Source of the DNA: a virus
Taxonomy: Duplodnaviria > Caudoviricetes
Reading direction: 5' to 3' (one strand)
IMG/VR virus record: IMGVR_UViG_3300013137_000023
Coordinates: 1-56,925 of that record
Length of the DNA stretch: 56,925 nucleotides
Shown: in pieces, positions 1 to 56,925 of the stretch
Numbering within the stretch: the first letter of the stretch is position 1
Layout: every line of letters begins with the position of its first letter
Program-made: the position numbers and the translations under genes
The notes under the pieces: generated by a model
What the model was told of the DNA's origin: nothing
Databases searched by the model: none
What the model saw: the letters and a program-made list of their open reading frames with translations, nothing else

Positions 1-296
1 GCGCTGCATTGCAGATAATCCGGTATGGCAAAATACAGTCTGGAAATTTTCCCATCTTTCCTGGGGTTATCCGGGTCATAACTTCTATGGCCGTGACGCT
101 TTTGGAGGTCCCTTTTAAGATCCGCCCTACTGATCTTTAACTCAACCTCATAGGCATAATTATTTTTAGTCAGTACCAAGAGGTCGATTTCATACAGATT
201 CAGCCCCCACGACACATTGGGAACGGTAAGGTTCACCCGAGGATTGAAATACTGGGCGACGGCGATCTCCATTTCCAGGGTCGTTATTTTAGCCAC
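1..296 (-). CDS. 5' part of the PD-(D/E)XK-like gene also at 56357-56896 (truncated by the window edge)
   Basis: Same frame and GTG start as 56896; allelic variant. Confidence 0.8.
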   Translation of the reverse strand, partial: MAKITTLEMEIAVAQYFNPRVNLTVPNVSWGLNLYEIDLLVLTKNNYAYEVELKISRADLKRDLQKRHGHRSYDPDNPRKDGKISRLYFAIPDYLQCS

Positions 297-325
297 GGCT
301 TCTTCTTTCCCACCGCCTTACTTAA
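1..325. repeat. Terminal direct repeat, left copy (circular-genome overlap)
   Basis: 1-325 aligns without gaps to 56601-56925 with 12 substitutions. Confidence 0.95.
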
Positions 326-514
326 ATCAAGCATGGCCTTGCTGATTACTTGCCTTAGATAATTATTCCCTGTTTTGACCGGCTCTTCGTTATCCCTGAT
401 CCGATTAACCATCCAGACCGCCCGATTGATTTCAGTATGGGCATTAATAATAAATTGGTATCTTATTTCTCCCACGGCACTTCCTCCCATTATTTCCCCT
501 CTATAGCCGGACAC
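284..514 (-). CDS. Hypothetical protein
   Basis: ORF overlapping both neighbours, co-oriented. Confidence 0.55.
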   Translation of the reverse strand: MSGYRGEIMGGSAVGEIRYQFIINAHTEINRAVWMVNRIRDNEEPVKTGNNYLRQVISKAMLDLSKAVGKKKPWLK

Positions 515-1347
515 CCATCCCGGCTGGTGCAGATTTCCCGGCAGTATTCAAGATGTTTTTGCCCTCCATTGGGGCAGTCGATTAATTGCTCCGGTTTAGG
601 CGTCTCCGGGTCGGTGGTATCTTTGGCCGTCTTAGGGGTTGAACGTTGATCCTGGGGCTTGGGCGTGTTTCTAACCCATGCAATAAACCCTTCCCATGTC
701 GGGTTTGATTCTCCTGCGGTAAGATATTGCTTTAAACGCTCTCTGGCCTGGGGTTGTTTATCTTTAGGGAGCTTGGAGATTTCGGATTCAAAGGGTTGGT
801 TGTTTTGCTTGGCTTGTGTTTTTTCGGTTGGCTTAATTACTTCTCCCTCAAGCGGTATTTCATCTGCGGTGTATGGCAATCCCCCTATTTCCTCCGGGAA
901 AGCTGTCCTGAAAGCCTGTGCTATAGCAACCTTGCGAAGCATAGTTTTTGGTTTAGATTTCCACATAGAATTACCAAGATTATATTCCTCAGCCCACACC
1001 TTGATAGTTAAGGGTTTAGACCAATCCTTCCGGTAAACGGTACACCACGCTTGTTTACCGTCATCGGAAACATCTGCTTCCCATCCATCCAGTTTCCCCG
1101 ACCTCTCGGCCCGTTTCAAATACACCTCATAGCCGGTAATGATATTAAACCTGTCTCCGTAGGGAATAGCATAAACCTCCCGTTTAAAGGGATTCAGATT
1201 GTTAATATGGGCAACCTGATAAAACATGTTCTTTTGTTGTTCGGTTAATTTTGTTCCAGACGAAAACAGGTAGTTATCAATATCTTGTTTTGAAATTAAT
1301 AGTTGAACATCTGCCTTAACCATCTCATACTTTTCTTGCGTTTCCAT
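490..1347 (-). CDS. bet: Phage single-strand annealing recombinase, Bet/RecT family
   Basis: LNPFKREVYAIPY, IITGYEVYLKRA and WKSKPKTMLRKVAIAQAFRTAFP motifs; SD GGAGG; next to an exonuclease. Confidence 0.85.
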   Translation of the reverse strand: METQEKYEMVKADVQLLISKQDIDNYLFSSGTKLTEQQKNMFYQVAHINNLNPFKREVYAIPYGDRFNIITGYEVYLKRAERSGKLDGWEADVSDDGKQAWCTVYRKDWSKPLTIKVWAEEYNLGNSMWKSKPKTMLRKVAIAQAFRTAFPEEIGGLPYTADEIPLEGEVIKPTEKTQAKQNNQPFESEISKLPKDKQPQARERLKQYLTAGESNPTWEGFIAWVRNTPKPQDQRSTPKTAKDTTDPETPKPEQLIDCPNGGQKHLEYCREICTSRDGCPAIEGK

Positions 1348-1356
1348 AATTCCTCC

Positions 1357-2022
1357 CTATACTCTTTGTTTTAGTTTTTTATCTAAATCGTATGCTTTTC
1401 TGAATAGTTTAAACTGCTCCCAAGCATCATCCAGTTCGCTCCAAAAGTGGTGTGCAAAGTCTGCGTGTTCTTTGGAAAACCTTAAAAGGTGAAAGCCCCC
1501 CGTTATTGGTTCAGAAGGATTGTTTTCCTCCCATAATTGTTTATAGGCTGATATTTGCAGTAGATAGTCGGGATAAATGGCGTTGCTTGTCTTAAAATCT
1601 AAAATACAAAGATCGCCCCTTGAATCAAACCCCAAGGCATCCGGGCAACCTCCAAACATAAATTCAGTGCTTACCATTTCCATTTCTTGGTAAACTATTT
1701 CAATTTTGTTATCTTCTTGCCAACGGACATAGTTTAAATACCCCTGTGAGGCTTGCGATACTATTTCTTGCGGTACGTCTGTAAGGTCTGGTAACGGCTT
1801 CCGGTATATGTGTGATTCAACCATACTGTGGGCCAATGTTCCCGCCTCAGCCGCTTCATCTCTCTTGTCATATAGGGAAGATATTTCCCCCCTTTCTGCC
1901 GCCTTGCCCTGCTCAAAGGCCCAATAAAGTAATCCACCAGAATCTTTAAAGCGGCCAATTATAGTTGTAACTCCGGGAACTGTTTTACCGTTTACTTTAT
2001 ACCCACCTTTCGGATGTGGCAT
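1357..2022 (-). CDS. PD-(D/E)XK exonuclease (Cas4/lambda-exo-like), likely partner of Bet
   Basis: PGVTTII, GTLAH, GCPD...ILDFKTS, QISAY motifs. Confidence 0.8.
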   Translation of the reverse strand: MPHPKGGYKVNGKTVPGVTTIIGRFKDSGGLLYWAFEQGKAAERGEISSLYDKRDEAAEAGTLAHSMVESHIYRKPLPDLTDVPQEIVSQASQGYLNYVRWQEDNKIEIVYQEMEMVSTEFMFGGCPDALGFDSRGDLCILDFKTSNAIYPDYLLQISAYKQLWEENNPSEPITGGFHLLRFSKEHADFAHHFWSELDDAWEQFKLFRKAYDLDKKLKQRV

Positions 2023-2034
2023 TACTCATCCCCC

Positions 2035-2223
2035 CTATCTGTATCTCATTAAAAAATCAGCAATATCCCTTAACTCGTCAGCTTTCTTAATAAAACTGCA
2101 TTCATCATAGGCAATGGTTTCGCCCCTGCTGATCCTGTATTGATTAAGTGACACCATGCCTTGAATTTCGGCCTCTATTGCCAGTATGTTTGCTCTGGTT
2201 GCTAAAAAATAAGCCTCATCCAT
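2035..2223 (-). CDS. Hypothetical phage protein
   Basis: ORF with AGGGGG SD-like site, co-oriented. Confidence 0.6.
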   Translation of the reverse strand: MDEAYFLATRANILAIEAEIQGMVSLNQYRISRGETIAYDECSFIKKADELRDIADFLMRYR

Positions 2224-2285
2224 TTTCTCGTCCCCCTTTTCTGGCGCTTGGAGGCTCTTTGTATTTCCAGCCCATTTCTTTTTTT

Positions 2286-2537
2286 TTAGTCATCTTCCCC
2301 CCTCATCTCCTGGATACCCCACCGGATATACTCATCCATAGCGGAAGGGTTCTCGTTAAAATACCGTTCCATCCAGGCATATTTCCGGTTTTCGTCCTGA
2401 GTCAATTCAAACCTGGCGTCCTCACGAAACCAGGACTCATGAAGTTTGTCCACAATTCGGTCGCCAGTTGCCCTCGGCCTGACGATCATCCCGTTTCCAT
2501 GATGGGCCTTTAGCCCGTAGTCCTGTTGACGTTCCAT
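2286..2537 (-). CDS. Hypothetical phage protein
   Basis: AGGAGG SD before ATG. Confidence 0.6.
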   Translation of the reverse strand: MERQQDYGLKAHHGNGMIVRPRATGDRIVDKLHESWFREDARFELTQDENRKYAWMERYFNENPSAMDEYIRWGIQEMRGEDD

Positions 2538-2550
2538 GGTTCCTCCTTCT

Positions 2551-2604
2551 GTGTATCATGCGCTTTTTCGTGATACACGGTTTCCGCTCAATTACTTGTT
2601 ATGC
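2551..2604 (+). repeat. Truncated attC (3' half only), left boundary of the array
   Basis: CCGCTCAATTACTT-GTTATGC R' end at 2598-2604 and hairpin 2551-2578; no R'' seen. Confidence 0.55.
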
Positions 2605-2853
2605 GTCTTGCGGAAGTATCGCCTCACACTCACGCCACAGCCTCGCAGGGTCGTGGTGCCGCGTGAAGTCCAGCAACACCTTCAAGGCCTCTCGGTCCAT
2701 ACCAAGCGAGTGAACTGGGTCGTGTTGCGACAGCAGCAAAGCGCAGCATTCCCGAGTCAGGGCCAGATCAAGCCTTGCTTCTACGTTTTCGCGCTCGGCC
2801 ATCCACCGCTTCACGGTGTCGTTGTTGCAGGGACATATACCAAATTCGTTCAT
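2599..2853 (-). CDS. Cassette A hypothetical protein (inverted orientation)
   Basis: AAGGAGG SD; stop codon lies in the R' core. Confidence 0.7.
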   Translation of the reverse strand: MNEFGICPCNNDTVKRWMAERENVEARLDLALTRECCALLLSQHDPVHSLGMDREALKVLLDFTRHHDPARLWRECEAILPQDA

Positions 2854-2874
2854 GTCTTCCTCCTTTCATCACAC

Positions 2875-2933
2875 GCCTAACCTGGCGTTGCAGCGGACCC
2901 GTGTGCCACGGCCCGCCGAACTTTTCGTTAGTA
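2875..2933 (+). repeat. attC site 1
   Basis: GCCTAAC...CAGCGGAC...CCGCCGAACTTTTC-GTTAGTA imperfect palindrome. Confidence 0.85.
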
Positions 2934-3086
2934 TTAATAAATAACGGCGTAGTAAATTACATAAAACCATGAAAATATGCCGTGTAAAATAGCCCATAAA
3001 ATTGATTTATTAATGCTCCATGAAATAGTTACTGCTATCGCAGACCCTAAACCAATTCCAGAACTTGTTGCTGTTTCTTTATTCAT
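2934..3086 (-). CDS. Cassette B small membrane protein (~50 aa)
   Basis: Hydrophobic GIGLGSAIAVTISWSINKSILWAILHGIFSWFYVIYY; the ORF extends upstream to 3149 inside attC2. Confidence 0.75.
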   Translation of the reverse strand: MNKETATSSGIGLGSAIAVTISWSINKSILWAILHGIFSWFYVIYYAVIY

Positions 3087-3113
3087 AATGATGAACCTTT
3101 CTTTAATTAAAAA

Positions 3114-3169
3114 TACTAACAAGGTCAATTCAGCGGACTCGTTCCTCACCGCTGATTTTTTCGTTGGCC
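3114..3169 (+). repeat. attC site 2
   Basis: TACTAAC...TCAGCGGAC...CCGCTGA...C-GTTGGCC. Confidence 0.8.
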
Positions 3170-3360
3170 TTCACAATGTCGGGGTGGCATTCCGTGCAGT
3201 ACGCCTCACGACGAAACGGCGTGTAGCTCTGACCAGGTGTCCCGGCCCACTCCGACCACTCGTACCTCTCCCGCACCTTGTCGCACCCCGTGCATTTGCC
3301 ACGAGGAAGGCGAACAAGGCGATGGAGGACTACCTTCATTCGCTCGCTTCGCTCACTCAT
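3130..3360 (-). CDS. Cassette C Cys-rich (CxxC...CxxC) hypothetical protein
   Basis: CTGC and CTEC; ORF starts inside attC3 and ends inside attC2. Confidence 0.6.
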   Translation of the reverse strand: MSERSERMKVVLHRLVRLPRGKCTGCDKVRERYEWSEWAGTPGQSYTPFRREAYCTECHPDIVKANEKISGEERVR

Positions 3361-3387
3361 TTCGGAGCCTCAACTTTCTCGTTATGT
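3309..3387 (+). repeat. attC site 3
   Basis: GGCGAAC...TGGAGGACTAC...GGAGCCTCAACTTTCTC-GTTATGT. Confidence 0.75.
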
Positions 3388-3621
3388 GGAACTTTTGGCT
3401 AAATCACCAGCCATTATTTCTACTGTATAACCTTCTCTATTAGCAACTTGTAGAAATCCAAAATCAAACCTTGTTCCCTCAGTAAATCTATAATGGTCAG
3501 AGGCAGTTACTCGTAGTTCGTGTTCATATCCTGTTTTAGGGTCGCATTTAACCCATATTGCAATTATTTTTTTCATCTTTTCCATTTTAATCTCCCGCCA
3601 AAAGTCCACATAACAAGCCAA
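3382..3621 (-). CDS. Cassette D hypothetical protein
   Basis: ORF fills the cassette; stop codon in the R' core; true start may be MEKMKK. Confidence 0.65.
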   Translation of the reverse strand: MACYVDFWREIKMEKMKKIIAIWVKCDPKTGYEHELRVTASDHYRFTEGTRFDFGFLQVANREGYTVEIMAGDLAKSST

Positions 3622-3735
3622 TCAAACCGACAAAAAATATCGGTGGTGCTGTTAAGGGTCTTGGCTATTTTTAATTTGTAAATCATTTAATTATTTCATT
3701 CTCATTTTTTGCGGTTTATCGGCAAAGCGTTAGGC
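3608..3735 (+). repeat. attC site 4 (long, 128 bp, AT-rich loop)
   Basis: ACATAAC AAGCCAATCAAACCGACAAAAAA...TTTTTTGCGGTTTATCGGCAAAGC-GTTAGGC. Confidence 0.8.
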
Positions 3736-3944
3736 GGCACATCGCCAGATGCTCCTGCGAGTATCCCGCCAGGTGCGTACATCGCCTCAAACTCTCCGTC
3801 CCACTGCACGAAAGAGCGCGTCCCGTCGTGCATCGCCCAAAGCTTGCCGCATCGCGTACAGCCGACTTTCCGCGCTCCGTGGTTCAACACTCGCTCAACA
3901 ATGTAGCGATGGCCGAATACTGCGCAAATCAACCGTTCGAGCAT
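3702..3944 (-). CDS. Cassette E small phage protein (DUF1660-like C...GH, CxxC)
   Basis: LICAVFGHRY...CTRCG; GAGGAGG SD. Confidence 0.65.
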   Translation of the reverse strand: MLERLICAVFGHRYIVERVLNHGARKVGCTRCGKLWAMHDGTRSFVQWDGEFEAMYAPGGILAGASGDVPPNALPINRKK

Positions 3945-3959
3945 ATATCAACCCTCCTC

Positions 3960-4026
3960 GCCTAACCCGGCGTTCGAGCGGGACGCTTCGCCTATCGGCT
4001 TCGCGCCCCTCAACTTTGCGTTATGT
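3960..4026 (+). repeat. attC site 5
   Basis: GCCTAACCCGGCGTTCGAGCGGGACGC...GCGCCCCTCAACTTTGC-GTTATGT, classic attC pattern. Confidence 0.92.
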
Positions 4027-4041
4027 GTTGAAGGGAGACCG

Positions 4042-4236
4042 TCATGTCACAATTTGGATTACCTTGTTTTTTAGAAAATTTAAGGCTTTTCGCAAACCCA
4101 CAGACAGAGCCAGAAAAATACAATCTTTACAATGGTCTTCGGAGTATGTCTGAGGGCCTTGCATCTTTAGTCCTAATCGTTGACAATATTCAGACGCAGT
4201 TAGATCAGATAAATAGAAAATTGGATCAGCTTTCAT
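4042..4236 (-). CDS. Possible antisense ORF fully overlapping the cassette F gene
   Basis: AGGAGG SD 5 nt before ATG on - strand; 64 aa. Confidence 0.4.
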   Translation of the reverse strand: MKADPIFYLSDLTASEYCQRLGLKMQGPQTYSEDHCKDCIFLALSVGLRKALNFLKNKVIQIVT

Positions 4237-4238
4237 AA
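4044..4238 (+). CDS. Cassette F hypothetical coiled-coil protein (canonical cassette orientation)
   Basis: GAAGGGAG SD just after R'; heptad-like C-terminus. Confidence 0.65.
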   Translation: MSQFGLPCFLENLRLFANPQTEPEKYNLYNGLRSMSEGLASLVLIVDNIQTQLDQINRKLDQLS

Positions 4239-4262
4239 TAACCTCCTATTAAAAATTAAATC

Positions 4263-4311
4263 ACATAACAACCGGCTCGACTTGACGAGCAAGTCAGCCG
4301 GGACGTTATGC
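4263..4311 (+). repeat. attC site 6 (minimal, 49 bp)
   Basis: ACATAACAACCGGCTCGACTTGACGAGCAAGTCAGCCGGGAC-GTTATGC. Confidence 0.8.
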
Positions 4312-4612
4312 TCTTTGAATCTGGCTTGCAATGTAGGGTTGCAAGGTTGGGCAAATACCTTTCAGAGGAGGTGGTTAACTTGAAAAAGTTAATACACATT
4401 TTGAAGGGGGCGCGCTTCCGAGTTATTAATCATTTGTACCACCCTTGAACGTGTTAGGCTATCATTTTTGAGTTCAAGAGCCGCTTGATTAGACTTTGGA
4501 AGGCAGAAGGTAATAGTAATGTCTCTTTCTGCTTCGATAGTCGGGCAAAGGGAACACACATTACCGCGCCGCCCTTCTTTTCCATTCCTACATTGCAAGC
4601 CAGATTCAAAGA
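4312..4612 (+). ncRNA. Candidate structured ncRNA in cassette G (retron msr-msd-like architecture)
   Basis: Perfect 26-bp IR (4312-4337/4587-4612), two short stem-loops, then a long branched stem; GAAA loop and G.U pairs favour + strand. Confidence 0.55.
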
Positions 4613-4663
4613 TCGTTTGTGGCTAATACCCACGAAAATATTATAAAAAAATAAAAGTTGATA

Positions 4664-4726
4664 GCATAACCACCGGCTCGACCTCGACCGCCAAAAGACG
4701 GCGGCAGGTCAGCCGGAGCGTTATGC
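4664..4726 (+). repeat. attC site 7
   Basis: GCATAACCACCGGCTCGACCTCGACCGCC...GGCGGCAGGTCAGCCGGAGC-GTTATGC; related to attC6. Confidence 0.88.
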
Positions 4727-4739
4727 GTAAATATCACCA

Positions 4740-5390
4740 TCACCTATTTGCCTCAAAGAACGCTTGTGCAAATCCAGGCGGTGTAATTGCCCTGCGTTCC
4801 TGCCTTGTGTATTTGCCGTAATATTCCGGGTATATGTCCTTGCTCTTGAGCATCGAAAACTTAACCATGCCAGACGGCTTCTCGGTTGTTTTCGGAAGGG
4901 GCTTGTTGAACTTACCCCACAGCGCCGTTGTCTTCTGGTAGTTGTCTCCATATTCCCACGGCTGGAAGATCATCGCTGGTTCTTTTAGCCACTTCTTGAG
5001 CAAGCTGTTTGCCGGATTCTCTATGGCCCAAAACTTCGGCTGTGCGGTCAGTATTATCCGGCAACATGCCGCAGCCACTTCAAGCCCTGCCTCGAAATCG
5101 TGCGTGTAGTTTCCCTTGCAATGGAAATATTTGGCTATGCTGAAATTATCGCAGGGCGTGGCGGCTAAAATGCCGTACACGTTATCAGGTGGTATGTAGA
5201 GCCTGACATCATCAGTAGGCAGAGTTACTATTCTCACATCATAGCCTGCTTCGACATAGGGGCGGCTCCATGAGCCCGTGCCTCCACAAAGATCAAGAAT
5301 GATACGATGCGCATAACAAGCGCATCGAGAGGGACGCGGTATCCCGCCGTCTTCTTTTTTCATTTCTGCCTTATTCACCGCGCCCCTCAT
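4740..5390 (-). CDS. Cassette H short C5-cytosine DNA methyltransferase-like protein
   Basis: Motif I LDLCGGTG, motif IV ATPC, motif VI IENP; start codon inside attC8. Confidence 0.75.
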   Translation of the reverse strand: MRGAVNKAEMKKEDGGIPRPSRCACYAHRIILDLCGGTGSWSRPYVEAGYDVRIVTLPTDDVRLYIPPDNVYGILAATPCDNFSIAKYFHCKGNYTHDFEAGLEVAAACCRIILTAQPKFWAIENPANSLLKKWLKEPAMIFQPWEYGDNYQKTTALWGKFNKPLPKTTEKPSGMVKFSMLKSKDIYPEYYGKYTRQERRAITPPGFAQAFFEANR

Positions 5391-5404
5391 GCTTGTCGTT
5401 ATTT
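5311..5404 (+). repeat. attC site 8, right boundary of the array
   Basis: GCATAACAAGCGCATCGAGAGGGACGCGG...CCGCGCCCCTCATGCTTGTC-GTTATTT. Confidence 0.88.
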
Positions 5405-5776
5405 CCCCCTGTTCGGTTCATTAGGATCAATTGTTTGTTTATAAGACCACATAATAAAATCAAGAATTGTTTCTGATAAACTTCCCCCGGTAATATTGAT
5501 CCAGTCTGCAACTAATTCGTCCAAGCATTTATGTAATTCAATGTGCCTGATTTTATGCTCTGATTTACTCATATTCCTGTAGTCCTTTTGTGTTCCCATC
5601 AATTTCTTCCTTTCAGTATTATACATATCGAACGCTTTTGGGTTGCCGTAGTAATTCCCGCTTTCATCAAGAAACAAAAGGTTCCGTTTTCTAAATGTGC
5701 CTTTGCAATTATGAGGGCCAATACCGCCCAAGTTTCTTCCACACCATAGGCATTTATAGGGCTTGTTATTCATCAT
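5399..5776 (-). CDS. Hypothetical phage protein
   Basis: GGAGGG SD; CxxC; HIELHKCLDELVAD segment. Confidence 0.65.
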   Translation of the reverse strand: MMNNKPYKCLWCGRNLGGIGPHNCKGTFRKRNLLFLDESGNYYGNPKAFDMYNTERKKLMGTQKDYRNMSKSEHKIRHIELHKCLDELVADWINITGGSLSETILDFIMWSYKQTIDPNEPNRGK

Positions 5777-6162
5777 CCCTCCAATTCCAGTTTGAGCTGT
5801 CCCGCCAGTTTTGCGGCGGTTATGTTTCCCTGAATTGATACCGTCCTTAGATAGTCGAAGGCCCTGCGTCTGAGTTGTTCAATCCATGTCTTGTGTTCTT
5901 CGGGGTCAACTATCCACCAGTAACCCACTTCAAAGTCGGCCCCTATGGGATGTCCAAATCGCCTGAAATCCCGGATAATCTTTTGGACCTGCTTTTGTCC
6001 AACCCCGGTCATTCCGGTTATTTCCCGGCTTGTCATGGCGTTTTCCCGGCCTTGACAACTGAGGTAAAGCAATGACAGGATGTTCTTTTCAGACTGGTTT
6101 GTGTGTGCGTACATTATTTCCCTCCCTTTGACGCCTGCTTCCGGGCCATCAAAAACCCCCAA
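5773..6162 (-). CDS. Winged helix-turn-helix DNA-binding protein
   Basis: TSREITGMTGVGQKQVQKIIRDFRRFGHPI...GYW pattern; probable start MYAH. Confidence 0.7.
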   Translation of the reverse strand: MGVFDGPEAGVKGREIMYAHTNQSEKNILSLLYLSCQGRENAMTSREITGMTGVGQKQVQKIIRDFRRFGHPIGADFEVGYWWIVDPEEHKTWIEQLRRRAFDYLRTVSIQGNITAAKLAGQLKLELEG

Positions 6163-6419
6163 TAATTACCGTCCTGAAGCTCGCCAGTTACCCACCGAAG
6201 GGCATCAATATTGCCTAAGCAGTAGGTCTTGTTCTTAGCCTCTCCGTAGACCTTATTCAATTCCCGGATCATAAACTCAGCCTTGGCTTTCTGGTCCTTT
6301 TGGGCCTGAACCAGTTCGGAAAGTTGCCGGTCAAGTCTGCGATTGAGCGTCCCAAGAAATAACCCTGCTATCAGGGTAAGGATAATCAAGGCGATAAAGA
6401 TTATTTCAAGTGTTGTCAT
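6114..6419 (-). CDS. Hypothetical protein with N-terminal TM helix
   Basis: Hydrophobic N-terminus then coiled coil. Confidence 0.55.
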   Translation of the reverse strand: MTTLEIIFIALIILTLIAGLFLGTLNRRLDRQLSELVQAQKDQKAKAEFMIRELNKVYGEAKNKTYCLGNIDALRWVTGELQDGNYWGFLMARKQASKGGK

Positions 6420-6536
6420 TCCCCACCTGCCTTTCCCGTTGTTCCCGGTATTCGGTTTCGCTCGATTTGAGTAGGGCCACGACTATCAATGAAATCCAAG
6501 CCCCGACAAAACAGCCAAGTATAAAGCTAAGCATAT

Positions 6537-6743
6537 TTACCTCCCCGTCAGCCTATTTTTCTTTCCGTTACAGGACCGATAGGGAAACGGCCCTCCCATT
6601 TTCTGCCATTGCTCACGAAGCGCCCGGTTTTCAAACCTCGCCGCCCATGCTCCTCTTTCGTGGTCCCTTGCCGTTTTACCTACACGCATTATTTTACTTT
6701 CATTCATCCTCTTTGCCTCCTCTCTGCCTTGCAATGACAGCAA
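6537..6743 (-). CDS. Hypothetical protein
   Basis: Co-oriented short ORF. Confidence 0.4.
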   Translation of the reverse strand: MLSLQGREEAKRMNESKIMRVGKTARDHERGAWAARFENRALREQWQKMGGPFPYRSCNGKKNRLTGR

Positions 6744-7096
6744 ACATTACTTAAACCGTCTTTGCTTTTCACATTTGGTGTAAAGTCCTTCTTGACCCTC
6801 AGACGCCCGCATACATGACAACGCTTATATCTGACGTCCTTAAGCGATATCTTACTATTTTCATAAATATCACGTTCCTTACGCCACCGACCTCCACGGA
6901 AAGCGTTCTTACGGCTCGGCTTATGGTAGGTCGTTTCCTTTACCGGGCTTTCGTTCCAGTCGGTAAACAGCTTAATGGCTTGGTACTGTCGGCATCGGTA
7001 ACAGGAGCTTTCATGGCCCATGATTTTTCCAAGCAGGTCATGTCTGGTTAGGCATGAATCAACCGATAAGCGGCAATGGAGGCGGGCGCAATTCAT
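6704..7096 (-). CDS. Cys-rich (zinc-finger-like) hypothetical protein
   Basis: CYRC, CHVC, CCHC; GGAGG SD. Confidence 0.6.
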   Translation of the reverse strand: MNCARLHCRLSVDSCLTRHDLLGKIMGHESSCYRCRQYQAIKLFTDWNESPVKETTYHKPSRKNAFRGGRWRKERDIYENSKISLKDVRYKRCHVCGRLRVKKDFTPNVKSKDGLSNVCCHCKAERRQRG

Positions 7097-7290
7097 TTCT
7101 TCAACCTCCCGTTTAAATCATAGTCACCGAGCTTTTTAATGTACTCGGCCCGGTCGTGAACAAACAGACAGATAATCCCGATACCGATTGCCGCACACAA
7201 TCCCATCTGCACCCACGCCCACCAGGGCATTGACATTAATTGGTTGAAATAGGATCGGATCATTTGGCCTCCTTTAAGAAATCCAAACAC
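7093..7290 (-). CDS. Small membrane protein
   Basis: One TM segment; AGGAGG SD before MIRSY. Confidence 0.55.
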   Translation of the reverse strand: MFGFLKGGQMIRSYFNQLMSMPWWAWVQMGLCAAIGIGIICLFVHDRAEYIKKLGDYDLNGRLKK

Positions 7291-7481
7291 TGATTGTGCC
7301 CCGGTTCTTCAAGAAACCATTCGCCAGTAGCCCTTTTCGATGGCAAGCATTTTCCATTCATCTCCAACTTTTTCCACGTTGTCTTGCCTTTATTAACTAA
7401 TGAGTTGGCCGTCACGTAACAAGAACCACACAATCCCCGACTGCGGACTTCCCTATCACAATTAGGTTTTAAACACTTCAT
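7260..7481 (-). CDS. Cys-rich hypothetical protein (MKCLKPNC...)
   Basis: C-x4-C...RGLCGSCY; SD before ATG 7481. Confidence 0.55.
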   Translation of the reverse strand: MKCLKPNCDREVRSRGLCGSCYVTANSLVNKGKTTWKKLEMNGKCLPSKRATGEWFLEEPGHNQCLDFLKEAK

Positions 7482-7695
7482 CTCTTCCCCCTTTCTTATT
7501 AAACCGACCGAATACCGGCAGCATGGGACTGGCCCATTCTTCCAATTTTTGAACTTTAGCCGCCAATTCCTCGGCCCTGGCTCTTTGAAAATCAGCCCTG
7601 GCAGACATCTCAAACAAACGCCTGGCGTATAAAAATCCGCAGGTAATAAACCCCGCGACCGCCCCGACAAAACATCCGACAATAAACCAGATCAT
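7462..7695 (-). CDS. Small membrane protein
   Basis: N-terminal TM helix; overlaps neighbours. Confidence 0.55.
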   Translation of the reverse strand: MIWFIVGCFVGAVAGFITCGFLYARRLFEMSARADFQRARAEELAAKVQKLEEWASPMLPVFGRFNKKGGRDEVFKT

Positions 7696-7907
7696 GTCTC
7701 CTCTGCCTTTCCCGGAAATATTAGATAGTCAACTTCTCCGGTAGGGTCCTCGACTCTATGGCCTGCGAAACATTCGTCCTTCTCTGGCCCGTCGCAGGGC
7801 ATTAAATCGTTTATTTCACACCCGCATTCAGCCCACGGACAGGATAGGCCGTCATACCCGTTTTTCTCCAGATACTCCCTGATCATTTCTTTGATTGTAG
7901 GTGCCAT
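7692..7907 (-). CDS. Hypothetical phage protein
   Basis: YLEKNGYDGL...CGCEINDLMPC pattern. Confidence 0.65.
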   Translation of the reverse strand: MAPTIKEMIREYLEKNGYDGLSCPWAECGCEINDLMPCDGPEKDECFAGHRVEDPTGEVDYLIFPGKAEET

Positions 7908-7910
7908 ATT

Positions 7911-8135
7911 TCACACCCCCTTCTGCCGTTTATTCCCGACCGGCGGCCTGGTCTTATCCAAGTCTTCCGGGAAAAGGTAAAACTTCTTCCCGTTATCAAA
8001 AACTATGCCAAGTTCGCCGATTTCGGTGATCTCAAAAACAACCCCGACCTCCCCGGCGACCTTTACTTTATCGTTGATTTTGTATTTTTTTGATTTCATG
8101 GCTACCGTTTTATCATAAGAATTTAGTGGAATCAA
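7911..8135 (-). CDS. Small SH3/KOW-like hypothetical protein
   Basis: KYKINDKVKV...GVV beta-rich pattern. Confidence 0.5.
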   Translation of the reverse strand: MIPLNSYDKTVAMKSKKYKINDKVKVAGEVGVVFEITEIGELGIVFDNGKKFYLFPEDLDKTRPPVGNKRQKGV

Positions 8136-8246
8136 GGCGGGTTAAAGCAGATTACGGGAGATTAGGGGAGATTATAAAATTCGGATATAATAAAATCAAT
8201 AGGTTATAAATTGTGAACTAATTAAATTAGCCTTTTTTAAACAATA

Positions 8247-8435
8247 TCAAACATCAATCCAATCAGTATCGGGCAATTCCCATGCGTCTATGCCCCATTT
8301 GGTCTTTAGGTCTTCAAGGTCCTTATCAATCTTATCCACGTCATCCAGATGCCTTGACCTCTCCATGAGTAAAAACATGGCAAAAATTCGGGCCTCTTTA
8401 ACGTCTCTAATGCAGCGTCTATTCTGTTTAGGCAT
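8247..8435 (-). CDS. Hypothetical protein (MPKQNRR...)
   Basis: GAGGTG SD before ATG at 8435. Confidence 0.6.
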   Translation of the reverse strand: MPKQNRRCIRDVKEARIFAMFLLMERSRHLDDVDKIDKDLEDLKTKWGIDAWELPDTDWIDV

Positions 8436-8569
8436 ATTCACCTCTATTTGTTTTTGACATAGGCCTGGAGCCGTCTCCCCGCATACCCTCGAAAAACAAA
8501 GGAAAAAATAAAACGTATGGGGAAGCAAAAAAGGTCTTTGATTCGTCGTCAAAGCAGAAAAGCATCACA

Positions 8570-8960
8570 CCTTTATCAGACCATCCGTATCGTGGATCAA
8601 GCGCCCGCCCTTGCCTTTCGGGTATGGCAAGGAACCCTAATACAATATGCGTCTAAGGTCTGTTTATCTTTTGGGGGTCGGCTCCTGTAACCCGGCTGAT
8701 GTTTTTCAAAACCAAATAGCCCATCTATCGAACCCTTTCGGGAACCAGGGAATATGCGCTAATTGAACCCTGATTTTTGGCAATAAAAAACCCGCTTGGG
8801 TCATAAGACCTAAGCGGGTCCAACAAAAAGGAGATAGCCCATCAATCGAACCCTTTCGGGAATCGAGGTTGAGCAGACCTCTCGATAGATGGCAATATTA
8901 TGATATTGTTTACTTTTTAGGTTGCTCATACCCTTAGCTATATCCTTTTATTTATTTATT
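8570..8960 (-). promoter_or_regulatory. Structured leader / candidate regulatory RNA
   Basis: Repeated ~29-nt motif, three CCCGAAAGG motifs, alternative pairings, internal terminator. Confidence 0.55.
8785..8819 (-). terminator. Intrinsic terminator
   Basis: ACCCGCTTAGGTC-TTAT-GACCCAAGCGGGT followed by TTTTT. Confidence 0.75.
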
Positions 8961-8966
8961 GTATTA

Positions 8967-8995
8967 ATCATACCACAAAAAAACACGGATGTCAA
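8967..8995 (-). promoter_or_regulatory. sigma70-type promoter with extended -10
   Basis: TTGACA-17 nt-TATGAT with TGn. Confidence 0.75.
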
Positions 8996-8997
8996 GG

Positions 8998-9837
8998 TTA
9001 AAGTATCCGTTTCTCAATATTCTTGATCTCCCCGTCCCGGACATGGATAATGGGGAAGCCAAGCATGTTAGGATTCAGGCCCATCCTTTCGGCATACCCG
9101 CTTGCCTCGGATGTTTCTTGATACAGTTTATAAAATGACCCGGTGTTGACGTAATATCTAAGGTCAGGGTGAATATAATCCCCGTTATCAGGTTGGGTGT
9201 ATTGTTGTTTCAGGTACTTTTCACCACAGAGATATAATTCAGGGGTCGGAGGTTTAACCAGGAGCTTGTGACTATGCCCCATCGCCATAACATTACAATG
9301 GCCGACCTTCAAAAATAACTGCCGCTTCAAAGACCTCAGCATGGAGTGTTCCCGTTCATCCGGGGCCGGGAGCTTGCTATCCACCGCCCCGAAACCATGC
9401 GCAACATAGAGGCGGTACTGAAGCTCATCCTTTGTGGTGTAAACCGATATGACGGCTGAATAAGACCCATAGGGAACGTCCAGACCGTCCGCAATGAATT
9501 TAGATACATTCCCGAACTTTGACAACTTGGCCTCATGGTTCCCCAATAACCAGGCTATGAATTTCTTACGGATGGGATAGAAGTCTTTAATACAATGGTT
9601 GGCTTGCTGAAGGGGAATAGGTTCTTCCAGGGTGTCGGGGTCATACCTCTTATCGTCAACAATTATGGCTTCAATCGCATCCCCCATGAATACCGCCCTG
9701 GTTTCGGTCTTGTTGGTCCCGATAAACTCAATGGCCTCGCCTATCCCGTCCTCATGTCTAAGGGTCGTACCGTAATGCGTATCACCCAACAAAACTAAAT
9801 CGTGGTCCGGTTTGGTTTGGATTTTGAAAAGTTGCAA
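8998..9837 (-). CDS. Calcineurin-like metallophosphoesterase
   Basis: GDTHYG, MGD, GNHE, HG and GHSH motifs. Confidence 0.85.
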   Translation of the reverse strand: MQLFKIQTKPDHDLVLLGDTHYGTTLRHEDGIGEAIEFIGTNKTETRAVFMGDAIEAIIVDDKRYDPDTLEEPIPLQQANHCIKDFYPIRKKFIAWLLGNHEAKLSKFGNVSKFIADGLDVPYGSYSAVISVYTTKDELQYRLYVAHGFGAVDSKLPAPDEREHSMLRSLKRQLFLKVGHCNVMAMGHSHKLLVKPPTPELYLCGEKYLKQQYTQPDNGDYIHPDLRYYVNTGSFYKLYQETSEASGYAERMGLNPNMLGFPIIHVRDGEIKNIEKRIL

Positions 9838-10108
9838 TTTCCCATTCCTTAAATTTTGGTTGAAGTAAATGATAACGGCAATTCAGGCAGGTTTTTAATC
9901 CGCTATCACAATCAGTAATTAACTCACCGCCGCACTTTATACACCGACCTGAATCAAATCTGTTTTTCACAGTTCCCGCACTATATTCAACATGCTTTTG
10001 ATGGTGATATTCACACCGGCCCGAAAATGGAGGGACTGCCGGTCTTGAGCAATGCTTGCATAATCCTTTTTCTAAATGTCTTAGCTTATACCTTTTTTGA
10101 CTGGTCAT
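9782..10108 (-). CDS. Cys-rich hypothetical protein
   Basis: Repeated GLCxxC / GRCxxC / CLNC. Confidence 0.6.
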   Translation of the reverse strand: MTSQKRYKLRHLEKGLCKHCSRPAVPPFSGRCEYHHQKHVEYSAGTVKNRFDSGRCIKCGGELITDCDSGLKTCLNCRYHLLQPKFKEWEIATFQNPNQTGPRFSFVG

Positions 10109-10439
10109 TTTGTTGACTGTTATCCATAAGTGCCGACCTTTTGTTCCTGGTCTTTTTAAACATAGCCAATAGCTGGGGATTGTCTATAAAAAGCTGTTGC
10201 ATGGCGCAAGCAAGGGACTGGATGACTTGATGGTTAAGATTGAGTTCAAGGCAGGAGTTTATGATTTCAAGGCTTTCATGCAATATTACATCCCGGCATT
10301 GGGACGGGGCATAGGTTGGCATATAACTGATTTTGTTTTGGCCTATGGCGGCCAGTCCCCCGGCCCCCTGGTGTTCCTCAAGATTCTCGTCTGCGATCAC
10401 TTCGTAAACGTGGCCCAAAATCTTCAGGTGGTCAATCAT
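10086..10439 (-). CDS. Zincin-like phage protein (degenerate HExxH)
   Basis: LKILGHVYEV...VILHESLE...DNP. Confidence 0.6.
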   Translation of the reverse strand: MIDHLKILGHVYEVIADENLEEHQGAGGLAAIGQNKISYMPTYAPSQCRDVILHESLEIINSCLELNLNHQVIQSLACAMQQLFIDNPQLLAMFKKTRNKRSALMDNSQQNDQSKKV

Positions 10440-10665
10440 GCTTTTCCCTCACTATCCGCAATCGTTCGGGGTCGTGTTTGTTTCCGTAACAGCCGAAATA
10501 ATCTAAGACCCACCATAACAGGGCTTCCGGTGCGTCCAGTTCATCGCCCTCCACATCATCTTCGATAACGTGCCTTACTATTAATTCTTTACCCTCATTA
10601 TCTTCTTCGGGATATTCAATAAGGAATCCGTTTTCGACTTTTTCGATTGAGCAGAACCATGACAT
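10432..10665 (-). CDS. Hypothetical acidic phage protein
   Basis: IEKVENGFLI; AGGAG SD. Confidence 0.65.
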   Translation of the reverse strand: MSWFCSIEKVENGFLIEYPEEDNEGKELIVRHVIEDDVEGDELDAPEALLWWVLDYFGCYGNKHDPERLRIVREKHD

Positions 10666-10841
10666 TTTAATAACTCCTTACTTTTGACAATGCACCAATT
10701 CCGGGTACTTTCGGGCCAAATATGGGTACAGGCAAGGCACTTCACCCTCTGGCCGGATAAGGCTTTGAGGCCCAACCAATCGCCGCATAATTTGCATATT
10801 ACCTCTGCATCCCCGTATGTTTTCGTCATCCATATAATCTC

Positions 10842-11258
10842 CTACCCCACCAGTACCGATTTGACCTTATTCCAAAAAGTAACGGTTTTAGTTACTGGCT
10901 GCGGATCTGAAACAGAACCGGCCTCAAAATGTCCAACATCCCAAGATATGACCGGGTTCCCTCCCCATTCTTCCCATATATCATGATACCGTTTAATAAT
11001 ATCTTTCGGCCATTTTTGGAGAAATACACCGTTTTCATCAAAAAGCAGGATGTCAGCCGCTTTCCCTACTTGATGAGCAGACCTCTTTGTATAGCCGTCC
11101 AGTTTTGAAGCCCCGGCCTTAAATAATCTGTTTTGTTCTTCGGCGGTTCTTTTTATATAATCCAAGGCGGGTCTAAGGGTGTGGAACCCCAATTTTCTTT
11201 CCTGCTCAATTAGGAGTATTAGGCGGGCGATCTTGAGGGTAAATTCCGACCGGCTCAT
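10842..11258 (-). CDS. Endolysin, M15-family (L-Ala-D-Glu) peptidase
   Basis: RTAEEQ...SAHQVGKAADI...WDVGHFE. Confidence 0.85.
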   Translation of the reverse strand: MSRSEFTLKIARLILLIEQERKLGFHTLRPALDYIKRTAEEQNRLFKAGASKLDGYTKRSAHQVGKAADILLFDENGVFLQKWPKDIIKRYHDIWEEWGGNPVISWDVGHFEAGSVSDPQPVTKTVTFWNKVKSVLVG

Positions 11259-11527
11259 TTGCGTTCAAGCCTTCCCTTATGTTCGTTGACGACCTCGGCC
11301 AATCGTTCAAGTCGGTTAAGGGTTTCGTCAATCCTGTGTTCCTGCCTGACATTGTCTACGCAAATAAAATCTATCTTGGTTTCCAGTTTAGCGACAGAAA
11401 TGTAACCACTAACGGCCCCGGCAATAGCGGCAATTATAAGCGCTTCAATAATCCGTGGAATGTTCGGCCTTGGGTTTCCCGACCCGGTTACTAAAAAGAA
11501 AGGAATGAAGTTTAAGATTTTATCCAT
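11255..11527 (-). CDS. Membrane protein with coiled coil (lysis-associated candidate)
   Basis: One TM plus coiled coil, next to endolysin. Confidence 0.55.
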   Translation of the reverse strand: MDKILNFIPFFLVTGSGNPRPNIPRIIEALIIAAIAGAVSGYISVAKLETKIDFICVDNVRQEHRIDETLNRLERLAEVVNEHKGRLERK

Positions 11528-11542
11528 TAACGTATCCTCGGC

Positions 11543-11746
11543 CTATGGTATGTTGGGAGGGTTAATTGCAGGGTCGGCAGGCTTGGTAAAAAATTGCCGA
11601 AGGATAAACAGCACCGGGCCACTGACCATCAGGATTTTAGAGGCCCATTCTGTCGGCAGAAGCCCTAAAACATTAGGATCTGTAATAATGCCCAAGCCTA
11701 ACAGGAGTAATGCCGTCCAGTTAATTTTACTCTTTACTGGATTCAT
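11543..11746 (-). CDS. Putative holin
   Basis: KSKINW + two TM helices + ILRQFFTKP. Confidence 0.6.
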   Translation of the reverse strand: MNPVKSKINWTALLLLGLGIITDPNVLGLLPTEWASKILMVSGPVLFILRQFFTKPADPAINPPNIP

Positions 11747-11750
11747 AATC

Positions 11751-12149
11751 TCACCCCCTCTTTATTTGTTTATGTTTTAATATCTCACGCAAAATAAACT
11801 CAAACAAATATGCCCCAGATTCATTTGGGTCTATTCTGCGGTCTGCAAGGATAGAGTAAACAGCATGATATATTTCATGGCATAACACCGATAGCTTATT
11901 CTTTGACCAGACAATATCAATTGTATACTCTTCGATTCCTACCTGAATATGTCCTCCGTCGGTTTTCTCATATAAGGCTAAATCAGAAAACAACCCATCA
12001 ATATTGGGAATGTGTTTTTTTATTATTTCCCTAAATTTTTCATGGCTCTCTGAAATCAACATCCAGATATTAGCCTTATGAACCGGGTCATAGATGAAAA
12101 CAATTCCATCTTTATCAACCCAAGAATTGGCTATTTCGTTTTTATCCAA
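11751..12149 (-). CDS. HExxH zincin-like phage protein
   Basis: LCHEIYHAV...ESGAYL. Confidence 0.65.
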   Translation of the reverse strand: MDKNEIANSWVDKDGIVFIYDPVHKANIWMLISESHEKFREIIKKHIPNIDGLFSDLALYEKTDGGHIQVGIEEYTIDIVWSKNKLSVLCHEIYHAVYSILADRRIDPNESGAYLFEFILREILKHKQIKRG

Positions 12150-12150
12150 T

Positions 12151-12333
12151 TCACCCCCTCTTTACTTTATTCCAAAACTTGCTTAGAAATTTCCAGTCTG
12201 TTTCTTTTTTGAATAATGTCACTTCCGTTACCCCATCCATGTCCTTATCCTTCTGGCGTTCCTCTTTGATAGTCGGATCGCCTTCATACTGAGGATGGGG
12301 TTTGTATTCAGGCTTTTTCCAGGTTATGTTCAT
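12151..12333 (-). CDS. Hypothetical protein
   Basis: Overlapping, co-oriented. Confidence 0.5.
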   Translation of the reverse strand: MNITWKKPEYKPHPQYEGDPTIKEERQKDKDMDGVTEVTLFKKETDWKFLSKFWNKVKRG

Positions 12334-12578
12334 TTCAATACTTCCATTTCGGTATTCGATTCTGGCGTATTCTCATGAGCTTCTTCACAATGATGAAAAT
12401 GCCCTTCAAATGGATGGGCTAAGAAGTTTACAACCTTCTCCATCCATGACCCATGCCAGTTTCGCCCCAACCTTGCACTTATCGTTTCCTCTGGTGATCC
12501 TCCAAGAAGGGAATTAACAGCAAGATCAAGCGTAAATAGCTGGTTAAAAACCCATTGACTGAATTTTGACTTAGCCAT
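12330..12578 (-). CDS. Conserved hypothetical phage protein
   Basis: LDLAVNSLLGGSPEETISARLG...HC pattern. Confidence 0.7.
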   Translation of the reverse strand: MAKSKFSQWVFNQLFTLDLAVNSLLGGSPEETISARLGRNWHGSWMEKVVNFLAHPFEGHFHHCEEAHENTPESNTEMEVLK

Positions 12579-12687
12579 TAATACTCACTCCCCGGGACAA
12601 TGTCCCCCAACTGCACCCGATCACCGAACCCGGCCAACCGAGCCCTGATCTCGGGAGCAATCCTAATTGCTTTCTCATAATCACCTC

Positions 12688-15168
12688 CTATGGAATCGTA
12701 ATATTTCCTGCGCCAGTCTGTAGTGCTATCCCAAGAGTTAAATCAAATACGGGCTCTACCCAATAATTAGAATTAGAGCCAGAGGCCACATTCGGGAAAG
12801 CGGCACTGTCCACATATCTATAATAGCCCTGACTGGCCGTAAGAAATGAACTGGTCATATCTCCCGGAAAATAACCACTGGTCCGGCTATAGTATCCTGC
12901 GGGCATGTAAACCGAGATATAATAATCCCTACCTGTATAAATTTGAATTGGGGTACTAAAGGCTTGTGTTTGCCAACCTGTTTCTCCCTCACCACTAAAA
13001 TTTACTGTGCCTAAAGAGGTTCCTGAGCTATCATAAACCGTGCAAGTGTGAGTACCAGTATTATTAGTAGTTTTGTAAAACCGGCAATCCGTCAATACCC
13101 CATGATGAGCCACGGAAAACTTGACCCCAAGATTGACCTCTCTGCCGTCCCCCTCCTCTGATCCAGGCGTAACGGTCGATGGGTTCCAAAATGTTAGATC
13201 AACATACCCACCCTCTCCTGTCGGAGCTGATTGAGTGCTGTTATTGGTTACTGATTCAGTCGTGAGCGTTCCAAGGTCATTGCCAGCACTATCCTCCACC
13301 CCATTCCCTGGATTAGTAAAACTCAAGGTCAAGGTCTCAGTTGAATAGATCACCCTGGAGGTTGTGTAAACCAGGACGGCACTGTATTCCCCTGAAGAAT
13401 AAGACACCGTTGCGGCTCCCTCCGTAGGGGCCACAGTGAAGCCTGTATTGCCCCCGGCTCCAAACTTAACCGCTTCAGACAGTGTAACGGTCAGGGTCCG
13501 GCCATCTTCGGCCAGAACAGCACCTGAGAATGTTGGAGCTATAACATCCGATTCCGATGCGGTTGTAAAATTAATCAGACTGCTGGAAGTGTTAGCATTG
13601 GATGATCCGTCAATACATCGGACATAATAGGTGAACGAATCAGAACAAGCCAATTCAGTTAGATTTTGCGAATGGCTAACTCCTCCGGTCGTGCTGAAGG
13701 TGTTGGGCAGGGAAGCGTAGGCAACATCCGAGGTTCCATATTTGCAAGTAGCGGCCTCGTTTGTGGTCAAGCTGATGGTCACGTTAGCTGTCGGTCCCGG
13801 ACTGCAAGCCTGTTGACCAGTAGGAGACAGATTAGATAATACGGGGGGGGTTGTGTCTGGCTCTCCTTCGTTGCGTAGTGGATGAGGATAGGTATAGGGC
13901 GTATAGGGATAATAGGCGTTTGCTCCGGAATCAGAGAAAGTCATCTTATTATCATTGTCCGGTGATCGAGTATATCTATTTCCGGCAGTTTCCCAAGGCG
14001 GCTTTCCCGGACTTACATACAGGGTTTGCTTGCCACCAGTTGCTTGGGGAGCGTGCATGAAATAATCACGGCCTTCTTGAAACCAGACATTAGTGGGTTC
14101 TCTAACTGGTGCTGGGTCTTCCACTTCATTAAATACATTATTCCAAATAAAAGTGTTATAAATTTGGTCCCAAGCAGGGTAATCACTTTCACTACGCTTT
14201 GTAACTATTGTGCTTCCGTCTTCAACCGATTCTTCCTCCCTGAATTTAATTCTTACCGTATTGGTTGATGTTATATTATTGTCGTGCATCAAAACAGACC
14301 CACCACGGAAAATAATATCTTGAAGAAAATTATGAGTAAATAAATTATTATAAATTTCACAGACAGGATGACCCCTCAAAACACCTGTCCTATTTAGGTC
14401 TCCTCCATTGCCATGAGTCATAATGGCATTATCCATTTGCTCCTGCCCAACGCAAAACTGAGACCCATCGAAGGTGTTATACCGAATTACAAAATTCCCG
14501 TCATGCCCGGATTCAATATGATTATTAGTATCAACACACCCCCCCATACCAGTATTGGTTCGTTTAAAGGTGTTCTCTTCCACATAGAGAGTTCCGGTCC
14601 CCATATCATTTCCGGCTAAAATAGGACGACCCCAAAAACCACCTTCCCCATCGCCCAATAGACTTATAGAAATATTACTATTTAGAAAGCAGTTACTATG
14701 TACCACACCCCGGATATATCCATTAATTTCAAGCTGCGGTTTTCCCCCATCAAAACGATTATGATCGATATGTAATTGTGAGTGAGTTCCGCTCACGGTA
14801 ACAGCATATCTATTATAAGAAGTAGGTCCTCCAAGATTAAACCGAAAACCACTTATTCTAATCTCCCCCGTAGTTGTGCCAGTAATGTTAAAAAATCCAT
14901 CATTTGAAGAAGTTGTCAGTGTTGTCCCAGTATTGGTACAGGGTGAGGATGTTGTGCTGTCAGCCCCGAATATGCTTATATTTTTAGATATGGTGATTCC
15001 GCCTGTCCAATAGCAACTTCCCGCAGGAACCAAAACAGTATCACCTTCCGAGGCCGCATCATAGGCTGTTTGGACATGGGCTAAGGAACAGGAATCGGCC
15101 ACATGGGTGTCGGCCCAGGCATAGGCCGGGAGGATAAGAAGGATCAAAGCGATCAGGAGTTTTTTCAT
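12688..15168 (-). CDS. Large spike/adhesin-like protein: signal peptide, beta-helix region, Ig/FN3-like, SwmB-like and DUF4082-like domains
   Basis: MKKLLIALILLILPAYAWA; IDHNRF/VIRYNTF/IYNNLF repeats; DTTPPVLS; VNLGVKF...GWQ...SNYWVEPVF. Confidence 0.75.
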   Translation of the reverse strand: MKKLLIALILLILPAYAWADTHVADSCSLAHVQTAYDAASEGDTVLVPAGSCYWTGGITISKNISIFGADSTTSSPCTNTGTTLTTSSNDGFFNITGTTTGEIRISGFRFNLGGPTSYNRYAVTVSGTHSQLHIDHNRFDGGKPQLEINGYIRGVVHSNCFLNSNISISLLGDGEGGFWGRPILAGNDMGTGTLYVEENTFKRTNTGMGGCVDTNNHIESGHDGNFVIRYNTFDGSQFCVGQEQMDNAIMTHGNGGDLNRTGVLRGHPVCEIYNNLFTHNFLQDIIFRGGSVLMHDNNITSTNTVRIKFREEESVEDGSTIVTKRSESDYPAWDQIYNTFIWNNVFNEVEDPAPVREPTNVWFQEGRDYFMHAPQATGGKQTLYVSPGKPPWETAGNRYTRSPDNDNKMTFSDSGANAYYPYTPYTYPHPLRNEGEPDTTPPVLSNLSPTGQQACSPGPTANVTISLTTNEAATCKYGTSDVAYASLPNTFSTTGGVSHSQNLTELACSDSFTYYVRCIDGSSNANTSSSLINFTTASESDVIAPTFSGAVLAEDGRTLTVTLSEAVKFGAGGNTGFTVAPTEGAATVSYSSGEYSAVLVYTTSRVIYSTETLTLSFTNPGNGVEDSAGNDLGTLTTESVTNNSTQSAPTGEGGYVDLTFWNPSTVTPGSEEGDGREVNLGVKFSVAHHGVLTDCRFYKTTNNTGTHTCTVYDSSGTSLGTVNFSGEGETGWQTQAFSTPIQIYTGRDYYISVYMPAGYYSRTSGYFPGDMTSSFLTASQGYYRYVDSAAFPNVASGSNSNYWVEPVFDLTLGIALQTGAGNITIP

Positions 15169-15776
15169 TTTATCACATAGATATAAAAAATACAATCATT
15201 TGACTCAATATGCCAACTGGTATCATAATAGCCGCTATTTCCGCTATGAGAGCAGCTCGTTTCTCTTCGCCCAAGCAGCACTACATTATCCCAATCCCCG
15301 CCAGTATAATAAAGGGTAACTACATAATAAGTGTCAGAAGATAATGTGATCCTATCATCTCCGGTAAAATCAAATGTTATTAGTGCTGGACTGGTTGTTA
15401 ATCCAGATACGTCAAATGTATCTGATGTAGCCAACGGTGATCCTGTTGGCACACTACTTGACCCATAAGTCCCGGAATGGGCAAATAACCTGGCTACAGC
15501 ATTGCCCGTAGGACTGCCAATTTTAGACAGATAAAATTTTACAGAATCAAGTGTTCCTCCGCCAGAAGTGAACGACTGATACGATTCCGGACCATATGAA
15601 TTAACCCACGCTTCTTTATCAGACTCATAATTAGATTCTGGATAATAATCATCAATAACAAGACCCCCTGATCCTCCCCCCGCCATATAAGGATTCATTT
15701 TGGCTATTTCCTGCCCCTGAGCCAACAAGGCAAAAGCTAAAACGAGCATAAAAGAAAGCGCAAATCTTTTAAACAT
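15165..15776 (-). CDS. Signal-peptide-bearing fibre/adhesin-tip-like protein
   Basis: Signal-like N-terminus; QSFT...LDSVKFYLSKIGSPTG...PTGSPLATS. Confidence 0.7.
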   Translation of the reverse strand: MFKRFALSFMLVLAFALLAQGQEIAKMNPYMAGGGSGGLVIDDYYPESNYESDKEAWVNSYGPESYQSFTSGGGTLDSVKFYLSKIGSPTGNAVARLFAHSGTYGSSSVPTGSPLATSDTFDVSGLTTSPALITFDFTGDDRITLSSDTYYVVTLYYTGGDWDNVVLLGRRETSCSHSGNSGYYDTSWHIESNDCIFYIYVIK

Positions 15777-15784
15777 AGAACCTC

Positions 15785-17020
15785 CTAATAGGTACTGTCC
15801 AACATAATCTTGGCTTTATATTTAATCTCAATGCCCGCTACGGCAATTCCCTGACCATAGGTATCATCCACGTCACGGAATAATTTCAGCATGGCTGATT
15901 CCCCTGCCAATATGTTTGTGACCGTTATTTCCGATGACCAAGAACTTGACCAACGATCATGTTGGGCATAGGTCGCATCAGCAGTGAACGTACTATTCAC
16001 CCCGGTTCCAAGGGTACAACCTCCGTCATCAGAGGCCCCAACCGAACACCCTGCCAGGTTGAAAATAATGGTCTCAGTATTAGCCGGGGCCGTGGCATTA
16101 TCGACAAAACCAATAACCCTGAATTTAATCCCACCAACATAATCATCGGGGACTATCCAGTGAATTTCCACGTCTTTATCGGCATCAGCGGCAAAAACCC
16201 TAACCCTGCTTTTACGTGTGTCTGCCCAAATAGTAGCAGTTGCCGGAGCAGCGGCCCCATCTTCTGCATAAGCAATCGGAATATACTCAGTTTTTACAAT
16301 GGTTGTGTAACCAGTGCCGCCCTCAATTATTGTAGAGGCATTATCCGACAATGTCTTAACTCTGGCCGTAGAACCACCAGTATTCAATCTAATGGCCGCT
16401 GAACCATAGGTAACAGAATCACCGGTAGTCGGATCGGGAAAATAAAGAGTTTTGTCATCGGTGTGTAAAAACGAGGTTGTCAGGGTTTTGCCATTCGTTG
16501 ATCCAGATAGTAAAACCTTCAGGTAGCCCTTGCTTGCCGTAGCAGAGATAAATTGTGCGGCTGCATCGTCTAACTGGAAACTGGTATAAAAACCAAGGGT
16601 TCCGCTATTGTTTACCCCAAAAAAGCTGTTATTGGCACCTTTGGTGATAACCGTAGCGGCCCCGGCCCCTGATCCTACCAAAACATCCCCGGCGGCTACG
16701 ATAGTTGAGGCCAGTAAATAAGTAGTTGGGGCTGTATTACAGACAATACCTGTCCCAGTAACAAAGGTACACAGATAGGTGTTGGTCAAGGTTCCAACAT
16801 TCTGAGCCGAAGCAGTTCCAAGTGACTCAAATTTATCTCTAACAGCATCCTTACATGGAGAGTAAGAACTATCCCCGTTCCAAGCCGTGGCATCATAGGC
16901 ATCATTATTACAAGCTGATCCCCCCCCACTACCACCAGACAACCCATCATTCGCTAACTGAGCATTAGATAAAGTCGCTATAAACAAAAGGCCAACAATG
17001 AATATAAATATCTTTTTCAT
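15785..17020 (-). CDS. Signal-peptide-bearing fibre-like structural protein
   Basis: Signal-like N-terminus; AAGDVLVGSGAG fibre repeat; G/T/A-rich. Confidence 0.7.
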   Translation of the reverse strand: MKKIFIFIVGLLFIATLSNAQLANDGLSGGSGGGSACNNDAYDATAWNGDSSYSPCKDAVRDKFESLGTASAQNVGTLTNTYLCTFVTGTGIVCNTAPTTYLLASTIVAAGDVLVGSGAGAATVITKGANNSFFGVNNSGTLGFYTSFQLDDAAAQFISATASKGYLKVLLSGSTNGKTLTTSFLHTDDKTLYFPDPTTGDSVTYGSAAIRLNTGGSTARVKTLSDNASTIIEGGTGYTTIVKTEYIPIAYAEDGAAAPATATIWADTRKSRVRVFAADADKDVEIHWIVPDDYVGGIKFRVIGFVDNATAPANTETIIFNLAGCSVGASDDGGCTLGTGVNSTFTADATYAQHDRWSSSWSSEITVTNILAGESAMLKLFRDVDDTYGQGIAVAGIEIKYKAKIMLDSTY

Positions 17021-17445
17021 TTATGTTCTCCTAAATCATTAATAAAAATTATATATTTCAATTTGGCCCCCGAACTGGCAACCGTATTGATACACCTGAA
17101 ATTTCTAACGGCATTTGCTCCACGGATAACCCACGACCCACCCGAAGCTAATTGTATCCCCACATTCGTTCCTGCCGCTATCGTAGGCGTAGTCCCGGCA
17201 ACCGTAAAGGTAATGGTAGCTGTCTCAACAACTATTAGGGCCGCTTTAGGGAATATCGTCCTACCGCTTCCGTCCGTGGTGGATAGATAAGACGAACTAA
17301 ACCCGACAGAAGAGGTCGTATCTGATATGGTTCCTTCGTAAACAGGTTCCCCGTAAATAGCAAATACATCCGAAACCGCTTGCACCCCTAACGGAATTAC
17401 AAACAATCCAATAATTAAGGTAATGGTTAAAATCAGTCTTTTCAT
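17017..17445 (-). CDS. Signal-peptide-bearing small beta protein (head decoration / spike-base-like)
   Basis: Signal-like N-terminus; ALIVVETATI...GTTPT...GIQL...FRCI. Confidence 0.6.
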   Translation of the reverse strand: MKRLILTITLIIGLFVIPLGVQAVSDVFAIYGEPVYEGTISDTTSSVGFSSSYLSTTDGSGRTIFPKAALIVVETATITFTVAGTTPTIAAGTNVGIQLASGGSWVIRGANAVRNFRCINTVASSGAKLKYIIFINDLGEHK

Positions 17446-17455
17446 TGTTGGCCTC

Positions 17456-20400
17456 CTAATCTGCGAATGCTTCTTGAATTTCCATATATTCTGGTCTTGC
17501 TATCCTCGGTAGCCGTTTTAGGTCGGCAACTTCGGGAGCAATCATTTTTAATAAATGATCTTGTATCCCCTTTTTATTGGGAATAATCATATCATCAAGA
17601 TCGGCTTTTTCGTTGTGTTTTGTTATCCAGGCCATAGCCTTGTCAAGTTTCTTGTCTCCCCGTTCTTCTTTGCCCTGGGTCATATCAAAAATAGCTGAAG
17701 CTATCAACCAATTGGCTTTTTTATTATATTTAGTAGCACGTTCAGTAAGTAATATTCTGGCATTTTCTTTTTCGTAAGCACGGGACATAGTAGATGGCTG
17801 TAAACCAAGACCCTTCATAAATATATCCCATGAATCAACGTCTGCTATTGGTTTATTGGCCGGGGTTCTGGATCCTTCCAGCGCCCATCTTCCGGCAACA
17901 GTTAGATTCCTAACAGCTTCAGGGGCGAGTGCTTCTGCTGCCCGTTGCGGATTATCATAATCTCTATACATATTATATGCACGTCCAACTCTTAAAGGTA
18001 TATCCCCGGCAACACCAGTTATCATTCGCCCGACTGCCGGATAGACACCCTTTTCAATGTCAGAAGTCATTTCTTGTATACCGAGAGAACCGGAAATGTC
18101 CCATCCAGCAAGATAAGGAACTCCGTGTAATATTGTGTCAGTAATATTTTTTGGTAACGCCTTTTTCATTTCAGTTTTGGGGTCATATCCCGATATTTCA
18201 GCTGCTTTAATCAGGTCTTTAATTAGAGGAAAACCGCTAATACCGGCTAATCCAAACATGGTTGCCAACATTCTTGACCATACAGGGAAACCACCATTCT
18301 TCATAAAATACTTTTTTAAGAGAGATAGATAGTTTCCCATAAAAGTTCTAAATATCATAATAGAGGAACCAACACGGCCACGGGCTATCTCTGGTCTGTT
18401 GGCCTTAGTATAATCGAATTGTGTTTCCTTCACTATTTGTTCTGCTTGTTTAATGGCTTCTGCATGAGACAAACCTTTTGCAATAGAAACATTATAACCG
18501 GCTATCATAGATACAAATCTATTGAATTTTTCGGCCTTGTCAAACATGAAAGAGGATATGTTGGTAGCTCCTGGGTCTGTAAGTCCCATTCCCGGTCTTG
18601 CTCTGCCACTTAATTCACGATACACTTGTGCAGATAAACTCCCCTCACTTATACCCTTATTAAGAGCATCCATTAAATCGGGGTATTTTGCCGAAAACTT
18701 TTTAGATGAAGCCATATACTCCATCATTTGCTTCATGGCTTTCGCATAAGCTATTTCTGGCGTTTTGGTATGTGCCGCAAGGACCGGATATGTAGTAATA
18801 ATGGTCTGCGTCAAGTTGACAAGAGCCGATTTTACGTTTAACCCCAAGTAATAGTGAAACATGAAGTTGCGCAAGGCATAGGCTTCTGGCTTAGAAGTCG
18901 TTACATAGTCTATATACCGCTTGGCATATCCATAGACACCGGAGTCACGCTTTTGGTCAATGGCATCAAACATCTGAGAATAATCAACTTCGGCCTTTTT
19001 GTTTGACACAAAATTTGTTATCCCAATAATATAATCAGCAAGGTTACGGTCGAGATTAACGCTGTACCCAGGAGTGAGTGCGGCATGAAGCATGTGTTCC
19101 GGGAAACCGGAGGCATATCTTCCGAACATTTTTTTCATGTGTTCGGCTAAAACTGGATCGGCAGTATTCAGAGAATTAATGGCTACCATCAGGTCAATAG
19201 GAATATTTTCATACGCTTCCGGGGCAGATTTCAATACCTCTCCATACTTTACTTTCCATCCTTGTTTTCTAAAGTCTGCCCGGAGTTTATTGGCCTCTAT
19301 CTGGCTGTCAGTCATAGCATACGATTTTACCTTGTCCTCAGCATCAAGACCAATAACCCATTTACTCCCAAACCTGGAAAACGGAACATAATTGGCATCC
19401 TTTAGGTCGGTAATAAACTCATCAACCTTTTGTATATATCGGTCCTGGGAGGAAAGGCCGTCTTTCCCTGGGGTTGTACTGTAATAATCTGCTTTGGCTA
19501 TTAATCCCTCTCTTAAATAGTCCAAAGAATTATTGGCAAAGTCTTTTATGGCTTGAACGGCATCAATTTCCGATTGATTAAATCCAAGTTTTTGAGCTTC
19601 AGCAATAGTATCGAACTTACCCCCCCTGACACGGGCCGCAAAAAGAAAAGACTTTACTTTGTCCTTAGAGGCTTCCGGTAATCCAATATATGGTTGGATT
19701 TGTTGTGCAAACTCATAGGTTTTTGAATCACGTTCAATAAATTTTTGGTCTGTTCTTTCCTTTATCGGGCCAAACTTATCAGGGAACTTCTGTTTAATGG
19801 TTTCGGGAAAGGCAAAGAAAGACTTAATAGACCGTTCTCCCGGCATAATTCTATTAGCAAAATAAGTAACTTCTTTGGGTGTGTCTATCTTCTCTGTTTT
19901 TTCATGCTGTCTTCCAGACCTGAAGTTATCTATGGTTTGTTTCAGGCCGTCTATGTATTGTTGTGCGCCGCCAAGACCGAAGCCAAGTGTTACCCCTTCT
20001 GTTCCTTCCTGTTTTGTAATGCCGTCAAATAGTCCCTTGTCTCTCTCAGGACTACTTTTTTGCTTTCCGGTGATAATTTCTGATACATCTTCCCTGATTT
20101 TGTCGTAAGCCCATTGTTTTGCTTTTCCTGGGTTTTCTCCATTTCCTATCCTCCTTGCCGCTTCGTTAAGCGTTTCAGAAATTGGACCAAGATAATTCTT
20201 GTTTCGATCAAAAACATCAAGAATAACACCAGCTTCCTTAGAAATTCCAAGGCTTTCTTCTGTCTTTATAACATTACCAACACTTTCAAGTCTATTGGCG
20301 TTTCTACCAACAACCCCGAACAATTTTTTATCTTTTGATAAATTATTTCTTATATAGGCCGCTACTTCAGCTTTTTCTAATGCCAAAGATTCTGTTTTTG

Positions 20401-23101
20401 TTTCATCTCCGAATAAAGACGACTGTGTCTCGTCCTTACTTGGGGCATTTAATATGTCATCTGCTAATTCAGATATAATATCGTTGGTAACTTTTTTGCC
20501 ATTAGATTCATACTTATTAAGTAACTTAATTAAGGCATCTTGCATATCCGGGTTGGTTATTTTACTGCCAATTAGCACGGCCCTTTTTTCTGGAATATCC
20601 CCCCGTAAGGCAGAATTGAAAATCCAATCATTAAGAGAAGAAAGGGCAAGACCGTCTCGGACAACCGACTCTTTCGTTGGTATTCCGCTTTGCAGTAAAT
20701 CATCGACAGATAATTTTGAATCCCTAAAGAACTTGGCCGCATCAAAAGCCGTGCCTCGTCCTTCTGCAATGTTTTGCATGGCGGCAATTGCCCTTGCTTC
20801 TTGCTGTGTGTCGGCTTTAATAAATTTAACGGGAATCGTATCTTGTCCTAACTCAATGGCCTTCATTACTCTATTGTGACCATTAGCAACAACTATTTCT
20901 CCCGTTTCAGGGTTTTGCCATACAGAAACAATTCCTTCTAAATTTTTATTCCATTTAGTTACACCTTCCAGTGATCCTGTTTGCCCTCCCTTACCATGAA
21001 GTATTTTATATTGCATGTTTTCAGGGTCAAGTTTTAGGACGCTAACAGGGAAATCTTCTTTTATGCCAGACATGGCCGCAGATTTCCCTATCTCTCCCGG
21101 CGGGGTGGAGCGGTTAGGGATTATTTCATCGTACTGCTGCGCCCTGGCTAATTCGTCGGGAGAGGGTGATTCTTTCAAAATATTTGGCTTAATGATTCTT
21201 ATTTCATCTTCAAATGGAAACTCAACCGCATCAAAGCCTTTCTCCCTTGCATAATCAATTATCTTTTGTTGTTTATTCCAGACCTTTTTTTGTAAGCTCT
21301 CAAAGACTTTGTCGCTTCCCGAAATAGGAAAATTAGATAATTTTTTAGCGTCTTCTAAATAACTCCCTTGTAATTCAACCGGAATATCTGATTCTTTAAG
21401 GACTTTTGCGGTTGACGGAAGAATGGCCTCACTAATTATTTTATTTTCTTCGCCAATAAAGTTTTCTGCTATTTCCTTTGATGTAGAAACTGAAATACCT
21501 CTTGATCCACCCCTTGAAAAATCTATCGGTTCGTCTCCTCCCCGATAGACTTTCATTCCCGAAATACTTCCTCTTTCCTCTATATTATTTCCCGGCCCCT
21601 GATACTCCACGTTCTTCATCTGTGATGGGTCTTTAACCATACCCCACTTAGTGGGCTTGCCCTGATAATCCGTTCCCTCAACGATTATGCCGTCATATAG
21701 ATTAGTTCCCTGAGCAACGTCTTTATTCCATGCGTCCATATCTGGTGCGGGGCGTTTTATCTCTGGTTCAAATTTATAAACATGCTCCCCAAAAGCCTCG
21801 GTCATGGGACGGTCTGAGAAGTTCACCTTCTGCCCCGGCTTCCATTCGGTAACTGGTGCGTCGGTGGCGTGGTAGAAAAATTGCCCTTCGCCTTGTGTTG
21901 AGGTATCTATTAATTCAGGTTCCGTTACTGTTTCTGGTTTTATGATATTCTCAACTGGTGAAACTTGTTCTTGAGCAATATTTTTTTGTTCTATTTGCTG
22001 TTCTGGAATGTTTTCAGTCGTGCCAATATCTTTGTTTGTCGGTTGATTAAGCAATCCAAGGATGTCATTTTCTTCTATATTAACAGTTCCTTCGTCAGCT
22101 TGTTGTTTAGCAATATCTTTCTCAATCGCCTCCTTGTTTCCAATCTTACCAAGAAGATCATTGACAAAATTGCTTATCTTTTGTTCTTGTATGGCTTGTT
22201 GTTTTAATCCCCTATGTTTTGCTATTGGGTGAGCAATAGCGCCCATAGCAGGACCGGCTAAGGCAGTAATGGCCGCCGTATCAAGAACGGTTTGCTTAAA
22301 CTCCTTCCATCCCAACTTGGGATTGATATAATTCTTATCAACTAAAAACTGCAAAGTAGAAGTAACTTCTTCTCCTAATATGTCTTTAAAAGTAACATCA
22401 ATGGCACGCTTAATTAGTTTTGACCCCAGCTTAAATAATGCTTTTGCGGGAGGGGCTTCACCAATTCCTTCGGCCATACCTTTAACAAAAGACCCCGCCA
22501 TTTTTTCGTGTGGCTTTAGTTCGGGATTATCTTTCTCCATTTCCCTATAGGATTGTCCTGCTGTTTGTAGCATGGCAGAACCAATAACACCGGCAGGCCC
22601 AAGGGCTAACCAGGGGGCTATCTGTGCCACACTTGACCCTGCCCCATAGACTATTCCCTTTGCCGATCCTGGCTCAACGTTTGGTTCAACAATATATCTC
22701 TCACCGGCCTCGGCTATTTTTTGACCAACCCGTCTTTTTGCTAATTCACGTCCCAACTTTGCTTGACTTCCAATACCTTCTTGGTAAGACTGAACCAACC
22801 CGCCAATGGCTTGAACGGCACGGGGAACTACATTCCCTATCGTTGCCGCATAAATATCGTACCAACCAGATTCTTTTGGCTTCTCCATAAGGCCAAGTTC
22901 CATAGCCGTAGCTTTCATGGCTTCAATCTTCTGCTTGTTTGGTAACTTCTTTAATTCGGAGTCTGTCTGGAAGGCCATACCTATATCTTGCCACGTTGCA
23001 GGACGTTCTACCACAAACCTATTAGTATCGGTGGTTTGTTCTTGTGGTGTTATTTCTTGTGCCTCTTCAATAACAAAAGCCATTAATATATTTCTCTCCA
23101 C
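17456..23101 (-). CDS. Large polyvalent ejection (internal virion) protein with ART-like, ParB-like and PLxRFG domains
   Basis: YHAT...YDGII; YRG...SVSTS...EDE; VANGHNR; YVPFSRFG; lies after other ejection-type genes. Confidence 0.8.
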   Translation of the reverse strand: MERNILMAFVIEEAQEITPQEQTTDTNRFVVERPATWQDIGMAFQTDSELKKLPNKQKIEAMKATAMELGLMEKPKESGWYDIYAATIGNVVPRAVQAIGGLVQSYQEGIGSQAKLGRELAKRRVGQKIAEAGERYIVEPNVEPGSAKGIVYGAGSSVAQIAPWLALGPAGVIGSAMLQTAGQSYREMEKDNPELKPHEKMAGSFVKGMAEGIGEAPPAKALFKLGSKLIKRAIDVTFKDILGEEVTSTLQFLVDKNYINPKLGWKEFKQTVLDTAAITALAGPAMGAIAHPIAKHRGLKQQAIQEQKISNFVNDLLGKIGNKEAIEKDIAKQQADEGTVNIEENDILGLLNQPTNKDIGTTENIPEQQIEQKNIAQEQVSPVENIIKPETVTEPELIDTSTQGEGQFFYHATDAPVTEWKPGQKVNFSDRPMTEAFGEHVYKFEPEIKRPAPDMDAWNKDVAQGTNLYDGIIVEGTDYQGKPTKWGMVKDPSQMKNVEYQGPGNNIEERGSISGMKVYRGGDEPIDFSRGGSRGISVSTSKEIAENFIGEENKIISEAILPSTAKVLKESDIPVELQGSYLEDAKKLSNFPISGSDKVFESLQKKVWNKQQKIIDYAREKGFDAVEFPFEDEIRIIKPNILKESPSPDELARAQQYDEIIPNRSTPPGEIGKSAAMSGIKEDFPVSVLKLDPENMQYKILHGKGGQTGSLEGVTKWNKNLEGIVSVWQNPETGEIVVANGHNRVMKAIELGQDTIPVKFIKADTQQEARAIAAMQNIAEGRGTAFDAAKFFRDSKLSVDDLLQSGIPTKESVVRDGLALSSLNDWIFNSALRGDIPEKRAVLIGSKITNPDMQDALIKLLNKYESNGKKVTNDIISELADDILNAPSKDETQSSLFGDETKTESLALEKAEVAAYIRNNLSKDKKLFGVVGRNANRLESVGNVIKTEESLGISKEAGVILDVFDRNKNYLGPISETLNEAARRIGNGENPGKAKQWAYDKIREDVSEIITGKQKSSPERDKGLFDGITKQEGTEGVTLGFGLGGAQQYIDGLKQTIDNFRSGRQHEKTEKIDTPKEVTYFANRIMPGERSIKSFFAFPETIKQKFPDKFGPIKERTDQKFIERDSKTYEFAQQIQPYIGLPEASKDKVKSFLFAARVRGGKFDTIAEAQKLGFNQSEIDAVQAIKDFANNSLDYLREGLIAKADYYSTTPGKDGLSSQDRYIQKVDEFITDLKDANYVPFSRFGSKWVIGLDAEDKVKSYAMTDSQIEANKLRADFRKQGWKVKYGEVLKSAPEAYENIPIDLMVAINSLNTADPVLAEHMKKMFGRYASGFPEHMLHAALTPGYSVNLDRNLADYIIGITNFVSNKKAEVDYSQMFDAIDQKRDSGVYGYAKRYIDYVTTSKPEAYALRNFMFHYYLGLNVKSALVNLTQTIITTYPVLAAHTKTPEIAYAKAMKQMMEYMASSKKFSAKYPDLMDALNKGISEGSLSAQVYRELSGRARPGMGLTDPGATNISSFMFDKAEKFNRFVSMIAGYNVSIAKGLSHAEAIKQAEQIVKETQFDYTKANRPEIARGRVGSSIMIFRTFMGNYLSLLKKYFMKNGGFPVWSRMLATMFGLAGISGFPLIKDLIKAAEISGYDPKTEMKKALPKNITDTILHGVPYLAGWDISGSLGIQEMTSDIEKGVYPAVGRMITGVAGDIPLRVGRAYNMYRDYDNPQRAAEALAPEAVRNLTVAGRWALEGSRTPANKPIADVDSWDIFMKGLGLQPSTMSRAYEKENARILLTERATKYNKKANWLIASAIFDMTQGKEERGDKKLDKAMAWITKHNEKADLDDMIIPNKKGIQDHLLKMIAPEVADLKRLPRIARPEYMEIQEAFAD

Positions 23102-24315
23102 TCACTACCATTACTAATATACTTTTTCCCCGTAACCGTATCTGTCATTGTTTTACCAGTAAACAAACTCGCCTTTGGCTTAGTTGTAAATGTCTGTTTT
23201 ATTGTTTTTGGTTGAGTGGCTTGTGTTTTCTGACTTGGTTGGTTAGCGGAAGAACCAGATGTGCCACCATTTTTTTGTTGCATCCTCTGAGAAGCCCTTT
23301 CAAGTGAGGCATTAATTATTTTATCTATCGGATTTTCTTGTTTTGCAACGGCATACGGAGTCCATCCGGTTTCAATATATGTTTCGTATGAATTATCGTT
23401 TTTATCAATAACCTTCCTTGATTTACCGTCTGGACTTGTTAGGATGACTTTGTTTGGTTTATATTGTGGCCCACCACCGCCACCCTCGGTAGGCTTCCAT
23501 GCCGGTTTAGGCTTCCCAACCGGGATGTCATTAGATTGTGTTTCTGGATTCCATTTATAGGTTTGTATTAATCTTCCGTTACCTATGGGAATATCTTCAT
23601 ACATTCTTGGTGTAGGTTCTTTTGGTTTGGTAGGTAAGCCAGACTTAAATTTCTCCTCGGCTATCTTATTAGCGGACTCAATGTTTTTCAACTCAATGGC
23701 CTGTTTATGCTTCCGTTCCTCAAGGGCTAATGCTTTGCTTGCCTTAATCTGTTCATTGGCCTCGGCCCTTTTCATCTTAAAATGTTCCATCATAAGGGTA
23801 GCAACAAGGTTAGGTGGTGCATCTGGGTACTTCTGCGTCAAGGCGGCGGCATCAAAAGAGTTGTTCAGCTTTGATGCTTCTTTGTCCCATTCGGAAAGCT
23901 GACGTAGCTTTTCCTGGTTCGATACTTCAACGGTCGGGGCCACACCCATTTCAGCGCCAGGATCAAACTGCCCCGTTTCATCCGTTCCATAACCCGGTTC
24001 AACCCTTGTAACGGTAGAGGGCATGTTTTCAATAATCCCCCGTTTCTGAGCAAGGGCCGCTTGCTGTTGCATATTATTGATGTATTCGCCCACCATCCTG
24101 GCATATTGCTGTTGCCCGAGTTCTTCACGGCGTTGCTTTTCCCGTGCTTCCCTCATTTGTCTCCCCATTTGCCAGAATTGCATAGCACGGGTAGGAGCCT
24201 CCGGGTCTTTGGAAACAACTGCCGGTAAAGCAAGGGCAAGCATATCCATCCAATCAATGTCATTCTTAACCCCACCCTGAGTAAGATTTTTAGCTATTTC
24301 TTCTTTGAAAGCCAT
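23083..24315 (-). CDS. Putative ejection / internal virion protein
   Basis: Q/E/K-rich helical; position in the podovirus core module. Confidence 0.65.
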   Translation of the reverse strand: MAFKEEIAKNLTQGGVKNDIDWMDMLALALPAVVSKDPEAPTRAMQFWQMGRQMREAREKQRREELGQQQYARMVGEYINNMQQQAALAQKRGIIENMPSTVTRVEPGYGTDETGQFDPGAEMGVAPTVEVSNQEKLRQLSEWDKEASKLNNSFDAAALTQKYPDAPPNLVATLMMEHFKMKRAEANEQIKASKALALEERKHKQAIELKNIESANKIAEEKFKSGLPTKPKEPTPRMYEDIPIGNGRLIQTYKWNPETQSNDIPVGKPKPAWKPTEGGGGGPQYKPNKVILTSPDGKSRKVIDKNDNSYETYIETGWTPYAVAKQENPIDKIINASLERASQRMQQKNGGTSGSSANQPSQKTQATQPKTIKQTFTTKPKASLFTGKTMTDTVTGKKYISNGSEWREIY

Positions 24316-24337
24316 TTCAGTTACCTCTGATTAGACA

Positions 24338-25084
24338 TTACATAGAGATCATTCCTGGGCCTGGGCCACCTTCTCCTCCGCCTTCTCCTCCGCCTCCGGC
24401 ATCGTAATACCCTGCCGCATCATATCCTGCAAATCCTTCAACGCCAAGGCCGTTATCTCCGCTTTCACCAGAATATGAACCATATCCTTCCATAAATGCC
24501 TGGATGTCGGCCTCAGATATGTCGCCCTGCTCTCCATTGGTGTTTATGTTTTCCCCTGTCATTGCGGGATAAGTAGTGGAAAGTGGAATACCAGCTAAAT
24601 CAGCTAAAAACATAGCATTTAACATATCACCATTAACCGTATCAAGACCGGGTTGAGACGCACTATCCATTCCAACCATGTCTGCATAATCAGCAACCGT
24701 AAAATTACCTTCTCCTGGGCCAAACAACATTTGACCAAAACTTTTCCCTGTTGCGGCCTTGGCTCCCATACCACCAAACTTAGCCGCCGTACCTCCTGCC
24801 GGACCGAAGGCGGCAGATGCTAAAAGAGGAAGCGCTATATCTGCTACTCTTGCGGCAAAAGGATTGCCCTGAGTTTGGTATGTCCCTATGGTAGTATCAG
24901 ACCCATGTCTGTACCCACCGCCACCAGTATCAGCGCCCGGCATAGGTCCAGACCCATAGTATTCCTTCATTGAACTACTTCTCTCTCGGTCTTGTTTCCC
25001 CTTGGCACGCATAGCCGCTATTAGCTTGTATAACGAACTATTATCCTTAGACTCAATTTGCTTCATGTAATCAAATAGGCTCAT
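24338..25084 (-). CDS. Putative ejection protein (Gly-rich)
   Basis: G/M-rich with a hydrophobic LPLLASAAFGPAGG segment. Confidence 0.6.
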   Translation of the reverse strand: MSLFDYMKQIESKDNSSLYKLIAAMRAKGKQDRERSSSMKEYYGSGPMPGADTGGGGYRHGSDTTIGTYQTQGNPFAARVADIALPLLASAAFGPAGGTAAKFGGMGAKAATGKSFGQMLFGPGEGNFTVADYADMVGMDSASQPGLDTVNGDMLNAMFLADLAGIPLSTTYPAMTGENINTNGEQGDISEADIQAFMEGYGSYSGESGDNGLGVEGFAGYDAAGYYDAGGGGEGGGEGGPGPGMISM

Positions 25085-25095
25085 CTTTATTCACC

Positions 25096-25641
25096 CTACC
25101 AGGGATAATCTTCGGCAACATCAGACCAATCACCAGCAGTATCTCCATAACTATCGTAATCCCATGTATCACCGTAGCCGTAATCGCTCATGTCTACACC
25201 ATAGCCACTTGAGGTATTGGCTGATCCACTTCCACCACCACTACCCCTGCCGAACATCCTCAGAAATTGATCCCATTGGCTACCACCACCATTTTTATCC
25301 CTTGACCCAATCATGGTAGCAAAGGCAGGAAGTAACCTGCTGAACATCCCCGGTTCGCTCGTTTGATCCTGTTTCATGCCCTGTAACAGCCTCAATAACT
25401 GAATCTGGTAATCTATCTTTTGCCGTTTGGCTTTAGGCATGATTTCAAAAGTATGACCGGCAAACCTGACTTTCATGTTCGGGGTACTATCAATGTCGGC
25501 CTGCATCTTGGTTATCGTGTCATACAGCTTCTTCCCGGCCTCAGTCTTTGGCGGTTCCTTGTAACTATCCCAAAGCTCAGGAGGCTTATTCTCCTGATTA
25601 TTGGCCTGATTTTTAATAAGCATATCCAATAAGACAGACAT
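25096..25641 (-). CDS. Putative ejection protein
   Basis: Co-oriented; G/D/Y-rich tail. Confidence 0.6.
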   Translation of the reverse strand: MSVLLDMLIKNQANNQENKPPELWDSYKEPPKTEAGKKLYDTITKMQADIDSTPNMKVRFAGHTFEIMPKAKRQKIDYQIQLLRLLQGMKQDQTSEPGMFSRLLPAFATMIGSRDKNGGGSQWDQFLRMFGRGSGGGSGSANTSSGYGVDMSDYGYGDTWDYDSYGDTAGDWSDVAEDYPW

Positions 25642-25661
25642 GGCAATACCCCCTCTATAGA

Positions 25662-26519
25662 TTAATCTTGAATTAAGTATTTAAGTATCAATTCCCAAGG
25701 AGCAAGTGGGTTCGCGCCCTCAGACTCGCTATATTTAGCCAGTTCGAGTAATTGGTTCATCAGGGCCATTTGCTTCTGATATGCCTCAGCTTTCTTATCT
25801 AAGTTAGCTAACAGAGCATTTCCGGCCCATATATCTGCTCTGTTTTGTGCCTCTTCCCCAACTTTTCCAAGAGTCCCTTCTGCTGTACTTGAACTCAACA
25901 CGCCACGGCTTGAAAGGTTGGAAATTGCCGGTCTAAGGTTGGTATCAAGATACTGATTTACCATTGCCTGTCTGGTCTGTTCAATAAGACCGGGAGCATT
26001 AGCAATCTCGTTTAATGACTCCTGAAGGCTTTGGGCGTATGGTTCCATGTACTGCTCCATGTACTTTTTTATCAGGTCATTAGCCCAAGGAGGCAAACCG
26101 CCATACGATTTTGAATAAGGGAAGGCCCCCTCCGGTATTTCGATCCCCCCATCTCCTGGTCCTTCTCCAATGCTTCTCAAGTATTCCCTGATCTGTGCTT
26201 CTGTTGGATTTGGACCAAGGCTATTTAGTTCCTCCTCACTTGGCGCACGCCCATGAATCCAGTAATAAGCGTCTATGATCTGTTTCCTGCCGGAGGGGTC
26301 AGTTATATTCCAGTCCTCCCACCAATTTCCAGATGGGGTTCCTGGGTAATAACTGGTCTCTTCTGTAGTGTTTCCACCATCTCCTCCGTCGCCCCCGCCT
26401 CCGCCAGACGGAATCCCGGCGCCACTAAAGATTTGGTCCCATTGTTCAGGGGTATATGTTTCATATTCGGGAATATCGGGATTTCTTTTAGTGCTGGTGT
26501 TTGTTGGGAAAAAAGGCAT
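25662..26519 (-). CDS. Putative ejection / pilot protein
   Basis: NLSSRGVLSSSTA motif typical of podovirus pilot proteins. Confidence 0.6.
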   Translation of the reverse strand: MPFFPTNTSTKRNPDIPEYETYTPEQWDQIFSGAGIPSGGGGGDGGDGGNTTEETSYYPGTPSGNWWEDWNITDPSGRKQIIDAYYWIHGRAPSEEELNSLGPNPTEAQIREYLRSIGEGPGDGGIEIPEGAFPYSKSYGGLPPWANDLIKKYMEQYMEPYAQSLQESLNEIANAPGLIEQTRQAMVNQYLDTNLRPAISNLSSRGVLSSSTAEGTLGKVGEEAQNRADIWAGNALLANLDKKAEAYQKQMALMNQLLELAKYSESEGANPLAPWELILKYLIQD

Positions 26520-26537
26520 ATCACACCCCCTGTTTAC

Positions 26538-26918
26538 TTACTTAATTACCCACTCCGGCCCCATGTATTCAAGGTTTTCAATATAACTCATTAAATAAGG
26601 GCCATTCATAAACCAAAGACTCCACCTATTTGTAATGACGTTCTTCCACAAAATATCAGGGTGTCCGTCCCCGTTCCAGTCCACCCCCGTTTTGACGATC
26701 TGCCACTCAAAAGGAATAGGACCATAACAGACACGATCATTGCTCATTACTTCCGATTGATGTATCTGGTTCTTTTCTAATGGTGTATAAATTTGTCTCA
26801 GCCCGATACAAACCATACCATTAAAGGTGTTATAAAATACATAGTGTTCGCCAGCATTGACCATGCCAACGATTACCAGGCTTAAAAGAACAACCACCAA
26901 ATAAATTAATTTTTTCAT
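26538..26918 (-). CDS. Secreted or membrane protein with an FG-GAP-like motif
   Basis: Signal-like N-terminus; DWNGDGHPDILW...LWFMNG. Confidence 0.65.
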   Translation of the reverse strand: MKKLIYLVVVLLSLVIVGMVNAGEHYVFYNTFNGMVCIGLRQIYTPLEKNQIHQSEVMSNDRVCYGPIPFEWQIVKTGVDWNGDGHPDILWKNVITNRWSLWFMNGPYLMSYIENLEYMGPEWVIK

Positions 26919-26943
26919 TGTTCATTCCTCCTCCCGATTTTTA

Positions 26944-28056
26944 TTAATACAATAAACTGCCACTTATATACATTTCCGCCAAATCTGCTCCAGGATAATC
27001 ACTATTATATTTCACCAAAGCCAACACTCCATTAGATCCAACGACAGCCGCCAGGGTTGTGAATGTTGGCGCAGTTCTTGCTCCCGAGAAAGACACATAG
27101 TCCAAGCCCGTATTTACTCCGAATGGTAATTTTGTTACTGAAATAGTACCAGAACCTGTTCCATTTGTGAGAATAGTAGTCTTCACGTCATAATAAACAG
27201 TATTGTTTTGGATGACATAGGCAATGGCTACCGATGCTAAAGTCAAGCTTCCAGCCGAAGATGAGACAACAGCGGCCCATGCAAGTTTCCTTGTATTATA
27301 AATTGGTCTTTGAATTAATGTTTCTGCTGTAAAGGCAGAAACAGACCAATAATAATTAGTGGATTGACCAAGGGTAGCGGCAAACCTGCCTATATTTTCA
27401 TAAACATCTGCGGCATCGGCATTATCTATTGTACTGATGGCACAATATTTTAGATTAGTTGAAGAAGAACTAAAAGAATCATATCTTGTTCCGGTTGGAA
27501 AACGAGCAAAACCAATAACAACCCCATCCGTTGCATTGTAGCCAAGATAGACAAAATAATCTTGCGCTCCAGAAGCCCCCATTCCTCCTATCGGAGCCGC
27601 ACAGGCCGCAAACCAATTTGTTCCTGCATTTTTAGTAACCGACAGGGCCGCAGTGATAGTCCTGACCGTATCTCCAATTCGGCAATAGACCGGATCGGTC
27701 GTGGAGGGATCGGCGTCGGCCAGGGTCTTTATGGCTACCGTCAGGTTATTGGAATCAACAGTAACACTGATCTTACCGTTAATCAGAAAACCTCTTGGTG
27801 CGGTAAACCCAGCATGAGCAACCAGACTCCATGAGGTTCCGTTATACTGTTTTAATCTCGGAGGGGTATAATTGGAATCAAGCCAAATGGTTCCAACGTC
27901 CGGTAGGGATGGGGCATCAGTACCTAAATGTGTCTTCCTTAGAAGGTTAAGATAGGTGATAATATCTTCTATATTGCCATCGTTCTTCTCGATACCTTCC
28001 TTAACCGTGTCTCCTGTTGCGCCGTAATCTATAGTGTATGTTTTTGACCACGCCAT
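26944..28056 (-). CDS. Tail fibre / tail-associated protein
   Basis: GTIWLD...LKQYNGTSW; follows the tail tube genes. Confidence 0.7.
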   Translation of the reverse strand: MAWSKTYTIDYGATGDTVKEGIEKNDGNIEDIITYLNLLRKTHLGTDAPSLPDVGTIWLDSNYTPPRLKQYNGTSWSLVAHAGFTAPRGFLINGKISVTVDSNNLTVAIKTLADADPSTTDPVYCRIGDTVRTITAALSVTKNAGTNWFAACAAPIGGMGASGAQDYFVYLGYNATDGVVIGFARFPTGTRYDSFSSSSTNLKYCAISTIDNADAADVYENIGRFAATLGQSTNYYWSVSAFTAETLIQRPIYNTRKLAWAAVVSSSAGSLTLASVAIAYVIQNNTVYYDVKTTILTNGTGSGTISVTKLPFGVNTGLDYVSFSGARTAPTFTTLAAVVGSNGVLALVKYNSDYPGADLAEMYISGSLLY

Positions 28057-28057
28057 T

Positions 28058-29551
28058 TTATACCTGCCTCCTACCCCAAATATTTATCAGGGCCTCTAAT
28101 CTATTAATCTTTAATGATCCCGAAGTTACGGTTATTAAATACTGTAAATCGTAATGCCAGACCAACTTTCTTGAAACAATCGTATCAAGGGTTTGGGAGT
28201 ATAAAAGCCCATTTGCATAGGCAATATACCCCGTTGCGTAATAAATCAAATCCCAAGATGAATTAAGTGTGCTTGCATAAAGTGAGGCACTATTGACTCC
28301 ACCATTGGTAACTGCTTCCCATGTCATAGCCCCCGTTGCAAGCCCTTCGTAAGTAAAAACCGACTGCATGAGTCGCTTAGTCGTATTGCTAGCTTTTAAC
28401 GCAACCCTCTTTGTTCTTATAAAACCAGGAACATCAACACCATTGTCTTGGGTGGTTGAGGTGTCCAGTTTATAAATATACCCGTCTGTCATTCCTAACA
28501 GTAAAATACGGTCATCCTCAAGATAGCAACCAGAAAGAACCTTCAGGCTTTTAAACTTCTGAGGAATAAACGCCCCTTTACCGTTGTTCTGTAGCCAATG
28601 GAAGGCGTAAATGGTGTCCACATCTGCATAAGCAAGCCATATCTGGCTGTAATACGGGTTGGCAAACATAAAGGCATAATTTTTATCTATGGCTTGTGCC
28701 ATTTCCCCGTTTATCTTTGCACCAATCGGATCTTGCTCAATATCTCCATAGGCAATAATACCCTTCAGGCTGTGCCATCCGTTATTGTCAAGAAAGTACA
28801 GATTATTGTTGGCGTTTATGCTTGTGCTCCAATTAATTGACGATGCTATTAAACTATCTTGCTTAATATATGCAGCCGCATAATCGCCGTCAGGAATAAC
28901 TATCCTATAAATCCCCCTTTGTTCCGGTCCCTTAAATACAACAATGTCATTGGCATAGATGTTAAAGTCGGTTATTCCGTCCCCAACATTTAAATCAACA
29001 TCAAAATAGACACCATCACCGCCAACCGAATCCCAATCTGTTTCATCACCAGGGGCAGACCCGAACATTCGATGCGGATATGTTGAGTCTCCGGCAACAA
29101 ATACTCTCCCATCCTTAGCCATTACTTTATAGCAATCTGGGGCCGTTGCGTCTGCTGCGGCTATTGTAACCCCATCTGTGGCCTGTAATTGACCACCTGA
29201 AGCAACCAATACTTTACTATTAAAATCAAGGAAATGTGGTTTACCGCTTCCGCTTAACGACCCTATGGACGTAAAAGCCTTAGTCGTTGGGTCAAGGTAA
29301 TAAAGAGTACCGTTGTCAGACACAAGAATCTTATCAAGAATAGACGAATAAAAAATACCGTTCGGGTCTGTTCCTGCCGCATCTGAACTATACCTTGTTA
29401 CTCCATCCCTTGTCATGGCCTGCCCGGTGATCGGGTCATAAAAGAAATTCAATGCCCCCGCAAGGTCATTATCAGGTATAAGGTTCTGAGGAAGGGAATA
29501 GTTTACCCCTCCGTCCATTCTATTAAAGGAAACTGGAAATTCCCTGGCCAT
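28058..29551 (-). CDS. Tail tubular protein B / stabilisation (nozzle) protein, P22 gp10-like
   Basis: GGVN...TRDG start; beta-propeller-like RVFVAG repeats; position. Confidence 0.75.
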   Translation of the reverse strand: MAREFPVSFNRMDGGVNYSLPQNLIPDNDLAGALNFFYDPITGQAMTRDGVTRYSSDAAGTDPNGIFYSSILDKILVSDNGTLYYLDPTTKAFTSIGSLSGSGKPHFLDFNSKVLVASGGQLQATDGVTIAAADATAPDCYKVMAKDGRVFVAGDSTYPHRMFGSAPGDETDWDSVGGDGVYFDVDLNVGDGITDFNIYANDIVVFKGPEQRGIYRIVIPDGDYAAAYIKQDSLIASSINWSTSINANNNLYFLDNNGWHSLKGIIAYGDIEQDPIGAKINGEMAQAIDKNYAFMFANPYYSQIWLAYADVDTIYAFHWLQNNGKGAFIPQKFKSLKVLSGCYLEDDRILLLGMTDGYIYKLDTSTTQDNGVDVPGFIRTKRVALKASNTTKRLMQSVFTYEGLATGAMTWEAVTNGGVNSASLYASTLNSSWDLIYYATGYIAYANGLLYSQTLDTIVSRKLVWHYDLQYLITVTSGSLKINRLEALINIWGRRQV

Positions 29552-29554
29552 ACT

Positions 29555-30256
29555 CTATCCGTCCCACCCGAAACCAGAACCCCACCGCATCTTGAAACCT
29601 TCACGCTGAAAGATAATGTCCCATGTCATTTTTCTCATTTGCTCGGTCATGCTCATGTCTAAGGCCGGGTTATAATTCATTAATTCAGACCTCATTCTGC
29701 ATCTGGTAATGACATAAAACTCAATGGCCGAATCAAATAATCCGTTCCAGGGAACGGTAGATGAATCATTGGTTATAGTTCTAAGTGGGTTATAATACAG
29801 CTTAATCTGTGTCTCTACGTTTGGTCGTGGGTGGATATATAGGCTATTCCCACGCATATAATATTTAGTAGGAGTCCCATCGTCTGAAGCTGTTTCATCC
29901 TCCCAATCGTCAACGCTTGATTCATCGGCTTGGACCATTAATGGCTTTCCTGAAGCCGTAATATTGAAAATGCGGTCTTGCCCCTTCTCGTTTCTTGCCA
30001 ACGACAGAAAGGCGGGGCTCAGGGCAGATATTGACGTTGTGTCCGAATAAGCGGCGGCGGCAAAGGTAATCGTTGTGTTCTGAATATCTAATCGGGAATG
30101 TAGCTTGGCAAGCTCAATGGAAAGGATTTCAATGGCTTTATTAAAATAATCCCATAATTCATTATCAAAATAATTGGTTTGAACTATGGCCCCGGTACTA
30201 TCAGTTTCAAGCAGGACTCGTTGAATCCGTGCCTTCAAGGTGCTGACTGTGGACAT
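29555..30256 (-). CDS. Head-tail adaptor (tail tubular protein A-like)
   Basis: LKARIQ...ELWDYFNKA; GTPTKYY...LYIHPRP. Confidence 0.75.
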   Translation of the reverse strand: MSTVSTLKARIQRVLLETDSTGAIVQTNYFDNELWDYFNKAIEILSIELAKLHSRLDIQNTTITFAAAAYSDTTSISALSPAFLSLARNEKGQDRIFNITASGKPLMVQADESSVDDWEDETASDDGTPTKYYMRGNSLYIHPRPNVETQIKLYYNPLRTITNDSSTVPWNGLFDSAIEFYVITRCRMRSELMNYNPALDMSMTEQMRKMTWDIIFQREGFKMRWGSGFGWDG

Positions 30257-30737
30257 TTATTGGTTCTCCTGATTCAACAGCTATTTCCAAGGGTTTAGGG
30301 GCGACTCTTGGCTTTCTCTGTCTTTTCTGAACCTTGGCCTTTTTCAGCTTCCTTGACTTTCCGCCGGGTGAAAGGTTACGGGGTCTGCCCCGCTTGCCTG
30401 GAATGTGTATTGTTGTTTGAACCCTATCATTACCTTCTATTTCCGGTTTGTCAATAGGTAGTTGATTTTTTTGTTCTTCATCCACACGGCCAGTATCATT
30501 TTCCAAAATAACCGTATTGTTGGGACCGTCAATAATTTTGTAATGATTTACGGCAGTTTGGTAAAATGGACCGTCAATATCCAGGGCCATATCAAGGTCA
30601 ATTTTAAGTGTCTTGGTATTATACGGCAATCCCTTTTGAATTAGGCAAGGTCTGCCCCTGTGGTCCGTAAAGAACGATGCCGGGACGTTTCTGTCGTACA
30701 AAGGGAACCCCCCTACGCTTTGATTTCCACTTATCAT
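30207..30737 (-). CDS. Hypothetical protein with AT-hook-like KRGRPR
   Basis: Co-oriented; start uncertain. Confidence 0.5.
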   Translation of the reverse strand: MISGNQSVGGFPLYDRNVPASFFTDHRGRPCLIQKGLPYNTKTLKIDLDMALDIDGPFYQTAVNHYKIIDGPNNTVILENDTGRVDEEQKNQLPIDKPEIEGNDRVQTTIHIPGKRGRPRNLSPGGKSRKLKKAKVQKRQRKPRVAPKPLEIAVESGEPINVHSQHLEGTDSTSPA

Positions 30738-31779
30738 AAACTTCCTCCACCACTTGCATTACTTTTCTTGGTTGAAATGATTCAGTCCCTGCGCAAGCGC
30801 AAGCGTCTACCCCGCCCTTTTCGGCTCCTCCTCCGATAAGAGGACAATCCCTGAAGTTATCCATATATATCATACGATGGCAAGGAGAACAATCTATATG
30901 GGCCTGAATAGAATAATCGTTGTTAAAATGCTTAGTTAGGTTCGTTTTGCTTGAATGGGTTAATAAACCGATTTTGGGCGTATCAAAACACCCTGCGGCA
31001 TTGAGTATGCCTGTTTCCGGGGATATAACCAAATCAACATACTTAGTCATAAGCATTGATGTTCGTATGTCCCATTCCCCTATCATGCTGATATTGCGCT
31101 GATCTTGCCATTCTATCAGCTTGCATGGATAGTCCCCAACGGTGATAGTTATAATATCCTTGTGTTTAAACAATAGATTAAGTGCAGTTTCCTCGGCCCC
31201 AAGCCACATTTTGTGCATGGATGAACCGGATAAACACCACATAATAAGAAAATAGTCCTTAAACCTCTCCCTGAATGCCATGCATAGTGCTTCTTCTAAT
31301 GGAGAAAAGAATAACTCCCCGGTTGGCTTTTCAACGTCATTATACCCGGCAACCTGAAGGGCATAGTCATAGTAATTTGTATGGCTGCATAATGCCCTGC
31401 GTTCTTCAACCGGAAGATAATATTCCTTCTGCCCGAAACGAAGCAATACGTCCTCATCTGGATTGTTGGGGTCCGGAAACCTCTTTTCCTGAAACGGAGA
31501 AAATAGGAATTTAGCCTCTAATGTTTCGGACATATTCAAGAAACGGTCATACCCCTTACTTATCTCGGCCCAATACGCAGACAACTGGTTATTGGGGATA
31601 AGGTCATCTTCCTGCATTAAGTAGGCATCAATATTAGGGTTGTATTTCAAGACAGGAAATGCCCTTTTGGTGCAATTCAGTGTGATATGATAACCATCTT
31701 CTTTAAGGCGTTTAAGAACAGGGGTTAGTATTACTGAATCGCCCCACGCCCCGAACCTGCATACGAGTATACGCTTCAT
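30619..31779 (-). CDS. GT9 family glycosyltransferase (heptosyltransferase-like)
   Basis: ILVCRFGAWGDSVILTP...NPNID; DLVISPETGILNAA; CSPC. Confidence 0.85.
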   Translation of the reverse strand: MKRILVCRFGAWGDSVILTPVLKRLKEDGYHITLNCTKRAFPVLKYNPNIDAYLMQEDDLIPNNQLSAYWAEISKGYDRFLNMSETLEAKFLFSPFQEKRFPDPNNPDEDVLLRFGQKEYYLPVEERRALCSHTNYYDYALQVAGYNDVEKPTGELFFSPLEEALCMAFRERFKDYFLIMWCLSGSSMHKMWLGAEETALNLLFKHKDIITITVGDYPCKLIEWQDQRNISMIGEWDIRTSMLMTKYVDLVISPETGILNAAGCFDTPKIGLLTHSSKTNLTKHFNNDYSIQAHIDCSPCHRMIYMDNFRDCPLIGGGAEKGGVDACACAGTESFQPRKVMQVVEEVYDKWKSKRRGVPFVRQKRPGIVLYGPQGQTLPNSKGIAV

Positions 31780-31982
31780 TCCCCCTCTTTCTTACCCTTA
31801 TTCCTCATCCACCACGCAATAGCTTCAAGTTCGTTGGCGTTAAAATTACCATCAAGTTTTGCATACTCATCTTTTGCATTCCATGACAAATACCACCCCA
31901 ATAAATATAAACTACCGTCATTCTCTATAATTTCTTCTCCATCTCCAACTAATAATATCTCCCGTGCTTCTTCCTCGGTCAT
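31776..31982 (-). CDS. Hypothetical phage protein
   Basis: LDGNFNANELEAIAWWM. Confidence 0.6.
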   Translation of the reverse strand: MTEEEAREILLVGDGEEIIENDGSLYLLGWYLSWNAKDEYAKLDGNFNANELEAIAWWMRNKGKKEGE

Positions 31983-32278
31983 GGGTATTCCTTTGGTGGC
32001 ATAAAATAAAAAGCTATTTTCCTTGCTTCTTCATTAACTATTTTCCAAAAAACATCTGGTTCTGCAATGTATAGGTCAACCCTTTTTTCCACCCTATTAT
32101 CGGTTACAATTAATCCTGCTTTATTTATTACAATAAAATTAGTAATAATGTCTCGTAACTTACCATCAATCCTATATTCCATCCCTACCGGATCACTATT
32201 ATATTCAATTTTACTTATGGTCCATCTTGCACCAAAATGGATTTTTTCTGTATCTATTTTATTCATAACTCCCTCCAA
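31979..32278 (-). CDS. Hypothetical protein
   Basis: Overlapping, co-oriented. Confidence 0.55.
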   Translation of the reverse strand: MEGVMNKIDTEKIHFGARWTISKIEYNSDPVGMEYRIDGKLRDIITNFIVINKAGLIVTDNRVEKRVDLYIAEPDVFWKIVNEEARKIAFYFMPPKEYP

Positions 32279-32838
32279 TCAAAATTAACTGCCGGTGAAT
32301 TATACATCTTGACAAATCGGTTATCTATCTTGAAGTCCGCCAATTTTCTGAATACCAAGTCAAAGCTATATTCATCACCTTCGGAATGGGTTTCGTTGTG
32401 TACTAACTGATAGGTGGCAAAGTCCATTGCCTTGATAATATCATCAGGTATAAAGTCGTGCTTATGGTTTGGATTAGCCCCTTCCTGGCCCATATTGGGG
32501 TAATAATCACGGTGAGGAAGATACAGGACAAGGAACCCACCGACCTTCAGTTTTGACCACCATTCCCTTAATATCCTGACATGATCTTCCATATCCTCAA
32601 GGCAATGAGAGGAAAAGATATAGTCAAAGAAGCCCTCAGAGAATATATCAATGCCCCGTTCTATGTTGCAATTAATATCAGCTACACCGCCCATATCAAC
32701 GCCTATCGCCTCTTTACGTATTTTCTCCGGTCCACACCCTATGTCAAGGCCAACCCCATGGCAATAGGGCAATAGCCTGAAGCGGCATTTCTTTACTTCT
32801 GCTTTATATGGTGCGTTTATGCCCCAGGTCATTAGCAT
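32263..32838 (-). CDS. Class I SAM-dependent methyltransferase
   Basis: GLDIGCG; FDYIFSSHCLE; LKVGGFLVLYLP. Confidence 0.85.
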   Translation of the reverse strand: MLMTWGINAPYKAEVKKCRFRLLPYCHGVGLDIGCGPEKIRKEAIGVDMGGVADINCNIERGIDIFSEGFFDYIFSSHCLEDMEDHVRILREWWSKLKVGGFLVLYLPHRDYYPNMGQEGANPNHKHDFIPDDIIKAMDFATYQLVHNETHSEGDEYSFDLVFRKLADFKIDNRFVKMYNSPAVNFDWREL

Positions 32839-32851
32839 CCTTTAATAATAT

Positions 32852-32970
32852 GGCTGGCATGGAGAGTGAAAGGAGTAAAAGTCTCTCCACGCCAGCCTGT
32901 GAGCTTGGCCGGGAGGAGGAGTCCAAGCCCACATCTGCGTCAACGGCAGTACCGGTTGTTTCCCGTTGAC
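32852..32970 (-). ncRNA. Candidate small RNA: three hairpins, two with anti-SD loops
   Basis: Stems contain G.U pairs only on - strand; loops ACUCCUCCUCCC and UUUACUCCUUUC. Confidence 0.45.
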
Positions 32971-33006
32971 TTTCAGGTTTAGTTCCTCCCATAAACATCG
33001 TTATCG

Positions 33007-33912
33007 CTATTTTGTTCTGTTCCCAACAACCAAATCAACCACAAGGTTTACTATATCAAGACCATGATGATCATTGACATATACTAAATATGAATCAGAA
33101 TCATATCTGCCTTCAGTCTTTCCGATAGCTTCTTTAATCGTCTCAAAAACAAGCTCATTCGGATACATCTTGTTCGCACCGGGCCAGCTATGAATAATGG
33201 GCTTAATTCCCTTAGCCATAGCTTCAAGGACAAACATGGGGTCTCCTTCGCTCGTACTGGTGCATAGGCAATAATTCTTATCTTCCCACCATTGATCTAA
33301 TTGATTATTTGGGATTCTATTATACATAAACAACCGGCCCTTTAGGTTTAAATTAGCCAAATAAGCCTCTATCCACAAATCATTAGACTCTCCGGCAATG
33401 TGAAGATCGTATTCTTTGGGAAGGGCCATTAATATCTGTACGGCTAACGGTATGTTTTTTACTGAGTGTATCCGCCCAACCATTCCTATTTTCTTGCCAT
33501 GAGACCTTTCCTTGAATGTCCACTTGTTGGCATCTATGGGGTTTGGAATAAAATGAACCCTTGTCGGCTTATCTCCTATTCCCTTTTCAACCTGGTCGGC
33601 AATCCACGGATTACAACAGATAATATCCGATATTTTGTTCCATTTATGATTAATCCAGTCAGCATGAAAGAACTCAAACCGCCTCATCATTAAAACATGA
33701 CGTGCATAGGGGAACAACCCGGTAAAGTCCCTGTCGGCCCATGTAGACCAAACAACGTCCGGCCTGGGAACATTTCTTAACTCATCCCTTCCGTTCCAAA
33801 CTGTAACGCTATGTCCAAGCTCCTTAACCCTGTTGACATAAAGCGGCAACCAGGTTTTACCCCATGGATAATCAATAATCAGGACATTCATATAATATTG
33901 CACTCCCTGCAC
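33007..33912 (-). CDS. GT-B (GT4-like) glycosyltransferase
   Basis: IGMVGRIHSVKN; TSTSEGDPMFVLEAMAKG (EX7E). Confidence 0.85.
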   Translation of the reverse strand: MQGVQYYMNVLIIDYPWGKTWLPLYVNRVKELGHSVTVWNGRDELRNVPRPDVVWSTWADRDFTGLFPYARHVLMMRRFEFFHADWINHKWNKISDIICCNPWIADQVEKGIGDKPTRVHFIPNPIDANKWTFKERSHGKKIGMVGRIHSVKNIPLAVQILMALPKEYDLHIAGESNDLWIEAYLANLNLKGRLFMYNRIPNNQLDQWWEDKNYCLCTSTSEGDPMFVLEAMAKGIKPIIHSWPGANKMYPNELVFETIKEAIGKTEGRYDSDSYLVYVNDHHGLDIVNLVVDLVVGNRTK

Positions 33913-34874
33913 ATAAACATTTCTTTACCCCGACCTTCACGATGGGCGTAATAATATTCCCTGTATTTTTTACTTGATAAGATAATAGATAGCGGTTTTT
34001 CCATTATGTTCCCGAAAACAACCTCAGAATTAAAATCAGAACAACAAAGAATCATTTCCCCACGATAGTTAAACACCAATTTATTAAGGAAATTATGGCA
34101 TTGGCCGTTTTTGGCCCTGTGTTTTGGTTCGTAATTGACCTTCCCTCCCCTATTATAAAACGTAGGAAGCAGGGCCGGTAAACCAAAATGGGTCATTTTA
34201 GGGAAGGATATGTCTCCGGCCTTTGTTATGTCTTTAAGGTGATCGTCATAGTGATTAAAGTGAATAGAGTCCAGCCCTGTCTTAAAAAGTGCTTCAACAA
34301 CATCAAGGCGCATATTGGCCCCATTGGTTACTATCCTAACATAATTATTAGGCAATAAAGACTTAGTCATTTTCAGTAAAGTAACAATGCGGCTGTCAAG
34401 CATCGGTTCACCGTTAAGAAACGGGTGAATATCACCAGTATATCCGAAGTCTACTAATTGCCTTATAATGCGTGCATATACTTCCATAGGCATCAATCTG
34501 TCGGGTGATGTTTCTCTGTCTTTATTCGGACACCAGTCACACTTGCGATTGCAATAGTCTATGGTTTCAATGTTTATCGACTTGATGTTGCGTAATAGTC
34601 CTATGCGTTCTGCACGTCTGGAAAGGTCTGTTTCGTAATCTTCATTAACCGGCCAAAACTCTTCAAACCTACCGTTTGGACTTAATTCTTTCAGCCTGTC
34701 GTTCATTCGCTTTCCAGACCAATAGGCTTCGGCTACCAGATTAAGCCCGTTCTCAAGGACTTCACGGTCAGAGATATGCTTTTCCATCAGGTCATAAATT
34801 TCCCTATGGACTTCACAGATATAGCGCCTCGGAGATGAACCAACCAGTAATTCGTCTGTTGTTTCTTCTCTCAT
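33888..34874 (-). CDS. Radical SAM enzyme with SPASM/twitch domain
   Basis: CNRKCDWC, GEP, TNG; C...GEMILCCSD...GNI...CREC. Confidence 0.9.
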   Translation of the reverse strand: MREETTDELLVGSSPRRYICEVHREIYDLMEKHISDREVLENGLNLVAEAYWSGKRMNDRLKELSPNGRFEEFWPVNEDYETDLSRRAERIGLLRNIKSINIETIDYCNRKCDWCPNKDRETSPDRLMPMEVYARIIRQLVDFGYTGDIHPFLNGEPMLDSRIVTLLKMTKSLLPNNYVRIVTNGANMRLDVVEALFKTGLDSIHFNHYDDHLKDITKAGDISFPKMTHFGLPALLPTFYNRGGKVNYEPKHRAKNGQCHNFLNKLVFNYRGEMILCCSDFNSEVVFGNIMEKPLSIILSSKKYREYYYAHREGRGKEMFMCRECNII

Positions 34875-35470
34875 TATCTACCTAAAATAGCCCAAACATA
34901 TGTTATATCTCCACTAAGTGCTTTTACCACATACCTTTCCCAAAATATCAATTCGGTATTGGTTGTTTTCCTGAGCACATCAAGATCACTCATGGTAAAC
35001 CCGTAGTCAAATTCGGGGTCGTGATACGAGTCTTCGCACGGTATATTCATAATAATTGTTGAGTGTTCAGCCATAACATTACTGATATTCTTATATCCTT
35101 GTTCCCGATCCTCCGGCCTGACGTGCTCTAATGAATCAAGGGCCAATACCCTTGTAAACCCACCATCAATAGTAGGAAGGTTAAGTATATCCGTATGCCT
35201 GACATCAATACCCAACCGTTCCTTACCATGCTTGGCATATATGTCCGAAACATCAGTGGCTACATAATTAACATTGTTCAGCGTAATAATACGGATTGTT
35301 GCGGCTATAATCCCAAGCCCGATTCCTATCTCAAGGACATTCTGGTTTATCCAGTTAATATCATATATCCTTCTTGCAATGGCCTGCCGCTTAAAAATAT
35401 TATCCCGGTAGTTCTTCCCCGTTTTCTGAATCGCTTCCTTATTCCAGTAATCCACTTCTGTTGTTCTCAT
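34874..35470 (-). CDS. Class I SAM-dependent methyltransferase
   Basis: VLEIGIGLG; ALDSLEHV. Confidence 0.8.
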   Translation of the reverse strand: MRTTEVDYWNKEAIQKTGKNYRDNIFKRQAIARRIYDINWINQNVLEIGIGLGIIAATIRIITLNNVNYVATDVSDIYAKHGKERLGIDVRHTDILNLPTIDGGFTRVLALDSLEHVRPEDREQGYKNISNVMAEHSTIIMNIPCEDSYHDPEFDYGFTMSDLDVLRKTTNTELIFWERYVVKALSGDITYVWAILGR

Positions 35471-36526
35471 TTATAACAGGCTCCTATATAGGCCTTTAAG
35501 TTCACTATTGTTGTAATCCATAGCCAAATCACGGCGGCGCTTCCAAATATTATTTCTACATTCCCTGTGTTCCGCCCACCTTTCGGCCAATTCATTCAAT
35601 GAATCAACCGTTATTCCTAACCCCAATCCCTCTACTGCCTCCGATGATTCCTTTGCGTTGATACATACCGGAGGAACCCCGGAGGCTATGTAATCATAAA
35701 GTTTGTTTGGTAGAGTCTGTTGCCATTGGGGGCTGTCGATTAGATTTCCAACCAGGCCCCAATCGTGGCGACTTATCTGCTTTAATAGCGTCTTATAGTC
35801 ATACCCTTGATGGACAAAAACCATAGGATCATAAAATTTCTTGAACGGCTTATCCTCACGTCCGGCGTATAGATGAAAATCTATTCCACATTCCAACGCT
35901 TGTTTAGCTACTTGCTCATAGTTGCAGTAATCAGCTCCCGTATTTAGATTCATTCCGGCGTATTCGCTCGGAAGCGTCACACGGCCCTCATATACAAGAC
36001 CGCCCATCCATTCTTTGGTATGGTATTGATAAAGACTGTAAGGGACATAGGAAGGAAGAATTATATAGGGTTGTCTCAAGGCAAATTCGTCTACCGTTAC
36101 TTTGGCGACACTGTCAGACACAAAAACAAGAGCATCGGCAAGCTGAAAAGAGTTTCGTTCCTCGGTTGTTACCCTAACGTGGGGAAGTCCTTCAGACATG
36201 GATTTACGGTAATCCTCGTCCGTTGTTCTGGTTAAAAAGGTATCGTGAACGTCTAATATGACTGGTTTGTGGGGAAATATCTCTTTAATAGCGCAGACGA
36301 ACCATGACGGTTCATTGTGAACATGGAAAATATCAGCGTCCGAGTGGAGCTTAATACCCTCTATGAATTGGCCTATGTCGCTGTAATTTATAAATGATTT
36401 ATAGTATTGTGACCAATTAATTACTTTTTTTGCAATAACGTGAACATCTAAACCGGATTCAATAAGGGGAAGGGCAATTTTTGTGACCCTAATGCAGAAA
36501 TGACCAGAAACCATTACTATCTTCAT
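35471..36526 (-). CDS. GT-B (GT4-like) glycosyltransferase
   Basis: ADIFHVHNEP...ILDVHD; LPNKLYDYIASGVP. Confidence 0.8.
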   Translation of the reverse strand: MKIVMVSGHFCIRVTKIALPLIESGLDVHVIAKKVINWSQYYKSFINYSDIGQFIEGIKLHSDADIFHVHNEPSWFVCAIKEIFPHKPVILDVHDTFLTRTTDEDYRKSMSEGLPHVRVTTEERNSFQLADALVFVSDSVAKVTVDEFALRQPYIILPSYVPYSLYQYHTKEWMGGLVYEGRVTLPSEYAGMNLNTGADYCNYEQVAKQALECGIDFHLYAGREDKPFKKFYDPMVFVHQGYDYKTLLKQISRHDWGLVGNLIDSPQWQQTLPNKLYDYIASGVPPVCINAKESSEAVEGLGLGITVDSLNELAERWAEHRECRNNIWKRRRDLAMDYNNSELKGLYRSLL

Positions 36527-36669
36527 AGCCTATCCTCCCGTATCAGCTATTAGATTACTTATCTAACTACTAACATATAAATAACTAATGTCAATACTAA
36601 GTTGATTTTTTGACGGCTGAAATGATAACAGCCGTATTTACCATCATAATATGTTCCAATGTTTCTCCT

Positions 36670-36706
36670 AAAAGGGGGGCGGGAGGGCTTCTATACCTCC
36701 GCCCCC
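36670..36706 (-). terminator. Intrinsic terminator after the capsid gene
   Basis: GGGGGCGGAGG...CCTCCCGCCCCCC followed by TTTT. Confidence 0.65.
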
Positions 36707-36837
36707 ACATATAAAGATTAACTACTATACTTCCCAATTGTCGTCATACAACCGACGATAATCCAGGAAGAAGGCCACGGTCCCGCTTGAAGTAGCGGTG
36801 TTTGCCGCAGTTCCATCTAACTTATTTAGATTATTGA

Positions 36838-37485
36838 CTAAGCGCTGTCCCACTTAACTACACGGTTATCGGGATCACCCTGCCAGATCAGCTCAAACCC
36901 CAAAATGGCAATCCAGCCGATCCGTTTGTCACGGCCCATGTCGTTGATCTCAAACCGCAATTCCTCCGGTAAGGCAACGGCCTCCATGACCGCATCTTTG
37001 CCAAAGAAATAGGCTTCACCGGTGATGTTGGAAGTCCCAATGGCGTTGTCCATGCTGTTGGTGTCACGGACAAAACGAACATTGTAGTACTTACCGACCT
37101 CTCCATTTACTGGATATTTGGTGTACTGCCAAATCGACTCCAGGCTGTCATGGATACCCCGGAAAGCGGTTACGGTACAGATGGCCATATAATCGTCCCC
37201 GCCCTCCATCGGGGGAACAAGCATAGTACCCATCATGTAATCCACAACCGATTTCACACCGGCGGCATTCATATTGACAGAAGCCGTCAGGGTAGCGGTT
37301 CCATTTGTGGTAAAGTTACCAGAGGTGGTGGTAGAGGCCACATAGCGAACTTTAGCCGCATCCATCTGCGCCTCGACCCTCTTGTCAATAACCTTGACCT
37401 GATCGTTTTTAAGAGCCTCTACCTGAATGTTTTTGATATTCAGGGTAGCAAGGTTCTCGATCTTGCCCGTGTAACTCGTACTATT
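36838..37485 (-). CDS. Major capsid protein (N4-gp56-like family), exon 2
   Basis: NSTSYTGKIE...NGEVGKYYNVRFV...EAYFFGKDAV...DMGRDKRIGW; spliced product 306 aa. Confidence 0.85.
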   Translation of the reverse strand, partial: NSTSYTGKIENLATLNIKNIQVEALKNDQVKVIDKRVEAQMDAAKVRYVASTTTSGNFTTNGTATLTASVNMNAAGVKSVVDYMMGTMLVPPMEGGDDYMAICTVTAFRGIHDSLESIWQYTKYPVNGEVGKYYNVRFVRDTNSMDNAIGTSNITGEAYFFGKDAVMEAVALPEELRFEINDMGRDKRIGWIAILGFELIWQGDPDNRVVKWDSA

Positions 37486-37758
37486 CATTTACGTTAATGG
37501 CTAACTGTTTATGAAAGCCCTATCGGTTTCCCGATAGATCAGACCATATCTTCCGTTTCCGGTCGTGCGCTCGTGGAGCTTTACTGTCCGTTCTGGACTC
37601 CATGCTCTGGTCGTTGAACCTTCAGCCCATTCCTGGGCAGCTTGGTTGCTGATTGTCCAATCCTTGGAATTTTTATAACCATCACGCCCATCGTTACCAA
37701 TCACGTTGTGGTTTTCAAGGCTCTTAGGATTTCCCAGCAATTCACACGATATTTTTTC

Positions 37759-37787
37759 TTGACTTCCTTCTATGTTTCCGGTATAAT
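37759..37787 (+). promoter_or_regulatory. sigma70 promoter for the intron endonuclease (antisense to capsid mRNA)
   Basis: TTGACT-17 nt-TATAAT; AGGAG SD at 37806-37810. Confidence 0.8.
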
Positions 37788-37815
37788 ATACTCCATAATT
37801 AAACAAGGAGTAACC

Positions 37816-38496
37816 ATGAAGACAAGTAAAGATTATAGAGAAACCAAAGAAGCAATTTGTAAGTGTGGATGTGGACAAACCTTCTACCCTGTAAGGTTTT
37901 GGGGTAAGGCTAAATTTCCTGAATATATCAGGGGCCATCATCCGAATTGTCGCAAAAAGCAATTTGGACTTATCCCGGCATGGAATAAGGGAATGAAAAA
38001 AAGAGATCATCCTTCTCTTGAACGAATGGGATTTCAGGTCGGCCACAAATCTTTCTTTAATTGGGGGAATGTCCATGAGATAATGGATAAAAACCCATCT
38101 ATTAGAGAAAAATGGCTTAATGCCCAAAAAGGTAAAAAGCCGTGGAACAAAGGGCTTACAAAAGACCTTTATAAAAACGGGATTAAGTCTGGCCCGGAGC
38201 ATGGTAACTGGAAAGGCAATAAGCGTGGCATATACGACCTTGCTATCCTTAAGGAGTTTACAAAGCATATCCTTAAGAGGGATAATTATACCTGCCAACA
38301 GTGCGGAGATCATAATTATCTTGGCCGTGGTTCCCGTATAAAACTTAATGTCCATCACATTATTGCTATTAAAGAAGATGTTACCCAAGCTCTGAATCCC
38401 CAAAACGCCACAACCTTATGCTATGACTGTCATGTTAAAACCGAAAACTATGGAACAAAACTTATCCATAAAAGAAGAAAACAAGCGGGCAATTAG
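37816..38496 (+). CDS. HNH homing endonuclease with NUMOD-like DNA-binding repeats
   Basis: CKCGCG; PAWNKG/PWNKG; HGNWKG; RDNYTCQQCG...LNVHHI...NATTLCYDCH. Confidence 0.9.
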   Translation: MKTSKDYRETKEAICKCGCGQTFYPVRFWGKAKFPEYIRGHHPNCRKKQFGLIPAWNKGMKKRDHPSLERMGFQVGHKSFFNWGNVHEIMDKNPSIREKWLNAQKGKKPWNKGLTKDLYKNGIKSGPEHGNWKGNKRGIYDLAILKEFTKHILKRDNYTCQQCGDHNYLGRGSRIKLNVHHIIAIKEDVTQALNPQNATTLCYDCHVKTENYGTKLIHKRRKQAGN

Positions 38497-38499
38497 TTT

Positions 38500-38772
38500 A
38501 CCCAATTCTTCCATGGTCAGAGTACCCTTGTAAATCAAGAGTTGGGTCACGGGCATGGTGTTGGTTTCAGTTAAAACACCGCCCTCGGTAGCAAGGTTGG
38601 AAATCTTATCGAAATTCAGATTTTCCCCTTTGCCCTTACCAAAGGCTTCCTTGACGGTGGTGAACTGACGGAATTTTGCCAGGGGCTGCGCTTGCATCCG
38701 CCATTTCGTGCTTAAATAGTCATTGGACAAATAGCTTCCAAGACTATTAGTCACCCATACGTTTCCAGCCAT
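38500..38772 (-). CDS. Major capsid protein, exon 1 (91 codons)
   Basis: MAGNVW...AQPLAKFRQF...GKGKGENLNF...KGTLTMEELG; GGAGG SD; follows scaffold gene. Confidence 0.85.
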
Positions 38773-38775
38773 TAT

Positions 38776-39993
38776 TTACCCTCCTATATAGTCACGTCCG
38801 AGAAATGCTCGGTCTTGAATTTTTCTTCTCATGTCCACATATTCCTGTGGACTCATTACCTTTTCCTCTGGCTTCGGAGGAGTAAAACCCGGTGTCGGTT
38901 TGACCACGGGTGCGGCCACTAATTTCTCCCGCCTTTCGCCCTGGACAACCTGTTGAGCTTGAGGCTCTGGCTGTGCCGGTGGCGGCTGTGGGGGAGGGGT
39001 TTGTCCGTTTCCGCCTTGCGCTTGAGATTGGTCAGTCTGTAACAAGTCACGGGCCGCCCTGACGATGTTATCCACATACTCATGTGGATTTCGCATAATG
39101 ACTTTTCTTCCTTCAGGGGTAGCAAGTGAATGGGTGGCGAGAATCCCGATCAGCTTTTCATGTCGTTTCATGTCGGGGTATTTCTCCTCAAAATACTTAT
39201 CACTGGCCTCAATACGATCCTTGAAGGTAATGGCGGTCTGCTTGGTTACGCTTTCCTTGGTTCTTTCCTCAACAACGGACAACGCTTCTTTGACCGCTTC
39301 CTCTTTTGCTTCCTGCCTTAGTTGGGCGAGTATCTCTCTCGGCTTTTCCAAAATAGCGGTGGAGAGTTCATCATCTCCCATTTCCAGGACGCTTTTTTTC
39401 TTCTCCTGCACGGTTGAGGGGGGTGTTTCTCCCTGTTTCTGTCCGGACTGTAAAGTGTCAATCAGGTATTTCATCTGACGCTTTAGTTCGGCAGCCTCTT
39501 GGGTAGCCTCGTGCATTTTCTTTTCGGCGTTTTTATAACGCTCCTCGGTTTTAGTAACTTCCGCTTCGGCTTCCTGTAAGTCCTTGAACCGTACTGACGG
39601 TTTGGCTTCAGGAACAAGCGGTTCCCTTTGTCCTTCCTGTGCCGGTGTCTGAGGTGGCTGTGGTTGAGACTCGGTGCGCTCTCCGGCCTTAACTTCCCCT
39701 TCTTCCGACTGTGCCGATTGCTGGACTTGAATAGTCTGTTCCTCGCCTTGCGGTTCGGCTTCCTCTACCTGCTGTTCCGGCAATTCGGCTTTTTGCAACC
39801 AATCCTGGGGCTCCTTAGCCGCTTCTTCCATGTACTTAACGTAATTGGCCTCTACTTCAGATCGGTCGTTAAACGGCCTCTCCTCTGGTCTGTTTTCTAC
39901 CAACTGATCGGGATTGGGATGTTCCCCGGCCTGAATGTCCAGTTGAGTAGGTGCGGCTGATACGCCCTTCGGTGGTCTGCCTCGTTGTGCCAT
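38776..39993 (-). CDS. Putative capsid scaffolding protein
   Basis: E/Q/P-rich coiled coil between portal and capsid genes. Confidence 0.7.
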   Translation of the reverse strand: MAQRGRPPKGVSAAPTQLDIQAGEHPNPDQLVENRPEERPFNDRSEVEANYVKYMEEAAKEPQDWLQKAELPEQQVEEAEPQGEEQTIQVQQSAQSEEGEVKAGERTESQPQPPQTPAQEGQREPLVPEAKPSVRFKDLQEAEAEVTKTEERYKNAEKKMHEATQEAAELKRQMKYLIDTLQSGQKQGETPPSTVQEKKKSVLEMGDDELSTAILEKPREILAQLRQEAKEEAVKEALSVVEERTKESVTKQTAITFKDRIEASDKYFEEKYPDMKRHEKLIGILATHSLATPEGRKVIMRNPHEYVDNIVRAARDLLQTDQSQAQGGNGQTPPPQPPPAQPEPQAQQVVQGERREKLVAAPVVKPTPGFTPPKPEEKVMSPQEYVDMRRKIQDRAFLGRDYIGG

Positions 39994-40044
39994 AGATCCT
40001 CCTTGCGAGTCCCTTCATGGGAGTTTTCGCTCGTTAAAGGGTTA

Positions 40045-40096
40045 AAAATAAAAAAGCCCCCAAGGATACGGTTTCCCGTTATCCAAGGAGGCTTTT
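40045..40096 (-). terminator. Intrinsic terminator-like hairpin
   Basis: AAAAGCC...GGCTTTTTTATTTTT. Confidence 0.55.
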
Positions 40097-40233
40097 GGTA
40101 AAGCGTGCTTGGCTTTTATTGGTTAATAATTATTCTTTTTTGCTAATCGCTATTATCAAACCCACAATGTGCCTGTAAATATCAGGCATAGTTAGACGTA
40201 TAATTTCCAGATTTCTCGCTATATCTTCTACGG

Positions 40234-40473
40234 TCATTTGTTGAATTTATCCACTATCGCCTGGGTGGTTATCCGTGACTCAAAATATCTCCTGAACACC
40301 TCATATCCATTAGCCGCCCCTTGTGCATGAATCAAGTCATCTGTGGTCTTACCTGACTTAAACAACCTATAAGCATCCGTATCATAAAAGTCTAATAGAC
40401 TGAAGATAGCCTCTTTAAATTTTGGGTCTTTCATCAGGTCGGCAAAGTAACTATCGCATTGTGCCGGTGTCAT
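40234..40473 (-). CDS. Small protein downstream of portal
   Basis: Abuts portal stop; AQG motif. Confidence 0.6.
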   Translation of the reverse strand: MTPAQCDSYFADLMKDPKFKEAIFSLLDFYDTDAYRLFKSGKTTDDLIHAQGAANGYEVFRRYFESRITTQAIVDKFNK

Positions 40474-42519
40474 TTATTGTTTTCCTCCCATCATGCCAAT
40501 CGCCTGAAGTACCTGTTGGGGATTAACCGCTTGTCTTGGTTGACCTCCTGCGGGTGCTGGTATGGGTAGCCCACCCTTTGCAGCCGCACCACCCATACCA
40601 ATTTCCTGAACATTGGCTTCGTTTAGGTTGGCTTGACTCTGGAGATTATTGGCCCTGGCCCGTTCTGCTTCCATTTCCATTTGTTTCATTTTTTGTTCTT
40701 CTTCTTCGCTTATCAGTAATTCATGCGAATCGGCAAAAGCAAAATAACCAAGGAGGCGGTCTGCAAATTCACGCAGGTTTAACCTCTGGTATAGCGGCGG
40801 TATCTTGGCGCAAATTCCAAGGAACTCAAGCAATGACTTCAACTCCTCCATCTTACGGAAATACTCACTCACGGCCCCGCTTCTGATCGTTACGTTGCGA
40901 AGCAGAAACATGACCTTTTCTTCCCTTGTGGAACGGTTAAGTGGTAAGCCGTACTTCTTGGAAATCTCCTGAAGAACCGGGTCTCTGAAATCATCCCAAT
41001 ACATGATAGCCAACTGCCGGGTCATTTCCACAAATTCTTTAATAGCTTCCTCTACCGTTATGCCTATACTTTCCCACATGGCATTAGCTTCACCGGTCTT
41101 AACCTGTACCTCTGTTGCTGTGGTGTCGGCCCTGGTATTCAGGGCCATCATAATATCGGTAATAAAATCTACGTTCTGAATGGCCCTCCTGATGATCTCA
41201 ATACTGGCTAATGCTCCCTGGGGAATGTCGCTAAACGGAATCTCTCTTACGGCCTGTTCGCTACCCTTCTTTAATATCGGCCTACCCGGTTCAAGGTTAA
41301 GCAAAACATCGGGGTTTCGCAAAAGATCGGGGTCAACTTCAATCAGTTTATTCAACTTCCAAAGCAATCCGTCCATGCTCATATTAATAAGATTGTTGAG
41401 GGCTTTTTGTAATGATACGGCGGCCTCAATCATGGACTGCCCTTCATTCCTGAAAAGGAAATCTATGGGGCTGAATTTAATATATGGGGATCTTCCTTCT
41501 AATGATCCATAAAAGTTATATGGCTTATCTATCCGGTGTGGATTAAGGATATATTCTTTATTGGCAAGAACGAGATAGGCATTTTCATTAATCAGACTTC
41601 CATCTCTGGCAAACAATGGGCCGTGGTATTCGTAAATGTGGGCAGTTTTCTTGAAGCTGTTTTTCTGTGCCGATATATTCAGGTTGGCAAGGCGTTCAAC
41701 CTCTGTCTGATCAAAAGCATAATCAATCTCTTTCAGCTTCTTGACTTGGGCGGCATCGTAAAGTGGGGCTTCTCCGTTTGGTCCTTTCTTGCTGTATTGT
41801 TCCAACATATAAACCGGGATATAACTTTCTTCAATAAAGAACGTACCGGCCTTATCAAACCATGTCTGTCTTGGGTCAACCACTTCTGCGGCAAGCCGGG
41901 AACTTTCATAGGTTACTTTATCAAGGGCAATATCAACATAGGTATTATACATCCCGGCATCATCCTGCTCAACCTTTGTCTGTTTCGATACCTCCACGCC
42001 TGTTTTCTTAATGGGTTCCCACCATAGCTTGATAATACCAAGACCAAACACCAGACCGCTTTCAATGGCCTTACCTAAAACCTGAATCCACCCAATTGAA
42101 TTAAGCCAGTAGTCGAGAACCCTTTCCTGCCCGGCAATCTCAATAGAATCCATGCCCTCATTAAGTGGGTCTTTCAGGTCAAAGACACGTCTGGCACGAA
42201 AAAGGATACGCTTCAGAAGTGATGTGGCCTTTTTAATGGCTGGATAGAGTTCAGAAAGGAATACTTTTGACTGCCAGTCCTCTTTCTTTGATGTATCCTG
42301 GTAGTTGATATACATGGCCCAACAATCATCCCACACGGCCCGTACATTCCGATATTCATCTTCGGCTTGTTGGCGGCTTGTCAGGATGAAATCACGGGCA
42401 TCATCCAGATTGAAAGAATACTCTGGATTAGGTTCCTTCTTGTCCTCGTCTGCGATCTGGTCTGTGTTAGTTAAAATCTGGTCATTTTCAATTTGTGGTT
42501 CTTTTTTCCGACTTGCCAT
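40474..42519 (-). CDS. Portal protein (P22-like)
   Basis: 681 aa after terminase; WQSKVFL, GLGIIK, TTATEV motifs, Q-rich tail. Confidence 0.85.
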   Translation of the reverse strand: MASRKKEPQIENDQILTNTDQIADEDKKEPNPEYSFNLDDARDFILTSRQQAEDEYRNVRAVWDDCWAMYINYQDTSKKEDWQSKVFLSELYPAIKKATSLLKRILFRARRVFDLKDPLNEGMDSIEIAGQERVLDYWLNSIGWIQVLGKAIESGLVFGLGIIKLWWEPIKKTGVEVSKQTKVEQDDAGMYNTYVDIALDKVTYESSRLAAEVVDPRQTWFDKAGTFFIEESYIPVYMLEQYSKKGPNGEAPLYDAAQVKKLKEIDYAFDQTEVERLANLNISAQKNSFKKTAHIYEYHGPLFARDGSLINENAYLVLANKEYILNPHRIDKPYNFYGSLEGRSPYIKFSPIDFLFRNEGQSMIEAAVSLQKALNNLINMSMDGLLWKLNKLIEVDPDLLRNPDVLLNLEPGRPILKKGSEQAVREIPFSDIPQGALASIEIIRRAIQNVDFITDIMMALNTRADTTATEVQVKTGEANAMWESIGITVEEAIKEFVEMTRQLAIMYWDDFRDPVLQEISKKYGLPLNRSTREEKVMFLLRNVTIRSGAVSEYFRKMEELKSLLEFLGICAKIPPLYQRLNLREFADRLLGYFAFADSHELLISEEEEQKMKQMEMEAERARANNLQSQANLNEANVQEIGMGGAAAKGGLPIPAPAGGQPRQAVNPQQVLQAIGMMGGKQ

Positions 42520-42563
42520 TTAAGGTTCTCACGATCTCTCCCCCCGTAACAACCTTGTTAAGA

Positions 42564-42833
42564 TTAACTAAAACTTCTCCAATGCAGATTTCGGTCAAAC
42601 ACCCCAAGTCGTTTCGTTTCCCTTTCTATCCAATCTTTAGTGGGAAGCATGTGTCCGTGGGCTTCTGGATGGTCAATGTCAAAAGCATTGGGGCCGACAG
42701 GAAGTCTTTCGATCTCAAATAACGCCCCGCAATCCGTACACATGAACCGGCTGTATATTTTGGCCGTCTTGTTGCTAAATATATGTCCAACAAATTCAGC
42801 CGCCCCCGTACCACAATAGTTACAATATGCCAT
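42564..42833 (-). CDS. Zn-ribbon hypothetical protein
   Basis: CNYC and CTDC. Confidence 0.6.
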   Translation of the reverse strand: MAYCNYCGTGAAEFVGHIFSNKTAKIYSRFMCTDCGALFEIERLPVGPNAFDIDHPEAHGHMLPTKDWIERETKRLGVFDRNLHWRSFS

Positions 42834-42841
42834 AAAGCTCC

Positions 42842-44488
42842 TTATGTTGCATAGGTACTGGCAATTCCACGCCTCATCATTTTGTTTGCGGAACCATCTA
42901 AATAACTATAATCCCGTCCGCTATATTTGTTCTCTGGTGAACGCTCAATTAATAAACACATATAGCTGAAGGCTTTCCGGTAATGGTCCGGTCCCTGCTT
43001 GATCCAGGTATGTCTTACGGCACCAGAATCCTCATCCTCAACTTTCTTACGGGCCACATTATGACAATGCTTTGCAAATTCTTTGGTTATATCTGAAACT
43101 GCCGGGAGCAAAACCTTACCCTCCTGAATCATGTCATGGCTTGCATCCATAGCCTGTGTCTGATAAACCGAAACCTTCTTGGCTGTATCGTCCCAATGAA
43201 TACCCGTCTTAAAGCTGTTGCTATAATAACAGATCCAGGCCCGGTGTGGATACTGTTTTGCCCATTCAATCGCCCTGGCCGGGAACGGTAAACCGTCAAT
43301 CACAGAATAACAGTTATACCGTTTCATAAGATCGTCAAGACCTCCCCATGACGAAGTGCCGATATAAATAATCCTGACTGTTCCCCCGTATTCCTTACGC
43401 CCTACCACAACATGGTGTTTCTCCGGTCCAACATCAATACCCATGATGGTACTGATACCGCCCGAAGTATGTTCCATACCGTACCCCTTGCATAAAGCCA
43501 GAACGTGCGCTTCTTCAAGGCGGTCTTTTGCGTCTGTATAGGCCCGAGCCATTCGGCTGTTCCAGAAATCAGCCGGGTAACGGGTGGTAAAATACTCCTC
43601 ATAAATCTTATCCAGCAAGAACGGCTTGGCACTATGAAGCTGGCTGACACAATAGCCGCTTGCCGGTCTGCCCTGGTATAGTTTCCCCGGATACTTGGCA
43701 ACAAACTTATGTTTTGGATGAAGTAAGGGCAGTTCCTTGCCGCACTTGACACATACCCGCTTGGCTCCCTCCGGTGTCATAACCAGACATGCCGGAAAAT
43801 CTTCTTCCATGCAGGTATAATGGCGGCAAGCCTCACAATACATCATCCGGTATTTCTGGTCCGTCTTTTGAAACGCCTCATCCACACCGTAGTCAACCAT
43901 TGTTGGTGTACTAAAGATAGAAACTTCGGCAAAATCACTATGGTCCAGCCGTTTCATTGCGTGGTCTATGTTCTGCTGATCGCTTACATCAATCTCATCA
44001 AATACCAGTTTGTCGGCGCTGATGGTTCTGGCCTGCACAATGGACTTCAGGCCCCGAAAGTGAAGCATACATTGGCCTATCTTCTTGACCGTTGCCGTAT
44101 CGGTGTCCCTTACCAAGTCCTTTAATATGGGGTTGGCATCAATCAACGGACCAACCTTTGTCTTACTTACGTCTACCACGTCCGTCTTGGTAGGGAAGTA
44201 ATAGATAATGCCGGACTTGTATTTATAGGCGCATCCATGCAAATCCTTAATAATCTCTGAGGTGGTGTATCCGAGTTGCCCCCCCTTCAGGCAGACGATA
44301 AATGGGGCATCATCGTTAAAAAACTCCCACAAATATTCATGGCCCTTGAGAGTAAAAAGCTGCCCGGCATCCGGTATATAGAAATTATTATGCTCCGCCC
44401 ATGCCGAAGGGTCAACCCATTGAAGCGCCGCTTCCTGCCATTCCGGGTCATTGGGGTCGAATTTTGGTAATTTAGCTGGTCTTGCCAT
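42842..44488 (-). CDS. terL: Terminase large subunit (GpA-like ATPase + RNase H-like nuclease)
   Basis: KGGQLGYT, YFPT, LVFDEID, FSTPT, CxxC, MGIDVG, DHYRKA. Confidence 0.9.
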   Translation of the reverse strand: MARPAKLPKFDPNDPEWQEAALQWVDPSAWAEHNNFYIPDAGQLFTLKGHEYLWEFFNDDAPFIVCLKGGQLGYTTSEIIKDLHGCAYKYKSGIIYYFPTKTDVVDVSKTKVGPLIDANPILKDLVRDTDTATVKKIGQCMLHFRGLKSIVQARTISADKLVFDEIDVSDQQNIDHAMKRLDHSDFAEVSIFSTPTMVDYGVDEAFQKTDQKYRMMYCEACRHYTCMEEDFPACLVMTPEGAKRVCVKCGKELPLLHPKHKFVAKYPGKLYQGRPASGYCVSQLHSAKPFLLDKIYEEYFTTRYPADFWNSRMARAYTDAKDRLEEAHVLALCKGYGMEHTSGGISTIMGIDVGPEKHHVVVGRKEYGGTVRIIYIGTSSWGGLDDLMKRYNCYSVIDGLPFPARAIEWAKQYPHRAWICYYSNSFKTGIHWDDTAKKVSVYQTQAMDASHDMIQEGKVLLPAVSDITKEFAKHCHNVARKKVEDEDSGAVRHTWIKQGPDHYRKAFSYMCLLIERSPENKYSGRDYSYLDGSANKMMRRGIASTYAT

Positions 44489-44520
44489 TATGTTATGTTG
44501 GTATGCTCATACGGTTCATT

Positions 44521-44835
44521 CTACCTGCTACTTGAAAAGAATGTTTCTTTCTCTTCATCTTCATCTTCTTGGGCTGTCTTGACTTCCATCATCTGAATCT
44601 GAAGCTCGCACCGCCTATCCTTCCTGTCGCCATCATAGACGTTCTCAGAGAACCCCACACACTCGGCCTCGGCATAGACCTTAGTCTTATCACCAACCTT
44701 CAGCTTATCAAGGCCCAGGTCGTCAATTTTCTCATCACAAATAGTAATCCTAAGACCATAAGGATACCCGTTAAAGTCATCAGGCCCAGGCAAATCCTCC
44801 TGCACATCCTTCTTCTCAACCTTCATGTCAATCAT
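44521..44835 (-). CDS. Conserved phage protein (YPYGLRI type; possible capsid accessory)
   Basis: MIDMK...YPYGLRIT...LGL...VGD...ELQI. Confidence 0.65.
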   Translation of the reverse strand: MIDMKVEKKDVQEDLPGPDDFNGYPYGLRITICDEKIDDLGLDKLKVGDKTKVYAEAECVGFSENVYDGDRKDRRCELQIQMMEVKTAQEDEDEEKETFFSSSR

Positions 44836-44886
44836 GGTTTATTTATCCCCCGCTAAGCTTTTTTCTTGATATTATATTTAATTACG

Positions 44887-45018
44887 TTACCGCTTCTTCC
44901 CCCGTCTCGACTTCTCCAAGGCAATAGCCACGGCCTGTTTCTGAGGCTTCCCACTCTCCACCAGCTCCTTAATGTTCTGGCTTACAACCTTCTTCCCCTT
45001 ACCTTCCTTTAATGGCAT
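44887..45018 (-). CDS. Small basic phage protein (MPLKEGKGKK...QAVAIAL, 43 aa)
   Basis: Read from sequence; recurrent pre-terminase protein pattern; AGGTGG SD. Confidence 0.7.
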   Translation of the reverse strand: MPLKEGKGKKVVSQNIKELVESGKPQKQAVAIALEKSRRGKKR

Positions 45019-45178
45019 ACCCACCTACCTTTCCTTCTTCTTACCCTTGCTCATAGCCCACCCCACCCCCAACATGACCTTAATTTAATTTTTATATGGG
45101 GCTATTAAAGTTAAGCACCTGTTGTCAAGCACATCCCCATAGCCCCATTCCGAAACCCATCAATCGGGTCATTCGGCT

Positions 45179-45367
45179 CTAAATCCAATTCTCCGAGACA
45201 TACAGGCAGACCATCTTCCACCCAGGCTTCGTCTTCCCGCAATTCTCACACATCCACTTATATTCCCCGTGCATCTTCTTGTCAACCCACACCTGTTCAA
45301 AGTTCCTGATATGCTCCCCGTATTTCCTATCCTCTTTGTTATTCATACAGCTACACGGCTTTAACAT
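45179..45367 (-). CDS. Zn-ribbon hypothetical protein
   Basis: CSC...CENCG. Confidence 0.45.
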   Translation of the reverse strand: MLKPCSCMNNKEDRKYGEHIRNFEQVWVDKKMHGEYKWMCENCGKTKPGWKMVCLYVSENWI

Positions 45368-45875
45368 TATCTCCCTCTCTCAGGTTCCCCCACTTAACCC
45401 CCTGGCAGACCCGGATCCGGTAATTCCTGAACATGGTCTGTAAAACTCTGTTTATCCGGTTCCCCTTACAAAAAAGCCACGGGTTCATAAAATATTGCCT
45501 CTCCCTGCCGTTCCTCCCCCGATAAAGTATGTCTTTGGTAATTAAACAGTTTATCGTCTCAAATACCGTGCTTCTCGACAAGCAGGACAACCGCACCATG
45601 TCGTCAAATGTCAGCATATTCCCGTTCTCATGCTTCAAACAACAATCCTCATAACCAACAAACGGGCTAACCGTAAAAAGAAGCGCCTTTTCGTTCGGGG
45701 TCAAGTCCCCCATCCACTTAACAATCTCCCGCAGGTTCCCTTTATAAAAATGCTCAACCCTCCACACATGAACCCGGTCAAGATAACATATAGATGCCTT
45801 CCTCACTATCCGGTCCCCTTCTCCTATCTCCCCAACTACCTGACCAGTAGCCTCATCCAGTACTATTCTTGCCAT
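45351..45875 (-). CDS. RepL-like winged-helix protein
   Basis: LTPNEK...LSRSTVFETINCLITKDIL...YFMNPWLFCKG. Confidence 0.7.
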   Translation of the reverse strand: MARIVLDEATGQVVGEIGEGDRIVRKASICYLDRVHVWRVEHFYKGNLREIVKWMGDLTPNEKALLFTVSPFVGYEDCCLKHENGNMLTFDDMVRLSCLSRSTVFETINCLITKDILYRGRNGRERQYFMNPWLFCKGNRINRVLQTMFRNYRIRVCQGVKWGNLREGDNVKAV

Positions 45876-45881
45876 TCCTTA

Positions 45882-45938
45882 CCCCCGTAGGTTCGCCAGG
45901 CGAACTAAAACCCCCCCCGTAGGTTCGCCAGGCGAACT
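45882..45938. repeat. Two 25-bp direct repeats, each with palindrome GTTCGCC-A-GGCGAAC
   Basis: 45882-45906 and 45914-45938 are identical. Confidence 0.9.
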
Positions 45939-46211
45939 TTGGAATATTGACCTAAACCAATAATATCATTATGAGAACATGCCATTTTTCGGGTCGGTGC
46001 CCCTCTTAACTCTTAAATCAACCATTATAACCTATTTTCAGGTTCACGGGGTTTGTTCTTTTATCACCCCAAGTTTTCTGAGTTAGGGTATAAAAAAACC
46101 CAGGACCAAGGGCCAATGGGAACCCAACCCGATCCCCGTTTTTGACCCCCCCCTTGCCCTGAAAATCCTCCCAAACTGGCGAAGTCTGGAAGTTTACATA
46201 ATAAGTTTTTA

Positions 46212-46877
46212 TCAGACACCGGAATAATCCTCAATAATATCAACCCCTTGCAGATCGCCCGGGGAAATGCCGGAATTATCTGTTCTGGGTTGGGATTTGA
46301 TGGGTGAACCATTACCCGAATCCCTATTATCTGGGGTATCTAATCCCACAACCTCAGCCCGGCGTCGACCCCTGATCGTATCAGCTAATGCTTTTTGTGC
46401 CATCGAGTCTTGTGCTATTACTGTAATTCGACCCGTTAAACCCACATTTGAGGTAGATTGGTTGGTTTCAAGCCTGTATTTATCGTACAAGATCCCTAAT
46501 GCAACTACCCTTTGATAGGGATTTAGACTTTTTATTTCATCCTCTGTTATCGAAAATATTAGTTTTTTGGCCAGATTATCAAAAACCCACGCCCTGTTAT
46601 CTGCGTACCCTTCGGTCTCAATAATATCATCCTCGGCATACTTTAACCGGTGGAAAACGTTGATAGACGAGCAGCCTGCGAGTTTAGCGATTTGGCGATA
46701 CGATAAGCCTTTGTTGCGATAGCCGACGAGGGTCTCCAGGGGGATATTTTTGTGGGAGTATAGCTCGGTATTGGTTAGGGTATTATCCATATTATCCACA
46801 ATCAATGCACAATTGTGGGGGAAAGTCAAGGGGAAGTTGATTTTTGACGTTTGATAATACTGTAATATATCAAACAC
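46212..46877 (-). CDS. Putative terminase small subunit (HTH); start probably MDNTLT
   Basis: GLSYRQIAKLAGCS HTH; GILYDKYRLETNQST; upstream of terL. Confidence 0.65.
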   Translation of the reverse strand: MFDILQYYQTSKINFPLTFPHNCALIVDNMDNTLTNTELYSHKNIPLETLVGYRNKGLSYRQIAKLAGCSSINVFHRLKYAEDDIIETEGYADNRAWVFDNLAKKLIFSITEDEIKSLNPYQRVVALGILYDKYRLETNQSTSNVGLTGRITVIAQDSMAQKALADTIRGRRRAEVVGLDTPDNRDSGNGSPIKSQPRTDNSGISPGDLQGVDIIEDYSGV

Positions 46878-46988
46878 ACTATTCCAGGATTTAGAAGGGT
46901 GTTACAGGATTTAGAATGATTAAATATAATAATATTAAGCGGTTGCCAATTTTTTGTATTTCACAAGGGTGCAATAAATTGTAAAATG

Positions 46989-47062
46989 TGTCAAGTGCCA
47001 AGATTTTTTACACATGGTAAAAAAAGCTGGCAGGTGATTGTAAAGAAAGCTGGCACTTGACA
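46989..47062. promoter_or_regulatory. Palindromic upstream activator-like element
   Basis: TGTCAAGTGCCA (46989-47000) / TGGCACTTGACA (47051-47062) plus repeated GTAAAnAAAGCTGGCA. Confidence 0.55.
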
Positions 47063-47146
47063 AGTACAAGACCAGACCAGAAACGCACCGTATTTACAAA
47101 TACCTAAGATAATTAAGAAAAAAAAATAATAAATAATTGGCTGTAT

Positions 47147-47162
47147 TGGCACGGGAAATGCT
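47147..47162 (+). promoter_or_regulatory. sigma54 (-24/-12) promoter
   Basis: TGGCACG-GGAA-ATGCT with GG-N10-GC spacing, ~50 nt before the first + strand gene. Confidence 0.65.
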
Positions 47163-47213
47163 TATTAATATGGTAAAAAAACACAACGGGCAGGCGCCCG
47201 GAAAGGAGGAAGT

Positions 47214-47537
47214 ATGAGTATTAGAAATTGTACCCCACACCCGGTTATGATCCGGGTTGGGGTGAAGGACATGACCCTGGAGCCCTTGGGGATTATCCCG
47301 AGGGTTGCGACAATCGAAACCCCCTCTGAAGAAATTGAGGGAATCCCCGCCGTCTCCCAGAAGATGGGTGATATTGAGGGACTCCCCAACCCTGAAGAGG
47401 GGGTCTTTTTTTTGGTCAGCGCCATGGTATTCGGGGCATCTGACCGACAGGATTTACTGGCCCCGGACACCGGGAAAACCTGCATCCGGGATGACCAAGG
47501 ACGGATTCAGGCGGTAACCCGTCTTATCAGGAAATAA
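47214..47537 (+). CDS. Conserved hypothetical phage protein
   Basis: NCTPH...GLPNPEEGVFFLVS...RDDQGRI; AAGGAGG SD. Confidence 0.8.
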   Translation: MSIRNCTPHPVMIRVGVKDMTLEPLGIIPRVATIETPSEEIEGIPAVSQKMGDIEGLPNPEEGVFFLVSAMVFGASDRQDLLAPDTGKTCIRDDQGRIQAVTRLIRK

Positions 47538-47594
47538 TTTCAAAGCAGACCTGAAGCTGACCTATCGGCGTGACGGGGAGAAAGAAGGAGAAAT

Positions 47595-47816
47595 ATGTGT
47601 TGGATAATTGACAAAAAAATGAACTTCCCTGGAATTACCGGGGAGGTTACGATTAATATCCACCGTGGGGGGACATATAACCTGTGGTGGAATGAGGGCA
47701 CAACTGTTTTTTCCGGGTATATTAACCCGGATGGAGTGTTAGAGAAATCTTGGGAGGGTGAATTAGACTCACCTTCCCAAGAAATCTTTACACAGGACTA
47801 TCCCAGGCTCATGTAG
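47595..47816 (+). CDS. Hypothetical protein
   Basis: AAGGAG SD. Confidence 0.65.
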   Translation: MCWIIDKKMNFPGITGEVTINIHRGGTYNLWWNEGTTVFSGYINPDGVLEKSWEGELDSPSQEIFTQDYPRLM

Positions 47817-47837
47817 CAGCCGGGAAAAGGAGGAAAA

Positions 47838-48182
47838 ATGAGTCAAGAAGGGATCGCAAGAAAAATTTCCGACTTCCTGGAAGCCGACCCGGAAGGGTAT
47901 CGGCTGTTTACCCATGCTGGGGCAGGATATTGTTATCTGTTCCGGCATGAGGACGTAGGATCGGGGGCAGCTTTTGAAGTGTCCCCCTTGGAAGCCCTCG
48001 ATGAGGGCTGGTTGACGGTCAATGAAGAGGGGACTGGCGTCCGCCTTCCTGGCGGGGACATGGTCCCCCTTCAGATCGATTGGGTTAAAGTTAGAAGGAG
48101 AGTGGAAGACACCCTCCGAAAATTAGAGGACCGCAAAAAATTATACAAGGTGGCTCGTGAGCTAAATGTAAAACTCACATAG
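47838..48182 (+). CDS. Hypothetical protein
   Basis: AAGGAGG SD; VRRRVEDTLRK C-terminus. Confidence 0.75.
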   Translation: MSQEGIARKISDFLEADPEGYRLFTHAGAGYCYLFRHEDVGSGAAFEVSPLEALDEGWLTVNEEGTGVRLPGGDMVPLQIDWVKVRRRVEDTLRKLEDRKKLYKVARELNVKLT

Positions 48183-48220
48183 GCCACCGAACGGCCCCGG
48201 AGAAATCCGGGGCAAATCAA

Positions 48221-48262
48221 AGGCCGATTATCCCATAAAGGGGTAGTCGGCTTTTTTGTTTT
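48221..48262 (+). terminator. Intrinsic terminator
   Basis: GGCCGATTATCCC-ATAAA-GGGGTAGTCGGC followed by T-run. Confidence 0.7.
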
Positions 48263-48299
48263 AATTGGCCAACGGGCATGAGCCCGGAAAGGAGGGAGC

Positions 48300-48875
48300 A
48301 TGAAAACGGAATCTATGCAAGAAAATCTTGAAAAACTTTTTTTTGCCGGGAAAATCAAGGCGGGGATTGTCTATGATCTTATGCCAAGCGATTGTAGGGG
48401 TGATGGATATGATATTGCTCTCATATCCAGGTATGATGAGAGCGGAGAATATGAGATTGCCGGACACACGCTGGCCGTAAAATGCGAGGTTAAAGTCGGG
48501 TCACCAAAGTGGAGTGAAGGCACCCCGGCCCTATACTCTCTAATTATGGATAGGGTAGTTAATCTCCCTAAAAAAATAGACAACCCAAGGACCAAAACCG
48601 ACAAGAGGGTTAATTGGCTCATTGATAACTATGATGCAATTTATAGCCTGCCCAGGGCAAACCATAGCAGATGCCGGGGCAATTGTAATAATGGCGCAAC
48701 GTGTCGAGACCAGTCTATAGGAGGTTGGGGGTATTGGGTATGGGCGCTTAGGAGAGCCAACATTGACCACCAATCCAAAAATTATTGGTCCGGGTCTAAC
48801 CCAACCCCGAGTACAAGTATTAGGCGGGTAATTGCGAAGTATATCCTTGACAATTGTCCTGCGGAGCTACGTTAA
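48300..48875 (+). CDS. Hypothetical protein
   Basis: AAGGAGG SD. Confidence 0.75.
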   Translation: MKTESMQENLEKLFFAGKIKAGIVYDLMPSDCRGDGYDIALISRYDESGEYEIAGHTLAVKCEVKVGSPKWSEGTPALYSLIMDRVVNLPKKIDNPRTKTDKRVNWLIDNYDAIYSLPRANHSRCRGNCNNGATCRDQSIGGWGYWVWALRRANIDHQSKNYWSGSNPTPSTSIRRVIAKYILDNCPAELR

Positions 48876-48929
48876 ACCAAATCCCCAGGCAGGAGGGATT
48901 AAATAAACCAGAAAGAAAGGAGAAAAGCT

Positions 48930-49175
48930 ATGACTAAGGAAAATTGGATTAAACATATTGAAGAGTCCGAACATTGTAATATCAAAGAAATTACAAAAAA
49001 TGAATGGCTTGGATATTTGCTTGTACATCGGGAAGAAAGGCCCGAATGCCCGGAATGTAAAGCCCGAAAAAAAAGCAGGGAAGCAAATCTCAGGGCAAAA
49101 AATCACCGGGCTGCTTACCGTGATCTGGGAATGAAACGGGTAAGGGGAAGCTTGGGCGGAGTATACTACGAATAA
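48930..49175 (+). CDS. Hypothetical phage protein
   Basis: AAGGAG SD; LGMKRVRGSLGGVYYE C-terminus. Confidence 0.75.
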   Translation: MTKENWIKHIEESEHCNIKEITKNEWLGYLLVHREERPECPECKARKKSREANLRAKNHRAAYRDLGMKRVRGSLGGVYYE

Positions 49176-49219
49176 CCAACAAATCCTGCTGACCTATCGG
49201 AAAGAAAGGAAAACAGAAA

Positions 49220-49546
49220 ATGAAAGAATTTATTGAGCGTGATTGTGTTTTTGAAGTTGATGGAAAGAAGTTTGAAAGCAGAGGGGCTTATTTTATAACC
49301 GGGAAAAACGGTAAGTCTCTTGCCTTGTTGTTCGGGGATTGGAATGCACCGGATTATTGTCATAATGGATTCGCTGGAAATTGGCACAGCGACATAAGGT
49401 TCCCGGTACGCTATGGAAAAGTTTTTATTGGTAATATGGGAGATAAAAGGCGATGGGTTTCTTTAACCATAGACGGGAAAAACTTTAGGGGACTGTGGGC
49501 AGGCATTGGTTATAATCAGACGATAAATTTCAAACAAACCAAATAG
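49220..49546 (+). CDS. Hypothetical protein
   Basis: AAGGA SD. Confidence 0.7.
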   Translation: MKEFIERDCVFEVDGKKFESRGAYFITGKNGKSLALLFGDWNAPDYCHNGFAGNWHSDIRFPVRYGKVFIGNMGDKRRWVSLTIDGKNFRGLWAGIGYNQTINFKQTK

Positions 49547-49559
49547 AAAGGAGAAGACT

Positions 49560-50060
49560 ATGATTCAATTCAAATTCGGAAGTTTAAAAAGAGAGGGAAC
49601 AGGATACCTTTTTGATTCAAGTTACTATTCCATAAGGGGCTCGGAGGTATTTTATCATGATCCCCCAAAGTATGTGGATTCCCATTTCTATGAATATCTA
49701 ACCTACACAGATGGACTTACCCAACACTCTCCAGAACACCCAGTAGTAAGAGAAAACTTTGAGGATTTACTAAATAGTCTGGCTCTTCACCTTCATAAAA
49801 ATCCAGAAGATTTAAAGACCTTTTGTGACAGTATAGTATGGCCCCTCCCCCTCGACCCAAAAGAGGTAAACTTCCTGGCCGCCCTGAAGTATATAGAAGA
49901 AAAACCCACTTACTATAACCGATCGGAACTGAAGATTTCCAGATCACCTTCAAAGCAATTCGATAAACGATGGGAATTGATAGAGCCTTGGGTAAATGGA
50001 AATACTCCAGATATCGTTCGGTTGCTGTACAGAAGTTTTATGGGTTTCTCCAAAGATTAG
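49560..50060 (+). CDS. Hypothetical protein
   Basis: AAGGAG SD. Confidence 0.7.
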   Translation: MIQFKFGSLKREGTGYLFDSSYYSIRGSEVFYHDPPKYVDSHFYEYLTYTDGLTQHSPEHPVVRENFEDLLNSLALHLHKNPEDLKTFCDSIVWPLPLDPKEVNFLAALKYIEEKPTYYNRSELKISRSPSKQFDKRWELIEPWVNGNTPDIVRLLYRSFMGFSKD

Positions 50061-50290
50061 CAATATGTATTCAGGTTAAAAATATTTTAGGTTGGGGCTG
50101 GATTGACTATGAAAAAGAGTTTGGATTTAAAATTAACTACCAAAATCTGCAAGGATACCATGCTATTGAGGAAATGAATTTGGCTTATGAACATAAAAGG
50201 TGTTCAAAAATTTATATTGAAAGCATTTTAAGGAAAGGAGAATAACTATAACAAGTTTTAATGCCTAAAATAGAAAGGAGAAAAACGACC

Positions 50291-50725
50291 ATGAAGGAGG
50301 AAATATGGAATAAAAGAGGAACAAGGATTATAAATTTTGAATCTGCTCACAAAACGTTTAATAAATATATTGTCTCCGTTTTTAGGGGGCAATGTATTGG
50401 AGGGGGTCAATTTTCCCTTTGCATCCGGCCATATTCGGAAAAAGAATGTAACGGCCATAAATTCCCAGAAGGCCACTTAAGGCGTTTTGATCTTAAAAAC
50501 TTTAGCCACTACCTGAATAACCGGCTTATAAATTTCCTTGACGAAAATAAAGAAGTTAGGGTTGTTTTATATGAATTTTACCATTATTCAAAAGGCAAAA
50601 GGGTTTTGCATGGACACATCGTCCAAAATGCAAATGACCTTTCTGATATTAAAATTTTTCCGTATCCGTTCACGACCTACAAAAGTGAATCGGTTTTAAG
50701 GGAAGCGGCCAATTTCTTAAACTAA
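50291..50725 (+). CDS. Hypothetical protein (MKEEIW...)
   Basis: AAGGAG SD; ORF can extend to 50261. Confidence 0.7.
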   Translation: MKEEIWNKRGTRIINFESAHKTFNKYIVSVFRGQCIGGGQFSLCIRPYSEKECNGHKFPEGHLRRFDLKNFSHYLNNRLINFLDENKEVRVVLYEFYHYSKGKRVLHGHIVQNANDLSDIKIFPYPFTTYKSESVLREAANFLN

Positions 50726-50921
50726 TAGAAAGGAGAAAAAAAACCATGCCAAAAACGAAGCATGTTTTCACCCTCTATTTAGAGGGTGAGGGACAGGACA
50801 AAGGGGAAGCCTGGGCCTTGGCTTGGCAACAAGCCACGAAAATTTACTCTAAGGATGAATGCCCCCGGAATATCAACTATATCCTTATCCCTGGGGATGA
50901 GGAAGAAGGGAGTAAATAAAT

Positions 50922-51116
50922 ATGGAATATACAGATAGAGAAAAAGAGGAAATAGGAATAAGGCTTGCGAATCTATTTCACATTCCACAAAGCAAAAGAG
51001 AAAAAGGACGTTACTTGACATCATGGGGAACCAAAACCCCAATAGGTGTTTTTGAGGTAATGATTAGAATTTCGCAAGAAATTGAAACCGGAAACATTAT
51101 AAAATTGTTGGGATAG
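50922..51116 (+). CDS. Hypothetical phage protein
   Basis: GGGAG SD; YLTSWGTKTPIG. Confidence 0.7.
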   Translation: MEYTDREKEEIGIRLANLFHIPQSKREKGRYLTSWGTKTPIGVFEVMIRISQEIETGNIIKLLG

Positions 51117-51133
51117 AAAGGAGTAAATCAACT

Positions 51134-51433
51134 ATGAAAATAAAATTCGTTTGTCATGCCGTTAAGTGGTTTGATAAGGTTAATGGAAACACCTATCATT
51201 CCGTAAGAATTACAAATACCAAAACCGGAGAAACTATTGCCAATGGTTTTCAGTATGGATACGGCGATCACTATCGGCAAACGGCCTTAATGAGAATGCT
51301 TAAAGCCGATTGGATTCCGGGATATAATGAAAAAACTATTTACTCGTATGAGCGGGAGAACAATTATCCCATTCAATGGATTGTTTCGCATGGCTTAAAA
51401 CGTGATTGTATCGCAAACGGAAAGGAAAATTAA
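51134..51433 (+). CDS. Conserved hypothetical phage protein
   Basis: AAGGAG SD; WFDKVNGNTYHS...FQYGYGDHY. Confidence 0.75.
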   Translation: MKIKFVCHAVKWFDKVNGNTYHSVRITNTKTGETIANGFQYGYGDHYRQTALMRMLKADWIPGYNEKTIYSYERENNYPIQWIVSHGLKRDCIANGKEN

Positions 51434-51551
51434 TATGTATAAATCACTAATAATTCAGCTTATCGGCTGGGGTTTTATAATCTGTTTGCAGTTAATGTTT
51501 TTGGTCGAATTAGGGAGGTAGTGGGCGACTAAAAACCTAAATTAACCAACC

Positions 51552-51583
51552 AAAAGGCCCCGGTCCTCCGGGGCTTTTTTATT
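51552..51583. terminator. Terminator between convergent units
   Basis: AAAGGCCCCGG-TCCT-CCGGGGC followed by T-run. Confidence 0.75.
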
Positions 51584-51596
51584 CCCCTTATTCCAC

Positions 51597-51884
51597 CTAT
51601 ACCTCTTCCCCGGTATAATCCGGGCATTCCGTTATACCCAGACCTCGGATGTTTTGGTTGACTTGACCATTTTGCCGGTAAAGATAGGGCTGTTTTGGGA
51701 ACCTTCCGGCCTTGCACCAGACAAGCCTGATAGTCTGGACCTGACCATCTTTAAAGGCACTTCGGATATAACCGTTTGTTTCGGCAAAGGTTTCCTGCCA
51801 CTTCTCTTCTTTTAACTCTTCCACGGTGAACCGTTTACACCGCAGATTAAAGCATCGAAAACATAATGGCCTTTCTTTCTTCAT
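51597..51884 (-). CDS. Cys-containing hypothetical protein
   Basis: CFRC...WC...CPDY. Confidence 0.55.
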   Translation of the reverse strand: MKKERPLCFRCFNLRCKRFTVEELKEEKWQETFAETNGYIRSAFKDGQVQTIRLVWCKAGRFPKQPYLYRQNGQVNQNIRGLGITECPDYTGEEV

Positions 51885-52000
51885 ATCCCTTGCCCTCCAT
51901 GGGTGGCTTGAGGTTTGTTTAAAATAGCTCTCTGTGGCCTTTTAAATCAACGATCTTGTTTTACAGGTATGTTTGTACCTTTTTTTTATTTGAAACCGTT

Positions 52001-52348
52001 TCAGGATTTCTTGTTCATTCCCTGTTTGCGGAGAGCATTAGAATTATCCCTTGCCTTGCTCAGTTTTTCCTTGTGATCTTCCGACAGCACTCTGCTTACC
52101 CTTTTTCGGCTGGAATAAGGGTTGAAGGGGTAAAGAGGACAAAACGGGTTAGAACAATCCGTTTTCCCCTCCATGCCATAACCGACACACTCGTAACAGT
52201 GGGCGGCTATGGCTTCCCTTTGTGTCAAATCCTCTCCCTGGCAATATTTTAGTAACTCATTCATTCCCCTGCGGGCTAACCCATCTCTCTGAATATCCGC
52301 CTGAATATCCTGAAACCGTTTCAATAATCCTTCTTCAGTCCATGTCAT
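52001..52348 (-). CDS. Cys-rich hypothetical phage protein
   Basis: AIAAHCYECVG...DCSNPFCPLYPF. Confidence 0.7.
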   Translation of the reverse strand: MTWTEEGLLKRFQDIQADIQRDGLARRGMNELLKYCQGEDLTQREAIAAHCYECVGYGMEGKTDCSNPFCPLYPFNPYSSRKRVSRVLSEDHKEKLSKARDNSNALRKQGMNKKS

Positions 52349-52544
52349 ATCCGTTGCTCTCTATAATATTTATTTTATAAAGTTTTCTAATGGTTTTACA
52401 CACTTGGCAGTTACACTTTTCTTGTTTCCCGAATCCCGAAAGAAAGTTTTTGGCGGTGGCGTGTTCCCGGATTACCTCAAGGCAAACAAAGCGCATCTTC
52501 TCTTCCCGACAATCACAGGCGTTATGATGTGTTGTGCATTTCAT
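52335..52544 (-). CDS. Hypothetical phage protein
   Basis: CTTHHNACDCRE. Confidence 0.65.
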   Translation of the reverse strand: MKCTTHHNACDCREEKMRFVCLEVIREHATAKNFLSGFGKQEKCNCQVCKTIRKLYKINIIESNGYDMD

Positions 52545-52556
52545 TGTTTTTCCTTC

Positions 52557-52877
52557 CTAAAATGGAATGTCGGATTCGGTCTCTTCTTGAACCGGTGTCG
52601 AATTGGAACCGTTGCCCTGGCCAGTTAGCTCATTCAACATGGCTTCCAGAACCTTGACCGCCGTTTCCCGTTCCCCCAAGTAAACCTTAGCCGGGGTGTC
52701 CTTGTCGTTCTGAACCTTCTGTTTGGTCGCCTTGTCCCACCTGTAAGCCCTAACCCAATCCAGACCGATCTTCCCGTCCTGACCCTCGTATCCAGAAACA
52801 ATTGAATAGGTTTCCTTATACTGATCCAACTTAACCCCTGCCTTAACACCCGTTTTATGAAACTTAAAATCTTGCAT
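52557..52877 (-). CDS. Putative single-stranded DNA-binding protein
   Basis: Acidic C-terminal EETESDIPF tail; next to primase-helicase. Confidence 0.6.
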   Translation of the reverse strand: MQDFKFHKTGVKAGVKLDQYKETYSIVSGYEGQDGKIGLDWVRAYRWDKATKQKVQNDKDTPAKVYLGERETAVKVLEAMLNELTGQGNGSNSTPVQEETESDIPF

Positions 52878-52879
52878 GA

Positions 52880-54490
52880 TTAGCCCTCCTCTCCTGGCTG
52901 TCTAATTAGTGTTTTTTTCTTTTCTCCGTCATAATACCATGTTGTTGTTGGTAAAAACTTAGAACCATTAACTATTTTAAATTCCTTTATCTTACCGTTT
53001 GGATTTTCCCAACCCTTAACCCACGCCTTGCACTTCACTATTTTAATCCTTCCATAATCCATTGCCAGTGCAAGCCTTGGTTTTTCAAGCGTAAATTCAC
53101 CACCACGTCCAACATCACTGTCTGTTTTTTTCTGGATACCTATTAAACATATAGAATTTTTTAACTTTGAATGAATTGCAGATATATACTTACCGACTTC
53201 ATAAAAGTTTTCCAATACCTCAAGATAATCAATTATAAATATTGGATACTTTTCTGGGTCAATAAGGTCTTGATAGTTTTCATTTAATTCAACTGCGTCA
53301 AATTTCCAATCATTAATTTTCATATCTTCAAACAATTCAAGACGGGCATTCAATTCATCCTCGCCCATCTCTGAATTAATATAAAGAATTTTATTTTTTT
53401 CTTGGTTTTGTCTAATAAAATCAAGCATGAAGGTTGTTTTCCCGGAGTTCTTTGCACCGGCAAGCAAGATGATGTTTCCGGGGTACAGCCTAACAAAATG
53501 GTCAAGGTCTAATGGGAAATTAACATGAACCGTTTTGCCTGTAGCCTGTCTATAATTCATTAATTCAAAATCTTTCTTGATTCTACGGTAAGTTCCGTGT
53601 CTTGTTGGGTGCTTTTCAAGATATCCTTCCTTTACAAGCCTGTGCATGGCTTGATAGAGGGCGTTTCGGTGTGGTGTAAGTTTTGTAAGGGTTTGTAAGA
53701 TGTCTGTAAGGGAAATGTAAGACTCTGTAAGACTCAAAAACTCCTTAACCTCGGCAATTATATTAACCTCCCTTCTTTCGTCCCGGTTAAGTGCGCTATT
53801 TATTTTGTCGGAAATCCACTTATCATCATTTTCCCCCCACGAATTTATCAATCTTTTCAATACTTCACATATATATTCTTTTTCACAACCACCCTTAACT
53901 AAACAATTTGAAATATGGAAAAGGTCAATATCTCTCCTTCCATTAGAAAATAAGGGCTGTAAGTTTTGTAAGTTTTGTAAGAACTCCCCTTTATTATATA
54001 TAGTATTAGTATTTAAAATCCATATGGGTATAGTATTTAATACTATGTCTTTTATAATCTTATATTGTGATCCGTTAGGATGAATGCTTGGGGGAGCAAC
54101 CACATAGCCTCCATCTGAACGAATGTCAATTCCGGGAAGGTCATTTCTTGCTTGCCAGTTCCTTAGTCCGGGTTCATACTTGTAATAGCAATGCCAACCG
54201 GCTTGCTTCCCGGTCTTTATTAGTCTTGTTTCTGGCAACCCTTTACTCTTGGCAAGTTTTAGGGCTTCCGGGCCGTCTATGTCAAGCACCGACAAACCAG
54301 ATATTTGCCCGGTAACAATTCCGATATTGTTCTCCCCATGCTCAAACCATTTTTTGGCTTCGTCTTCTGTGGCCCTGTTGGTCTGGTATCCCTGCCATTT
54401 AATCACCGGCACTTTATCCTTTGGTTTTAATGGAATTACAGAATACCCCATATCTAAATATACTAACGCCGCATCAAGCATTGTTTTCAT
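52880..54490 (-). CDS. Bifunctional primase-polymerase (Prim-Pol) fused to a RecA-like helicase/ATPase
   Basis: NIGIVTG, VLDID, GWHCYY, DIRSDGGYVVAPPSIH; GAKNSGKT Walker A; IIDY Walker B. Confidence 0.9.
   Translation of the reverse strand: MKTMLDAALVYLDMGYSVIPLKPKDKVPVIKWQGYQTNRATEDEAKKWFEHGENNIGIVTGQISGLSVLDIDGPEALKLAKSKGLPETRLIKTGKQAGWHCYYKYEPGLRNWQARNDLPGIDIRSDGGYVVAPPSIHPNGSQYKIIKDIVLNTIPIWILNTNTIYNKGEFLQNLQNLQPLFSNGRRDIDLFHISNCLVKGGCEKEYICEVLKRLINSWGENDDKWISDKINSALNRDERREVNIIAEVKEFLSLTESYISLTDILQTLTKLTPHRNALYQAMHRLVKEGYLEKHPTRHGTYRRIKKDFELMNYRQATGKTVHVNFPLDLDHFVRLYPGNIILLAGAKNSGKTTFMLDFIRQNQEKNKILYINSEMGEDELNARLELFEDMKINDWKFDAVELNENYQDLIDPEKYPIFIIDYLEVLENFYEVGKYISAIHSKLKNSICLIGIQKKTDSDVGRGGEFTLEKPRLALAMDYGRIKIVKCKAWVKGWENPNGKIKEFKIVNGSKFLPTTTWYYDGEKKKTLIRQPGEEG
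53675..53981. repeat. TGTAAG iteron-like repeats inside the replication gene (candidate origin)
   Basis: 6 copies in 53675-53731 and 3 in 53958-53981, next to an AT-rich tract. Confidence 0.6.
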
Positions 54491-54628
54491 ACCTATATTC
54501 CCAATAATTCTAATATTTTAAGTATTTCAATTTCATACTGTTTTGGGTCAAGATTTGCTTTTTTTAGTTTTACTTTCTCTTCTTCATATTTTTCAAACCC
54601 CCAATTCATATTTAATCTGTGTATATAC

Positions 54629-54892
54629 TTATGACTGTTTATATAACTCTACTACTTGTTTTTTGTGGCCATCTTCAAAGATGCTTGGTTTAATTTCGAT
54701 GCCGATTGGTATTCTTGGAAAATTGTTTAATATTAGATTTTCTTTGGGGAAAACAATAAAATCTATTCTCTTTCCCTTCTTGGTTATGGCGTGAATCCCT
54801 TCCACCTCTTTTCTTATAATAAAATATTCACCAAGAATATTAATTACTTTTCTTGAAATGTTTTTTTCTGGCTCCATTGGTATTATAGACAT
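54629..54892 (-). pseudogene. Apparently truncated PD-(D/E)XK-like ORF
   Basis: RIDFIV...GIEIK, stop after LYKQS; frame continues 20 codons. Confidence 0.4.
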
Positions 54893-55050
54893 AAAAAAAC
54901 CTCCTGGTTTTTTGAGTTGCTTAGTTCAAGAAGATCAGGAATTACCGGATCGGCTTAAACCTCAAAAACCAGGAGGCCCTATGGAATAGGCTATGTTTGT
55001 GAACAAAAAAAACCGAACCATGTAATATCCTTGTCTTTCTCGAACTAAGC
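54893..55050 (-). promoter_or_regulatory. Attenuator-like leader upstream of the replication genes
   Basis: 16-bp stem hides AGGAGG and precedes a U7 run; its loop pairs with the leader 5' end (14 bp). Confidence 0.6.
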
Positions 55051-55056
55051 ATTTCC

Positions 55057-55085
55057 ACTATACCAAACCCAACCAGTCAAGTCAA
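55057..55085 (-). promoter_or_regulatory. sigma70 promoter with extended -10
   Basis: TTGACT-17 nt-TATAGT with TGn. Confidence 0.7.
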
Positions 55086-55088
55086 TAG

Positions 55089-55733
55089 TTACTCAAACAA
55101 TCTCCCCTGTTGCTGGTGGCGCTCAAGCCGTTCCTTTGCGGCCTTAAAGTAGTCGGGGTCAAGTTCATAGGCCCATAAGTCAAACCCCATGTCATGACAG
55201 GCAATCCCGATTGACAGGCTCCCGAAATGGGTGTCAAGTATCTTATCCCCCGTCTTTGCGTAGTTCTTTAGAAGCCATTTATATAGGGCTACTGGTTTCT
55301 GGGTGGGGTGAGTCTTTTCATCACAATGGTTTATGTAAGCATCTGCTCTTGAATATGTAAATATCTTCATTGGTTTATTAAAAGAAGTCCATGCCATTTC
55401 CCCGTCACTTCTGTTATCACGTTGTTTTTTATCCCACACGATCCAGCATTTTGTTGGCTTGTTATTATAATAATTAGCTCCCCATATTATTTGATTGGTT
55501 GAAACCCTAAATAGATCATTGAAATATTCATCGTCTGGTATTTTATGGTCCCATGTGGTTGTTTTATATTTTTTCCATATTCCTCCATTTTGTTTTCTTT
55601 TAGTACCAGCACAGGAGTTTTGTATTGTATCGTAATTTATACCATACGGCGGGTCAACAATGGCAAGATCAAAGAACTTATCAGGAAACTCTTTCATCCC
55701 TTCCATACAATCTTGATTAAATAGCTTAATCAA
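55089..55733 (-). CDS. DNA N6-adenine/N4-cytosine methyltransferase (beta class)
   Basis: DPPY; HPTQKP; ILDTHFGS. Confidence 0.9.
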   Translation of the reverse strand: MIKLFNQDCMEGMKEFPDKFFDLAIVDPPYGINYDTIQNSCAGTKRKQNGGIWKKYKTTTWDHKIPDDEYFNDLFRVSTNQIIWGANYYNNKPTKCWIVWDKKQRDNRSDGEMAWTSFNKPMKIFTYSRADAYINHCDEKTHPTQKPVALYKWLLKNYAKTGDKILDTHFGSLSIGIACHDMGFDLWAYELDPDYFKAAKERLERHQQQGRLFE

Positions 55734-55941
55734 TCTCCGTCCTCCTTGTAAACATCCGCCTTAAAACGTACGAGCGAATGATTGAAATAACAGTAAACCA
55801 TACACCGATCAGAAAATTGTCCCGAATAGGTACATGAAGCCCAAAGTAGGGAAATATTACAATCTGGCTCCCCACTGCGACTAAGTATCCGGCAGCTACA
55901 TTCGTCAGGCTTTCGATAAGGCTAAACTTTTTAGACTGCAT
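55726..55941 (-). CDS. Small membrane phage protein
   Basis: MQSKKFSLIESLTNV...IRSYVLRRMF, two TM. Confidence 0.7.
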   Translation of the reverse strand: MQSKKFSLIESLTNVAAGYLVAVGSQIVIFPYFGLHVPIRDNFLIGVWFTVISIIRSYVLRRMFTRRTEID

Positions 55942-56351
55942 TACAGCCTCAAAAAAACATTAGTTCTGGGGCATTCATCATATTTTTTTTCGGCAGATAT
56001 TTTCCAGACCTGGGAATCGTCATGCCATACCGTGCCATTACAGACATCTTTTAAAAACTTGATTAGATTATCAAGATCTGGCTTTTTGACATGGTCCCGG
56101 TCCCGTTGCTTTTTTGGCATGGATTCGGGGATAGGCATATAAAACGTAACGTCCATCATGACACCGACCCCTTTCTCAATAGGCGGGTCCTTCCACTGCT
56201 GCTTAATTTCCCATAACACCCGGCCCTCCTCGGTTTCCTGGTCGTTATAGGTCGTGACAAACTTTCCCCGGCGAGCGAACCTGGGGCGCTTCTTGGCTAT
56301 CGGATTGCCGGGAATTGTTATGGTCTTTTCCATCACTCCTCCTTTTTGCAA
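55941..56351 (-). CDS. rusA: RusA family Holliday junction resolvase
   Basis: KKRPRF; KPDLDNLIKFLKD; DDSQV. Confidence 0.88.
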   Translation of the reverse strand: MQKGGVMEKTITIPGNPIAKKRPRFARRGKFVTTYNDQETEEGRVLWEIKQQWKDPPIEKGVGVMMDVTFYMPIPESMPKKQRDRDHVKKPDLDNLIKFLKDVCNGTVWHDDSQVWKISAEKKYDECPRTNVFLRL

Positions 56352-56356
56352 TTAAT

Positions 56357-56896
56357 TCAACCTTTTTCCCCAAGTGGGGAATATGGTTGTTTTTTCTCCA
56401 TTCCCCCATTAATTCTTGCCCTCCATAGTTGTTTTTTTAAAGTCCAAATCCGCATCGCCCCCAGCCGTAACAGGGCCAGTCGTTGAGCATCAGACCACTG
56501 ATAGCTATGATTAATTTTTGGATTGCGGACGCATTGCACCGTAGTATCGGACAACTCATTCCCGACCACCAATATCCCCGCATGCCCTGGGATGAGGTCG
56601 GCGCTGCATTGCAGATAGTCTGGGATGGCAAAATACAGCCTGGATATTTTCCCATCTTTCCTGGGGTTGTCCGGGTCATAACTTCTATGGCCGTGACGCT
56701 TTTGGAGATCCTTTTTAAGATCCGCCCTGCTGATCTTTAACTCAACCTCATAGGCATAATTATTTTTAGTCAACACCAAGAGGTCGATTTCATACAGATT
56801 CAGCCCCCACGACACATTGGGAACGGCAAGGTTCACCCGAGGATTGAAATACTGGGCGACGGCGATCTCCATTTCCAGGGTCGTTATTTTAGCCAC
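56357..56896 (-). CDS. PD-(D/E)XK nuclease-like protein (MmcB-like)
   Basis: EIDLL...EVELKISRADLKKD...LYFAIP...AGIL. Confidence 0.7.
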   Translation of the reverse strand: MAKITTLEMEIAVAQYFNPRVNLAVPNVSWGLNLYEIDLLVLTKNNYAYEVELKISRADLKKDLQKRHGHRSYDPDNPRKDGKISRLYFAIPDYLQCSADLIPGHAGILVVGNELSDTTVQCVRNPKINHSYQWSDAQRLALLRLGAMRIWTLKKQLWRARINGGMEKKQPYSPLGEKG

Positions 56897-56925
56897 GGCT
56901 TCTTCTTTCCCACCGCCTTACTTAA
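56601..56925. repeat. Terminal direct repeat, right copy
   Basis: Matches 1-325 with 12 substitutions. Confidence 0.95.

Follow-up and report, generated by a model that had tools for sequence, protein, structure and literature searches.

In an ordinary integron cassette, a promoterless gene lies on the top strand of its attC recombination site, with the attC 3' of the gene, and where attC sites cluster with no integron integrase, the cluster is termed a CALIN. Such clusters have already been published from virulent phages (Qi et al. 2023, Front Microbiol, PMC9892861), and the available text of that study reports both methyltransferase cargo and the recombination of phage attC sites by IntI1. 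Work on attC structure describes, in the sections available, extrahelical bases near L'' and bottom-strand cleavage in the AAC (PMC5027507), and attG sites are given a 5'-GWT-3' consensus in the accessible part of a preprint (Loot et al., 10.1101/2022.09.11.507474). With phage CALINs in print since 2023, the kind of element is known, and hence the existence of the array described here adds only a well-documented case. Its strengths are the number of sites, the resolution of both outer junctions, and the comparative evidence for content changing at G|TT.

The window, meaning the whole stretch of 56,925 nucleotides analysed, is a 56.9-kb tailed-phage record from lake water, with a cassette array at 2598-5404. 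Among its genes are those for a portal protein, a primase-helicase and a large terminase (E 4.7e-85), and CheckV estimates its completeness at 100%. The array is placed in an early leftward operon, between two backbone genes on the same strand. Upstream in the direction of transcription is a gene for a 125-aa protein (5399..5776, - strand), residues 62-125 of which are 100% identical in L037, a separate record; downstream is one for an 83-aa protein (2286..2537, - strand) with no relative in viral_contigs. This work confirms that 2598-5404 is an eight-site CALIN, a real integron array in a phage without an integrase, and thereby supports the structural reading of a preliminary description, that these are integron cassettes in an integrase-less phage. 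The explanation as a whole, in which the array was built by IntI chemistry, would have used a host IntI in trans and carries mostly reversed cargo, is very probably correct.

attC sites, unit ends and outer junctions

Eight attC-type sites in one orientation had been proposed, and all were found where they had been placed, with a correction to the fifth, whose R' is at 4020. The set has attC anatomy, comprising an R'' ending in AAC, a spacer, an R' starting with GTT, an L''/L' stem and a variable loop, over lengths of 49-128 bp, with site 3 a weak case. They were searched for with a covariance model, R1, constructed from 13 attC sites from the published CALIN of phage TJE1, one MAG array and three arrays adjoining intI, with none from the window; R1 is the authors' own model, not IntegronFinder's, and its 13 sites were picked by the authors' own scanner. 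Applied to the whole window with filters off, it matched five of the eight sites, all on the + strand, at 27-39 bits (E 1.8e-7 to 2.5e-4). Across the remaining 54 kb its best match was 12.7 bits (E 1.3), with none below E = 1, and eighteen other phage loci returned no match.

The matched sites are attC 1 (2875..2933; 28.2 bits, E 1.2e-4), which has two extra bases in its L'' arm, attC 2 (3114..3169; 27.5 bits, E 1.8e-4), attC 5 (3960..4026; 27.0 bits), attC 6 (4263..4311; 38.2 bits on the + strand and 14.9 on the - strand), of a family shared with L002 at 4737-4793, and attC 7 (4664..4726; 39.1 bits). The 128-bp attC 4 (3608..3735, + strand), AT-rich with a long terminal loop and a scanner score of 22, was matched in part, at 3608-3657 (15.9 bits, E 0.18). 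The last site, attC 8 (5311..5404, + strand), includes the right junction, scores 23 with the scanner and has three extra bases in L''; it has no R1 match in the window, and its counterpart in L037 reaches 19.6 bits. The weakest is attC 3 (3309..3387, + strand), read by hand and unmatched by both R1 and the scanner, for which the support is a unit-end match of 9/10 and lake-water contigs with loose ends at 3379. Hence, where about eight model hits and no intI had been predicted, five hits and the absence of intI held, while sites 3 and 8 were missed and site 4 was partially recovered. For a CALIN, defined by at least two clustered attC sites that a model recognises, there are thus five such sites and one partial within 2.9 kb. 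Furthermore, in six of the seven sites scored by the scanner, the left (L'') arm on the + strand had more extra unpaired bases than the right, and these bases therefore fall consistently on one arm, as is expected of extrahelical bases.

The ends of the units provide a second type of signature. The first bases of a cassette derive from its own R', and should therefore be complementary to its own R''. Over positions 4-10, unit ends matched their own R'' at 47 of 56 positions, relative to 24 of 56 for pairing within sites, and the observed order of units and R'' boxes was the best of 40,320 permutations, being the sole one to reach 47. The perfect runs of 8-10 nt reported previously in six of the eight units, with one mismatch in the other two, were reproduced. 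The composition of the units also alternates, from 30% to 63% GC between neighbours; unit GC correlated with the right-hand attC (r = +0.38) and not with the left-hand one (r = -0.64).

The left end is a half site and the right end a bare GTT on a phage stop codon, both as originally described. The left junction is G|TTATGCG (2598..2605, + strand), in which the G is phage sequence and TTATGCG is the start of unit 1; to the left of 2598 there are no R''/L boxes, only plain phage DNA with G|TT. The right junction is a GTT at 5398 that shares bases with the TAA terminating the ORF at 5399-5776. At the left junction, an X4 contig over 2405-3338 that is not flagged as a possible source reads across with 0 differences; the right junction lies within an X7 contig over 5316-5410, and is also present in L037.

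Cassette genes and their polarity

Although the attC top strand is +, the gene lies on the - strand, that of the phage operon, in six of the eight units, and hence the attC lies 5' of the gene. This polarity is a feature absent from the preliminary description. The assignment to the - strand is based on homologues for three units, and on no more than an ORF and a ribosome-binding site for units 1, 2 and 4; only the ORF of unit 6 runs along the attC top strand. Four control arrays came out with ordinary polarity under the same orientation rule (TJE1, using the annotated CDS; L002; G022, which adjoins an intI of 442 bits; and G007, used for the attC strand only). The reversed layout recurs among related viral or metagenome contigs, six in number; the attC was opposite in strand to the genes at 14 of the 15 sites in L101-L105, and at both sites in L037. 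With this polarity, each of the six genes of the array comes, on the mRNA, after its own attC in bottom-strand form. The reversed genes end at, or run past, the 5' boundary of their own cassette (..TAA|C or ..AA|C).

The simplest cases are units 1, 2 and 4. Unit 1 encodes 84 aa (2599..2853, - strand), with the Shine-Dalgarno sequence AAAGGAGG upstream and a TAA stop inside the boundary sequence, and AT-rich unit 2 (30% GC) encodes a small hydrophobic protein of 50 aa (2934..3086, - strand) from an ORF with a ribosome-binding site; neither protein matched a Pfam, PHROG or PADLOC family. The stop of the 67-aa gene of unit 4 (3382..3585, - strand) is the TTA of G|TTA.

Other genes cross their boundaries. 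That of unit 3 (3130..3360, - strand), a 76-aa CxxC...CxxC protein, starts within its own attC 3 and crosses the G|TT at 3163, entering attC 2; its homologue P0122, a single relative, is 70% identical over residues 1-66, up to the asparagine of the boundary AAC, and continues for 27 residues past the end of the alignment. Similarly, the gene of unit 5 (3702..3944, - strand), of the DUF1660 (PF07874) phage-protein family with 127 relatives, runs out across the G|TT at 3729 into attC 4, and 14 of 16 aligned relatives keep register to ..PN and diverge right after the boundary AAC. Unit 8 encodes a DNA methyltransferase (4740..5390, - strand; phrog_757, E 1.3e-32, residues 28-215), the first ~27 codons of which pass through attC 8. 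In the three closest methyltransferase relatives examined, the gene starts 3-6 codons ahead of the IIL(D/S)LC motif, and R1 detected no attC in twelve viral methyltransferase relatives (47-79% aa identity).

The two remaining units differ in kind. The 64-aa gene of unit 6 (4044..4238, + strand) has ordinary polarity, lying on the attC top strand and antisense to the phage operon, and at E <= 0.001 its product has 102 relatives, among which a PEKYNLYxGL motif is conserved. For the - strand ORF at 4042-4236, which overlaps this gene fully, a search returned only itself. Unit 7 (4306..4720) has no clear gene, and no family or Rfam match; within it are two 33-nt stretches that form an inverted repeat, at 4312-4344 and 4580-4612, and at 4453 an inner GTTAGGCTATCA can likewise pair with the R'' of attC 7. 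The description of the array as single-gene units therefore stands, other than for unit 7.

Relatives and alternative explanations

Comparisons with relatives localise the changes in array content. L037 is 90.5% identical over window positions 5594-4719 and unrelated beyond, such that its homology ends, as was anticipated for relatives of this phage, at the G|TT of attC 7 (4720/4721). Unit 5 recurs together with attC 5 in the viral records L101, L102 and L103 at 83-89% nucleotide identity, and the shared segment is limited to window positions 3727/3729 to 4023/4025, at both G|TT points. None of the five records L101-L105 had a match to the terminase (TerL) of the window or to PF00589. The cargo of related arrays includes an N6/N4 methyltransferase and a PAPS-reductase-domain protein. 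Lake-water contigs carry units 4 and 8 in other contexts, and have loose ends at 3379, 4719 and 5402; the summed depth of unit 4 was 31-117 relative to 3-7 for the phage backbone, and both this unit and a unit 8 of 87% identity were found at no less than 10-fold the backbone depth, in runs (X4-X7) drawn from seven coded studies that share a year and a habitat and may represent a single campaign. Some genes are found in two forms, accompanied by an attC and as ordinary phage genes, namely the DUF1660 gene, in L101-L103 versus L104 and L105, and the methyltransferase, in the window and L037 versus L025, L026 and L036.

Such an array could be real but inert, having been captured once, for example from a host array, then passively inherited and left to decay, with the polarity reflecting the survivorship of cassettes. 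In its favour, excision joints were not seen in the lake-water contigs, in which rare forms would be invisible, L105 has only a half attC upstream of its DUF1660 gene, L104 has this gene with no adjoining attC, and sites 3 and 8 have poor R1 scores. However, relatives that are 90% identical differ in content exactly at G|TT, at least four viral records have one and the same cassette in differing surroundings, and five sites retain full attC features, making this explanation unlikely.

It is very unlikely that the palindromes are instead intergenic hairpins of the phage that resemble attC, with accessory genes shuffled homologously by RecT and an exonuclease. A RecT-like protein and an exonuclease are indeed encoded beside the array, two of the cargo genes belong to phage-typical families, and the palindromes stand between the genes of a single operon. 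Yet five observations conflict with it. Firstly, a model of foreign integron sites matches strand-specifically, for example at site 6, and finds nothing else in 54 kb. Secondly, the sites as a class lack the T-runs of intrinsic terminators. Thirdly, pairing across units exceeds that within sites, which is unexpected for terminators. Fourthly, the limits of shared segments, left and right, fall 0-5 nt from G|TT. Fifthly, neighbouring units jump between the extremes of GC content. A mis-assembly of a bacterial integron piece onto phage DNA, or a bacterial region miscalled as viral, is scarcely credible, for although the record is a metagenome assembly, and the far higher depth of cassettes elsewhere in the habitat can tangle assembly graphs, it has phage hallmark genes and estimated completeness, same-strand phage genes on both flanks, and other contigs or records at both junctions.

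Proposed origin and comparison with known systems

As had been claimed, no tyrosine recombinase was found in the record, in which TIGR02249 and PF00589 are unmatched, and the serine recombinase family PF00239 is likewise unmatched throughout. Neither is this a complete integron, as no intI accompanies the array and the left end is plain phage DNA, rather than an attI and Pc promoter. Since the phage encodes no recombinase, the reaction would be catalysed in trans, during infection, by the integron integrase of a host. The sole link to a host is one exact-pattern match of the attC 6/7 family, in a deltaproteobacterial MAG which has no IntI above the cut-off; IntI is present in 13 of 41 relatives of this MAG.

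The first cassette would have entered a plain GTT that shares bases with the TAA ending the upstream phage gene, an entry point that may be likened to the double-stranded attG genome sites, and later cassettes would have been added or exchanged at G|TT. Such an order of events would leave the array with a half site at its left end and a complete attC at its right. No relative examined has an empty insertion site, and the pre-insertion target is therefore a presumed one. The cargo would be expressed by read-through from phage promoters. Given its phage-type members, the DNA methyltransferase and DUF1660 protein, and the cargo of related arrays, the benefit of the array is likely DNA modification or anti-restriction, together with other accessory functions.

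More tentatively, a phage-adapted pool of reverse-polarity cassettes may move among unrelated phages via host integron integrases. If so, reversed polarity would let phage operons read promoterless cargo. Were replication co-directional with transcription, it would also make the bottom strand, the one prone to recombination, the template for lagging-strand synthesis, an arrangement reported to favour folding and excision in the available text of PMC13108822. If the recurring polarity holds, phages may draw on, or build, a cassette pool unlike that of bacterial integrons, with accessory genes, so far including those for DNA modification, traded from phage to phage by a host enzyme. Genes with and without attC may also show the making of cassettes or their domestication, and close copies with a whole, half or no attC are rare material on cassette origin and decay.

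Hence this locus can be placed relative to three described systems. Arrays adjoining intI (G022:C9, and the class 1 and Vibrio arrays in the available sections of PMC5027507) share its attC anatomy, crossover point and cassette-end signature, but here there is no intI, attI or Pc promoter, and most cargo is reversed, such that expression must use phage promoters reading the bottom strand. Insertion at attG is alike in that the outer G|TT is in plain DNA without attI features, and attC x attG recombination at 5'-GWT-3' is expected to yield a half site paired with a whole attC, according to the accessible part of 10.1101/2022.09.11.507474; that part describes experiments on the E. coli chromosome, whereas the point here is intergenic, on a phage stop codon, with eight units. 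The closest are the phage CALINs of PMC9892861, for which the available text describes methyltransferase cargo and a junction beside GTT-type motifs. Among them, that of Tetrasphaera phage TJE1 likewise has several attC in one orientation around short gene units and no intI. It has three attC in its array (Figure 2 legend, PMC9892861), whereas the present array has eight, a comparison of size made with TJE1 only, of 17 published CALINs. The genes of TJE1 share the strand of the attC top strand, each ORF being followed by its attC, whereas in the present array six of eight units are reversed.

The attC sites and their phage background

All eight palindromes that a preliminary description had taken for attC sites are present (2875-2933, 3114-3169, 3309-3387, 3608-3735, 3960-4026, 4263-4311, 4664-4726 and 5311-5404; attC 1-8, with units 1-8 likewise numbered from left to right through the array at 2598-5404). 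On the + strand, each reads xxxxAAC, a 4-6 nt spacer, a left arm, a loop, a right arm, a second 4-6 nt spacer and GTTxxxx, with site lengths of 49-128 bp and loop lengths that vary strongly. As Rfam contains no attC family, we built our own test; at gathering level the sole Rfam match in the window was a group I intron outside the array, and an E-value scan of 2500-5500 returned only a chance snoRNA match. A first hand-made scanner was too loose, giving about ten background matches in the window. Once tightened, it found seven of the eight sites and two other places in the window, and two more in unrelated metagenome loci totalling 236,460 bases; it was later replaced by a covariance model, R1. 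This was aligned from the top strands of 13 sites, none of them from the window: three from the published CALIN (a cluster of attC sites lacking an integron integrase) of Tetrasphaera phage TJE1, two from the MAG array L002, and four, one and three from genomes G022, G004 and G007, the G022 array adjoining an intI scoring 442 bits.

Run over the whole window with filters off, R1 matched five sites at their exact coordinates, all on + (27.0-39.1 bits; E 2.5e-4 to 1.8e-7), and a sixth partially (15.9 bits), the top score off the array being 12.7 bits (E 1.3). The expectation that an attC model would return about eight hits and no intI was therefore borne out, with our own model, for five sites in full, for one in part and for the lack of intI, and failed for 3309-3387 and 5311-5404, both with loops that are long or imperfect. 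The counterpart of 5311-5404 in L037, a metagenome relative, scored 19.6 bits, and R1 had no match in eighteen other phage loci. R1 also gave a 40-bp palindrome at 56211-56250 (CTATAAC...GTTATGG) weak scores in both orientations (12.7 and 9.4 bits); this is unlikely to be an attC.

The linear, 56,925-bp record IMGVR_UViG_3300013137_000023 is a complete IMG/VR entry with a CheckV completeness estimate of 100%. Among its products are a primase-helicase, a portal/adaptor protein and a large terminase (phrog_675, E 4.7e-85), and RecT-like protein and exonuclease genes adjoin the array region. Over the first ~47.5 kb, nearly every gene is on the - strand, and the window is free of tRNA genes. Neither TIGR02249 (integron integrase), PF00589 (tyrosine recombinases) nor PF00239 (serine recombinases) matched the record, although control genomes did match; the earlier description, too, had found no tyrosine recombinase in the genome. 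The group I intron (37520-37817, -; RF00028, 71.1 bits where the gathering score is 50, covering the entire model) is in the structural-gene region, beside ORFs 36838-37488 and 37501-38403. Megablast of the window against phages found no close relative, and neither did searches of viral_contigs with RecT, the unit 1 protein and an 83-aa left-flank gene find close relatives of these. In the protein database, the identical unit 3 protein (3130-3360) occurs on three contigs of up to 47,761 bp, and five contigs have the unit 6 - strand ORF (4042-4236), meaning near-identical copies of the phage exist in other assemblies.

Cassette boundaries and evidence of movement

Each unit's start pairs with its own R'', as had been described, through perfect runs of 8-10 nt in six units and with one mismatch in the other two. 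Leaving aside the invariant GTT/AAC, pairing across units covers 47 of 56 positions and pairing within a site 24 of 56; among the 40,320 possible assignments of left ends to R'', the observed order alone attains 47. GC content alternates by unit, from 30% to 63%. The left array end is G|TTATGCG alone, and at the right end a GTT shares bases with the TAA stop codon of ORF 5399-5776. Unit 7 contains a 33-nt inverted-repeat pair (4312-4344 and 4580-4612, 91% complementary, enclosing ~235 nt), possibly a small insertion or what is left of a fused cassette; an inner GTTAGGCTATCA at 4453 also pairs with the attC 7 R'', at 11 of 12 positions.

The proposal that relatives should break at G|TT was upheld by L037, a 1,944-bp metagenome contig with 90.5% identity to window 5594-4719. 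The two share the end of a 125-aa ORF, attC 8 and the methyltransferase of unit 8, and cease to be related one base beyond the G|TT at 4720. After this break, L037 carries a 107-aa ORF, an N6/N4 methyltransferase and, antisense to the genes, an attC scoring 34.3 bits, none of them with a relative in the window. A search with the 125-aa ORF gave 41 distant relatives and one close one, which was L037 itself. Similarly, three loci encoding a DUF1660 protein (L101, L102 and L103) contain unit 5 at 83-89% nucleotide identity, the shared stretch running from 3727-3729 to 4023-4025, between the G|TT at 3729 and that at 4020, with neighbours differing from those in the window. The window's terminase had no match in the five records holding L101-L105, in a search run without a positive control, nor did PF00589 match these records. 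At the protein level, 14 of 16 aligned DUF1660 relatives stay in register to ..PN and then have unrelated tails, this asparagine being the AAC of the cassette boundary, and the alignment of the unit 3 protein with its one relative also ends at the boundary asparagine.

In assembled contigs from four lake-water runs, which come from one year and one habitat, are possibly not independent, and lack the rare forms dropped by assembly, the summed depth of the phage backbone was 3-7, against 31-117 for unit 4. For unit 8, a 669-bp contig spanning 4724-5392 with 87% identity had a summed depth of 45-57, but 6 in run X7. No joints appeared among these contigs, where rare forms would not be kept. Loose contig ends fell at 3379, 4719 and 5402, at or a few bases from cassette ends; the X7 loose end at 4719 leads on into sequence that, reverse-complemented, is a close match to L037 immediately after the break of L037, and hence the L037-type arrangement seems to be present in that run. 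A contig from run X4 (2405-3338) spans the left junction with 0 differences, which argues against a chimera. Six relatives identified through the exonuclease (L011-L016, 44-73% amino acid identity) had no further gene in common around the array and could not show an empty site; R1 matched none of them, and the scanner's two weak matches, both in L014, were not convincing.

Array orientation and gene polarity

Four lines of evidence agree that the attC top strand in the window is +. Firstly, the extra unpaired bases on + sit in the left arm (L'') at six of the seven scored sites, and Nivina et al. (PMC5027507) place extrahelical bases near L''. Secondly, R1 matches the array sites on + only, with site 6 scoring 38.2 bits on + against 14.9 on -. 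Thirdly, the half site is at the left and a whole attC at the right, so that the expected array order holds from left to right. Fourthly, each attC travels with the gene to its left: L037 has the methyltransferase together with attC 8 and lacks attC 7, and L101-L103 have the DUF1660 gene together with attC 5 and lack attC 4. As a weak indication (n = 8 and 7), unit GC also follows that of the attC on the right (r = +0.38) and not that of the attC on the left (r = -0.64). Applied to controls, the orientation rule gave ordinary polarity in TJE1, where annotated coding sequences and attC are both on +, in L002, and in the G022 array beside intI.

Judged by this strand, six of the eight units appear to be reversed, with the gene opposite the attC top strand, three being identified by homologues and three by an ORF and Shine-Dalgarno sequence only. 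The former are the - strand genes of unit 8 (a DNA methyltransferase, phrog_757, E 1.3e-32), unit 5 (a DUF1660/PF07874 protein with 127 relatives) and unit 3 (3130-3360, a CxxC protein whose one relative is 70% identical); the latter are the unit-filling - strand ORFs of units 1, 2 and 4, each preceded by a Shine-Dalgarno sequence and lacking homologue support. Unit 7, with its inverted repeats, has no clear gene. In unit 6, two 64-aa ORFs (4044-4238 on + and 4042-4236 on -) overlap almost wholly, with a strong Shine-Dalgarno sequence before each. The + ORF has 102 relatives at E <= 0.001 and a conserved motif, whereas a search with the - ORF found only itself; this unit is therefore of ordinary polarity. 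PADLOC and Pfam gave no match to the small array proteins.

In the sense direction, reversed units run from the bottom-strand form of attC to R'', ribosome-binding site and gene, and the genes stop at, or read through, the 5' boundary of the cassette. The methyltransferase frame extends ~27 codons upstream through attC 8 (window 5300-5390, L037 200-290), and an ATG within the R'' of attC 8 is out of frame with the methyltransferase in both. In the three closest relatives examined (L025, L026 and L036), the gene starts 3-6 codons before an IIL(D/S)LC motif, and none of its 12 viral relatives (47-79% identity) has an R1 attC match.

The same layout recurs elsewhere. In L101-L105, oriented by the DUF1660 gene, 14 of 15 attC sites (R1, E <= 1) lie on the opposite strand, and the unit-filling long ORFs on the gene strand. 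Among the genes carried by related reversed arrays are one for a protein with a PAPS-reductase domain (PF01507, E 1.3e-25; L104 6436-7407) and that for the N6/N4 DNA methyltransferase of L037 (PF01555, E 6e-27; 1288-1941), DNA-modification genes being recurrent. A half attC (L''/R'') is kept upstream of the DUF1660 gene in L105 (4870-5000), and in L104 (4870-5210) this gene, at 86% nucleotide identity, has no adjacent attC; the two states look like stages of cassette decay or origin.

Mechanism, host and relation to known CALINs

The anatomy of the array, the lack of a recombinase and the breakpoints at G|TT are observed; a host IntI acting on the phage in trans is inferred. Integron integrases cut the folded bottom strand between the A and C of AAC (PMC5027507), plain 5'-GWT-3' genome sites are described as accepting cassettes via these enzymes (preprint 10.1101/2022.09.11.507474), and attC sites of virulent phages have been recombined by IntI1 (PMC9892861). 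The GTT overlapping the stop codon of ORF 5399-5776 would have received the first insertion, and transcription reading through from phage promoters would express the array; the - strand has promoter-like sites at 8995-8967 and 8199-8171.

Our preferred guess for the reversed polarity is that the first insertion would fix the orientation of the array, after which only cassettes with genes running along the phage operon might be expressed and kept. Should replication proceed in the same direction as transcription, the bottom strand would also, in this orientation, lie on the lagging-strand template, a placement reported to favour excision (PMC13108822). We also considered that the cassettes originated through the capture of flanking phage genes by off-site excision; no leftover boundary sequence was found between R'' and the ribosome-binding sites. 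Top-strand recombination inverting whole cassettes was rejected as the cause of the reversed genes, since following the logic of PMC5027507 it predicts extra bases in the arm beside G|TT, and they are observed in the other arm.

Regarding the host, the attC 6/7 pattern had no match in viral_contigs and occurred at two places in genome_contigs, in a deltaproteobacterial MAG and in Phyllobacterium, the latter within a coding region and taken as chance. No IntI exceeded the cut-off in the deltaproteobacterial MAG itself (G001), which is possibly incomplete, and 13 of 41 of its relatives have an IntI above the curated cut-off. This is a weak pointer to the host, rather than an identification.

The cassette array without an integrase noted at the outset is confirmed, and its interpretation supported. 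The array agreed with a CALIN in every structural test applied, and departed from the ordinary in its gene polarity. Unlike a complete integron, it is without intI, attI and Pc. Qi et al. 2023 (PMC9892861) report 17 CALINs in 10,705 phage genomes, with methyltransferase cargo; like these, the window's array is in a phage and carries a methyltransferase. Hence the phage CALIN is a known kind, and less new than first thought. The titles, abstracts and passages searched contained no description of reversed cassettes in phages. The real addition to the known CALINs is the reverse-polarity cassettes that phages share.

Follow-up and report, generated by a model that had tools for sequence, protein, structure and literature searches.

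An integrase-less cassette array in a complete phage genome

The window, by which we mean the whole 56,925-nucleotide stretch of DNA analysed here, is a complete 57-kb tailed-phage genome from lake water that carries an eight-cassette integron array at 2598–5404. Genes for the large terminase, portal, RecT, exonuclease, and primase identify it as a phage, and nearly all long ORFs between 1 and 47 kb of the window lie on the minus strand. The array sits in the early/recombination gene block, with small early genes on one side and an exonuclease–RecT pair on the other. Searches for an integron integrase or any tyrosine recombinase (TIGR02249, PF00589) gave no match in the complete record, and no integron integrase was present in any of the eight related viral records searched, seven of which are estimated to be <90% complete. 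With eight attC sites within 2.5 kb, all on the plus strand, and no integrase, the locus is a CALIN as defined by Cury (2016), and it lacks the adjoining intI, attI, and Pc of a complete integron. The following features flank it:

2575..2604, plus strand: half-site a0 at the left end of the array, with an R′ core GTTATGC at 2598–2604, the junction G2598|T2599, and an L′-like stretch before the core
5399..5776, minus strand: flanking phage gene of 125 aa, whose TAA stop is the TTA of the a8 R′ core (G5398|TTATTT); right-hand junction of the array
8967..8995, minus strand: best sigma-70-like candidate promoter upstream of the array, with 11/12 consensus matches and a TG extension
8171–8199, minus strand: second promoter-like candidate from the consensus scan

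Read on the minus strand, a0 resembles the R′–spacer–L′ halves of attC sites a1, a3, a5, and a8. It has no L″/R″, an AAC partner was not found upstream, and the left end contains no recognisable attI. Judged by eye and with moderate confidence, a0 is probably half of a broken attC; a hairpin lies at 2558–2585. As to the two promoter-like sites, they might conceivably drive read-through into the array, the consensus scan having returned seven such sites in the upstream region versus 10.7 expected from shuffles.

Anatomy and strand of the attC sites

Eight attC sites were placed on the plus strand, each reading R″(..AAC)...R′(GTT..), so that the range proposed for the array in the initial annotation (2599–5390) proved correct to within a few bases:

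2875–2933, plus strand: attC a1, cores GCCTAAC/GTTAGTA
3114–3169, plus strand: attC a2, cores TACTAAC/GTTGGCC
3309–3387, plus strand: attC a3, cores GGCGAAC/GTTATGT
3608–3735, plus strand: attC a4, cores ACATAAC/GTTAGGC
3960–4026, plus strand: attC a5, cores GCCTAAC/GTTATGT
4263–4311, plus strand: attC a6, cores ACATAAC/GTTATGC
4664–4726, plus strand: attC a7, cores GCATAAC/GTTATGC
5311–5404, plus strand: attC a8, cores GCATAAC/GTTATTT

As expected of attC sites, they share inverted repeats and cores while being unlike each other in sequence and varying in length from 49 to 128 nt; the shortest, a6, falls a little below the quoted attC range of 57–141 nt. A strict scanner, purpose-built on the rules in the accessible text of Nivina (2016), returned six plus-strand matches, every one within the array, and one minus-strand match elsewhere, compared with 1.45 matches per shuffled window (both strands summed); a2 and a3 were missed by the scanner and placed by hand.

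According to those rules (PMC5027507, as far as available), the bottom strand of an attC carries extrahelical bases at position 16 (usually G) and at 23/24 (T). In our hand alignment, the AAC arm on the plus strand has an extra base at position 16 in all eight sites—a C in five—and an A at 23/24 in seven, a2 being the site without it. A 6-bp stem separates the two positions, and a5 has three extrahelical bases. [quoted passage not shown]

Most cassettes carry their gene in reverse

The array resolves into the following cassettes:

2599..2927, minus strand: cassette 1 (C1), 329 bp, 58% GC; 84-aa ORF at 2599–2853 with its own SD (AAGGAGG); attC a1
2928..3163, minus strand: cassette 2 (C2), 236 bp, 33% GC; small hydrophobic ORF at 2934–3086; attC a2
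3164..3381, minus strand: cassette 3 (C3), 218 bp, 60% GC; CxxC...CxxC ORF at 3130–3360; attC a3
3382..3729, minus strand: cassette 4 (C4), 348 bp, 35% GC; 67-aa ORF at 3382–3585, SD GGGAG; attC a4 (128 nt)
3730..4020, minus strand: cassette 5 (C5), 291 bp, 60% GC; DUF1660-type zinc-ribbon ORF at 3702–3944; attC a5
4021..4305, plus strand: cassette 6 (C6), 285 bp, 39% GC; one 64-codon ORF per strand, both with an SD of their own; attC a6
4306..4720, no strand assigned: cassette 7 (C7), 415 bp; 33-nt inverted repeat at 4312–4344 and 4580–4612; attC a7
4721..5398, minus strand: cassette 8 (C8), 678 bp; DNA methyltransferase ORF at 4740–5390 (phrog_757); attC a8

Whereas a textbook cassette holds a promoterless top-strand ORF upstream of its attC, six of the eight have theirs on the bottom strand and downstream of attC, co-oriented with the surrounding phage genes on the minus strand. 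The initial annotation had reported this reversal; the extrahelical bases, which make the plus strand the top one, and the homologues, which confirm minus-strand coding for five of the six (C1, C3, C4, C5, and C8), now bear it out. C1 has 55 homologue clusters, of which 23 are exactly 84 aa long, and the SD of C5 (GAGGAGGG) adjoins R″. The C2 ORF, of 50 aa or of 71 aa if started at GTG 3149, was called as coding solely from its length and ribosome-binding site, and family and homologue searches gave no match for it.

The remaining two cassettes differ. For C6, single-sequence AlphaFold2 gave a pLDDT of 85.5 for the plus-strand ORF (4044–4238) versus 63.2 for its minus-strand counterpart, the former, in ordinary cassette orientation, being the likelier gene; no relatives were found in viral contigs. 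With C6 probably a forward cassette of the usual type, the array is mixed and not all of one kind. In C7 we found neither a convincing ORF nor an Rfam family, and its minus-strand RNA is predicted to fold strongly (z = −7.8).

Genes that stop, and probably start, inside attC

Two of the reversed genes appear to begin within their own attC, as the initial annotation had supposed. The start candidates of C3 (ATG 3360 or 3339) lie in the a3 loop or L″, and those of C8 (ATG 5390, GTG or ATG 5363) all fall within a8, which contains roughly the first 25 codons of the methyltransferase along with all of its usable start codons; members of its family align from query residue 27–30 onward only. From this arrangement, we infer that translation of both starts inside attC.

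Stops are shared in a similar way. The TAA of the R′ core serves as stop codon for C1 (2599–2601), C4 (3382–3384), and the flanking phage gene (5399–5401), again in agreement with the earlier description. C3 and C5, in a feature that the initial annotation did not mention, lack a stop of their own: the former ends 11 codons into a2 (TGA 3130–3132) and the latter nine codons into a4 (TGA 3702–3704). A separate observation concerns the hairpins themselves: an SD lying in the L′ box would be paired within the attC hairpin, which counts against in-attC starts.

Cassettes are mobile units with exact boundaries

The 5′ end of each cassette was aligned to the R″ of its own attC and to the physically adjacent R′. 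From C1 to C8, the perfect runs were 4, 9, 3, 10, 8, 8, 8, and 8 nt for the former and 5, 3, 3, 4, 4, 6, 7, and 5 nt for the latter, i.e., six of the eight cassettes match their own R″ over at least 8 nt—a signature of circular permutation—with the 9-nt match of C2 also corresponding to the inverted repeat I3. GC content steps between cassettes from 33% to 60%.

Homologues elsewhere end at the same junctions. A C3 homologue is 70% identical over residues 1–66, and identity stops at ..AN, that is, at the AAC junction; two contigs (L078 and L079) retain the C3 attC with its ORF, and in two others (L080 and L081) this attC is joined to an ORF of no relation. For C5, conservation runs up to ..PN and breaks off directly after it in 19 of 30 aligned rows, and DNA identity is bounded by AAC junctions at both ends in five contexts. 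C1 is present in cassette form in arrays L138 and L140. Read coverage in three other lake runs also singles out a cassette: the stretch 3379–3626 in C4 reaches 89–124x depth as opposed to 3–7x for the backbone (~20 times), and contigs from these runs break at 3379 and 5402. The match of cassette 5′ ends to their own R″ and the loss of C3 and C5 identity exactly at AA|C thus argue that the cassettes are mobile units, recurring joined at G|TT with a 5′ end derived from their own attC, as gene cassettes do.

Cassette genes are mainly of phage affinity

The initial annotation had read the products—CxxC proteins, a DUF1660-type protein, and a methylase—as phage-type, and the homologues, most of them in viral contigs, fit this description. 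Viral loci outnumber genome loci for C5 (32 vs 4), C8 (12 vs 3), and C1 (5 vs 1), in tallies that compare collections of different make-up and in which cassette arrays assemble and bin poorly. C3 homologues came only from phage-like metagenome contigs, and C4 has one viral locus, a native homologue without attC (54% identity, contig L134). In all, four families (C1, C4, C5, and C8) have attC-less homologues that are ordinary genes in phage contigs: the native form of C1 occurs in L135, L136, L137, and L139, and the closest phage homologues of C8 (L082 and L083) have an ATG of their own. C1 and C5 also recur as reversed cassettes in other phage arrays, and such same-polarity arrays adjoin genes for phage DNA polymerase, DnaB plus terminase, exonuclease, or portal proteins. 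By sequence similarity, the genes of C1, C3, C4, C5, and C8 are mainly of phage affinity. Hence, neither of the outcomes that the initial annotation had named as contrary to its reading—homologues mainly in sense-orientation bacterial cassettes, or minus-strand ORFs devoid of coding conservation—was what we found.

Reversed polarity is rare beside bacterial integrases

The comparison of phage and integron loci by orientation, which had been proposed along with that reading, was calibrated on arrays of known layout. Our strand call placed attC and ORFs of phage TJE1 on the same strand, returned a canonical layout for an IntI-linked array in a Rubrivivax MAG, and gave the expected strand in all 14 bacterial IntI flanks that yielded attC pairs. 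Among 73 cassettes beside bacterial IntI, 62 were top, nine ambiguous, one bottom, and one without a call. The same method classed the cassettes of phage-type arrays as 17 bottom, four top, and seven ambiguous, counts that form a non-independent sample in polarity, the related arrays having been located via homologues of reversed cassettes, and that carry the noise of the automatic caller for short GC-rich cassettes (a known DUF1660 cassette in L101 was called ‘top’). Since TJE1, a published phage CALIN, has ordinary orientation, reversed polarity is no general rule for phages.

Origin of the array

Taken together, we consider it likely that this is an integrase-less CALIN of reversed polarity in a tailed phage, which holds mostly phage-type genes and was assembled by an integrase acting in trans. 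The reading builds on the site anatomy, polarity, cassette boundaries, unit mobility, and phage affinity established above. We weighed it against three others. That the hairpins are a phage intergenic repeat—a terminator, a processing site, or the substrate of another recombinase—merely resembling attC would suit the missing integrase, their leader-like placement in front of genes, and the single hairpin of this kind in L078, which immediately follows a phage promoter. It is nonetheless highly improbable: the AAC/GTT cores and position-16 base recur in eight of eight sites, the 23/24 base in seven, with the 6-bp stem; the sites are as diverse in sequence and length as attC are; the units bear the circular-permutation signature and copies lose identity exactly at AA|C; and the same scanner detects ordinary arrays beside IntI.

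Ordinary capture is a stronger contender, yet still improbable. Here, random cassettes would stem from a host chromosomal integron, with the reversed genes an antisense minority and their alignment with the phage incidental. CALINs can arise by secondary-site insertion or rearrangement (Cury 2016, available text of the preprint), C6 resembles a normal forward cassette, a7-like attC sites occur in bacterial MAG contigs (L044 and L074), and the C1 and C5 families have reversed members in a MAG contig (L140) and in L099, a CALIN in a Rubrivivax MAG with IntI elsewhere. Against this stand the six of eight cassettes reversed here versus 1/63 called cassettes beside bacterial IntI, the resident attC-less phage genes and viral preponderance of the families, and the recurrence of the same cassettes, with the same polarity, in other phage arrays. 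The view of the initial annotation that the cassettes are a phage-adapted class rather than host captures is thus partly backed by viral homologues and attC-less phage copies, but the forward C6 in a mixed array keeps it from covering every cassette. Less far-fetched, though on balance rather unlikely, is a phage-borne integron whose lineage-encoded IntI built the array, with intI and attI later lost by illegitimate recombination and the array truncated. The platform-proximal left end, half-attC-like (2575–2604) instead of attI, and another half-site fossil in L106 would fit such a loss, whereas the lack of integrase matches in the window and in the related records speaks against it.

In the favored reading—a reversed CALIN assembled in trans—the mRNA of each cassette would run from the attC hairpin through a ribosome-binding site and the ORF to a terminal RYYYAA. 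As a 5′ leader, attC could provide the start codon (C3 and C8), the cassette-terminal TAA could provide the stop (C1 and C4), and a cassette lacking an in-frame stop would take one from its downstream neighbor (C3 and C5). Phage early promoters would most likely drive expression by read-through, with each ORF translated via its own SD; a search of sequencing runs listed no RNA run containing this DNA. Besides a methyltransferase (C8) that probably shields phage DNA against restriction, the six reversed cassettes would encode two CxxC proteins, a zinc-ribbon protein of the DUF1660 type, a small membrane protein, and a further protein without assigned function. Assembly presumably proceeded cassette by cassette, with the integron integrase supplied by the host, a co-infecting element, or an ancestral one.

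A bolder proposal, which we put forward as a tentative possibility, is that integron cassettes of reverse polarity form a separate pool which phages not only maintain but also produce. In this scheme, an attC of bottom-strand sense in a phage operon would recombine with a secondary GTT/AAC site a gene length downstream in the direction of transcription, excising a circle composed of the attC and the neighboring phage gene. Such phage-made cassettes would explain the phage-type cargo with attC-less relatives in other phages, the lost stops of C3 and C5 and lost native start of C8, and an attC turned into a 5′ leader able to carry an SD and start codon. If true, this would be a concrete, testable route of de novo cassette-making and imply an integron-type exchange network among phages. 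Cassette origin is an open question: the accessible text of Cury (2016) refers to an “unknown mechanism creating novel cassettes”, and a 2024 preprint, in the part available, names “cassette genesis” as an unexplained constraint. The same small phage genes exist here in two states, as ordinary genes and as cassettes that cut into gene start or stop, and these pairs constitute before/after material for testing a genesis mechanism.

Comparison with known systems

Antisense cassettes, such as toxin–antitoxin cassettes with their own promoters, are a minority within the forward arrays of sedentary chromosomal integrons. Our reversed genes are likewise opposite to array polarity; unlike those, they form the majority, are promoterless according to our scan, and point the same way as the operon around them. 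Phage morons and accessory islands place small genes of mixed GC content, including orphan methyltransferases, between conserved phage genes. The present array shares such inserted mixed-GC accessory genes, orphan methyltransferase included, but site-specific recombination sites delimit its units, which recur with ends exact to the base.

Classical cassettes, as the available text of Nivina (2016; PMC5027507) describes them, have the same R″/R′ cores, extrahelical bases at 16 and 23/24, unpaired central spacer, variable terminal structure, G|TT crossover, and one small gene per cassette. Theirs is a top-strand gene upstream of attC and read from Pc; here, in contrast, a bottom-strand gene follows downstream of attC, and Pc, attI, and intI are absent.

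Phage CALINs have been published before—17 of them, including TJE1 and PH101, in Qi et al. (2023, Front Microbiol; PMC9892861, available sections). Common to both are an attC array lacking intI in a phage without integrase, a methyltransferase among the cassettes, GTTRRRY-type boundary motifs, and the idea of a bacterial IntI acting in trans. In the accessible portion of that paper, the cassettes of TJE1 and PH101 are said to follow a typical bacterial arrangement, and we could find no statement there on ORF polarity relative to attC strands. In contrast to TJE1, six of our eight genes lie on the attC bottom strand, and some start in attC or lack a stop; unlike the genes of those CALINs as presented there, ours have attC-less phage homologues. 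We did not find this reversed layout of phage-gene cassettes in the published literature. Should reversed arrays prove common among phages, they will be mis-annotated by any tool or survey built on the assumption of forward cassettes. As the present array indicates, attC may act as a 5′ leader and even as coding sequence, and phages lacking an integrase can carry swappable accessory genes, e.g., an anti-restriction-type methyltransferase, that would be open to shuffling by an integrase from the host or a co-infecting element. Set beside these known systems, the array points to a kind of swappable cassette that phages retain as their own and might also create.

An attC array in a phage genome

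The phage record (56,925 bp, estimated complete in IMG/VR) encodes a large terminase, a portal/adaptor protein, RecT, two exonucleases, and a primase-helicase, and nearly all long ORFs over its 1–47 kb lie on the minus strand. In a stretch of small genes of one orientation that lies upstream of the exonuclease–RecT pair, eight imperfect inverted repeats on the plus strand (2598–5404; left core ..AAC, right core GTT..) form the attC sites a1 to a8. These are 49 to 128 nt long and dissimilar in sequence; a MAFFT alignment of the eight recovered no structural information, and an Rfam search returned nothing relevant. Searches of the complete record with an integron-integrase model and for tyrosine recombinases gave no match, and the INPHARED collection holds no near-identical phage.

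The units of this array are cassettes (C1 to C8 from left to right, each carrying the attC of the same number). A cassette that was once circular bears, at its 5′ end, six bases that complete its own attC. We therefore list, next to the G|TT junctions, the perfect runs between the reverse complement of each R″ box (ending in AAC) and the 5′ end of its own cassette, and those between R″ and the physically following R′ (beginning with GTT). Two of the own-end pairs were also picked up as inverted repeats I3 and I4.

Cassette boundaries, composition, and perfect runs
Cassette; junctions; GC (%); R″ with own 5′ end (nt); R″ with following R′ (nt)
C1; 2598/9 and 2927/8; 58; 4; 5
C2; 2927/8 and 3163/4; 33; 9; 3
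C3; 3163/4 and 3381/2; 60; 3; 3
C4; 3381/2 and 3729/30; 35; 10; 4
C5; 3729/30 and 4020/1; 60; 8; 4
C6; 4020/1 and 4305/6; 39; 8; 6
C7; 4305/6 and 4720/1; 45; 8; 7
C8; 4720/1 and 5398/9; 50; 8; 5

On the right, the array ends with a8, whose R′ core GTTATTT contains the stop codon of the adjoining phage gene. The left end looks like the L′–R′ half of a broken attC, and is preceded by a hairpin with an 8-bp stem that abuts the Shine-Dalgarno sequence (SD) of the gene at 2286–2537. Six relatives found via the 221-aa exonuclease (L001–L006) were considered as array-free sisters; they have only the exonuclease gene in common with the window and hence do not define an insertion site. A promoter and terminator scan inside the array gave no good candidate.

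Features flanking the array
2558–2604: left end of the array, R′ core after an L′-like stretch, partner arm missing (by eye)
8995–8967, minus strand: promoter-like site upstream of the array, among the best in a consensus scan, weak
8199–8171, minus strand: second such site, likewise weak

The minus strand as the predicted recombinogenic strand

According to Nivina 2016, the extrahelical bases of the attC top strand share an arm with AAC; in the bottom-strand reading, position 16 usually holds a G as the first of them and position 23 or 24 a T as the last, with a 6-bp stem in between. When we compared each 5′ arm by hand with the reverse complement of its 3′ arm, all eight sites showed an extra plus-strand base at position 16 of the AAC arm and seven an extra A at 23/24, with a third extrahelical base in between in a3, a5, a7, and a8. 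A strict scanner, custom-written on the same rules, recovered six of the eight sites, all on plus. Based on the extrahelical-base positions and the scanner matches, plus is the top strand and minus the predicted recombinogenic bottom strand. The scanner's one further match in the window (10563–10636, minus) is at chance level as judged by shuffled windows, which gave 1.45 matches; 639 kb of unrelated loci gave 30.

As a control, in Tetrasphaera phage TJE1, whose attC sites have been shown to recombine (Qi 2023, PMC9892861), scanner sites lay on the strand of the annotated genes, each behind its own ORF. In a Rubrivivax metagenome-assembled genome (MAG) whose IntI is genuine (455 bits against a cut-off of 265), the attC strand was opposite to intI, and a 200-codon forward ORF stood between attC sites. 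Among 21 bacterial IntI flanks (20 taken from 301 sampled genomes of a single class, and the one in the Rubrivivax MAG), 14 held paired strict matches, all of them on the strand that the intI direction predicts. The AT-rich genome of Polaribacter phage P12002L gave scattered matches only. The exact a6/a7 pattern had no match in viral contigs and 71 in genome contigs, a number estimated to be about chance for 17 fixed bases; only a few of these (L020, L044, L059, and L074) are real attC sites.

Genes on the attC bottom strand

The initial annotation had placed the ORFs of six of the eight cassettes on the minus strand, and this assignment stands (C1, C2, C3, C4, C5, and C8). Homologue searches also support its reading of the products as small phage-type proteins, namely a CxxC protein (C3), a DUF1660 protein (C5), and a methyltransferase (C8). 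C8 (216 aa) is a DNA methyltransferase (phrog_757, E 1e-32) with 1,580 representatives at E <= 0.001. C5 (80 aa) is a member of the DUF1660 “prophage protein” family; its own match is weak, and its 127 clusters include many annotated as PF07874 and one named by NCBI as a DUF1660 family phage protein. C1 (84 aa) has 55 homologue clusters at 60–81% identity, 23 of them exactly 84 aa long. C3 (76 aa) contains two CxxC pairs and has one homologue cluster besides its own, and for C4 (67 aa) a homologue of 54% identity lies on a viral contig of 24.7 kb. For the hydrophobic C2 (50 or 71 aa), no relatives were found in the libraries tried, and its gene call rests on an open frame in 33% GC DNA and an SD.

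The remaining two cassettes differ. Both strands of C6 offer a 64-codon ORF behind a good SD, with a pLDDT of 85.5 on plus versus 63.2 on minus; their Atlas feature scores (0.89 and 0.78) are both below 0.9, and the plus ORF had no match in viral contigs. We read C6 as a conventional forward cassette. C7 (415 bp, 4306–4720) has no convincing ORF. It contains a 33-nt inverted repeat (4312–4344 and 4580–4612) enclosing 235 nt, and its minus-strand RNA folds at −119.8 kcal/mol (z = −7.8) with no match in Rfam; possible identities are a regulatory cassette without a gene, a small RNA, and a MITE-like insert.

Stop codons and probable start codons provided by attC

On the minus strand, the order within each cassette is C, the body of attC, R″ (here GTTRRRY), SD, ORF, and RYYYAA. 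C1, C2, C4, and C5 start 15 to 25 nt past R″, each with an SD of its own. The annotation had further claimed that some ORFs begin within attC, and this probably holds for C3 and C8. C3 has no start codon after R″; ATGs at 3360 and 3339 sit in the loop and the L″ box of a3, and the sole SD-like motif is the GAGG of the L′ box. For the methyltransferase, the sole usable starts are inside a8 (ATG 5390, a GTG after GAGGGG, and ATG 5363), the ATG in R″ being out of frame. The C8 family aligns from query residue 27–30, with members mostly beginning 2–8 residues earlier, and in the window a8 replaces the family residues ahead of this point. At the 3′ end, the proposed use of the R′-core TAA (the last three bases of RYYYAA) as a stop was recovered for C1, C4, and the flanking gene at 5399–5776.

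C3 and C5 lack an in-frame stop ahead of the junction and read 11 and 9 codons, respectively, into the neighbouring attC. Several comparisons support such borrowed ends. The C3 homologue is 70% identical over residues 1–66 and unrelated past ..N, which is the junction AAC. Similarly, in an alignment of 30 C5-family proteins (total lengths 69 to 125 aa), 19 rows are conserved to ..PN (CCT AAC), after which the tails are unrelated, and at the DNA level the window and four other cassette copies are similar from the upstream-core AAC to GCCTAAC. Two short metagenome contigs (L080, 572–667; L081, 598–693) carry an attC about 90% identical to a3 that keeps the in-loop ATG and is joined to an unrelated membrane-like ORF; this ORF thus has only the 18 attC-encoded N-terminal residues in common with C3. 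In L099, a locus of a Rubrivivax MAG, an SD and an ATG within the attC loop also stand ahead of a DUF1660 gene.

As to expression, the array would be transcribed by read-through from upstream on minus, and translation could begin at the SD belonging to each ORF or, in the case of C3 and C8, at signals within the attC leader.

Homologues occur as plain phage genes and as reversed cassettes

Homologues were mainly viral: 32 viral versus 4 genome loci for C5 (genome collection of 185,579 species), 12 versus 3 for C8, and 5 versus 1 for C1. Of the 36 C5 loci we inspected 28, leaving aside L100 (a weak partial match) and seven that duplicate the identity and range of inspected ones. Nineteen were plain phage genes that lack a site and end at a stop of their own, and nine had cassette form: six with a reversed-sense attC match directly upstream, two with a match over the ORF end, and one (L106) with a half-site. 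In L106, a 37-kb viral contig estimated to be 99% complete, this decayed DUF1660 cassette (about 5950–6186) retains only the L″–R″ half of attC and a shortened ORF, the fossil of a reversed cassette. A C5 homologue of 87% identity (L105) has no attC and stops one codon past the cassette-end point.

The two loci closest to C8 (76 and 77% identity) lack an attC and carry an ATG of their own; DNA similarity to the window runs from the stop codon and fades before attC. For C1, a single-sequence query had no match in viral contigs and an alignment query was required; four of six loci were plain phage genes and two were cassettes, in a viral contig (L138) and a 4.5-kb Acidobacteria MAG contig (L140), each with an array of six reversed attC sites. 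The single viral homologue of C4 is a plain gene. Full-length C3 homologues lie on 85-kb and 13-kb metagenome contigs, where the attC sits directly behind a promoter-like repeat and ahead of an RNA ligase gene. The phage-like 85-kb contig (L078) repeats the motif TTGACT ... TATAGT, or a similar one, before each small gene, and a single a3-type attC with the C3 homologue stands behind one copy.

Promoter-like repeats in the 85-kb contig L078
5184–5215: promoter-like repeat
5555–5590: promoter-like repeat
5940–5975: promoter-like repeat

The other arrays lie in phage DNA: that of L102 adjoins a DNA polymerase gene, that of L103 lies between those for DnaB helicase and large terminase, that of L104 follows an exonuclease gene, and that of L107 precedes a portal gene. 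In L104, one reversed cassette (3314–4297) encodes a radical-SAM protein of 327 aa (phrog_9298, E 3.5e-48), a sizeable product for a cassette, and L140 includes a Dam methyltransferase cassette. In all five arrays (L102, L103, L104, L107, and L140), phage genes and cassette ORFs lie on the attC bottom strand. No IntI was found in eight related viral records (seven of them fragments; L078 and L079 excluded). The Rubrivivax locus L099 (4441–6076 of a 250-kb contig) is a CALIN, an array without integrase, with at least four reversed attC sites beside a PAPS-reductase-like gene; the true integron of this genome (IntI and forward cassettes) is on a separate contig.

Frequency of bottom-strand genes

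We assigned cassette orientation with an automatic rule (longest ORF per strand, GC3–GC2-weighted in GC-rich cassettes). Of 73 cassettes beside bacterial IntI, 62 were assigned to the top strand and 1 to the bottom, while 9 were ambiguous and 1 was scored as none; in the window and related arrays, the same rule assigned 17 to the bottom strand and 4 to the top and left 7 ambiguous. One of these four top calls is an artefact of two window sites missed by the scanner, and another is the DUF1660 cassette itself, placed on the bottom strand by homology. The related arrays are a biased sample because they were reached through reversed cassettes; their non-bait cassettes are likewise reversed.

Array DNA in lake metagenomes

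Eight lake-water metagenome runs, none recorded as RNA, contain parts of the array stretch, and contigs from four runs compared with the window had no joints and included none that skips a cassette. In three of the runs, 3379–3626 (C4, from its junction to the first bases of a4) was covered at 89–124x versus 3–7x for the phage backbone. Run contigs diverge from the window at 3379, 3626, 3973, 4023, and 5402, points at or inside attC sites and a few bases from the junctions 3381/2 and 5398/9. The depth excess and these divergence points argue that C4 and several attC sites are also present in other, more abundant lake DNA. Left of 3379, the foreign contig continues with the apparent start of another gene, not an attC.

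Origin of the cassettes and comparison with known arrays

Four families occur both as plain phage genes and as reversed cassettes; in addition, C8 has a clipped start, and C3 and C5 lack stops of their own. From these features, we infer that the cassettes may have formed when an attC recombined with a secondary GTT/AAC site beside or inside a phage gene. A DUF1660 tree (25 rows, 72 columns), too short to resolve the direction or number of events, has well-supported branches implying at least two changes between native and cassette form. Cassette exchange would require an integron integrase in trans, and the broken site at the platform-proximal end would fit a lost integron platform.

The reversed phage CALIN is thus confirmed as an observation. 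The proposal that it represents a phage-adapted cassette class is partly supported, homologues being mainly viral and recurring in phage arrays. The integron literature examined yielded no published frequency of antisense cassettes. In full-text literature, with most subscription journals outside this scope, we found no description of cassettes derived from phage genes or of phage arrays with bottom-strand genes. Phage CALINs, 17 in all and some with methyltransferase cassettes, have been published, and those of TJE1 and PH101 are described as carrying cassettes typical of bacterial arrays (Qi 2023, PMC9892861).

Follow-up and report, generated by a model that had tools for sequence, protein, structure and literature searches.

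A predicted integron-type cassette filled by a 301-nt element with perfect 26-bp terminal repeats at the edge of a phage attC array

Background

Clusters of attC sites without an integrase (CALINs) have already been described in virulent phages (Qi et al. 2023, PMC9892861), where, in the excerpted part of that report, attC hairpins with RYYYAAC/GTTRRRY boxes lie between small genes, no integrase is present and a DNA methyltransferase is adjacent. Integron cassettes carrying no gene or no ORF are known as well, and according to the excerpts of two studies promoter activity is the main role of those tested (Blanco et al. 2024, PMC11014356; Tansirichaiya et al. 2019, PMC6557892). The IS1111-attC elements with a seekRNA have subterminal repeats, and their RNA segments match both strands of the target (Siddiquee et al. 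2024, PMC11187229, in excerpt). Both the phage-borne attC arrays and the gene-less cassettes are recent and thinly studied subjects, and the cassette described here, called cassette G, is a clean case of both.

Results and Discussion

A CALIN in a complete lake-water phage

The window, that is, the whole stretch of DNA analysed here, is an entire IMG/VR virus record of 56,925 bp, rated complete, from a lake-water phage. Nearly all genes of this phage are on the − strand, and the neighbours of the array include RecT, an exonuclease and a DNA methyltransferase. The features at the scale of the array are:

2598..4726, + strand: attC array without integrase (CALIN) with seven cassettes, A to G; boxes read by eye and from alignments
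4044..4238, + strand: cassette F, coding for a conserved 64-aa protein
4740-5390, − strand: phage methyltransferase gene, adjoining the right edge of the array

The array resembles the phage CALINs (PMC9892861, as excerpted) in having attC hairpins with the same boxes between small genes, no integrase and an adjacent DNA methyltransferase, and differs in that five of the seven cassettes have their ORF opposite to the attC sense strand and that cassette G has no gene, only a folded element; the attC sites here are predicted. The crossover G|TT boxes lie at 2598, 2925, 3164, 3381, 3650, 4020, 4305 and 4720, and both the invariant AAC/GTT columns and the RYYYAAC ... GTTRRRY boxes are visible in two attC alignments. 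To the left of the sites flanking G we read five attC-like sites and one half site, on the basis of reading and of weak DNA-fold z-scores; strong support from both the fold and a covariance model (CM) is confined within the array to the two sites flanking G. A general attC alignment intended for a second model was dropped, as it gave no consensus fold. No tyrosine or serine recombinase is found in the whole phage, and PF00589 (IntI) has 0 matches there, with a control that matched in 14 of 14 genomes. Since the phage has no integrase, the array is a CALIN and not a complete integron.

The ORFs of cassettes A to E (2599-2853, 2937-3089, 3130-3360, 3382-3621 and 3702-3944) are on the − strand, against the + sense strand of the attC sites; in two of them the TAA stop comes from the reverse-complemented R' box, and ORF 3130-3360 runs into the preceding attC. 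Cassette F shares its attC type with G. Its + strand protein, with the motif ENLRLF..PEKYNLYNG, has 6 homologues at 47-73% identity and 14 invariant columns, and in a phage contig with an F homologue (L035) only the + frame is open. Because F encodes a conserved + strand protein, the sense strand is set for both cassettes of this attC type, and F and G look like a pair of canonical cassettes ending a reversed array.

Several observations concern the neighbours themselves. In cassette F (4042-4238) two 64-codon ORFs on opposite strands overlap completely; the − frame has a perfect AGGAGG Shine-Dalgarno sequence (SD) and 8 other proteins at E<=1e-3, probably shadow frames. The IMG/VR phage contig L035 has at 3380-4900 an attC array that mixes reversed cassettes with the + strand F homologue, and no G-like element is found beside it. 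Leads for protein F in Acidobacteriota and Planctomycetota (scores 0.89) are below the threshold of the tool. Among 12 relatives of the methyltransferase, none has an attC site or the element behind the gene, and the RecT search gives no close phage relatives.

Cassette G and its borders

Cassette G is made up of 6 nt of R' box, followed by the 301-nt element, an AT-rich spacer of 51 nt and an attC of its own:

4306..4720, + strand: cassette G, 415 bp, with borders G|TTATGC at 4305/4306 and 4720/4721
4263..4311, + strand: attC closing cassette F and left border of G; DNA hairpin z -5.6 / -6.0, CM match
4664..4726, + strand: attC of cassette G and right edge of the array; DNA hairpin z -6.4 / -6.6, CM 79.6 bits
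4613..4663, no strand assigned: AT-rich spacer, read from the sequence, with a consensus -10 on the − strand only

Both flanking hairpins are attC-like: ...ATAAC precedes and GTTATGC follows a stem whose left arm has a bulged C. The model, CM R1, was built from four sites, namely the two flanking G and two bacterial ones, which are 76% identical column-wise; it scores 58.9 bits on the + strand vs 19.6 on the − strand at 4263-4311, a site that is itself in the model. A scan with the attC pattern gives 5 stretches, of which two are true relatives, L017 with 83.8 bits and L019 with 84.2 bits, and the other three are at chance level (17.8-19.6 bits). L017 and L019 are two deltaproteobacterial MAG contigs. 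In L017 an ORF at 6094-6672 is followed by attC at 6671-6738, and in L019 an ORF at 4624-4214 by attC at 4209-4143, and each ORF runs into its site. As the ORF enters the attC on the strand equal to the + strand of the window in both bacterial contexts, + is taken as the sense strand of the cassette.

The locus thus has what defines a cassette, attC bounds with RYYYAAC ... GTTRRRY boxes and bulged bases on one arm. The first-pass annotation of this DNA spoke of a mobile RNA-only cassette, and the cassette part of this claim stands: two attC sites of one family bound the element, which is without a convincing protein gene. We regard it as very likely that the element is real integron-type cassette cargo. 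With the gene-less cassettes in the excerpted studies (PMC11014356, PMC6557892) it shares an ordinary size (415 bp), its own attC and the lack of an identifiable protein gene. Among the literature matches listed, there is no cassette filled by a 301-nt element clamped with a perfect 26-bp repeat. Phage CALINs and gene-less cassettes are known already, and what appears to be new, judging from sequence, is cassette cargo clamped by a perfect 26-bp repeat and lacking an Rfam match.

The inverted repeat and the fold

The element of 301 nt, 4312-4612, is closed by the following repeat and contains an inner domain:

4312..4337, no strand assigned: left arm of the perfect 26-bp inverted repeat, from the sequence and a repeat finder
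4587..4612, no strand assigned: right arm of the same repeat, from the same evidence
4403..4577, no strand assigned: inner domain closed by a GC-rich stem, from sequence and fold, including hairpins 4444-4478 and 4504-4532

As first noticed, the 26-mer at 4312-4337 is the exact reverse complement of 4587-4612; it has 2 matches in the window and 0 in 100 shuffles, and a repeat finder that allows mismatches lengthens each arm to 33 nt (91%). The other parts named at first sight are all readable in the sequence as well: G4338 directly after the left arm, a hairpin at 4374-4393 with a GAAA loop, the inner GC-rich stem 4403-4414 / 4565-4577 of 12 pairs with one bulged G at 4571, the hairpin CTTGAAC/GTTCAAG (4444-4450 / 4472-4478), and the hairpin GCAGAA/TTCTGC. 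Two words fitting the attC R' consensus GTTRRRY are inside the element, at 4346-4352 and 4453-4459, compared with 47 in the whole window; the second, GTTAGGC, is in the loop of hairpin 4444-4478 and in a block conserved in a relative (X7, see below). A repeat search finds no iterons.

On the whole, the element folds much better than its shuffles, with -123.5 kcal/mol (z -9.4) as + strand RNA, -113.7 kcal/mol (z -9.5) as − strand RNA and z -7.1 as DNA. The interior alone (4338-4586) has z -2.3 on the + strand, where 3 of 200 shuffles are equally good, and z -3.5 on the − strand, where 0 of 200 are. The folding signal therefore comes mostly from the terminal repeat, and the interior is modestly structured. 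The folding advantage of the + strand is 9.8 kcal/mol, and of 150 shuffles, which give -10.5 +/- 4.6, 84 are as low or lower; the fold contains 11 G-U pairs on the + strand vs 5 on the − strand. Folding energy and G-U pairs were dropped as a strand test, the asymmetry being what composition alone gives. Since the energy advantage is matched by shuffles, folding tells neither the strand nor RNA from single-stranded DNA.

Relatives of the element

Blastn, proposed in the first-pass annotation as a way to find homologues, comes out empty for 4240-4730 against 50,697 phage and 72,556 plasmid records; the run index does bring up diverged relatives, short contigs 82-93% identical to the core 4353-4570, from sediment metagenomes, one metatranscriptome and one organism-labelled run. 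In this index all sampled words are present in three lake-water runs, which are probably where the phage record comes from, 64% in a fourth run and 6% in four more. Runs X4, X6, X7 and X8 were aligned to the window, with Logan contigs only and a minimum of 80% likeness, and such contigs carry no strand information. In X4 the phage itself is present, at a depth of about 4x. The other three runs contain diverged copies: a 151-nt contig of the sediment DNA run X7 differs from the window by 6 changes over 4353-4436; a 243-nt contig of the sediment metatranscriptome X6, which may be carried-over DNA, by 14 changes and no gap over 4367-4570; and a 706-nt contig of the organism-labelled run X8 by 15 changes over 4381-4464, together with indels at 4444 and 4450. 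Sequences related to 3611-3732, elsewhere in the array, are present in X6 and X8 too.

Beyond the aligned parts, these contigs go on as diverged sequence that can still be recognised. In X6 there is an extra T beside the bulged G4571 and a diverged right arm with an inserted T. In X7 the stretch 4437-4454 is almost wholly replaced, but the block TTAGGCTA is kept, and in X8 the block TTGATTAG is kept. Among the changes listed, no indel falls inside 4380-4443 in any of the three relatives (X6, X7, X8), and indels are found just outside, at 4444, 4450, and 4571 and later. The sequences suggest that the core of the element is conserved across habitats, in lake and sediment samples of several studies, and the indel pattern is suggestive of constraint.

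Other searches give no relative. Exact scans with the repeat arms find none in IMG/VR and JGI metagenomes, nor does a scan with a three-block pattern; two 18-mers of the core have 1 and 4 matches in IMG/VR, all limited to the 18-mer; the back-translated 69-codon − strand frame has 13 pattern matches in IMG/VR and 506 in metagenomes, none confirmed. BLAST against the two MAGs of the attC family and 401 genomes of one phylum gives a single 29-nt AT-rich match, to part of the spacer, and no further copy of the element is present in the rest of the window or in the other loci compared.

The micro-ORF

The core common to the three relatives is also the region of a short frame:

4366..4448, + strand: SD and micro-ORF; AGGAGG at 4366-4371, 8-nt spacer, TTG ORF at 4380-4448

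The SD before a 22-codon TTG ORF had been pointed out earlier, and we find it as described, with AGGAGG at 4366, 8 nt upstream of the start. The peptide of 22 codons is MKKLIHILKGARFRVINHLYHP. In the predicted minimum free energy fold, the start codon is at the tip of hairpin 4374-4393 and the SD is partly paired. Within 4240-4740 the + strand has two pairs of SD and start, the weaker being AGAAGG before the ATG at 4519, and the − strand has none. In this phage AGGAGG seldom occurs other than at gene starts: the + strand has 13 copies over the entire genome, and of the 29 copies on the gene strand 19 precede ORFs of at least 40 aa. In X7 the frame continues with six sense codons and then TAG at 4455-4457, so it stays open with a different tail. 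The open frame of 22-25 codons in all three variants is weak evidence, because six random codons are open about 3/4 of the time.

Of the 22 residues 8 are K, R or H, and the longest hydrophobic run is at most 2 residues, so the peptide, as predicted, is basic and amphipathic, not hydrophobic. It has 0 matches in Pfam and NCBIfam families at E<=10. The frames of cassette G have no match in Pfam, NCBIfam or PHROGs; in the protein database the − strand frame finds only the window's own 56-aa call and the + strand 46-aa frame gives no candidate. From its sequence, no frame of cassette G looks like a protein.

A clamped messenger as the tentative best explanation

The element probably acts as RNA rather than as DNA. 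The best explanation that we can offer, and offer tentatively, is RNA-level cassette cargo: a clamped transcript that hides the micro-ORF on the + sense strand. Cassette G, at the end of an integrase-less attC array in the early region of the phage, would carry neither an ordinary gene nor a retron part. RNA would be transcribed from the sense (+) strand of the cassette, and its two 26-nt ends would anneal, locking the transcript in a stable, closed structure in which local helices hold the strong ribosome-binding site and the UUG start of the 22-25-codon frame. Translation of the peptide, which is small, basic and amphipathic, would have to wait until this structure is opened or cleaved. RNA duplexes such as a perfect one of 26 bp are substrates of RNase III, and this enzyme may be what cuts the clamp. 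Such logic would be that of type I toxin messengers such as hok, and the cassette might serve as a stabilising or conflict module in the array, with a peptide that may be toxic. That the micro-ORF is translated and matters is, taken by itself, somewhat doubtful.

Messengers of the hok/sok type bury a small ORF with a strong SD in structure and pair their RNA ends over long range. The element is like them in its buried small ORF with a strong SD and in the pairing of both RNA ends. It differs in that the peptide here is basic and amphipathic whereas theirs is a hydrophobic membrane helix, in that the clamp here is a perfect 26-bp duplex whereas theirs is short and imperfect, and in that no family is matched here. 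For an antisense RNA gene with a promoter of its own, the − strand offers an 8-of-12 consensus match at 4457. A type I toxin-like mRNA had been the alternative of the first-pass annotation, and it stays among the two leading readings: by prediction only, long-range folding of the mRNA hides its SD and start, and the peptide is not a hydrophobic, membrane-spanning one and matches no known toxin family.

We prefer a messenger for the micro-ORF over a peptide-free RNA because of the perfect and well-spaced SD, the sense strand set by F, and where indels fall in the relatives. The clamped messenger is weakened by a peptide unlike known type I toxins, the lack of a convincing promoter, the TTG start, a peptide tail that varies between relatives, the lack of any Pfam or NCBIfam match, a folding that gives no strand preference, and an interior that is modestly structured. 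In addition, as transcription in the phage is on the − strand, a + strand RNA of cassette G may not be made in the phage.

A peptide-free regulatory cassette

Possible, and somewhat less likely than the messenger, is a gene-less regulatory cassette without any peptide, either a structured non-coding RNA, that is, a binding or decoy RNA, or a − strand promoter with a long structured leader for the reversed genes of cassettes F to A. Gene-less cassettes are a known class, of which most tested carry promoters according to the excerpted studies (PMC11014356, PMC6557892), and the surrounding phage genes are all on the − strand. There the spacer has a perfect TATAAT at 4645-4640, just upstream of the element and with a T-rich stretch before it, which is a consensus match only: its -35, ATGCTA, matches just 3 of 6, and a stricter scan finds no promoter at the element. 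The best + strand candidate is TTGACG-19-TATGCT inside the left attC, and a − strand antisense candidate at 4457 matches the consensus at just 8 of 12 positions, so that neither strand appears to carry a convincing promoter. The interior being slightly better folded than shuffles on the − strand (z -3.5) speaks for this reading, and the loop blocks TTAGGCTA and TTGATTAG, kept beside a hypervariable stem arm in X7 and X8, suit a structured RNA. The element matches no Rfam family: Rfam 15 over 4100-4800 at E<=10 gives 4 matches, all with E>5 and to unrelated families, and no msr match. The perfect SD and start on the + strand would then be a coincidence, at a rough estimate from the AGGAGG counts about 1 in 100.

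Transposon and other DNA-level readings

It is improbable, in our judgement, that the element is a MITE or foldback DNA which entered the cassette or replaced its cargo, with the 26-bp repeats as transposase-binding ends and an incidental fold. One variant of this reading is an attC-targeting IS1111-type element that has lost its transposase and retains a seekRNA. It would account for the perfect 26-bp terminal repeats and the size of about 300 bp, and for a folding signal that is mostly due to the terminal repeat and equal on both strands once composition is allowed for. Only 6 bp separate the element from the attC crossover, and one end of the attC site is the target of IS1111-attC elements (PMC11187229, in its excerpted part); GTTAGGC in a hairpin loop, having the attC R' consensus, would fit as well. 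Target-site duplications had been named earlier as the mark of a MITE; no direct repeat of 2-10 bp is found at the element ends at offsets 0-3. The element is also single in the phage and absent from the collections searched: phage and plasmid records, IMG/VR and JGI metagenomes by the patterns used, and the 2 + 401 genomes. For IS1111 in particular, the subterminal repeats measure 11-13 bp in the excerpted text, with extensions of 7 and 3 bp (PMC11187229), against 26 bp here; the left attC is intact, and the joined ends of the element form no promoter on reading of the sequence. The idea of a seekRNA was dropped, the element and its flanks sharing only three 6-mers. Thus the element shares with MITEs and IS1111-attC elements the terminal inverted repeats, the size of ~300 bp, the place at one attC end and a structured non-coding interior, and differs in having no target duplication, one copy, and repeats of twice the IS1111 length. 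A decayed transposon would be an ordinary finding.

Quite improbable is a DNA-level device, either an invertible switch between the 26-bp repeats or a priming or origin fold of single-stranded DNA. Length and spacing of the repeats are within the range of invertible promoters, and the DNA fold (z -7.1) and the like folding of both strands would agree with such a device. So would the fact that attC function works through folded single strands, as the excerpts of two papers state (PMC5737381; PMC9892861). Against it, the phage has no tyrosine or serine recombinase, for which reason the inverton idea was dropped, and no iterons, and the four runs aligned show no joint with a change of strand, in contigs that drop rare variants.

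The retron reading

The claim of a retron-like ncRNA found no support: that an orphan msr-msd RNA uses or decoys a host retron reverse transcriptase (RT) is very improbable, although a1, G, a pair of small hairpins, a long stem and a2 can be traced in the element, and the a1/a2 repeat with a G directly after a1 is present as in Retron-Eco1 (PMC11754653, in excerpt), where this is the priming G. The feature is generic, and the layout fits any RNA closed by a long stem; moreover, the motif around the G is UAGG here and UAGC in Eco1 according to that excerpt, the inner 'msd' folds as a branched domain and not as a single long hairpin, and the region downstream on the + strand is attC and then the antisense methyltransferase, which is the context of an integron cassette. 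The absence of an RT, already stated in the first-pass annotation, holds for the complete phage (0 matches of PF00078 at E<=1, with a control matched in 4 of 14 genomes), and the check with retron covariance models likewise came out negative, no msr model matching on 4100-4800 in Rfam at E<=10. Among the literature matches listed on phage-encoded retron RNAs, there is no orphan phage msr-msd. What the element has in common with a retron ncRNA is therefore the terminal inverted repeat, the G directly after the left arm and the hairpins that follow; it differs in lacking an RT gene and a model match, in its branched inner domain and in its place in an integron cassette.

Significance and a wider conjecture

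If the fold is under selection, the element would be a new mobile RNA family and a concrete test both of non-protein cargo being spread by integron recombination and of its use by a phage. Its interest would rise sharply if full-length relatives covary. A wider conjecture, which we consider a long shot, is a family of RNA-only integron cassettes, self-clamped RNAs with or without a micro-peptide, that would move between bacterial integrons and phage attC arrays and take part in phage-host conflict, for instance as decoy or bait for RNA-binding or reverse-transcribing defence, or as a phage-captured addiction module.

Other observations in the phage and its lake

Rfam over the whole window finds only a group I intron, far from the array (RF00028, 71 bits, full model), at 37520-37817 on the − strand, inside or beside ORF 37501-38403; the ORFs flanking it are without a Pfam match. 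A 113-nt palindrome at 56211-56323, inside ORF 55941-56351, has CCATAAC ... GTTATGG ends and CCCGGC/GCCGGG inner arms; it looks like an attC site but folds no better than shuffles (z -0.8).

In the lake metagenome X4, a methyltransferase contig 87% identical to 4724-5392, at 57x, ends at 4724, the right edge of the array. In the same run, the attC core 3973-4023 has a depth of about 32 and cassette D (3379-3627) of about 48, that is, 8-12 times that of the phage itself, with unlike flanks starting from the R' boxes. Such breakpoints of context, seen for the neighbours in the array (the attC core 3973-4023, and cassette D from 3379) and not for G, suggest that cassettes of the array circulate in other genomes of that lake.

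Follow-up and report, generated by a model that had tools for sequence, protein, structure and literature searches.

A capsid-gene group I intron with an antisense HNH endonuclease gene and a candidate promoter, found across divergent phages

In the usual picture of mobile introns, the endonuclease gene is looped out, lies in the sense orientation and is expressed from the transcript of the host gene; the phage HNH intron endonucleases I-HmuI and I-BasI are sense-oriented nicking enzymes. The locus described here raises the question of how an endonuclease gene that lies on the strand opposite its intron is expressed, and what this orientation does for the intron and for the gene that it interrupts. 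The locus belongs to a complete virus record of 56,925 bp (CheckV completeness 100), the whole of which was analyzed and is referred to below as the window. Judged by its SU10-type portal and by a capsid related to that of coliphage PTXU04, the carrier is an uncultured, podovirus-like phage. We think that the orientation of the HNH gene is best explained by an uncoupling of the nuclease from the capsid message, and we consider it probable, from sequence comparison, that the element is a mobile capsid group I intron with an autonomous antisense homing endonuclease cassette driven by a host-type promoter.

According to the ORF list of the window, the region from 12.7 to 46.9 kb is tiled by long minus-strand ORFs, and the SU10-type portal (PF23899, E=4e-22) lies within this block. 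The major capsid gene is also on the minus strand and is split into two parts by a group I intron (Table 1). Both parts match the major capsid proteins of coliphages PTXU04 and Bas95 and of Vibrio phages with 31–35% identity (32 records), and the PTXU04 record labels its own copy "putative major capsid protein". Alignment of the two pieces to the intronless PTXU04 and Bas95 proteins places the junction at ...EELG|NSTS..., with exon 1 ending at 38500 (...GAA TTG GGT) and exon 2 starting at 37485 (AAT AGT...). In 12 intronless loci, namely viral contigs L004–L013 and the two coliphages, the stretches that match the two exons abut without any gap, and this defines the intron boundaries and length given in Table 1. 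Joining the exons restores a capsid frame that is colinear with these 12 homologues. A 99%-identical copy of the locus is present on a second viral contig (L003).

Table 1. Coordinates of the features of the split capsid gene, its intron and the antisense HNH gene (positions in the window)
Feature	Position	Strand	Details and basis
Candidate sigma-70-type promoter TTGACT-17-TATAAT	37759..37787	+	-35 at 37759-37764, -10 at 37782-37787; enrichment in relatives
Shine-Dalgarno AGGAG	37806..37810	+	5 nt before ATG
HNH homing endonuclease gene	37816..38496	+	226 aa; antisense to intron; ATG 37816, TAG 38494-38496
Group I intron	37486..38499	-	1014 nt; first base 38499, terminal G 37486; exon junction and Rfam core
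Ribozyme core (P2-like hairpins, P3-P9)	37520..37817	-	RF00028; consensus fold of 17 introns; blastn
P1 hairpin	38486..38504	-	Exon UGGGU 38504-38500, 9-nt loop 38499-38491, guide GCCCG 38490-38486
Major capsid protein exon 1	38500..38772	-	91 codons, ends ...EELG; ORF list, PTXU04/Bas95 alignment, tblastn against 12 intronless loci
Major capsid protein exon 2	36838..37485	-	215 codons and stop, starts NSTSYTGK...; ORF list, PTXU04/Bas95 alignment, tblastn

The sole Rfam match in the window is to the group I model RF00028, which is aligned over its full length (model positions 1–253) to 37817..37520 on the minus strand with a score of 71.1 bits, against a gathering score of 50, and E=4.2e-16. 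By blastn, the core resembles introns of Bacillus, Staphylococcus and Listeria phages. The intron starts after a U and ends in a G, and its P1 helix pairs exon UGGGU with GCCCG, leaving a U.G pair at the splice site. The element is thus a group I intron, and it is predicted to be self-splicing. Two minor features of its 5' end may be mentioned here. P1 followed by CTTGTTTTCT is flagged by our scan as a terminator-like site on the capsid-sense strand, with a weak stem of 5 pairs, two of them G.U. In addition, the exon 1 frame stays open for 27 codons into the intron (minus strand, 38416–38499, stop at 38416–38418), so that ribosomes on exon 1 would pass through P1 before reaching the stop; the frame likewise runs on in most relatives, as a by-product of the antisense HNH C-terminus.

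The HNH gene lies wholly inside the intron, between P1 and the ribozyme core, and its 226 codons are in frame with a listed 284-aa ORF. Its position opposite the intron strand, together with the TTGACT-17-TATAAT and AGGAG motifs that precede it, had been noted in the preliminary description; all of this is read directly in the sequence, and both the layout and the candidate self-carried promoter recur in divergent relatives, as described below. Residues 160–210 of the product match PF01844 (HNH; E=1.2e-6) with 29 bits, the cut-off being 21.4, and hits to HNH endonuclease families were also obtained in PHROG. The catalytic His, Asn and His and the two CxxC zinc pairs (C160, C163, H181, N197, C202, C205 and H206) are invariant in an alignment of 35 sequences. 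The protein is predicted to be a zinc-ribbon HNH nuclease. The nearest solved HNH structure by sequence is the GVE2 phage enzyme 5h0m (E=2.5e-7), which is also the top hit (E=6e-3) among the weak HNH-domain matches that Foldseek returned for an AlphaFold model. In that model (mean pLDDT 71.9) the HNH domain reaches pLDDT 85–96 and the N-terminal 135 residues are poorly defined; because this region is poorly modeled and the Foldseek matches are weak, the structure does not inform the DNA-binding part of the enzyme.

Among 159 candidates, 108 are HNH homologues at E<=1e-3, of which about a hundred are of similar length with ∼32–62% identity and one is 94% identical. No named close relative was found: of the 175 records from a tblastn search against named phages, none reached 60% identity or covered 80% of the protein, the nearest being partial matches of ∼26–39% identity. 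A search of viral and genome contigs with the HNH alignment returned the generic HNH pattern in distant genes, with at most 47% identity over partial lengths.

To what extent is the antisense arrangement peculiar to this phage? A metagenome scan with an alignment of the HNH family gave 63 loci, and we analyzed the 20 best (L141–L160), whose HNH proteins are 43–68% identical. In 16 of these 20 close relatives, RF00028 matches the strand opposite the HNH gene and abuts its start. With the HNH gene set as plus, all 18 group I matches found by Rfam in these 16 loci are on the minus strand, and each locus has one match that ends within ∼35 nt of the HNH start; the 16 loci score from 51.8 to 85.6 bits. 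The other four are a locus with a truncated core motif at the contig end but the same layout by eye (L155), one with a diverged core in which, by eye, the exon 2 junction and the layout of the promoter match those of the others (L151), and two in which the HNH gene is cut by a contig end (L143 and L160). The antisense layout is therefore a family trait, present in at least 17 divergent phage genomes and always in the capsid gene. It is a stable architecture, opposite in design to the usual one, and not a one-off. Second RF00028 matches were also observed further downstream in the capsid gene at L145:2819–3111 (85.6 bits) and L144:1–265 (50.4 bits), on the minus strand relative to HNH, suggesting that some relatives have two capsid group I introns.

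All of the introns analyzed interrupt the same capsid motif, at two sites that are 8 nt apart (GGT|AAC TCG GT|T CC). The window and twelve loci use the first site, ...GGT|AAY, and L148, L150, L152, L157 and apparently L151 use the second, ...AACTCGGT|TCC. Both sites are preceded by CGGT and both are served by the guide GCCG, with different P10 triplets. The shift from one site to the other could have come about by reverse splicing or by altered nuclease specificity.

Comparison of these introns also bears on the pairings at the splice sites. A U.G pair is found at the 5' splice site in all 16 loci of the P1 table, and P1 position -4 shows a compensatory swap from C:G to G:C in the window, L145 and L147; the pairings with GCCG or GCCCC in L142, L144, L145 and L156 were assigned by eye, our script having chosen another G. 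The P10 triplet, made up of the three bases 5' of the P1 guide, covaries by eye with the first three bases of exon 2 (AUU/AAU, GUU/AAC, UUU/AAA and GGA/UCC), imperfectly in L145 and L154. A terminal G precedes exon 2 in all 17 aligned introns. We found no supported long-range stem that would close off the ORF between P1 and P2, the duplex energies in 16 loci having z values of -2.1 to +1.1 relative to shuffles.

The end of the HNH gene overlaps these guide elements, an arrangement first pointed out in the preliminary description. The P1 loop of the window intron holds both the complement of its stop codon (intron nt 4–6) and the P10 guide AUU (38493–38491), and the three sense codons before the stop, Ala-Gly-Asn (38485–38493), are the complement of the P1 guide and of AUU. 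Since the gene runs to intron nt 4, the C-terminal Gly-Gly/Ala-Gly-Asn tail is an antisense reading of the guide, and as a consequence of the overlap many family members end in Gly-Gly-Asn, -Lys or -Ser. The stop complement is at intron nt 4–6 in 14 of 16 loci, at 7–9 in L142 and at 29–31 in L148. The overlap is thus the rule but is not obligatory.

This geometry had led to the proposal that the HNH transcript acts as a cis-antisense RNA on P1 and the 5' splice site, and by read-through on exon 1, placing an early hold on capsid splicing or translation and separating homing from late expression. A transcript from the candidate promoter would necessarily be the complement of the intron from nt 4 to ∼705, and with it of the 3' strand of P1; as there is no plus-strand terminator-like site between the TAG and 38798, it could plausibly read through the 5' splice site into exon 1. 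The layout is also conserved in the relatives, and a physical link by an antisense transcript between a phage intron and the gene of a homing endonuclease has been published for the psbA intron and F-CphI of cyanophage S-PM2. As far as the S-PM2 account describes it, the F-CphI gene is free-standing outside the intron and in the sense orientation and the antisense RNA is a separate, non-coding one, unlike the arrangement in the window; the same system serves as a model of how endonuclease genes enter introns as independent cassettes. What favors the regulatory proposal is geometry only, and compaction of a mobile element explains the overlap equally well. The P1 overlap has been lost in L148, where the intron persists, and the duplex energies in 16 loci gave no conserved pairing beyond plain complementarity. 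Because the capsid gene needs a very high late output, a strongly inhibitory antisense RNA would also be costly. We therefore regard a regulatory role of the transcript as improbable.

The distribution of the intron bears on its mobility. In a tree of capsid exon 2 (23 rows, with six loci of <190 residues dropped), the window capsid groups with the intronless L004–L013 (support 100/100), and the two intronless coliphages fall together with ten other capsids whose genes carry the intron (100/100). The closest capsid relatives of the window are therefore without the intron, which is present or absent at a fixed site in a patchy pattern, intron-bearing and intronless genes being interleaved on the tree. 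No RF00028 match was found in any of the eight intronless loci scanned. The window HNH protein is 48–59% identical to those of the ten intron-bearing relatives, whereas capsid exon 2 is only 34–44% identical. Among those ten loci themselves, HNH and capsid identities are similar and correlated, and over all 55 pairs, which include the ten with the window, the means are 57.8 and 55.4 with a Spearman coefficient of 0.56. This correlation fits long vertical co-inheritance as well as it fits homing, and the distribution as a whole is consistent with mostly vertical descent in one clade and at least one transfer into the window lineage, or with repeated loss. In the nearest intronless relatives, L004–L012, the upstream codon ends in GGG or GGC and not GGT, so a transfer into such an allele would need co-conversion to supply the splice-site U.

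Separately, we note that the intronless coliphages PTXU04 (L001:1477–1518) and Bas95 (L002) carry an uninterrupted TTCGGT|AACTC that is identical to the exon flanks of intron-bearing relatives. Laboratory tests are thus feasible with the capsid genes of these two cultured phages as substrates.

Another possibility is that the nuclease serves mainly as a weapon against co-infecting relatives, with homing secondary, as reported for the intron endonuclease of PhiPA3 (PMC11620839). In favor of this, the predicted target lies in an essential gene, in a conserved motif that divergent phages have in common. The same observations also fit homing, and the two functions are not mutually exclusive. The patchy distribution of the intron and the greater similarity of HNH than of capsid in the window comparison fit transfer of the element itself. 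We give a mainly offensive role a low probability.

Under the autonomous-cassette reading, the HNH gene would be transcribed from its own promoter, and the evidence for that promoter comes from its position and from its relatives. The candidate matches the consensus at 11 of 12 positions, is the best of 33 sites in the 30–45 kb region and ends 28 nt before the HNH ATG. Matches of this quality occur three times in the window on both strands together, and only the one at HNH has a perfect -10 and a 17-nt spacer. HNH is the sole plus-strand gene in a minus-strand block; since all flanking genes are on the minus strand, there is no upstream plus-strand operon to supply its transcript. To compare the relatives, we took windows of 90 nt upstream of 17 HNH starts and 5000 background windows from the same DNA, and scored both against the sigma-70 consensus, which may not be the consensus of the host. 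A best -35/-10 score of 9 or more was reached in 9 of the 17 upstream windows and in 6.1% of the background, of 10 or more in 4 of 17 compared with 0.9%, and of 11 in 2 of 17 compared with 0.04%, figures whose independence is overstated because these loci are relatives of one another. A hexamer resembling TATAAT can be seen by eye at the homologous place in about 15 of 17, with a clear -35 in about half, and a GGAG, GAGG or AGGA core lies within the last 20 nt before the HNH start in 10 of 17. The -10 ends 5–8 nt before the ATG in L145 and L152, and by eye also in L148, L157 and L151, which is the spacing expected of leaderless mRNAs.

Could these hexamers instead be by-products of RNA structure and AT-rich linkers, with HNH silent, decaying or otherwise expressed? 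The candidate -35 falls within a linker 5' of P3 and the candidate -10 within a small hairpin upstream of P3, where the hexamer coincides with the loop and the 3' strand of the hairpin. This strand, UAUAC, is conserved by eye, and part of the conservation of the -10 may therefore serve RNA structure and not transcription; RNAalifold predicted no consensus pairs 5' of P3 in the 17 introns. The -35 is weak in 8 of 17 loci, and scans covering the whole window gave a total of promoter-like sites that is not above shuffled expectation, so that the case for a promoter rests on position and on conservation in relatives. Against a silent gene, all 16 relatives examined keep the HNH frame intact, as do about 100 protein clusters of 45–62% identity, which requires selection and hence expression. 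With all neighbors on the minus strand there is no other source of a plus-strand promoter, and the close placement of the -10 in the five loci just listed also speaks against a by-product. We consider this explanation very unlikely. Practically no weight can be given to the idea that the real intron gene is a 300-aa intron-sense ORF (37501..38403) with the HNH frame as its shadow. This ORF is among those listed for the window, and in 7 of 16 loci its frame has no stop for 192 codons or more. It starts with TTG, however, extends across the ribozyme core and gave nothing above noise in Pfam (best E=0.76), and 5–8 stops break its frame in 9 of the 16 relatives, all of which keep HNH intact; by these comparisons it is itself a shadow frame, and we rejected it.

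The statement in the preliminary description that phage intron endonucleases are mostly sense-oriented is a fair one, but antisense cases are already in print. A literature search of main texts outside subscription journals for antisense or opposite-strand endonuclease genes in phage or bacterial group I introns gave only one such case, in mycobacteriophage LittleE, and the eukaryotic I-DirII. In LittleE (Pope et al. 2013, PMC3706429), RT-PCR and protein sequencing demonstrated the splicing of an element that resembles that of the window: the intron is of group I type, it interrupts the major capsid gene of a phage, and its endonuclease gene is antisense. The LittleE ORF is LAGLIDADG-like and not HNH, the phage and its host are unrelated to the window phage, and the passages of that paper on the intron give no promoter, position relative to P1, guide overlap or intron family. 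I-DirII, in a nuclear rDNA group I intron of Didymium iridis, is likewise antisense to the host transcript and has its own promoter (Edgell et al. 2011, PMC3073962), that of the window being a candidate. As presented there, it differs in being eukaryotic, in its Pol II promoter, spliceosomal intron and poly(A), in its rRNA host gene and in its nuclease family. I-PfoP3I is, as in the window, an HNH nuclease of a phage group I intron (PMC3428280); in the part of that report describing it, it is sense-oriented and nicking, whereas the window HNH is antisense, lies between P1 and P2 and has its HNH domain at the C-terminus. The antisense layout is thus rare and already published. What is new is how large and how old the family is, together with the candidate promoter in the 5' part of the intron, the end of the gene in the P1 loop with a dual-coded guide, and the two insertion sites 8 nt apart.

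The model that we favor for the autonomous cassette has the following steps. Using the promoter inside the intron, host RNA polymerase would make an HNH transcript that does not depend on the capsid message. The enzyme would then nick or cut the intronless capsid alleles of co-infecting relatives near ...GGT|AAC TCN GT..., and repair would copy the intron and the HNH gene into that allele. The intron would splice itself out of the capsid pre-mRNA, so that coat protein is still made. The antisense orientation would keep a translated frame out of the ribozyme transcript and would uncouple the dosage of the nuclease from the late gene that is usually expressed most strongly; heavy convergent transcription late in infection probably damps the nuclease promoter. 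In about 1 kb, the locus offers a natural system in which to study how a very highly expressed gene accommodates convergent transcription, the folding of a ribozyme and the dosage of a nuclease. The coding of guide and protein tail in the same bases, like the pair of insertion sites 8 nt apart, is relevant to the co-evolution of intron and endonuclease specificity.

A broader reading, which we hold to be doubtful, is that backward, self-promoted cassettes are a recurrent adaptation to life in the most heavily transcribed late gene: early firing by the host and late shut-off by convergent transcription would make up a switch that needs no regulator, with guide and protein tail written in the same bases. 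If this were true, the promoter would be active while intronless co-infecting genomes can still be converted, and a move to a new target site, such as that between the two sites 8 nt apart, would change the RNA guide and the protein tail together.

The two other 11/12 promoter-like sites in the window differ in their surroundings. One, at 8967–8995 on the minus strand (TTGACA-17-TATGAT, with an extended -10 TG), is strong and has a sensible context; the other, at 19003 on the plus strand, lies antisense inside a 1881-aa ORF. Downstream of the capsid gene, at 34874–36526 on the minus strand, a family-4 glycosyltransferase (351 aa) and a class I methyltransferase (198 aa) are encoded inside the structural block.
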